DNA of 63,963 nt, the filler included, from Octopus bimaculoides (lineage: Eukaryota): NCBI RefSeq assembly GCF_001194135.2. It is 5 parts of 5 records of this genome, joined end to end, with 100 filler letters (N's around TTAATTAATTAA, not from the genome) between each part and the next. Parts side by side here need not be neighbours in the genome. Positions count along the whole stretch, not along the records: positions 1 to 27,653 come from NC_068985.1; 4 more parts are not named here. One strand, written 5' to 3'. Under the pieces are notes generated by a model. The model had not been told where the DNA came from. It ran no database searches and saw nothing but the letters and a program-made list of their open reading frames with translations. The position numbers and the translations under genes are program-made. Positions 1 through 63,963 of the stretch are shown one piece after another. Position 1 is the stretch's first letter. Each line of letters opens with the position of its first letter.

Positions 1-398
1 TATATACGTGTTCACAATAATGATTTTTCTATTGTCTTAGCCTAACAGCCCTTACCGTTTGTTTTCACTGTTCTGTCTTGTTTTTAATGTCTTTTACTGT
101 TTGTTCTCACTGTCCTGTTCTTGTTTACACTTTCACCCTCTGCAAAAAATTCCAAATTTAATTAATTTGCTATTGCGGAAGGACTGTTCCAATGAAGTCG
201 CGTATTGTCCTTGCTTTCGAACCGCGGAGTAGATGGAACAGGGACAATTGACGAAGGGAAATATTCTTTATGTTGCATGTCTCGTTTCTCTGTTTTTTCG
301 TTGTTCGAAAAAAAGTTCGTTTTCTGTCATCGTCTTTATGTTTTCGTTTCTCATTGTGTTTAACGTTTTTTGTGATGTCCTGTACCCATATATGCATG

Positions 399-1416
399 TG
401 TAGCGGAAGCTTCTCTCTTGGTTATATATTCCTAAATGCGAACATAGCGGGTAACATCTAGCCTTCGGCCTGCCTTGGACTCTGCTGTGTCCATCACCCT
501 GATTGGCTCTTATTTGCGTAGCATTTGTCTGCAGTTCAGTTTCGTGCTAGAGTGCTTACCGACCAATTGTGGCCTTCTGATAAGGTCACATGAGAGAGTG
601 TTTTTCTGAGGTTTCTGGAGCCCCTTTTTACCTATAGATAAGCCTGTTTTATCCATGCCAGTTTGTCTCAGCTTTAGACCTCTCTGAGGTCTGGTTGTTG
701 ACCACCACACAGAACACTAACCAGCCAGTTTCCAGCGATGACATCAGCACCACCGTTCTACTGTTTTTCTACAGCCTCGTCGCTAACGTCAACACGACGT
801 CACTATGTACACAAGCTACCAACAGCATCCGCAGCCTTTCTTGACACTGTTTGTGTGGATTGTTTCCACCACGAAAATAACAGCCAGATCTTGACCTGCG
901 AACTCTTCTGTATTCAAGTAACCGGCTCGGCATAGAAGCCTCATCTTCCCGACATATGAATTAACTCTGCCTAGAAGCCACGACCTCTTATGTACAGGCT
1001 TTTTATCCATTGTGTACCTCAACTATGGACTGGTATCTTCCTATCTTTGTGTTCCGACACTTATCGTCCATGTTACAGACTCTTTTCCATGCTCTGTATT
1101 TCTCATTCACTCACATACACATATTTATGTATACATACTCTTGTACACGAAGGCCTGTCATATGTATTGTGTTATTATTTATATTGCCGCATGCACGCAC
1201 ACACAGACACACAGTTTACTACGCTAATAAACTTACTCTTTATATGTATATATCTAACGGTTGTGTCTCTCTCTTTCCTTGCTGGCATTTCCTCGCATTT
1301 CACATGTGGGCCCTCGCATGTTATATTTTATGTTTTGTGTCGACCGTGCGACGCATCAAAAGGAGCCTGTTCCATTCGTCGCCATTCTCCTTTGGTTCGC
1401 ACGGTCGTTCTCTACA
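399..1416 (+). mobile_element. Solo LTR (about 1018 bp), probably Ty3/Gypsy-like
   Basis: Starts TGTAG (399) and ends CTACA (1416), a 5-bp terminal inverted repeat with TG...CA. Flanked by a 4-bp TSD CATG (395-398 and 1417-1420). AATAAA at 1226-1231. No PBS or internal gag/pol. Superfamily is inferred from TSD length only. Confidence 0.8.
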
Positions 1417-2198
1417 CATGTATGTATACATATAGATGTGGTTATGTACATATATGTATGGATATATGCATATATTTATATATTATTTATGTTATATATA
1501 TATATATATATATATGTATCATGTTGGTGTGTCGCTGACTACGATTACAATACACATTTGAAATGTTGCTTAGGAATAGGTTTGTGATGCTAGTTAGCAC
1601 ATGGTTTCATAAATATATCATATATATGTTTACACACACACACATGAGTCTACAGGTATAAGCTATCAACAAGAGTGAATCTACAATGTCAGTGTGTGAA
1701 TGTGTGTTGTGCGTGTGCATGTGTTTGTATGCATTTTGTGTGAATGACAGTGTTCTCTCTGGGTCCAGCAGCATTAATAGAAAGTGACTGGATAGAAATA
1801 TCGAAATAATTAAATAATATACACCTAACACGTCCAAACCAGTAATTATTGTTTTTGTTTTCCTCTTCTTTCTTTTCTTATCTTTTTTCGTCTCCACCCA
1901 CCCATTTCATTCGTTTCGAAGGAAGACGAAAAGCAGGTATTTTAGTAATTTGTAAATATATAAACACCAAGGGAATAAAATAGGGAATGGGACGTGTGGT
2001 TAGTTGATGTGTGTGTGCGTATGCAGGAAGGCATTTGTGTACGATCAGTCAGTGAGTTTGTAAACACTCATGTCTGTATATATCTAGCTAAGTCTACGAA
2101 CACACGTACACATACATATAACATATATTTATATGTGTATGTGTGTGTGTATACACACACCCATATATCTATGTATCTATGAGTGTATTAATAAATTG

Positions 2199-2229
<31 letters not shown>

Positions 2230-2252
2230 CACACACACACACACACACACAC

Positions 2253-2290
<38 letters not shown>

Positions 2291-2721
2291 NNNNNNNNNN
2301 NNNNNNNNNNNNNNNNNNNNNNNNNNNNNNNNNNNNNNNNNNNNNNNNNNNNNNNNNNNNNNNNNNNNNNNNNNNNNNNNNNNNNNNNNNNNNNNNNNNN
2401 NNNNNNNNNNNNNNNNNNNNNNNNNNNNNNNNNNNNNNNNNNNNNNNNNNNNNNNNNNNNNNNNNNNNNNNNNNNNNNNNNNNNNNNNNNNNNNNNNNNN
2501 NNNNNNNNNNNNNNNNNNNNNNNNNNNNNNNNNNNNNNNNNNNNNNNNNNNNNNNNNNNNNNNNNNNNNNNNNNNNNNNNNNNNNNNNNNNNNNNNNNNN
2601 NNNNNNNNNNNNNNNNNNNNNNNNNNNNNNNNNNNNNNNNNNNNNNNNNNNNNNNNNNNNNNNNNNNNNNNNNNNNNNNNNNNNNNNNNNNNNNNNNNNN
2701 NNNNNNNNNNNNNNNNNNNNN

Positions 2722-2762
<41 letters not shown>

Positions 2763-3081
2763 CTGTATGTCCTTGTCTGTGTTTGTCGATCAATCTATCT
2801 GTCCCTCTCTACCCAATCAACTATTCAGTGTAGTAAACTGCTTAAATGTTGTCTTTGTTTTTATTTATCCTCATTGTGGTTTTCTTTCAGTGCTTTACCC
2901 CACTCTTTCCTTCCTTCTTCTCGCTCTCACGGTACCTTAATGTTGACAAATCTATTGAAATAGAAAAAAGAAATCTCAGTAATAAAACAAGTCGTGTTAT
3001 GAGTGGCCATTCTGTGTCTATCCTGTGTGTATTTAGTTGACAACTGGTGTACTTTGAAAGTAAATTGTCCCTAACCTTGCA

Positions 3082-4527
3082 ATGGATGTCGAAGAGGTTG
3101 TGGTACCCTCTCAACAAATCAAGGCCGATACTGCTGCTCTGACTGAGAAGAATATACCACTGACTTGCAGTATATGTAGCGGAAAGTTTCACTCACCCAG
3201 GGCGTTGCCCTGCCTACATACATACTGCAAAACCTGTTTGAGCTCTTACATTCAAGCATATCTGAGTGAGACAAACAAGGGCTCATTCCCATGTCCGGAC
3301 TGCCAGGAAGATACGCAACCAATCGACCCAACACGCCCTTATATTGAATGGGCTGATGGTTTCCCGGAAAATTTTTTCCTGACAGATATGAACATAGAAA
3401 TAATAAACGACAGCAATATTGCCAATGACACTAACCGAAAATCGATTGGTTTAAATAAAACAGTTCGAAATCCTCGTTTAAGTTTCAGTGACACAGATAT
3501 CTTTAAAAGCTCTGTTACGAAGTCATTTGATACGAAAACCTTTAAGGAACACACAGTGGTGTTAGAAAAAGAAGAGAAAATTCTACAAACTTGCCAAAAG
3601 TTGGACGAAGCCATGGTATTGAAAAAAGAGGACGGAAACTTAAAATCTCAGGACGAGTTAACAGATTGTAAAAACGAAGAAAACACTACCAAGATGCCCA
3701 AAGGAAGTGAAGTCGAAGAAGAAAATGGTCTATTGTTGCCATTGGAAAATAAATTTACAGCTCATCTTCCAGGTGTCGAAGTCCCTTCCATTTTAAACAA
3801 TGCCATAATACTTCCGTCGGGGGAAGTATTAGGGGTCGATGTGAGAAATCGACACGTGAAGAAATTTTCCCTGTCCGGGAAATTAATTGGTTTGCTTCGT
3901 TTGATGTCCGAACCAGGAGATATTGCTCTCCTTCCTGAAGGTGAAGCATTGGTTACTTTGCCCCAAAAGTCAGAAATCATTACTTTTGATCCTGATAAAT
4001 CTATGGAGGTAATCGATCATATCCCAACACCTCGAAAATATACGTGTATCGCAGTAGGACAACCCGAAAAGTTAGTCGCTACGCACTGCGTGGAAAACTT
4101 CTGGTGCGTCGATGTTCTCTCGTATGCTTGTTATATTCTTTATTCCATTCAACGAAACTGCGTCGGAAAACCAATGGGCCTTACAATATCCCCGAATTTC
4201 GATATTATAGTCTCAGATACCCTAGAACGGTCTCTGATCTCCTACAAGTGGGACGGTAGCATCAATTTTATGTACAAACCAGACCCTTCCGAAAGTGACG
4301 AGTGTTTAGAAGAACCGCGTGGAGTTTGTTGTGGTCGAGACGGCTCAGTTTATTTGGCTGACACGAAGAATGACCGAATCATTCATATGAGCAAAACCGG
4401 ATTCTTTAAAAGGATACTCTTGGATGGAACTGACGGCATCAGTCGCCCCGTGGGACTTTATTTTAGTGATAAATCCAAACTGTTAGTGACCCAGGAAGAT
4501 GGTGTTGTAAAAATATTCGGCATGTAA
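3082..4527 (+). CDS. Intronless RING-HC + NHL-repeat/beta-propeller protein (TRIM-NHL-like putative E3 ubiquitin ligase), 481 aa
   Basis: Uninterrupted ORF with an in-frame upstream TAA (3061-3063). TRIM-type C3HC4 RING CSIC...LPCLHTYCKTC...FPCPDC (about 3166-3303). C-terminal NHL-like blades, e.g. EEPRGVCCGRDGSVYLADTKNDRIIHMS and ISRPVGLYFSDKSKLLVTQEDGVVKIF. No B-box motif seen. Confidence 0.93.
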   Translation: MDVEEVVVPSQQIKADTAALTEKNIPLTCSICSGKFHSPRALPCLHTYCKTCLSSYIQAYLSETNKGSFPCPDCQEDTQPIDPTRPYIEWADGFPENFFLTDMNIEIINDSNIANDTNRKSIGLNKTVRNPRLSFSDTDIFKSSVTKSFDTKTFKEHTVVLEKEEKILQTCQKLDEAMVLKKEDGNLKSQDELTDCKNEENTTKMPKGSEVEEENGLLLPLENKFTAHLPGVEVPSILNNAIILPSGEVLGVDVRNRHVKKFSLSGKLIGLLRLMSEPGDIALLPEGEALVTLPQKSEIITFDPDKSMEVIDHIPTPRKYTCIAVGQPEKLVATHCVENFWCVDVLSYACYILYSIQRNCVGKPMGLTISPNFDIIVSDTLERSLISYKWDGSINFMYKPDPSESDECLEEPRGVCCGRDGSVYLADTKNDRIIHMSKTGFFKRILLDGTDGISRPVGLYFSDKSKLLVTQEDGVVKIFGM

Positions 4528-4974
4528 AAGGTAATTTGCAACGACCCTGGTAATAGTAGTAATAATAATAATAATAATAATAATAATGATAATAATAATA
4601 ATAATTTCTTTTATTAGCCACAGGGTATCACTCAGAAAAAAAAAAACTTGTCATCACAAACATTAATATCAAGTCATTGTTTCTCTTTATTTTTCTAATT
4701 TTTATATTTTTTAAAACTTACTGGTTATTATTCATTTACTTGCTACAATTATAAAATATATTTTGATTATGAATGTTTTGTTTTTGAAGGTACCTTTATA
4801 CTGTTGTTGTTGTTGTTATTTAACCCCAGATCTTACTGTCACCATCCTGTCTTATCTCCATCATAGTGTATCTGGGATGTTTCTCTTTAGTTGATTTGAG
4901 GTTGGAATATAAGGGATTTTTAATCCATGAAACTCCTAAACACTTACTGCTATTTTCGCTGATAATATGTATGT

Positions 4975-5007
<33 letters not shown>

Positions 5008-5073
5008 ACACACACACACGAGAGAGAGAGATGCAATAAAGCGTGTGTGCAATTATTATTATAATTTAAGTTT

Positions 5074-5110
<37 letters not shown>

Positions 5111-6780
5111 ATGTATACGTACGTAGTACATATATACAAGAATAAAACCTGCCGTCATCAAACTTCGATGTAGCTGTCAACTTTTTACTTGCCAAAATTA
5201 ATGTGTACTCTCTTAAAAAATATCAGCCTTTCAATATATTACATCACTTAAAAATGAACATGTATGTATGTATGCATGCCTATACGCATGTATGTGTGTA
5301 TGGATGGATGCATGCATGTATGTATGTATGGATGGATGCATGCATGTATGTATGGATGGATGCACGTCTGTATATATGTGTGCATGTCGTTGGAAAAGCA
5401 TTTAAAAATGTATTTTTCTTACTAGTAGTTTGAAATAACTTTTATACTTTTTTATTTCGTAAGATTTAGGACAACCATGTTGGAACAAGTTGTAATAATA
5501 ATAATAATGATTTCAAATTTTGGCATAAAACCAGTAAGGTTGGGGGATTACGAATAATGGATTTATTGTAATTCAGTGTTCGCGTGCACTGTTGTAGTAA
5601 ACCTTATAACAAGACAAGCACCTTTACTTTTGGGTTACATTAAGCACAAATGGTGATCGTTCAGTTTAATAGATAGAATAAAAACTTCTCGCAAATGTTT
5701 GTTATAAATATCATAGTTACAGTTTTTGTATAAATTTTGTTGTTTAGCCCCAGATGAAACACCAAGCCATCAGAACTTCTATGAGAAAAAATGTTCCAAT
5801 TGTAATCAACCCATTTTTTCTTTTCTGTATTTTTTTTTTGTCAAAGATTACATTATCTTAGGTATCCTTCCATTTTTTAAAACTGTAAAGGTGTGGTTAT
5901 TTGGCTGCTACTTTTAGAAGGTGGTGAGACCATTTTTGAGTAAACACATAGGCCTCAGAGGACAGATAAAAACTACCTTTGTTAGTTTGGTCCCCTATCT
6001 TGATAATTATCCTTTGATCATTTTGAGCTCAATACTTCCACATCAACTAGTTTACTTCCATGTTTACTAACCCTAATATCTATATAAAGTTGATAAGTTT
6101 AGCTGTGATGTCAGTCATAAAGATTTGTGGGCATTGCTTCACTAAACCACACTGCTCACTTTACTGCTCTCTTAGTCTGCATTAAGCTACACTGCTACTC
6201 TAGCTCGTGTCTATTTTATCGATCACAGTTATCTATTCACAAAGTCCATTGCTCTTTATGTACTGACTTTAAGTTGCGCACAAATTGACTTTGTCTTTTA
6301 TCTCTCCAAGGTCTTCTCTTTCAATCCTTTTCGCATCTGGAATCCCTTGTAGAAATATACTAGACTATGTAATGTGCACCTTCTGTCTTCTAGACTTACA
6401 GTGTTTAGTAATGCTTCTTTATGTTCTGAGTTCAAACCCCATTAACGCCAATTTACTTTTCTTCTTCCTGGGGTTGACAGAATATGCATTTCCCAAGTAG
6501 TGGGGTGATTGAATTGTTTATACGGCTCCTCTCCAAATTTCGTTCTAAGTTCAAAGTTTGAGTAACAAGATGTTGTGAAGAGGCCTGAGTTAGTAAACAT
6601 AATAAATATACTCTATATCAAGAGGTGAGTTCTTTTTAATTTGTTTGTAGAATTATTTTGTAAATAGAACTACTGTAAATGTATGTGTGTGTGTGTGAAT
6701 CAACAGACATACATATGTATATATGTACATGATTGTGTGCATATACATAGATGCAAACACACGCACATATATATATGTAT

Positions 6781-6835
<55 letters not shown>

Positions 6836-7104
6836 NNNNNNNNNNNNNNNNNNNNNNNNNNNNNNNNNNNNNNNNNNNNNNNNNNNNNNNNNNNNNNNNN
6901 NNNNNNNNNNNNNNNNNNNNNNNNNNNNNNNNNNNNNNNNNNNNNNNNNNNNNNNNNTATATGTATGTATGTATGTATATGTATGTATATATATATGTAT
7001 ATGTATGTATATATATGTATGTATGTATATATACAGACATGCATACATGTATATGTATACATGCACACACATGCATACTCATGTATAGAGAATGTGTATA
7101 ATAT

Positions 7105-7696
7105 ATAGATACACACATACATTTACCTGCACATATATAGTATATCTTGCATGTACAAATAGATATATAACTGCTACTGTTGAGTTTAGAACTTCACATA
7201 GATTATCACCATTCTGTCTGCTTCAAGTATAGTGGTTTGGTTGCTACTATATTTTATAGTATTATTAGTTATGATATACTGAGCAAATGTAGCAAACATT
7301 GCAATAAACATAAATTTATATCGTTTGTTCCTACACATGTTTCCTCATTGTGGTTGTTTACAACTTTGCATTTGATGTTCCAAGTTTGGAATTCTGCATT
7401 GGATGTCCCAAGTGCAACTGGAACATCAAATGCAAAGTTATAAACAACCACAATGAGGAAACATGTGTAGGAACAAATGATATAAATTTATGTTTATTGC
7501 AATGTTTGCTACATTTGCTCAGTATATCATAACTAATAATACTATAAAATATAGTAGCAACCAAACCACTATACTTGAAGCAGACAGAATGGTGATAATC
7601 TATGTGAAGTTCTAAACTCAACAGTAGCAGTTATATATCTATTTGTACATGCAAGATATACTATATATGTGCAGGTAAATGTATGTGTGTATCTAT
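7105..7696. repeat. Near-perfect inverted repeat: 278-bp arms, 36-bp spacer
   Basis: Arms 7105-7382 and 7419-7696 are reverse complements with 2 mismatches (7323, 7361). Mirrored ORFs in the track (7180-7443 + and 7358-7621 -) confirm the symmetry. Confidence 0.95.
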
Positions 7697-8075
7697 CTAT
7701 TGATGTTCCAGTTGCACTTGGGACATCCAATGCAGAATTCCAAACTACCACAGTGTTGAGACATGTGTAGGAACAAATGACATAAATTTATGTTTATCAT
7801 AATTTCTCCTACATGTACACATATACACATGCACATGTGTGTATACATGTATGTGTGTATACATGTATGTGTGTGTGCATTGAACTGAACAAATATTTGT
7901 CAATCCATTATTCAGTTTTAAAAAATAATAGTTGAAAAAAAAATCTATTCTTTTCAGCTGAAAACTCCTCTTTCTCACCCTATTCCTGCTCACACACTTC
8001 ACTCAACAAATATCACTGACACACACACTTCACTCACACACTTCACTCAACAAATATTACTGACACACAACACCA

Positions 8076-8156
8076 TCACCACCATCTCCAGTGTTCTTGC
8101 ACTTTTATTGTAGTCAGTTTTGTACCACAGAACCAGTGGTAGTCTTCATTAGATTG
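8076..8156 (-). CDS. Candidate terminal coding exon of unidentified minus-strand gene (QSNEDYHWFCGTKLTTIKVQEHWRWW*)
   Basis: Acceptor ...taatag|CAATCT. Phase 0 matches the candidate exon at 8267-8328. Only open frame of the three. Confidence 0.35.
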   Translation of the reverse strand, partial: QSNEDYHWFCGTKLTTIKVQEHWRWW

Positions 8157-8266
8157 CTATTAAAAGGTTTAATGAGATGTATCAGAAAGTTTTGATACAT
8201 TTTTAATATTTTTAGACTTTAAATATCTTGTTACTGTATTGTTAGTCCTCACCATTATATTTTAAC

Positions 8267-8328
8267 CGTGTTTTGCTCCAACATTGGTAAAAAGGTTATT
8301 CCAACTGCTAGGTCATCATGATCCAGTC
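8267..8328 (-). CDS. Candidate coding exon (G|LDHDDLAVGITFLPMLEQNT)
   Basis: Strong acceptor ttatttcttcag|GA. Single open frame, phase 1. Donor ACG|gttaaa is weak; alternatively the frame runs on to TAA at 8255-8257. Confidence 0.5.
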
Positions 8329-9705
8329 CTGAAGAAATAAGTTAACATCTAATTAGTTGCTAATGTTTTAATTTCACTTCTTCATCCACTGTTTAATTAA
8401 TAGTAAAGTGTCATTGAAGTAATTACATTAATGAAATTAGTAGAAGACGTGAGTTTATTTCTATAAATATTGGCCAATTTATGTAGGAGAGATGACTGGT
8501 ATAGACATATGGCAGAAAATAGAGGTTGAGACAAGTTGGGTGAAAAATTGTTGTTTACTTGAGTGTGAAGGTTGTCTATCGTTGAAGTAGGGAAAGGAAA
8601 AAGTTGGATTAAACAGTTAAATCAGACATTGAGAATCTTGAAGTTTATAGGAATGCTAAGAGAGGGGTATTGCACCAAATTAAATGTTTAATCATACTAA
8701 GTTTTTATCATTTTACATTCTTGCTCAATTTCAGGAAGGGTTTGTCCTTCCAGAATCAATAAGGTGAATACCAGTAAGACTGGCTTAATTCATACCATAT
8801 CCTGCCTCTTCTACAAATACCATCTCTTTCAGCTACATAGTAGCTGTAGCCAAACATACTTACTGATGATGATTGAAATGGTGATCATAATTATGTTAAT
8901 GATTATTATGAAAATTATAATTGTGATGATACATATAATAGTGATTACTATGATGATTGTTACGTTTGGTATGATGAAGATTTTGATGTTCATTATGTTC
9001 ATTGTTATGATATAATGTTGATTATGATCATAATTAAGATATGTTGTTGATTATTATGATGATGATCTGTAAAAATTCTGTTGACTGTTGAAACTGATTA
9101 CATTATCTTATTTAACAGTTCTGTAGAGTTAGGGTTTGAGGTTTTCTTTCTTCTGTTAAGCAATAACTTGTGTGATTCCACCCACGTCCAGTCTTTTCTC
9201 TTTTTATTCTTATTTAGTTCTTTTTGTAAGATTGTTATCAGTGCCACAACTTCCCACTACCATCACCACCACCACCACCACCATCATTATCATAATCATC
9301 ATCTTCACCACCATTATTGTCATCACCACCACAGATATGTACTCTTTTTTTTTTACTGTTTTTAATTAATACACCATTAATCAAAATACAATTATTAATT
9401 ACTCCAATCTTGACCTTGTTTACTTTCACATTATTTTAATTTTTATTCTTCAACATTTTTTATCTGCTAAGTAACTATAATTACAGTATCTTTGTTTAGA
9501 GTCACACTTTCTGAGAAAATATTGCATGTAACTCTATCTAGAGATGATGCTAACAGCAACAACAAATAATTTCTTTTTTGGAGACTTCAAATTTAAAAGG
9601 AAGAGGCAGTCATGTTTGTATCTTTCAGAAAGTATTTGTATTGTCAATGAAGTTTCAGATGTGACTTGGAACCCGGTTGTGGGTTTCATTCATCAAACAA
9701 CTCAC

Positions 9706-9746
9706 CATTACCACAATTCTTTATACATTCATTAATATAGAATGGA
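9706..9746 (-). CDS. Candidate coding exon (PFYINECIKNCGN)
   Basis: Donor AATG|gtgagt. Acceptor ccttag|TCC, or ccag| 6 nt upstream in the same frame. Phase 2 to 1. Confidence 0.5.
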
Positions 9747-10265
9747 CTAAGGCTGGTTATTCAATAACAACAACAAAATAATAATAATAATCCAAAGATA
9801 TCTTATCGTTGGAATTTTTCTAATTGCAAATACTTTTTTAATTACAGATTTAAAAAAATTTTCTTTTGGTACATATTTTTGTTTCTTTGCTTTAGTTGCT
9901 GCCTTAAATCTGTGATTGTGTGTTTGTTTACCAACTAGAATAACATACTACAATTATCTTTACATTAAACACTTAGACTATGTCTGATGGAATAAAAATA
10001 CTGTTCTAAAAGTGCATTGGTTGTGACAAATTTAGGCAAAGGATTTTGGTAGCATTATTAAAGCTTTATTTAATGATAAGAAAAAAAATAATTTAAAATA
10101 CTGGAAACTGAATAATTTAAAAATCGTTCATTATGTTACTGTCTCTTAATGTGATGATGGATTTGATGTTGATTGGACCAAATTGGAAATTCAGTATTTA
10201 CTTTATTTGTTGTGTGTATACAACCAGTTCATACTTTGATTAATTTGTGTCTTAGTTTTACACAC

Positions 10266-10300
<35 letters not shown>

Positions 10301-10766
10301 AACACACACACACACACACACAAACATATATACACATAAGAAAACAGGAAATTGAAAATTATATATATATAGCCCTTCATCTCCTACAGAATTAATAATG
10401 ATAAAATATATATTAGTCATACAATACCAGTTACATAATAGTTGTACTATTGTCTTTAGTTCAGTTGGTAATTTTAACCTTGGACATGTTCTTGTAGTTT
10501 GTTATTCTGTGTTGTGTTACATATTTGTTGAGTTACACAATATATGTGAATACGTTATGTTGTGTGCATGCGTGTGGTGTGTTTGAAATATCTCAGAGTA
10601 GCATCAAGCCATTTTATATAGAGGGAAAGAGGATGGCTAACCAAAGGTAATCTAACATAGATATCCTATGTCTCCTGCATTTAGCTTGCTACATAGTTTT
10701 CATTCTGTTATTGGTGTGTCCCAATGTCTCAAACAGGGTTATTTAACTCACAATGACACAGTTCAC

Positions 10767-10785
10767 CTTGGAGTAAATATGTACC
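10767..10785 (-). CDS. Candidate 19-nt microexon (GYIFTPS)
   Basis: Acceptor atgctcttcag|GG, donor CCAAG|gtgaac. Phase 1 to 2 links the flanking candidate exons. Confidence 0.4.
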
Positions 10786-11294
10786 CTGAAGAGCATTTTA
10801 TTTAGTTTGCAATTCTGAATTGTAATCTGTCCATTGTCTTGATGAAGTGAACCATAATGAAGTAGCTAAATATTTCCTTTCTGAAATCACTTCAAGAGGG
10901 GGAAGTTTTTAATACTTCAGTGGTACCCCATCTACTCCAGTGTAATGTAAACATTGCTGTAAGGCTTGAGGGCCATGTGACTAAGTGTGTGTTCAATGTT
11001 ACAATGTATATTCTAAGTCACAGAGAATTTACATATATATTGCCATGAAGAGCTTGGAATAAAAATAATTTGAGAGCTTTTAATAACGTTTTTTTTTTAA
11101 TGAGTAAAATAAACTAACCAATAATTTTATTAAGAGTGGCCTTCAAAGATTTCTTCTTATTTTTATATTGGGTACAAATGTACTAAACTATTTCATATGT
11201 TATATTTGTAAATAAATGTACAGATAAAATGTCTCTGTTTTTGAGTATTTCTTCCATTTTTATTTTCTTTTGCATTGTTTTCTTATTAACACAC

Positions 11295-11345
11295 CTGAAA
11301 CTTCTAATGTTCCAGTCATGGTATTTATAAAAGAAATTTCATATT
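11295..11345 (-). CDS. Candidate coding exon (YEISFINTMTGTLEVS)
   Basis: Acceptor ttgattcttcag|AA, donor TCAG|gtgtgt. Only one open frame, phase 1 to 1. Confidence 0.55.
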
Positions 11346-11664
11346 CTGAAGAATCAAATATAAACTTTTAATAAATCTCATTACAAAAGAAGGCATCAAA
11401 GTTATGCTTGTGTAAGCATGTGCATGTGTACGTTATATCTAATTATTACACATAAAATTTAGTTACATGTCAATATTTTCTTCTGAATTTTCTAGATAAT
11501 AAACTACCATGTTCTTTCTGTTTTGCATTTTAATCAATCTATTCAAAAATTGTTTTCAGGTGCTATATTTAAGCACACACACACACACACATGCACATGT
11601 ATGCCTCTGTGTGTGTGTGTAATAGTTATAGCTTAATTAATTCAGAAGACAGTTAATCACTTAA

Positions 11665-12065
11665 CCAAGATGTGATGCAGTGTGGTTTCATGCAGAGGAG
11701 AGGCACTACTGATGCTGCCTTTATAGTTCATCCACTGCAAGAGAATTATTTAACAAAAAATAAACCACTGTACTTGGTATTCATCAACTTGGAGAATGCA
11801 TTTGACAGGGTGCCTTGCTCTCATATCTGGTGGTTGTTACAGAAGCTAAGAATAGATGAATGGCTAGTAGGAGCCATTCAAGGCATGTACAGGTATGTAG
11901 TCAGAAAAGTGAGATTTATCTATGAGTACAGTGATGAATTAAGTGTAGGAGTTTATCAGAGTTTGGTTATCAGTCCCCTATTATTTATCATAGTCCCCTA
12001 ATCCATAACAGAAGGATTTAAGCCTGGCTCCCCATGGGAACTACTCCATGCTAATGAACTAGTGC
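11665..12065 (+). mobile_element. RTE-clade LINE reverse transcriptase fragment (degenerate)
   Basis: QCGFMQRRGTTDAAF...YLVFINLENAFDRVP...LSVGVYQSLVISPLLFIIV, matching RTE RT motifs. Confidence 0.85.
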
Positions 12066-13665
12066 TTATAGCTTTGATTTCCCTTCATGATGAAGCCATT
12101 AAGAGCAAGAGGAAGATGACCTCAATGCACCCTAGTAAACATTCTTTTATTTCTTATGCATTTCTCCAAGACTGCCATTATTTCTGTGTTACCTTGCCTT
12201 TGCACATGTTGAACAGGTGTGCTTTGTTTGTACCCACCAACCTGCTGATACCTGGTGGTGGTGTCTTCTCTTTGAATCTTCTTTGCCACTTCTTAGCCTT
12301 TTCCATTTCTGATGTTTTCTTTCTTCCTTTATCCTTTCCTATTCTTGAGTTCCTTCTGTATCCATAGTATATATGTGTAGACAAAATCACAGCTTGTCTG
12401 TCTGTATAAGCCAGTGCTGTGTAATACCATAATTGTTTCTAAATTTGGCACTAGGCCAGTAACTATGATAAGTGGGTGTTAGTTGAAATCATTGATCCGG
12501 ATATTTAACTGGTATTTTATTTTATACACTCCGAACGGTTTAATGGCGAAGTTGAACACTGTAATAGAAATAAGGATTCAGTGAAATAAAACAAAGTTGT
12601 CTCCCTTAGCTGCTGTGACCTAGATCTGGCTACATCATTTTATATGAAAAAAGTTATAAAACTTTTCATATAAAATGATGTAGCCAAACAAAAGAGAACG
12701 TTTTTTTTATAACGATACTGATTAATGTATGTATTACTATTTCTCACAGGAAAAATTATTATTGGTGGTGTTGGTGATATGGGTAGTGGTGGGTTAGAGA
12801 CGACAATAAAAAATAAAAATAATAAAAGCTTGTAGTTAGTTGGGTGACAGGTGACCATTATTACTCCAAAAGCTACTCAAACTGCTTTCCAAAATACTAC
12901 TACTGAATCTTTCCTCTTAATGACTCTTTTAATGTTCACTTTTCTCTATTTTTGTATTTCATTCTGTGCACTGTGCATGTATTTAAGCTACCATTGCTGT
13001 CTTTCTATATTTTACTTATATATCTGCTGCTCTTTTTAACCTTTTTCTGATGAGATTTTGTTACATGAGCCATGTATACATTAAGCTCGTTATTATTGTT
13101 ATTATTTCAGTTGGAAGCTGTAATCATGTAAGGGTGAACAACAGATAAAGGTATTTTTCAAGGTCAAATATGAACATGACAAAACAATATTATTTTAGTG
13201 TTACTCTCTGTTCACACTTTTACAAACTTAGCTAACCAACCAACCTTCTTGCTCCTCTGTCCATATTATTATTTCTTACACTTGAGTCAAACTCCAAGGA
13301 GACCTGGAGTAGAGAGGGTGGGTCATTGATGAGGTTGCAAATGGTGTTGAAAGGTTTAGCAGACTGATTGATTAATTGAACAATTCATCAAACGATGATA
13401 AAACCAGTGTGTGCATTTATTATTGGCATAAAGATCCACTTGAGACACAACAAAATCTGCTTCAGTTCAAAAGTTCACTTCAAGAATCTTGCAAACCAAA
13501 TACAAAAACTATACATAGACCAGTTGGTGTGTTGTGTTCTTGATGCCTGATGTGTGATACACCATGCACCTGTTCAGGCAATGTCAATTTGAGGGAAGGT
13601 CTTCTGCCTCATAAACTCTTTACTTTATTTCCTACATATGTCTATCCTTTTTTTAATGGTACTGC

Positions 13666-13734
<69 letters not shown>

Positions 13735-14391
13735 CATACATCTCAAAAATAAGCACATTCTAAAGCATAGAGCAGTAATATATTTATAAATAGTTGAGTC
13801 TATGTCTAGTCATAGTGACCAATGATGACAAATGTAACTCTTCACCTCTGAGAGGCAGAAATCTGTTACAGTCATTTGGTCAGCAGGAGGAGGCCGTTTG
13901 CTGTTGCAGGGTGTATAATGACTGTTCAGTGTGAGGCTGAGAGAGTCATCTATGAGACTGGTGATACCCAGACCTAGAGACCATAGTAACAGCAGCAATG
14001 GATCATCTAACAATGTTGACGGTATTGGCAGCAGTGACAGCAGCAGAAACACCAGCACTGATGCCAATGACTCCAGCACCAGCACTATGGCCAGAGAGGA
14101 TGACCACGCCAACACCAGCAGCACTAGCAAGGCTACCAGTCCCTCACTCAATGTTACCAACTATGGCACCCTCATTACCATCAGCGACGGTAGTGCCAAT
14201 GCCATGACCAGGGATGACCACCACAATGACAACAGCCAGCCACAGCAATAACGCTGGACCCACGCCTTGTAATGATAACAGCACCAAAGGCAGCCTCAGC
14301 TACACTGGTGGCAACATAAACTTCTCCAAGCCTGGAGCCAACCCAAGTTGCAACAATAATGTGAGCACAACCAATACCCGATATATAGAAA

Positions 14392-14690
14392 TATATTGGG
14401 TCAGCCGGGACAGCCTTCAAGCAATGCCTGTACAACCACAGGTCCTCTTTCAAGATTTTTGAAAGATGGTTTATCACATCTCTAGCCAGCTGTGTGTGGT
14501 GCCTCAAAGATGAAGGGAGCCCATATGATACCAAGTGGAGGATCTTAGAGTGGCCGGAACCCAACATTCACAGGAGCAAACACTGCAAGCTTCGTATAGC
14601 TTAGCAAGCATGGATACTTAAAGACTCCTTGAAACCTGAATCACTGAGCACTCACTAGGAAATTTACAGTCCTTGTATCCATTTCAAATA
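14392..14690 (+). mobile_element. Penelope-like element GIY-YIG endonuclease 3' fragment
   Basis: Frame not listed in the track reads YIGSAGTAFKQCLYNHRSSFK...SLASCVWCLKDEGSPYDTKWRILEWPEPNIHRSKHCKLRIA*, like the PLE YIG...YNNHKSSF...IKWSI...SKRCNLCL pattern. Confidence 0.75.
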
Positions 14691-14974
14691 CTGCCTGCTG
14701 CAAGCATGGGATTCCCTGTTCTCTGATTAGACCTAGAAGGGTCCTTATGATCCAAAAGCATCTTTGTTTCCCCTCTTTTAGCTCACAAAACACTGGTCTA
14801 AGGTAGATAACCCATCCTCACTGATCCCAGATTGTTTATTCAAATAACTGTAACAGATTCCTGCCTCCCAAAGGTGAAGATTTACATTTGTCTCTGGTTT
14901 TAGAGTCTGACAAGATGTTCACTACTTTTAAATATATATATATATATATATATATAAATATATCAATCATCATC

Positions 14975-15300
14975 ATCATCTTCGTTTAACATCCTCCTTC
15001 CATGCTGGCATGGGTTGAACGGTTTGACAGGAGCTGGCCAGGCAGGAGCCTTCACCATGCTTCTGTGTGTGTTTTGGCATGGTTTTTACGGCTGGATGCC
15101 AACCAACCATTCTGTAGAGTGAGCTGATTGCTTATCATGTGGCACCCACACAGGTGGGGGTCAATTTGTGCGTGGTTTTTACAGCTGGATGGCTTTCCTA
15201 AAGCCAACCACTCTACAATGTGTACTGGGTTTTTTTTCTTAGTGTGTGTGACTTTAGCACTCATGAGGTCATCAAAGTAAAGGTTAAGAAAAAACTTTGC
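14975..15300 (-). mobile_element. Retroposon 3'-tail repeat ending in (ATG)n; related copy near 19270-19540
   Basis: catcatcatc...cgtttaacatcc...ccatgctggcatgggttgaacgg...; a similar ccatactggcttgggtt...ggcatggc segment occurs at 19.3-19.5 kb. Confidence 0.5.
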
Positions 15301-15423
15301 ATCTGAGTAGGAGTGTATCTGAGAGAGGGTGAGATAGGTTTATGTAAAATGTTGAAGGCTAAAGTACATATACACACACAGGTACATATATATACATACG
15401 TATGTGTATGTAAGGGTATACAT

Positions 15424-15458
<35 letters not shown>

Positions 15459-15555
15459 AGATAATAAAACAAATGGTTGATACCTTGTAGCTTACTGGTA
15501 AAGCATGATCACTTTCTCAGTGTTCATTGGTTAATGAGAGATGAATGACAGACGA

Positions 15556-15820
15556 TAAAAGAGTTTTTATTAATCACTACAATTGTTTCAACTCATCTAG
15601 CATCGATCCCTCACTGGTGGGATACTTAACAACTGGTTCAGGAGCATCCGACAGTGCAAATGTGTCTCTTTGGGTGGTAAATAGATATAACTTGTTAAAA
15701 TAACAGCTCCACAGTGTATCTTCTCAGGTCGCGTAAAAGAAAGCAGCAAATTAATTATCCCAACCATGAGGGATCAATTTTAGATGGGTCAAAACAGTTG
15801 TAGTGATTAATAAAAATTCT
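15556..15820. repeat. Diverged inverted pair (about 70-bp arms) with decayed hammerhead-like cores
   Basis: 15556-15625 is roughly 80% reverse-complementary to 15745-15820. Each arm has an eroded CTGATGA...GAAA-like layout. Confidence 0.5.
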
Positions 15821-16183
15821 CATATCTTCCATCTTCTGTCTTTCATTAACCATATATGTGTCTGTGTGTGTACATATATTTATAGAGAGTGAGAAAGTAA
15901 AAGGAAAGACAGTGACAGAGAAAGAGAGCAGTGTGACATCTCATTCACCCAAATACTACTACAAAACATCAAACTGAAAAGAGCATTGCTAACTATAGTT
16001 TTATTAGAGCAAGCTAAACTAACTATCTAACCATATATTACATTACAAATAAGTCTCTAAAAGTCTATTAAAATGCCAATCTTCATGCATTCAGCTGTGT
16101 GCCAGAATTTTAACTTTCATGACAGACATCATGGTGATTAATGATCTTCAGAAGTATAACTAGTCAGGTATGACATGACTCAC

Positions 16184-16249
16184 TTGTAAAACCTGTTCCA
16201 TAAGTAAGGTGCGTAGGTAATTACTAGATGTCTTTTGTCTATTTATATT
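16184..16249 (-). CDS. Candidate coding exon (NINRQKTSSNYLRTLLMEQVLQ)
   Basis: Acceptor ttgtcattgctag|AAT, strong donor CAA|gtgagt. 66 nt, single open frame, phase 0 to 0. Confidence 0.5.
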
Positions 16250-16281
16250 CTAGCAATGACAACATTAAAATACAGAACATA

Positions 16282-16503
16282 CAGGGCTGGCCAAAAGTCA
16301 CCTGACAGTAAATTAAACCCATTTAATTCCAAGATTTATTTATGTTTAACAACCGAATGAATTTAATAAAAGCATCTAAATAATGAAACATCATGAAAAT
16401 TGTTCAAATTGAAATCCTTCTTGAATGACACACTTTTCTATTTGAGTACAGATAGTATTTATGGAATTTTGATTTGCTGTCAGGTGACTTTTGGTCAACC
16501 CTG
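16282..16503. mobile_element. Tc1/mariner-type MITE (222 bp)
   Basis: About 33-bp TIRs (CAGGGCTGGCCAAAAGTCACCTGACAGTAAAT / ...GTCAGGTGACTTTTGGTCAACCCTG) with TA on both sides. Confidence 0.9.
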
Positions 16504-17599
16504 TATATTTGCATGAGGGATTCACAGAGTGTCTAGTTATGGGGGTGCCATTATATAAGTAATCTAAGGTTTGACAATTCAAATCATCCAGTCAGCATTG
16601 GTGTGTTGCATTCCTGATAAATAAACTTAATTTTAGCTTCTTCAGTTCCTTTAGCTGTAAATAGGCACCAGGAGGAGGTACTCCTCTTTATTACAACTAC
16701 CTGAGTATGGTTCTCATTGTTGCTTTAAACAATAGGTCTCATGGTTTTTGATGACCTTTCCTGTTAATTTCACAGATGTTATACAGTAAGAAACTACACC
16801 CCCAAGGCCAGCCTTCCTCTTCAGAACCAGAGAGTACTTCGGTTCTTATTAATTAACCTTTTATAAAGTTACATTGCTCAGATATCTGGCCTAGTGGTAC
16901 CCCTCCCCCTGCCACATACATTCTGGACCACATTCCAAAGAAGGCATATCCCAATGAATGTCAAGAGCACACCAACAAATTTTAACCTCTGACCCACAGA
17001 TGTGCATCTTACCTTCCAGGAACCACATTAATCCAGATGGAATACTTAGACCTCTGACTAAATAGAACTCTGGACAAATCAATTAGACCTCTAGGACAAA
17101 TAGTTAGACATCTGACTAAATAGATAGACCTCTAGACTAAATACAATACAGTAATCATGTCATTTTGAATTCACTTCTAACTGCTATCCACTTTGATTTT
17201 CAGCATTTTGATTATCAATAATACACTAGTGTTGATTAAGTTGGTTACAGTCATTTTCCTAAAAATGTCTTCTGCTTAAGGAATAACTCCTTGTAATCTA
17301 TCACATACAGAAAATGTTATTTAAAAACTTTTGGAGTTACAGGAACATTAAATTAATATCTGGTTTTCTGAAAAATAAAATATGTAAATAAATATTTGTT
17401 AAATTAACAAAAATAAGATAAACTAATTTCAATGAAAGTATGAAATTCCACTAAAGATACATTTTATAATTCCTCATTTTAATTGTCATAGTTTTAATTG
17501 CCTGCAGGAAGGATATTCCAAGTGGTTGACATTCTGATGAAGAAGGACTTAATCTGGAGTAAGGGTCACAATATGAAAAAGTGAGTGTGATTTGAGAAG

Positions 17600-18480
17600 G
17601 CCTGAGGAGTTATGTAGAAGTTATGAGAACAGATAGCTCTGAGGAGCAGAGGCCATTGTTGTAGTGATAGAAAAGGTAGAGATGAAATACAGCTCATCTA
17701 GGCGCTAGAGAGTGGAATGCCAGTTAGGTGAACCATCTTTGGATGTGGCCAAGAATATTCATGTGTGTGGCAGCAGTACTGTTTCACATGTGAGAGTAGT
17801 AGTGAAGGTCTCATCTCAGCTTTGTAATGGATTAGTAGTTGATAGATTATGAAGTACCTTCTGGTCCTGAAGGAGAAAGATCAGTCTTTGTGATGCAGTT
17901 TTGACTATATTTGAGGATGTGTTTTACCAGAAAAGAACCTGAATAATAATGAGACATAAGCATTTGAAGTGATCTTGAGTGGGTTTTAATTGTGTTATTT
18001 ATATTTGGAGAAGATCATTAATGTTTTCTTGATATATGTTGTGTTGAGAGAGACAGTATTGGCATGACATCCCTGGAGGATGTTTCCAATATCTCTGTGT
18101 ATGAAGTCAGTACAGTGCCTGTGGATGATACTTGTGAATGGAAGGTTAAGGAGGAGTGATGTGTGGTCTCATCTTCATAGAAGAAGGAATTCTTGGAGGA
18201 ATAACAGAACCAATCATTGCATAACACCAGAATTAATAAAGTGTATATCAGTGAGAGTTCCATGAGTATATGCCATGGATAGTTTGATTCAACAGAAAGC
18301 CACTGATCCAAAAGACAATGGAATCCATAAATGGGAAGTTTTACTTGGAGATTTGTGTGCAGCAGACTGTCAAAATGTTTTAGCTGTCATGAATATTGTT
18401 TACACCAAATTTTTCAAGGACAAGAACCTATTAATGAGTAACAAAGGTGAATATGTGTCCAGTAGGTTAGACTTTTGAGA
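17600..18480 (-). mobile_element. Degenerate CR1/L2-like LINE RT remnant
   Basis: Broken minus-strand frames resembling KAFD.VWH..LLSKLP.YG, INSGV.Q and FYEDETTHHSS (YADD-like). Confidence 0.6.
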
Positions 18481-20931
18481 AGCAGTATAGGTGGGGGTGG
18501 GGCATTAAAGAAGGAGAGATTTGTGTTATCAGGGTGTTGATGGTACAGATCTCAAAATAAATAGAAATTCAATAAGAACAAAAGAAAATAATTTTAAAAT
18601 ACCACAAATTCTAAGATTGTAAATTTTCAAATCCTGGCTAGTACTATGTAGGCCTACATGAATAAGACACCTGTTGATAATTGGAGATCAAAGTGATTAA
18701 AATATTGTCTAGATGATGTAAATATTGAAAATTTTTTAATTTGTGAAGTTGAGGTTAATTGTCCAAAAAATTCTAATTGTATTAAAAATTATTCATTTCA
18801 GATATTCAACCATTTAAAACAAATTTATTAAACAAGGATTATTAAAATAACTAAAACAATTTTTTGAAGTAAATAAACAATATTTAAGTTACAAAAATCA
18901 ATATTTTTACCATTATACTTAAAAATTACAGAGAAAATTATTTGACTTTTTTATGTTAATCCAAATACAGATAAATTAAGTATAGAGGAATGACAAGTTT
19001 TGATATATTTTCCCAAAATTACAACAAAGAAGTAGAAATGAAGCAAATAATTTGTGAAACAGAAAAAGATTTATATAACAAGAATTAACAATAATTGAAA
19101 CAAACAGAAACAGTGACTTATAAACAAAGAGATACAAGGGACAAGAAAGGTGAAATGAAATGCTACAAAAAGCAGAAATTTAATACAGTAAGAGATAATA
19201 TAGCAAAATAATTGGTCTCTTGAAGACACAAGCTTATAAGTACATGTCATAATTACAATTGTTATCTTTTCATGTTTGTTTTTCCATACTGGCTTGGGTT
19301 CAACAGATTATCAACGTTCAGGTTGGCTTTTATTTGGAATTACTGTCCTAGATGCATCAGAAGCTACATCTCCCTTCCCTCCGCCTCTCTCTCTCATACA
19401 TTTTGTTTTTTGGCATGGCTTCTGACCAGATGCTCTTTCTAAGATGAACCATTTCACAGGGTGTACTGGATACATTTTATCATGGCACCTCACCATGAGA
19501 GAGATTATCCTGTCTCTAGCAAGACTGAAGAATCCTATCTGTCTTACCATGTCTCTGTTAATTGGTCATGTCCTCAACAAAACTAAATAAAACCACTCCC
19601 TTCCATGTGTTGTCTTCAATGCATGTGGCTTTATGCCATAGGGAAGTTAAACTATCAGAAGGTTTATAAAAGTAGTAAAGAAAAGTGGTTGCCTCTATTT
19701 TTGTGTATAGGGGTAGTCTGGTATGATAGGAAATTTTGTTGAGAGATAACCCCGAGCCCCTTCTGATACCATACTTTAGTTGATTGGGTTGGCCTAGAGC
19801 TAATCAACAACAACAACAAATAAAATATAAGTTCTAAATTCTCATCCTTTTAACCTTTTGTTTGGCACAGTTCATGATTTCCATAAAGTAATTCAAAATA
19901 AATAAAAATATCAAACGTCCTCATGAATTTTTAAATTGTTACACATCAAATTTTCTCCCAGCTAACTCAATAACAACAAACACAAAGTGATGACATTGAA
20001 GCTTTGGACAATGAATTAGTAATAGTCATAACTAAAACAGCTGAAGACAACAGGGAAAACGTGTGATAGAAATAACAACAAACAACAAACAAATTGTTTC
20101 AGGAAACCCTGGCTATGACTGAAAAAGAAAAAAAAAACTGGAAATAAAGTGAACTAGACATAAAATAGAAATAGCAGAACTGTATAAAGAGAAAACAGTG
20201 TGATGACATAAAAAACTACATGAACATCTTAGAAACAATAATTCAATAAGGATGGAGTGAACTTAATTTTTCTTAAATCGAAAATAAACCAATTTGATCC
20301 AGGGCTGTACTTTGAGTTACTAATATAACTCCATATCTAGATTCCAATCCTTTATCTGTCCCCTGATAAGAGATTGGTACACCCAACTTCCTCTATCTTA
20401 GATAAAACTGCATGTATCAGTAACACAATAAGCTAAAATTAGTCAAAAGTATTTAGAGTATCTATAAAATTGGATAAGAAACAATGCGAGCCATAAGAAA
20501 TAACAACCAAATTTCTCTTAAATCACATATTACAGTTTTAATATAAGAAGGATACATTAGACAATGTAATCCTAGGTTACGAAAAGATGTGATAGTCACA
20601 GCCAGAACATCTTTGATCAGAGATTTGCTCCCTCAGAGTAGATCTGGAGTCAACTGGATTTATATGTTGTCAATGTGAGAAAAAAAGAAAAGGTAGTGCC
20701 TGTTACATAATTAATGATTTAAAGAAACAAAGACTGATAAATTGCTACGGTCTCCATCTTGTATTTGATTACTAATTATTTTTTTCAATAAAATACTTAA
20801 AGAAAACGTGACCATAACTTTTACAGAACTTCCTTCGTTGTTGAAGATAGTACACTTGTGTTCTTGTGATGTCTATTGACAAAGATGGGTTGGATTGTTT
20901 TGAGATTGATGAAGAGAAGAGAAATGATGTA

Positions 20932-21990
20932 TGAGGGTTGGTTGAAAAGTTCACTGGCTGACCACGATACTCTCATGGAATGTGAGCAAATGAGGTTCAT
21001 TTTTCAGCATAGACCTCCTTGGCAGTCTACACTCTTCTTCCATTGGTGTTGCAGTACTTGGATCCAATTAGTAAAGAAACTTTCATTCTATTAGTAAAAA
21101 AGTCAACAGCAGATATGACATCATCATCACTGTGACACTGGTTCCCAGCCAAGTGTTATTTCATGTTGGGGAACAAATGATACTCAGATGGGGCCAAATC
21201 AGAATAGGGAGTGTGATAAACCAATTCAAGGACACAGTCAAGCACAGTAGCCACTGAAACCAGGGATTTTTGTGCTGGAGCATTTTCCTAATGAAACAAA
21301 ACCCCTTTCATCAGTTTTCCTGGGTGTTTTATATCTTAATAACCATTTGTAACTGCCTTAGCAAGTTAGCATAGTACTCTCCATTGATAGTGTGGCCCTT
21401 TTGAAGATAAACACAATGACTTTTGTATCCTAATAAACTGAAGCCATCAGCTTCCCTGCTGAAGAAACGACCTTGGCCTTCTTTGGAGCAGGTGTGCAAA
21501 ATATTCTGAACTCTTTCACAGGATATGCTAATAGTATTGGCTATTTGATTTACAGTGAATTGTCTGTTATCCATCACCAAGTGGTGAACACAATCAATGC
21601 TTTCCTCAGTGGTGGCAGTTGCAGGACGTCCAGACCTTGGATCATCTTCAAGACTCTCCCTTTGTCTTCTAAATTCAGCTACCCAATTTTGCACTGTTGA
21701 TAAAGCTGAAGCATTATCCCTTAATGTAGCAACAATATCAGCATGAATGTCCTTGGAGGCCAGATCCTTTTTCTGCAGATACTTGATAAAACTACCATGC
21801 TAAATTTTGTTAATTTTCAAAAGAAGTCACGACTAGTTACATTTGAAGTGTTCTTTGAACAGTCAGATGTCAGTTTACCTGGAAAGAAACTGCCATTATT
21901 AATGAGAAGAGAGTTGAAATTAATGCGTGCAAGGTTTCACAGCTCTAGTATTACTCCTTCATAGTCAGCCTATGAACTTTTCAGTCCATG
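20932..21990 (-). mobile_element. Internally deleted mariner transposon
   Basis: WVAEFRRQRESLEDDPRSGRP and LQKGHTINGEYYANLL motifs. TIR cores TGAAAAGTTCA..GGCTGAC at both ends, TA at the left end. Confidence 0.85.
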
Positions 21991-24269
21991 GATGGACTTG
22001 TTTCAGAATGTTAATGAGTGAAAGTTTTTCAAGCTAACAGGAAAATTTTGATTTTATGTAAGCTAAAATATTTATGCAAGCAGCAGCTGTTCTGTTTCAG
22101 CTAATGCAAACAATATTCTAATACACGTCAAACTGGGTGTGAAACTATGTCAGTGCATAAATAATTTCTAACCTTAGTGAACAAGAGTCTGATCTTTCAG
22201 GTGTGGTTTTAGATACTATTAATGCATGTAGTTGCTTTGAAAGATTGTCAGAGACTAGGAGGTCCAGGCTTTGTTTCAATGTTGTAATACTTGCAGGTTA
22301 TTTGCAAACAAGGGAAGTGTAAATTTGTTGATGTGTTCCATTAATGTGTCTAACAACTGTGACTTGTTGCAGAATGAGGTCACCAATATGCTGTAAAATT
22401 ATATGGTTTACAATGCTGTCTTCTAATATGCAGTAAAGTTATATGGTTTACAATATCTTCTTACGGGCAGTATAGTCAAATGGGTTACAAATTACATTCT
22501 AATAGGTGGTATCCTTATATATGGCTCTCAATGACACCTTCTGATGGGTATTGTTGTTAGATATGTTAAAATTCTATCTTCATCAGAAACTGTTAATTAC
22601 TGAATTATTTGAACCCATTTTATTTCAGTTTTGGTAACTAATGCCCTGAAGAAAGACAAGAGTTTCACAAGGTTATGTTTTGTCACTCCTTTCTTTGGTT
22701 TTGTAAAAATAAATTTGCAAAATAAAGTCAAAGAATAATGTAGGCTAACTTTCATTGGAAGGGAAGCGTAGGTTTATAAACTACAAAGAATCTGGTGCTT
22801 AATACAATTAAGGGGACTTTGACTAAATAACCTCTTGTTATAAAGCATTTGAGTTTCTAGGCCCTAATTATAACATTGAAAAACATTTCAGAAGTGACCC
22901 TCAGGTTTTGGATATGAAATTTTATCACACTCAAATATCTCAATATATTGACATATTCAAGGTATCTTGACACTTATAGGAGGGTCTATCTTATTTTAGG
23001 AATATATTTTTTTAAAGCTTCCAATATGCTGACACATTTATGTCTGTGGCAGGGTGAGGCTCAATGATACATATCATTATGTTGTGGGGTCATCAATGAT
23101 CAACTGTGATCACTTAAATAGAGGATTTTCTTTTATCAATTCCTGGAACTGGTGTATGTATGTGTGTGTGTGTATTTATGTATGAATGAATGTAGAAGGT
23201 TTAGATTTAGATTCAAAAATTGAATATGGTACTTATGTTTAGGCACCAGAATATAGTATGGTATGGTATTATACAAAAACCATTCCAAAAAACGAGGTGA
23301 TCAAAAATTCAAAATAAGCAACACAGATTTTAAAGATGATTGCAGTACGCACGTTTCATGCTACTCCATTTATTTAAGTAATGCGAGCATTACATTAAAT
23401 GCAATATGTAGAGCAATCTTCAGCTGCACAAAAATGCAGAAAATTACAGTAGAATAAGACATATTATAATTGTGGCAACATTTCAAATCCAAGTGGGAAG
23501 AAGAATACATAAAAATCCACCTTGACATAGCCAAGGCTNNNNNNNNNNNNNNNNNNNNNNNNNNNNNNNNNNNNNNNNNNNNNNNNNNNNNNNNNNNNNN
23601 NNNNNNNNNNNNNNNNNNNNNNNNNNNNNNNNNNNNNNNNNNNNNNNNNNNNNNNNNNNNNNNNNNNNNNNNNNNNNNNNNNNNNNNNNNNNNNNNNNNN
23701 NNNNNNNNNNNNNNNNNNNNNNNNNATCACTTCTAAGGAAAGGGAAGGTGTAAGCATTATGCATGGACATGGCTATAAAGGATATGGTTATAAAGGTTTC
23801 TCTGGTCAGAGTGGCAACACTATTATAGGTTGGGTTTTTTTTACTACTATCAAAATGTTGAGGAATTAAACCCTAAGCATATAGGTCAAACAGGGCTTTT
23901 TCTTTAGTCTGAATAGAGCATCAATATTGTTATACAGATATCAATATTAGTTTAAACAATATTTTAATAATAAGAAGTATGTTAACAATAATAAAATGTA
24001 ATGTAATTAGTTTATACAAAAATCATGAAGTAATGTCAGTATTGAATTCAGAGGCTATAGATAAGGTGTAAAGTCCAAGGATATTATGTATATTGGGCTC
24101 AGGAAAAACTATTTTGAATTATTTTTTAAATGATTTAAAAATTTAAGCTGATATATATAATAATACTATTTTGAAGACACATAAAATTCTTCTTCACATT
24201 ATAAAAATATTTATGTATGTTTACAAGCACATGTCATGGCTATCTCTTTTTTTCTTTATCTTTCATAGT

Positions 24270-24900
24270 TATTGATGGATTCTGAGGTGACTGACGAGAC
24301 CAATTCTTGCTCAGAAGTTCCTTCCACAAGTGAGACAGGTGGTTTCTGGATGGAAGGTTCCTTCTTGGTTGTTCTTGTCTATCTTTTTTACACCTCGTTT
24401 TTTTGCTTCTTGTTTGGCAGTCCTACTGGTCTCAAAATATTTTAATCTCTCTTTCTGATGATGGATTTCCAGCATTTTTGATCCCGAGCACTTCTCTTCC
24501 TGCTCTGTATCAATATTACATTTCTTGAAAGGTGGTAAGCTGCAGAATCATTAGCATGCCAGGCAAAATGCCATCTTTACTTTCTGAGTTCAAATTCTGC
24601 TGAGGTTGAGTTTGCCTTTCATCCTTCCAGGGACAATAAAATAAGTACTAGTTGAACACTGGGGTCAATGTAATCAACTAACCACCTCTCCCAAAATTGC
24701 TGGCCTTGCACAAAATTTGAAATCAGTATTACATTTCTTGAAGCTGGCTTTCAGAAAATCTTTGAATCGTTTCTTTAACCCTCCTCTTCTTTGTTTTTCC
24801 TTCTTTTAGTTGGGAGTAGAGAAGCTACTTTGTATTTTGGGTTGTCTCAAACATTTTTAGAGAACACCAGTTTTCTCTGCTGTGGTCTGTAATTGAGGAA
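24270..24900 (-). mobile_element. RTE (BovB-like) LINE 3' end, interrupted by a SINE
   Basis: RGGLKKRFKDFLKASFKKCNID followed by the terminal zinc finger CLTCGRNF*ARIGLVSHLRIH. Confidence 0.8.
24530..24726 (+). mobile_element. SINE inserted into the RTE with a 16-bp TSD
   Basis: TSD TATTACATTTCTTGAA at 24514-24529 and 24727-24742. Same family as copies at about 12430-12570, 30372-30530 and 31893-31985. Confidence 0.85.
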
Positions 24901-25041
24901 GTGTATATACCTCTTTTGTGTTTCTTTGTTTTCTGATGTCTGTTTTTTTTCCTTATTTTTCCCTCTTTTCCTTTGTAAATTGTTGTTTTTCACTGCATTA
25001 TTATATTTTTCTGCATTATTATATTTTCCTTATTATATTTG

Positions 25042-25425
25042 TGGAGGCACAATGGCCCAGTGGTTAGGGCAGCGGACTCATGGTCATGGGATTGCGGTTT
25101 CAATTCCCAGATTGGGCATTGTGAGTGTTTATTGAGCGAAAACACCTAAAACTCCACAAAGCTCTGGCAGGGGGTGGAGGTGGCGAACCTTGCTGTACTC
25201 TTTCACCACAACTTTCTCTCACTCTTTCTTTCTGTTTCTGTTGTGCCTGTATTTGAAAGGGGCCAGCCTTGTCACAATCTGAGTCACGCTGAATTTCCCT
25301 GAGAACTATGTTAAGGGTACATTTGTCTGTGGAGTGCTCAACCACTTGCACATTAATTTCACGAGCAGGCTGTTCTGTTGATCGGATCAACTGGAACCCT
25401 CATCATCGTAACCGATAGAGTGCCA
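25042..25425 (+). mobile_element. Full-length tRNA-derived SINE (CpG-eroded copy)
   Basis: A-box TGGCCCAGTGG and B-box-like GGTTTCAATTCCC. Colinear with copies at 40051 and 47479. A related SINE follows at about 25450-25770. Confidence 0.9.
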
Positions 25426-27369
25426 CTAAAATTATATCTTTTCAATTGTGAAGGTGAGCGACTTAGTGGTTAGGGTATTTGGCTCATGATCTGAAGGTCA
25501 TGAGTTCGATTCCTGCTACTGCATTATGTCCTTGAGCAAGACACTTTCTCAAATGTTGCTCCAGTCCACTCAGCTAGCAAAAATGAGTTGTATCTGATAT
25601 TCAAAGGTCCAGCCTTGTCACATTCTGCTTCAAACTGAATCTCCTTGAGAACTACGTTAAGGGCACGCATGTCTGTGAAGTGCTCAGCCACTTGCACAAT
25701 AATTTCATGAGCAGGCTGCTTCATTGATCAGATAAATCAAAACACTAGTCATTGTAACTGGCAGAACACCAGTTAATTTTTCCTCTGCAACTTGTAAGGT
25801 GGCATGTTAGCACTGAATTTTCTTTTATAAATTTTTCATTTTTGTTTCAAGAAACTAATGTAGATAAAACGTTTTCAAAAAATTTCTTGGAAGTTATTTT
25901 CATGAGGTGCTCTTTTCTGTTTTGACATACAAAACTATATTGTTCATACTTCTTTGATTAGCTTATAATTATTATTTTGGAATTAATTTAAATAAAGGTC
26001 TGATGTTTTTGCTTTTCATTTATTATAGACAGTGTAATATGAACGTCAGGATAGGACTACGGCCCATCAGTTCAGAAGTTCCTTCATTTGTTTCTTTCAG
26101 GCAGGTAACCACCACCCACTACTTGTCAGGTCTGTCATGATGTCATCATATTTACTGCTAGCAACATGAAATAAAGAGTTTTGCTCAAGAACACAATGCA
26201 TCACATGGTCCAGGAATCAAAACCACAATCTTACGAGCATGAGTCCAATACCCAAATTACTATGCCACACACTTTCACTACAGACAGTGGAGATGAAAAA
26301 TAAATATGTTTCCTCATTTAATGATATAAATCAAATCTTTTTAATTAAAATTACTTCTTTTTTGGGACACGAAAATAAAATAAAAGCCAGTGAAAATTAT
26401 TTCCAACTCACAACAAAAAGGTTGGGTGGTATTTCAAGAATTTAAGATTTCATTTCATGAAATGAAATTACTGTATTTACTGGCACATAAGATGCACCCT
26501 GATTTTACAAATCTATATATTTGAAAAACCAACATAGTATGTTTCATCATACACTTATGAAAGATATTTTAAAGTGGTTTTGTAGGGGGAATGTTTGATT
26601 CTGTGCATATAAAAAACAAAATTGTTACAATATACTGGAATAAACTATGGGAGCATCAATTTATCACAACTAAACTGAAATGGTTGGTCAGAAGCCATAG
26701 ACCTTGTAGTCCAATCCAACTTTAACCTCTTGCAGATCACTTGTAACAATTGTTATATCTTGGTCAAGGGAATTGCCATACAAGATGTAAAACTTGTATT
26801 TTGGGCCGTGATGTTTTATGTTACTGCAGCAGAATGATTCACTACCACCATGATTTTGTTGTCATCCACTCACTGCTAATAGTTAACAAACGGATGAATA
26901 TTTGACTTTCTTTTCATTTTTCTAGGAAAATAGAATTCATTTAGATAATAAACAAATTTTCTTAAAGCTAACACATACATTCAATAATGTAAGTTATGAA
27001 AAGTAGTCAGTACAATAATGTGATCTAACAGGGCATTTTCTTTCCAAAGTTGAAAGATGAATGGTCAGCTAAGTAACAAGGTCCTTATACCAGACATTAT
27101 CACAGGTTTGGCTAATGTTAACTCTAACAAAGTTTCATGTGGGAGCACTACTGGGTGACACAGGAGAGCAGTTCTGTAGCAGATCAGTGTGTACAAAAGA
27201 TGCACTGGTGGTCAATTAGGTGGGAGAGAAGGACTTAAGATGTTGGAAAAGCTGGTTGTTGACAACTGATACCATCACTCTCCAGATGTTTGAGGTAACA
27301 ATAAGATACATATTGTAGCTTGCTTCCAAAGATCATGATAGATCCCTGAATGGAGAGAGAGAGAGAGAA

Positions 27370-27653
27370 AAGAGTTTTGTATGGATAAAGGATAGAGCTG
27401 GAGTGTAGAGTTTGTGGGGTAATTGAAAATACATTGTCAAAGGCAAAATGGGTGCCCAGAATTAGACCGGCTTGGAGGAGAAGGGTGTGGAAGCTTAAAG
27501 ACCCTGCAAATGGACAGAGACTTAGAGACAAGTTACTTGAAGCATTTAACGAAATAGAAGGGGATATAGCATCATACAACGTGGAAGACAATTGGAGATT
27601 TCTGCGGGACAACCTGTTGAAAGCCACCGACCAGATTTGTGGGTGGTGTAAGG
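27370..27653 (+). mobile_element. RTE-like LINE fragment (endonuclease-RT linker)
   Basis: RRVWKLKDPANGQRLRDKL...VEDNWRFLRDNLLKATDQICGWCK; runs into a gap. Confidence 0.7.
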
Positions 27654-27796
27654 NNNNNNNNNNNNNNNNNNNNNNNNNNNNNNNNNNNNNNNNNNNNTTA
27701 ATTAATTAANNNNNNNNNNNNNNNNNNNNNNNNNNNNNNNNNNNNNNNNNNNNCGAGAAATGGAAAAAAATTTAAAGAAAGAAGAAAAAAAACAAC

Positions 27797-27865
<69 letters not shown>

Positions 27866-28398
27866 GCTCTGGTGCAATGTCTGATCGTAACTGATTGGAA
27901 GTGTTATCATGTACATGTTTTGTCTTGGCATAAAAGATCGGCAACTGCAAATATTCTGCTCCACACCACAGACTTGCTTGTCACTTGTTTGACGATAGCC
28001 AGTTGAGCATGTCCCTTACTGGGTGACAATATGTGCATCTCTAATCACGAGTAGAAGTAGTGGGGTGGCTTCATAATCATGTGTTGAGAGGAATTCTTTG
28101 GAGTTTCAATAATTCACCTTTGGTAACATGAGTGTTTCGTTCAGCATCCTTAAACAACTCTATTCAGGGACTTTTTGAGAGAGATGAGCTACTCGACCTG
28201 AAGAAAATTCTAACTGGGCCCCACGTGCAAAGTCATGTGCAGTTATCTTGATGTCGTGCACAAGATAAACACGTGGTACACATATGATTGTGATGCATGT
28301 TCCCGATGTACCCTTATAAGATGAGTAGTCATGATGGGTATATTGAGCTTCGTATATTTGTACCCCAGTGTCACTTTGATGGCATGCATTGCTCTCTC

Positions 28399-28446
<48 letters not shown>

Positions 28447-28479
28447 CTGACAGTATTTTTGGTGGGATGGGGGAAGATC

Positions 28480-28620
28480 TTTGATGTAGCCATAGCAAAT
28501 GACATGAATGTTGTGAGTAAAGAGGTTGAAAAAATCAAGTACTCCGAATTGAAAGTGGAAATGGCAAGACTATGGAAAGTAAAAGTGACACCAGTGGTGA
28601 TCGGAGCGTTAGAACATGAC
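28480..28620 (+). mobile_element. Restriction-like endonuclease (RLE) fragment of an R4/Dong-type non-LTR element
   Basis: IFDVAIANDMNVVSKEVEKIKYSELKVEMARLWKVKVTPVVIGAL matches the RLE D..K.EK..KY..L...I..LW...PVVIGALG pattern. Confidence 0.8.
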
Positions 28621-28623
28621 TGA

Positions 28624-29475
28624 GTTAAAGCACTAGCTTAGTTACTACATGTAACCTTTGCAGACCTCGAGAAGACACGAGCCTAGTTACCACAGTAACA
28701 TTCCCTGGTGATTTCGTCAAGACACCAGCCTAATTACAACAGGTAACATTCCCAGGAGATTTCGTTAAAACACCAGTCTAGTTACCACTGGCAACATTCC
28801 CAGGTGACTTCATTAAGACACCAGCATAGCTACACCAGGTAACATTCCCATATGAGGATCTAGTGAAGACACCAGCCTGGCTGTCACAGGTAAAATTCCC
28901 AGGTGATCTTGTTAGGACACCAGTCTACTTGCCACAGGTAAAATTCCCACATCATTTGGTTAAGACACCAACCGAGCTACGACAGGTAACGTTCCCATAT
29001 GTCAATCTAGTGAAGACACCAGCCTGGCTATCACGCGTAAAATTCCCAGGTGATTTAGTTAAGGCATCACCCCAGCTATCAAAGTTTGTATTCTCTGATG
29101 ACTTAGTTAAAAACCAGCCTACTACCACGTGTCGTAACATACGTAGAAGATCTGATTAAGACACCAGCCTAGCTATGGCAAGTAACATTCCAAGGTTATC
29201 TAGTTAAGATATTGGTCTAACATTCCTATATGAGGATCTAGTGAAAACACCAGCCTGGTTATCACAGGTAAGATTCCCAGGTGATTTAGTCAAGACATCA
29301 CACTAGCTATCAAAGTTTGTTTTCTCTGATAACGACTTACTTAAGAACCAGCCCAGCTGTCAGAGGTAGTAAAATACGTAGATCTGGTTGGTTAAGACTA
29401 GCCTAGCTATCGCAGGTAACATTCTTATGTGATCTTGTGAAGACACAAACCGAATTATCACAGGTAACATTCTTA
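28624..29475. repeat. About 48-bp minisatellite, roughly 17 diverged units, with higher-order duplication
   Basis: Unit resembles GTTAAGACACCAGCCTAGCTATCACAGGTAACATTCCCAGGTGATTTA. A block of about 230 bp starting near 28998 is repeated near 29228. Confidence 0.9.
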
Positions 29476-30335
29476 GTTGATCTGGTTGGTACCTATTCCT
29501 GACAAACAGGTGAAATAAATAAGGTAGTGATATAGTTGTTTTCGTTCTTCAAAATAAACAAAATGGAAAAAAAAGCAAACAAGCAAACAAACAAACAAAT
29601 AAAAATCAACCCCACCAACACATGCACGCACGTACGCACACACAACGAAGTGCTGGCAGCAAATTTTTAACCGATGCATCATCAACAGCAGGTAGCCCAA
29701 TATCTTATCCGCCTGGCATGCCTTTTGAAAGAAAATCCTTAATTAATCGGACCTATACACGACCTCACACTGCTTCTACTAACTCTAAGATAAAATGCCA
29801 GACGTGATTAATGCATATTTTCTCGTCAACTTCCATACAATTCTTATTGTTGTAGTTGTTAGTATTTTTACTATTACTATTACTATGACTATTGTTGCTG
29901 TTGTTGTTGTTGTTGTTGTTATTGTCGTTGTTGTTACTATGTATAGTTTGCTTACTTATTTATTTATTATTTATTTATTTATTTATTCATTTTACTTATT
30001 TTCTCTCTTGTGTTAGTTTTATCTTTATTTCACTGACATTATCTTACATTTCAATCAAGAAACTTACTGATAATGTTATATTTCCAGACCTCCCATCCGC
30101 CAACCTCGCCTCACCGTATGTTTCATATACTCACACATGTGTTACTTACTTGCACCACCACCACTACTACTACTGTGGTGGTGGTGGTGGTGGTGGTGGT
30201 GGTGGAATTGGTGGAGGTGGTGATGGAGGCGGTAGGTGACACACATCTCTAAAGGTATGTACTACTGAAATATTTCGCGAATCTTTGGCATTCCGTCAGT
30301 TGTTTACCAGTTCCTGTCCAGAATTCCCACTATTC

Positions 30336-30372
<37 letters not shown>

Positions 30373-30529
30373 GTTTCAAATTTTTCCCAGAAGGGCAGCA
30401 ATTTTGGGGGAGGAGATGAGTCGATTACATCGACCCCAGTGTTCAACTGGTACTCATTTTATCGACCCCGAAAGGATAATAGGCAATGTCGAACTCGGCG
30501 GAATTTGAACTCAGAAAGTAGCGACATTG

Positions 30530-30950
30530 TCCCCTTCTAACGTTCGGAAGAATTGCTTCGGGTTAGTTTTGAACAATCTGTTCTCCTCAAACTGCTTATT
30601 TCTGTTCACAAATCTTCTGATCTTCTAGCTTTTTGCCATGATCCTCTGCTTTAACTGCTATATTACTGCATCAAACCCGTTATTCCGTATTTTATATTTC
30701 TTCATTAATTTTTCTCGGTCGGTCTTTTTCCTATTTCTCCAGTTTTCTCTTAATCATTACTCAGTTTTTCCTAGATCTTGCTTTGCCTACATTATGTCCC
30801 TTTTAATGCGTCGTTTCCACCATGGTTCTTTTGCTCCGCCATTGTTTGTTCTCTTAAGTTGTAATTTCTCTTCAACAAGTAGCGCAATAGCCCGGAGAAG
30901 ATTCCTTGTTTGTGTTGTCCTCCGTCTGGATGTATGTTATAACAGTATTT
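30530..30950 (-). mobile_element. R4/Dong-like LINE N-terminal fragment
   Basis: KEPWWKRRIKRDI...KYKIRNNGF...QLKQRIMAK..KIRRFVNRNKQFEENRLFKTNPKQFFRTL, with stops. Confidence 0.7.
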
Positions 30951-31048
30951 ATCTTTTGTATTACTATATTTATCATACTCCTAGCTACCCTTCTCATACT
31001 TATGGGGGATTTTTAAACGGCTTATAAACACCTTCCACGCTGCAATTG

Positions 31049-31096
<48 letters not shown>

Positions 31097-31134
31097 TGTG
31101 TGTGTAGTGTAGTGTGTATATGTGTGTATGAGGA

Positions 31135-31315
31135 TAACTTACAAATAAGAGAACAAAAAATGTTAGAGCAAAAGAACCACGGTGGAAACGACGCATTGGA
31201 AGGGACGTAATGCGGGCAAGGCAGGATCTAAGAAAAATTGACCAATGGTTGAGAGGAAACTGGCAAAGTGGGAAAAAGACCGACCGAGAAAAATTAGAGA
31301 AGATATATAAAACAA
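31135..31315 (+). mobile_element. Second, inverted copy of part of the same R4/Dong-like fragment
   Basis: Reverse complement aligns to 30690-30865 at roughly 80% identity by eye. Confidence 0.7.
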
Positions 31316-31559
31316 GTAACTCTTCATTTTTTATTTCCTCTTATATCTTGCTTTAATCATTATATATTATCATACATTTTTCGCTATCTGTTACCTTACA
31401 AATACATGCAATTTTAAAACCTGATACGTTCATTGTATAACGTCTCCCACACGGTCCATTCCGTATTTGCATATTTGTTATTCATCCCTCTTTTATCTCT
31501 CTTTATAACCTCTCGTCAAAATTAGCAGTTCTTGTATCTCTTCGAGCCCTTTTGGCAAA

Positions 31560-31606
31560 TAATGAAATTATCATCATCCTCGTCGTCATCGTCGTCGTCG
31601 TCGTCG

Positions 31607-31647
<41 letters not shown>

Positions 31648-31671
31648 GTCGTCGTCGTCGTCGTCGTCATC

Positions 31672-31707
<36 letters not shown>

Positions 31708-31828
31708 NNNNNNNNNNNNNNNNNNNNNNNNNNNNNNNNNNNNNNNNNNNNNNNNNNNNNNNNNNNNNNNNNNNNNNNNNNNNNNNNNNNNNNNNNNNNN
31801 NNNNNNNNNNNNNNNNNNNNNNNNNNNN

Positions 31829-31893
<65 letters not shown>
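31560..31893. repeat. Compound trinucleotide microsatellite (TCA/TCG/GTA)n spanning a gap; representative of dozens of (TA)n, (CA)n, (GA)n, (TATC)n and (AAT)n tracts in the window
   Basis: Directly visible. Explains the poly-S/D/V/T/Y ORFs in the track. Confidence 0.95.
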
Positions 31894-31894
<1 letters not shown>

Positions 31895-33448
31895 AGGCGG
31901 CGAGCTGGCAGAATCATTAGCACGCGGGGGAAAAATGTTTAGCAGCATTTCATCCATCTTTGCGTTCTGAGTTCAAGTTCGCCGTATGCAAGCTGTTTGC
32001 AAACCATCTAAGAACGTGTAATAGGTAACCACTGACATACCGGAAAGACGGTTAGGTATCTTGGAAAGACAAGAGGACCGCTCGGAAAGACGAGCTGATA
32101 ATGGGAAAGGCTACTGACGCCAGGAAAGACTGGCGGGGGGCTCCGGGCTTATAATTCTCGCATCTGTAACATATTGTAACAAATACCAATGAGAATGACA
32201 GCCTCATGATTGACCGAAAGGAGGAGTCGAGAATCAATCAAGCCCAGTTAATACGGAAATGACCTTGGACGTGAATATGACTATTCCTTCGAACAGTGAA
32301 CGAAGTGCAAACAACTTGTTTCAGTCATTGGACTGCGACCATGCTAGTGCACTGCCTTTCTTCGAACAAGTCAACCCCAGGACTTATTCTTTGTAAGCCT
32401 AATACTTATTCTATCCGCATCTTTTGCCGAACCACTAAGTTACGGGGACGTAAACACCAACATCGATTGTCAAGCGATTCTTGTTGACTCTATTTTTTAA
32501 TTATNNNNNNNNNNNNNNNNNNNNNNNNNNNNNNNNNNNNNNNNNNNNNNNNNNNNNNNNNNNNNNNNNNNNNNNNNNNNNNNNNNNNNNNNNNNNNNNN
32601 NNNNNNNNNNNNNNNNNNNNNNNNNNNNNNNNNNNNNNNNNNNNNNNNNNNNNNNNNNNNNNNNNNNNNNNNNNNNNNNNNNNNNNNNNNNNNNNNNNNN
32701 NNNNNNNNNNNNNNNNNNNNNNNNNNNNNNNNNNNNNNNNNNNNNNNNNNNNNNNNNNNNNNNNNNNNNNNNNNNNNNNNNNNNNNNNNNNNNNNNNNNN
32801 NNNNNNNNNNNNNNNNNNNNNNNNNNNNNNNNNNNNNNNNNNNNNNNNNNNNNNNNNNNNNNNNNNNNNNNNNNNNNNNNNNNNNNNNNNNNNNNNNNNN
32901 NNNNNNNNNNNNNNNNNNNNNNNNNNNNNNNNNNNNNNNNNNNNNNNNNNNNNNNNNNNNNNNNNNNNNNNNNNNNNNNNNNNNNNNNNNNNNNNNNNNN
33001 NNNNNNNNNNNNNNNNNNNNNNNNNNNNNNNNNNNNNNNNNNNNNNNNNNNNNNNNNNNNNNNNNNNNNNNNNNNNNNNNNNNNNNNNNNNNNNNNNNNN
33101 NNNNNNNNNNNNNNNNNNNNNNNNNNNNNNNNNNNNNNNNNNNNNNNNNNNNNNNNNNNNNNNNNNNNNNNNNNNNNNNNNNNNNNNNNNNNNNNNNNNN
33201 NNNNNNNNNNNNNNNNNNNNNNNNNNNNNNNNNNNNNNNNNNNNNNNNNNNNNNNNNNNNNNNNNNNNNNNNNNNNNNNNNNNNNNNNNNNNNNNNNNNN
33301 NNNNNNNNNNNNNNNNNNNNNNNNNNNNNNNNNNNNNNNNNNNNNNNNNNNNNNNNNNNNNNNNNNNNNNNNNNNNNNNNNNNNNNNNNNNNNNNNNNNN
33401 NNNNNNNNNNNNNNNNNNNNNNNNNNNNNNNNNNNNNNNNNNNNNNNN

Positions 33449-33496
<48 letters not shown>

Positions 33497-33895
33497 CTTG
33501 TGTGATACAAATGTGGTAAATAATAATAGCTAGTATACCCGTATATTAATATATTTAGTTGTACCAAATTCGACAACAAAAGTGATAAGTCACTTTGGTG
33601 CAAAGTTTATCAAAGACGCAAGCAATATCGGAGGTAAGAAATCCTATTTCCGTAAACGCTTATATCCACCATTATTCAGTTTCTGCTTTCCCGTTTATAT
33701 TATGTTACACATACAAATCTCCTACGCCTCATCACACACTCTACTGACATAGAGTTGCTATTTGTTTTAATATATTCACTCGGTTTTCCTTTCGTGGTTT
33801 TGTTATATCCATATCTTTCACAGCACACCTAACACTTGGTTACCAATAGTCTAGTTCAGTGGATCACACACATATGCACGCACCTCCAGTAACTG

Positions 33896-33926
<31 letters not shown>

Positions 33927-34179
33927 TACTCTTTTACTCTTTTACTTGTTTCCGTCATTTGACTGCGGCCATGCTGGAGCACCACCTTTAGTCGATCAAA
34001 TCGATCCCAAGGACTTATTCTTTGTAANNNNNNNNNNNNNNNNNNNNNNNNNNNNNNNNNNNNNNNNNNNNNNNNNNNNNNNNNNNNNNNNTATATACGA
34101 CGGGCTTTTTTTCAGTTTCCGTCTACCAAATCCACTCACAAGGCATTGGTCGGCCCGAGGCTACAGTAGAAAACACATG

Positions 34180-35441
34180 CCGTTTTTTTTAATTAATTTT
34201 TTTTTTTAAGATTTAATAAAAGAATAACAACTAATTAATCAATAATGTATTCACCCTTGTTGTTTACAACTTCTTCCCAACGTTCAAAAAGATTTTCAGT
34301 ACCTCATTGGTAGAAATCATCAGATTTCAACTCGAAAAATTGATCCAACCAAGCTCTCAATTCTGCATCAGTATTGAACGAAACTCCGCGCATAGCATTT
34401 GAAAGAGATCGAAAGAGGTGGAAATCCGTTGGTGCTCTCCAAATCAGGAAAGTACAGTGAGTGTAGCAGCACTTCCCAGTCATGCGTCTGAATGGTTTCC
34501 TTGGTCATATTGGCGATATGAGGGTGCGGGCGTTGTCGTGCAGCAGAGGAACTCCATGCTGCCGATTAGGTCTCTTCTTTTGAATAGCCGCTTTGAGTCG
34601 TTCCATCTGTTGAACATAGAGTTCCGCGTTGACCGTTTGGTTCCTTTCAAGCAATTCGTAATGGATAATCCCTTCCCAGTCCCACCATACGCACAACATC
34701 GTTCTACGCGGATGAAGATCTTGTTTCACGCGCAGTATCGCTTGTTTACCGGGGCTTAACCATTCCTTACGCTGCTTCATATTGATGTACAGGCACCATT
34801 TTTCGTCGTCAGTAACGATTCGGTAAAGAAATCGTTGCCTGTGTCCATGAGTTGAGCGGTGACGAGCAAGCAAACCAGCGGAGATTGTGGCTCGTTGATT
34901 TTTGTTGTTGTCACTTAAAGNNNNNNNNNNNNNNNNNNNNNNNNNNNNNNNNNNNNNNNNNNNNNNNNNNNNNNNNNNNNNNNNNNNNNNNNNNNNNNNN
35001 NNNNNNNNNNNNNNNNNNNNNNNNNNNNNNNNNNNNNNNNNNNNNNNNNNNNNNNNNNNNNNNNNNNNNNNNNNNNNNNNNNNNNNNNNNNNNNNNCAAA
35101 ATTTCCATTTTTGAACTTGGCATACCCATCATGAGCGGTTCTTTCAGCTATGGCACCCTCTCCATACACAGCACAAATGTCGCGAGCAGCTTTTGTGGCC
35201 TTAGAACCTTGATTAAAAGCAAAAAGAAGGAGGTGTCAAAAATGCTCGTTTTTCTTAACTTGACATCCCATTTTAATGATCTGAAAATAAACAAAAATTA
35301 ACTAAAATTAACTAGAAAAAAAGAAAAAAAGATTCCAAAATGATGCAAAAATAGAATTCTCGAAAAAAAAAATTCCAAAATTTAAAAACGCAATAAATTC
35401 CAAAATTTAAAAAAACGGCGGGAACTTAGTTGACAACTCAA
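34180..35441 (-). mobile_element. Near full-length mariner (DD34D) transposon, inactivated, with an internal gap
   Basis: IVTDDEKWCLY...MLCVWWDWEGIIHYELL...LHDNAR; N-terminal YGEGAI...KFKNGNF; TIR-like TTGAGTTGTCAACTAAGTTCCCGCCG at about 35415-35441. Confidence 0.9.
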
Positions 35442-35647
35442 TGTGTGTGTGTGTGTGTTTGTCTGTGTGTATACGTGTGTGTGTGCAGTCTTTGTATGTA
35501 TGTATGTATGTATGTATGCATGCATGTATGTGTGTATGTGTGTATGCATGAATCCTGTCTTTCTGGGTGAGATTTTGTTAGCGCGTTGGTATACAAATTC
35601 ACGTCATCAAAAGCAGATTAATTAATGAGTTGCCACTATACCTATAC

Positions 35648-35817
35648 CTCGGCTAACCGTGACCATTAGGATTGTGTACACAGTATCACTTTCAGTTTTT
35701 AGCAGTTCAAATAGCTTCCGGATCTCCTTTGTATCACATCCTAGTAATTTAAGTACGGTGTGGGCACGGTTGGAATAATTTTGATCATAGATGTCTCGGA
35801 ACAGGGATAATCTGACG
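35648..35817 (-). CDS. Candidate isolated coding exon (VRLSLFRDIYDQNYSNRAHTVLKLLGCDTKEIRKLFELLKTESDTVYTILMVTVSR)
   Basis: Strong acceptor ctacttttgttgctctttag| and donor CGAG|gtatag. 170 nt, single open frame, non-repetitive composition. Confidence 0.45.
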
Positions 35818-36202
35818 CTAAAGAGCAACAAAAGTAGTAATTACTAAAAAAAAAAAAAAAGCGATTTTTAATAAGGAAAAAAAAATACCCAAAGATCTGC
35901 TGATGAAATTAAAAATGTATTTATTCCAGTAATGAGTTTGTCAAATGAAAATAATTCGTTGGTTTTGCTTCTCTTAGACAATCCCTATCATTCCAAACCA
36001 TTCAATCACGAAACCATTCATACAAATCTTGTTTCGATTTGTCACAGGATTTCATTCAAGTTTGATTTACGTTTTACCCTCTTTCGCCGCCACCGCCGTC
36101 CCCTCTTCCCTTTTTTCTCTTCCTTCAGTTTTTTCAGTCTCATTTCTCTCTCTTACTCCTCGAATTCATTTATTTCAAGTATTCCATCGAGTGTAATCCT
36201 TG

Positions 36203-36259
<57 letters not shown>

Positions 36260-36975
36260 ATTTCTGTTTGTCTGTCTGCCTCTCTCTCTATGTATGTCTA
36301 CACATACGCGCGCGCACACATACACGCACGCACACACAACTATATACATACCCATGCATATACACATGCACACATGTAGGCAAGCTATCACGCACATACA
36401 CATACATATATACATACATACGTGCGTACATACCTACATACACACATATATTCATACGTACATACGTACATACATACATACATACATGGATGCATGCATC
36501 CGTGCATCCATACATACATATAAATACACANNNNNNNNNNNNNNNNNNNNNNNNNNNNNNNNNNNNNNNNNNNNNNNNNNNNNNNNNNNNNNNNNNNNNN
36601 NNNNNNNNNNNNNNNNNNNNNNNNNNNNNNNNNNNNNNNNNNNNNNNNNNNNNNNNNNNNNNNNNNNNNNNNNNNNNNNNNNNNNNNNNNNNNNNNNNNN
36701 NNNNNNNNNNNNNNNNNNNNNNNNNNNNNNNNNNNNNNNNNNNNNNNNNNNNNNNNNNNNNNNNNNNNNNNNNNNNNNNNNNNNNNNNNNNNNNNNNNNN
36801 NNNNNNNNNNNNNNNNNNNNNNNNNNNNNNNNNNNNNNNNNNNNNNNNNNNNNNNNNNNNNNNNNNNNNNNNNNNNNNNNNNNNNNNNNNNNNNNNNNNN
36901 NNNNNNNNNNNNNNNNNNNNNNNNNNNNNNNNNNNNNNNNNNNNNNNNNNNNNNNNNNNNNNNNNNNNNNNNNNN

Positions 36976-37049
<74 letters not shown>

Positions 37050-38020
37050 TTAAATGAACATCACCGATGCTTTGTTCCACGCAGAAACGGCAAGAAATAC
37101 CCAGAAGTTTTTGAAAGCTCTTCTACACCATTGCATTGCTGGAAACCCTTTCATATCGTCATTCCGTATCTTAGAGTCAGTAGCGTTTCATTCTTAGGCC
37201 GTACGCTTCACCTGTGTGGAGCAGCGAGGACTCAACCAGTTCCACTTGCGGTCTTTTATCAACCATGGACAGGGACAACTGATGAAGGGGAATAATGATA
37301 ATGAAGGGGAGGAGGAGAATGATGATGATGATAATGATGATGGTGATGGTGGTGGTGGTGATGATGGTGAGGAGGAGGAGGAAGACGATGAGGAAGAGGA
37401 AGAGGAGCTTGTGTTTATGTGTGAGGAAGGGACAACATACACCTCCTTCCTCCCTGGTTACCTACTTACCTAGCAACCAGCTTTACCCAATCCCAAGCAC
37501 ATACCTACCAGCAGCTAACAAAAACATTTAGCTTCCATCAAACCTTAATACAAACTTATGCACCGTTTACGTCCTTAGCATGTAGCTGGCATCCAACAGA
37601 ACGTATAGTAACAACTACCCTACCATCCACCCCGAATATACATACGAAGCCACCCTTCACTCAAAATATGTAGCTAACATGTTGTATATATCTCGTATAT
37701 TTATCCACTACCCGTAAAATTGTGTGCGTGTATGTGTGCGTGAGTGTGCATGCACATATGTGTGTATGTATACGTGTACGTGCGCATGTTTCTATATGTC
37801 TGTAGCTAATGCCCTGTATTAATGCATAGATAACATTTTATGTTGACTGTGTCTCCCTAATACATTCTGAATATATAGATGTAACTTACTACGAACGAAC
37901 GATCACTGAATTAATATGATACATGTGTGTATGTGCGTATATATATTTAAGTGATGCATTCTTCCCTCTATAATACGCACACATTCACACACACACACAC
38001 ACACAGACGTGTGTGCAGCT

Positions 38021-38054
<34 letters not shown>

Positions 38055-38465
38055 NNNNNNNNNNNNNNNNNNNNNNNNNNNNNNNNNNNNNNNNNNNNNN
38101 NNNNNNNNNNNNNNNNNNNNNNNNNNNNNNNNNNNNNNNNNNNNNNNNNNNNNNNNNNNNNNNNNNNNNNNNNNNNNNNNNNNNNNNNNNNNNNNNNNNN
38201 NNNNNNNNNNNNNNNNNNNNNNNNNNNNNNNNNNNNNNNNNNNNNNNNNNNNNNNNNNNNNNNNNNNNNNNNNNNNNNNNNNNNNNNNNNNNNNNNNNNN
38301 NNNNNNNNNNNNNNNNNNNNNNNNNNNNGACAGATGTCAAACGTAGACTAACACTGAATTAAATAATAAAACTTCCATTAACAAGGTATTTCCATTATTT
38401 TGTCGAACACCTGTATTATATGTACTTAGGTTCATCTTGGCTTTATAGAGAAAAAGAACATAAGC

Positions 38466-63963: not shown

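What the first reader, a model, noticed from the sequence alone, without database searches (positions are those of the whole stretch)
7105..7696. Young, 99% perfect 278-bp-arm hairpin just past the stop codon of the hidden minus-strand gene
Seen: only 2 mismatches over 278 bp and a 36-nt loop, about 380 bp beyond the candidate stop at 8076. If transcribed, each strand gives one G-U wobble and one A-C mismatch. Established: long dsRNA is the substrate of ADAR, which is very active in coleoids, and of Dicer (hairpin endo-siRNAs); A-C mismatches are favoured editing sites. Inference: this may be a 3'-UTR dsRNA element driving hyper-editing, siRNA production or nuclear retention. Such palindromes are usually unstable, so its retention is notable.
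Basis: partly seen in the sequence, partly recalled or inferred. Interest (0 to 1): 0.7.

Follow-up and report, generated by a model that had tools for sequence, protein, structure and literature searches.

The report
Young local inverted duplication, octopus intergenic DNA
The near-perfect 600-bp hairpin is in the sequence, but it is best read as a recent inverted copy of the neighbouring 319 bp of intergenic octopus DNA, formed at an older imperfect hairpin, with no sign of a gene or 3'UTR around it, so it is an ordinary structural mutation (or, less likely, a short-read assembly error).

Summary
The window is Octopus bimaculoides GCA_001194135.2, built from 2015 Illumina contigs plus Hi-C.

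The orthologous locus of O. vulgaris (GCA_951406725.2) has only one arm. Deleting window 7383-7710 (328 bp) restores collinearity exactly. The octopus copy is therefore a local inverted duplication of 319 nt. The source is 7100-7382 plus 7711-7746, and the copy is the reverse complement of 7383-7701. The topology is a-b | c'-b'-a' | b-c, and an 11-nt piece is present three times.

Both copies share all 24 differences from O. vulgaris and differ from each other at 3 sites, with derived bases in both copies. That fits a real, young duplication, at about 12% of the species divergence. It sits at the tip of an older 75-79% quasi-palindrome present in both species.

I found no minus-strand gene. 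The frame ending at 8076 is open for only 26 codons, there are no Pfam hits, and neither species has an annotated gene nearby except a RING-NHL gene 2.6 kb upstream. No Rfam family reaches its threshold. Transcription, editing and small RNAs cannot be tested here. An assembly artefact remains possible, at about 25%. The existing HiFi assembly of O. bimaculoides would settle that.

The parts
7100..7382 (.). Left arm. With 7711-7746 it forms copy 1, which sits in the ancestral position and is collinear with O. vulgaris L002 about 14079-14361.
7383..7418 (.). 36-nt loop of the hairpin. It is an exact reverse complement of 7711-7746, so it is part of the inverted copy and not unique spacer.
7419..7701 (.). 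Right arm. The reverse complement of 7383-7701 is copy 2, 319 nt, with 3 differences from copy 1.
7383..7710 (.). The 328 bp that are absent from the O. vulgaris orthologous locus. Removing them restores an uninterrupted alignment. The placement is ambiguous by 11 nt, so 7372-7699 is equivalent.
7372..7382 (+). 11-nt TTGATGTTCCA, first of three copies. The others are the reverse complement at 7419-7429 and a direct copy at 7700-7710. Junction 1 (7382|7383) is blunt and lies 1-4 nt from the apical loop of the older quasi-hairpin.
7699..7710 (+). Junction 2 (2-nt TT microhomology at 7700-7701) and the third copy of the 11-mer.
7711..7821 (.). 7711-7746 is the source of the loop. 7716-7821 is the old diverged arm, 79% complementary to 7280-7385, of a quasi-palindrome that O. 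vulgaris also has (L002 14268-14358 / 14375-14465, 75%; RNA fold -66.9 kcal/mol, z = -7.4).
6836..6957 (.). Assembly gap (122 N) inside a (TA)n/(TATG)n microsatellite that is also present in O. vulgaris. The microsatellite explains the gap; the palindrome does not.
3082..4527 (+). Nearest gene: an intronless RING + NHL (TRIM-like) protein of 481 aa, used as the anchor to fetch the orthologous locus. The hairpin lies 2.6 kb downstream of its stop, beyond four AATAAA signals.

Best explanation
This is a real, lineage-specific local inverted duplication in intergenic DNA of Octopus bimaculoides. A 319-nt stretch (7100-7382 plus the 36 nt that now lie at 7711-7746) was copied in reverse orientation and inserted next to itself. 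The result has the order a-b | c'-b'-a' | b-c, where a = 7100-7371, b = the 11-mer and c = the 36-mer. Two new junctions were created. One is blunt, at the tip of a pre-existing imperfect hairpin. The other has 2 nt of microhomology. The most likely process is two strand switches during replication, or repair of a break, at that older quasi-palindrome (inferred). The product is probably neutral. It would form a 283-bp dsRNA only if something transcribes through it, and there is no evidence here that anything does.
For: Shown: the window is identical to GCA_001194135.2 chromosome CM046605.1. The O. vulgaris locus, fetched through the orthologous RING-NHL protein (96% identity), aligns collinearly on both sides at about 88-90%. 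It holds one arm followed directly by the sequence of window 7711 onward. Deleting window 7383-7710 gives a continuous alignment across the junction. Copy 1 and copy 2 are 316/319 identical. At 24 sites both copies differ from O. vulgaris in the same way. One difference between the copies is derived in copy 1 and two in copy 2. That pattern is expected for paralogues that diverged slightly after a recent duplication. A snap-back or self-copy artefact would give identical arms. The junctions are not at shared k-mers (0 and 2 nt of overlap), so a graph mis-traversal by an assembler is unlikely to have produced them. The older quasi-palindrome exists in both species. Quasi-palindromes are documented break and template-switch hotspots (PMC3855049 and PMC7467729, titles and abstracts as listed; PMC10766186). 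There is no gene, Pfam domain or Rfam family at the site.
Against: The contigs come from a short-read (2015 Illumina) assembly (PMC9068888). The longest exact stretch shared by the arms is 218 nt, which I take to be longer than the reads of that assembly (my own knowledge, not checked here). If so, the structure, and in particular the orientation of the central 7324-7477 segment, cannot have been read directly. No reads, and no second assembly of this species, could be reached here. With one outgroup only, the polarity (gain in O. bimaculoides versus loss in O. vulgaris) rests on a clock argument that gene conversion between the arms would undermine. The mechanism itself is inferred. Neither junction shows the short interrupted inverted repeat expected for fold-back priming or ODIRA.
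Confidence: 0.6

Rival explanations
1. Assembly artefact. The true O. bimaculoides locus has one arm, as in O. vulgaris. The second arm was created during short-read assembly or gap closure, with the arm 'mismatches' being heterozygous SNPs of a single-copy region.
For: The contigs are Illumina-only (PMC9068888). The exact arm stretches (218 nt) probably exceed read length. A scaffold gap lies 142 bp away. The three arm differences could formally be the two haplotypes.
Against: Both junction sequences (7382|7383 blunt; 7699-7701 with 2 nt of overlap) are novel strings absent from the one-arm arrangement, so reads must contain them. Three SNPs in 319 bp would be roughly ten times the genome-wide heterozygosity I recall for this individual (my own knowledge, not checked here). 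The nearby gap is explained by a TA microsatellite that O. vulgaris also has. No other such palindrome occurs in 27.6 kb.
Confidence: 0.25
2. The palindrome is ancestral and O. vulgaris lost one arm by slippage between the two direct 11-mers (7372-7382 and 7700-7710). The arms in O. bimaculoides stayed 99% alike through gene conversion.
For: The missing 328 bp are bounded exactly by the 11-nt direct repeats. That is the classical end-point pattern for deletion of hairpins (established knowledge).
Against: It needs concerted evolution to explain 3 differences between the arms against 24 shared differences from O. vulgaris. The loop and its source are 36/36 identical although they are not paired arms. 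The direct 11-mers are equally a by-product of the duplication topology.
Confidence: 0.08
3. A functional dsRNA element. It would be part of a transcript, either the 3'UTR of a minus-strand gene or a read-through of the RING-NHL gene, and would serve as an ADAR hyper-editing or Dicer substrate.
For: The duplex would be very stable. O. bimaculoides has an exceptionally high hyper-editing rate and many long near-perfect dsRNA-forming loci (PMC5625713).
Against: No ORF, Pfam domain or annotated gene supports a minus-strand gene. Four AATAAA signals lie between the RING-NHL stop and the hairpin. The second arm is absent from O. vulgaris, so any function would be species-specific and very recent. 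The duplicated sequence matches nothing else in the window, so there is no candidate target there.
Confidence: 0.05
4. A foldback or MITE-type transposable element with 283-bp terminal inverted repeats inserted here.
For: It is formally a 602-bp unit made almost entirely of two inverted arms.
Against: O. vulgaris does not show an empty site. It carries one arm in a collinear context, so the arm is resident sequence and not an insertion. There is no target-site duplication at 7099/7702. There are no further copies in the window or in 21 kb of O. vulgaris.
Confidence: 0.02

Closest known systems
Inverted duplications and inverted triplications made by strand switching at replication forks (ODIRA; the DUP-TRP/INV-DUP class; PMC10766186)
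   Same: The topology is the same: an inverted middle segment between direct copies, a small segment present three times (the 11-mer), two novel junctions, and a spacer of tens of nucleotides (36 nt) at the palindrome centre.
   Different: The scale is hundreds of bp, not kb to Mb. In the ancestral-like sequence neither junction sits at a short interrupted inverted repeat. Junction 1 is blunt. The loop has the opposite orientation to the simple ODIRA prediction (a-b-c-b'-a'-b-c), although a loop flip by arm recombination or an assembly ambiguity could account for that. No replication origin is known here.
Fold-back inversions primed by single-stranded hairpins, and fragility of quasi-palindromes (yeast studies PMC7467729 and PMC3855049, cited from titles and abstracts only)
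   Same: The new palindrome arose at the tip of a pre-existing imperfect hairpin that both species share.
   Different: The event is interstitial and both flanks are intact. There is no terminal deletion. The centre of the new palindrome (7400/7401) is not the centre of the old one.
Hairpin-RNA (hpRNA) endo-siRNA loci of Drosophila and young plant MIRNA genes born by inverted duplication (my own knowledge)
   Same: A long near-perfect inverted duplicate of recent origin, which would be a good Dicer substrate if transcribed.
   Different: Those loci copy part of a target gene and are demonstrably transcribed and diced. Here the copied DNA is intergenic, no target is apparent, and expression is unknown.
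ADAR hyper-edited inverted-repeat loci (PMC5625713)
   Same: It is a potential long, nearly perfect dsRNA in a genome that is rich in such loci and in hyper-editing.
   Different: Most such loci are pairs of transposon copies inside transcripts. This is a unique-sequence duplication with no evidence that it lies in a transcript.

Membership tests
ODIRA / fold-back priming inverted amplification | An inverted copy adjacent to the original, with a short single-copy spacer | tested here: met
   283-nt arms with 36 nt between them.
ODIRA / fold-back priming inverted amplification | Junctions map to pre-existing short interrupted inverted repeats in the unrearranged sequence | tested here: not met
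   With O. vulgaris as proxy for the unrearranged state, the 11-mer's reverse complement is not present 36 nt downstream. Junction 1 is blunt and junction 2 has 2 nt of overlap.
ODIRA / fold-back priming inverted amplification | Inverted triplication topology (the middle copy inverted) | tested here: inconclusive
   Only the 11-mer is present three times (7372-82, reverse complement at 7419-29, 7700-10). The loop orientation differs from the simple prediction.
hpRNA / endo-siRNA hairpin gene | Long near-perfect inverted repeat | tested here: met
hpRNA / endo-siRNA hairpin gene | Transcription through both arms and 21-22-nt Dicer products | not testable with these tools
   No RNA-seq or small-RNA data can be reached. 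Look-ups of ORFs spanning the loop found nothing on record.
hpRNA / endo-siRNA hairpin gene | Arms derived from, and complementary to, a target gene | tested here: not met
   The arms copy adjacent intergenic DNA. There are no Pfam hits in the arm ORFs and no other copy in the window. The rest of the genome was not searchable.
3'UTR ADAR hyper-editing substrate | Lies inside a transcript or 3'UTR of a gene | tested here: not met
   The frame ending at 8076 is open for 26 codons. There is no annotated gene nearby in two species and there are no Pfam hits. Unannotated non-coding transcripts are not excluded.
3'UTR ADAR hyper-editing substrate | Clusters of A-to-G mismatches in RNA reads | not testable with these tools
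   No reads are available.
MITE / foldback transposon | Target-site duplication, and an empty site in relatives | tested here: not met
   The flanks at 7099/7702 are unrelated. O. vulgaris carries one arm in collinear context, not an empty site.
Known RNA families (Rfam 15, including miRNA precursors) | Score at or above the family gathering threshold | tested here: not met
   The best hit is MIR7533 at 105 bits against a threshold of 230. All hits are generic long-hairpin or low-complexity matches.

The most novel reading that the evidence does not exclude
The duplication is real and is transcribed. That would make it a newborn, species-specific hairpin-RNA locus in an octopus: a dsRNA gene caught at birth through a second round of palindrome formation at an older hairpin, feeding ADAR hyper-editing or an endo-siRNA pathway.
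Probability: 0.04. Interest if true: 0.55.

Novelty: new member of a known kind. Interest (0 to 1): 0.2.

Why it matters
If real, this is a clean, base-resolved example of how a long perfect palindrome is born at a pre-existing quasi-palindrome in an animal germ line. Both junctions and the ancestral state are visible. It also shows the kind of raw material that makes the octopus genome unusually rich in dsRNA-forming loci. If it is an artefact, it flags a class of error to filter before counting hairpins or editing substrates in the short-read O. bimaculoides assembly. Either way it is not evidence for a regulatory 3'UTR element.

Tried and rejected
1. Fold-back priming at a short inverted repeat flanking the loop. 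The 11-mer and its reverse complement (7372-82 / 7419-29) looked like the classic signature. O. vulgaris shows that the second 11-mer is itself part of the new copy and did not pre-exist.

2. Pairing of the last 4 nt of the 36-mer (AACT) with AGTT at 7382-7385 as a priming site. This predicts one T fewer than is observed (reading), so I rejected it.

3. Independent read-level support through Logan or other assemblies. Exact-product look-ups were made for ORFs spanning the loop (7180-7440, 7350-7529, and a 36-aa partial ORF expected for a k=31 unitig). None is on record. The 481-aa neighbouring protein is on record only in the same assembly.

4. Transposon or repeat-family origin. There is no other copy in the window or in 21 kb of O. 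vulgaris.

5. Coding potential of the arms and of the 'hidden gene'. There are no Pfam hits and the open frame is only 26 codons.

6. Known RNA families. Nothing reaches its threshold.

7. The methods of the 2015 genome paper could not be read because the paper is not held. Statements about its read lengths, assembler and heterozygosity are from my own memory.

Full report
**What is in the sequence.** The window is identical, over the 14.5 kb that could be compared, to Octopus bimaculoides assembly GCA_001194135.2, chromosome CM046605.1. That assembly is the 2015 shotgun assembly placed on chromosomes with Hi-C (PMC9068888).

The inverted repeat is real in this sequence. Its arms are 7100-7382 and 7419-7701, 283 nt each, with 36 nt between them. 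There are three mismatches, at 7104/7697, 7323/7478 and 7361/7440.

Complementarity ends abruptly at 7099/7702. As RNA the region folds at -514 kcal/mol, against -160 +/- 6 for shuffles. Nothing comparable exists elsewhere in the 27.6 kb apart from N runs and microsatellites.

There are three further features:
- 7700-7746 is an exact reverse complement of 7383-7429, which is the loop plus 11 nt.
- 7702-7821 is a roughly 79% identical, older partial copy of the start of the right arm. Equivalently, 7716-7821 is 79% complementary to 7280-7385.
- A 122-N gap lies at 6836-6957, 142 bp to the left, inside a TA/TATG microsatellite.

**The decisive comparison.** The only gene nearby is an intronless RING + NHL (TRIM-like) ORF at 3082-4527. 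Its O. vulgaris orthologue (96% identity) lies on chromosome OX597818.1 of assembly GCA_951406725.2, and I fetched it with 10-kb flanks.

The two loci are collinear on both sides of the hairpin at about 88-90% identity. O. vulgaris has a single arm. Its sequence runs ...ACAACTTTGTATTTGATGTTGCA directly into GTTGCACTTGGGACATCC..., which is window 7382 joined to window 7711. Deleting window 7383-7710 (328 bp) gives an uninterrupted alignment across that point.

O. bimaculoides therefore carries an extra segment that is the reverse complement of its own neighbourhood:
- Copy 1 is 7100-7382 plus 7711-7746 (319 nt).
- Copy 2 is the reverse complement of 7383-7701.
- Write a = 7100-7371, b = the 11-mer TTGATGTTCCA and c = the 36-mer. 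The ancestral-like order is a-b-c and the present order is a-b | c'-b'-a' | b-c.
- So a and c are each present twice, and b is present three times with the middle copy inverted.
- Junction 1 (7382|7383) is blunt. Junction 2 has a 2-nt TT overlap at 7700-7701.

**Age, and real versus artefact.** In a three-way alignment the two copies differ at 3 of 319 sites. At 24 sites both copies differ from O. vulgaris in the same way. One of the three differences is derived in copy 1 and two in copy 2. Taken at face value, the duplication happened at roughly 12% of the way back to the species split.

Derived changes in both copies are what diverging paralogues show. A self-copy artefact would give identical arms. 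A mis-traversal of an assembly graph would be expected to switch at shared k-mers, but the junctions have 0 and 2 nt of overlap. Their sequences do not exist in a one-arm locus, so reads must contain them. The neighbouring gap is explained by a microsatellite that O. vulgaris also has.

Against this, the contigs are short-read only. The arms share an exact 218-nt stretch. I take this to be longer than the reads of that assembly (my own knowledge, not checked). If so, the structure was inferred by the assembler and not read through, and the orientation of the central 7324-7477 piece is not secure.

I could reach no reads and no second assembly. Exact-product look-ups for ORFs that span the loop returned nothing. 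I put the real duplication at about 0.6-0.7 in total, counting the variant in which it is old and was lost in O. vulgaris, and the artefact at about 0.25.

**How it probably arose (inferred).** Both species carry an older imperfect hairpin at this spot. In O. vulgaris it has 91-nt arms, 75% complementary and 16 nt apart, with an RNA fold of -66.9 kcal/mol and z = -7.4. Junction 1 lies within a few nucleotides of its apical loop.

Quasi-palindromes are known sites of breakage and of strand switching (PMC3855049 and PMC7467729, from the titles and abstracts listed; PMC10766186). The a-b | c'-b'-a' | b-c order needs two switches of template strand, or an equivalent break repair. It belongs to the same topological class as the inverted triplication / DUP-TRP/INV-DUP structures discussed in PMC10766186.

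It is not a clean member of that family. The unrearranged sequence has no short interrupted inverted repeat at either junction. The loop also has the opposite orientation to the simple prediction. A loop flip by recombination between the arms, or an assembly ambiguity, could explain the orientation, but I cannot show either.

My first idea was fold-back priming on the 11-mer pair that flanks the loop. The O. vulgaris sequence refutes it, because the second 11-mer is part of the new copy.

**The functional reading.** The minus-strand frame that ends at the TGA at 8076-8078 is open for only 26 codons. Several other lines point the same way:
- That frame, the other minus-strand ORFs up to 9.7 kb, and the ORFs inside the arms have no Pfam match.
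- The annotations of both species list no gene within about 10 kb other than the RING-NHL gene.
- Identity to O. vulgaris in 8.1-10.1 kb is no higher than in the rest of the intergenic alignment.
- On the plus strand, four AATAAA signals separate the RING-NHL stop from the hairpin.
- Rfam gives only sub-threshold generic long-hairpin and low-complexity hits.

The '3'UTR of a hidden gene' premise is therefore not supported. The dsRNA potential is real but conditional on transcription, which cannot be tested here. Porath et al. report that O. bimaculoides has an exceptionally high fraction of loci able to form long near-perfect dsRNA, and very high hyper-editing (PMC5625713). Even if this locus is transcribed, it would be one of many.

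**Verdict.** The most likely identity is a young, probably neutral, local inverted duplication at an older quasi-palindrome in intergenic DNA, which is a new instance of a known kind of structural mutation. An assembly artefact is the main rival. An existing HiFi assembly of the same species (PRJNA1076263; PMC10925132) would decide between them. Interest is low.

Noticed in passing
window 3082-4527 (+): An intronless 481-aa RING (C3HC4) + NHL-repeat, TRIM-like gene. The O. vulgaris orthologue is annotated as only 380 aa (79% of the query covered, 96% identity), which suggests a truncated gene model there. The next nearest hits are 90% (a Logan transcript-like contig from SRR11869394) and 64% (Argonauta hians).
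   Followed up: partly
window 7280-7385 / 7716-7821; L002 14268-14465: An older imperfect hairpin (75-79% complementary arms of 90-106 nt), conserved in position in both octopus species. It contains a roughly 28-nt quasi-repeat (TGGGACATCCAATGCAGAATTCCAAACT against TGGAACATCAAATGCAAAGTTGTAAACA). It may itself be the remnant of an earlier inverted duplication or of a MITE.
   Followed up: partly
window 11672-12001 (+): A reverse-transcriptase (RVT_1) fragment, probably a decayed LINE. It lies inside the block that aligns with O. vulgaris at about 89%, so the insertion predates the species split.
   Followed up: partly
window 21329-21694 (-): An ORF with HTH_32 and a partial mariner-type Transposase_1 match: a decayed DNA-transposon fragment.
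   Followed up: no
window 15528-15629 / 15751-15852: A second diverged inverted repeat (102-nt arms, 78% complementary, 121 nt apart). It could be an old MITE or hairpin and was not examined.
   Followed up: no
window 2291-2721, 6836-6957, 23539-23725: The two scaffold gaps whose flanks were read (2291-2721 and 6836-6957) are bordered by TA/CA/TATG microsatellites, consistent with short-read contig breaks at simple repeats. The flanks of 23539-23725 were not inspected. The window itself starts right after a 2245-N gap in the chromosome record.
   Followed up: partly
window 4877-5343 vs L002 11492-12545: Just downstream of the conserved roughly 350 bp after the RING-NHL stop, the two species differ by several hundred bp of inserted or deleted low-complexity sequence (a broken alignment with extra sequence in O. 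vulgaris).
   Followed up: no
window 14841-14892 vs L002 20348-20297: A 52-bp match at 94% in inverted orientation relative to the surrounding collinear alignment. It could be a small inversion or a short dispersed repeat.
   Followed up: no
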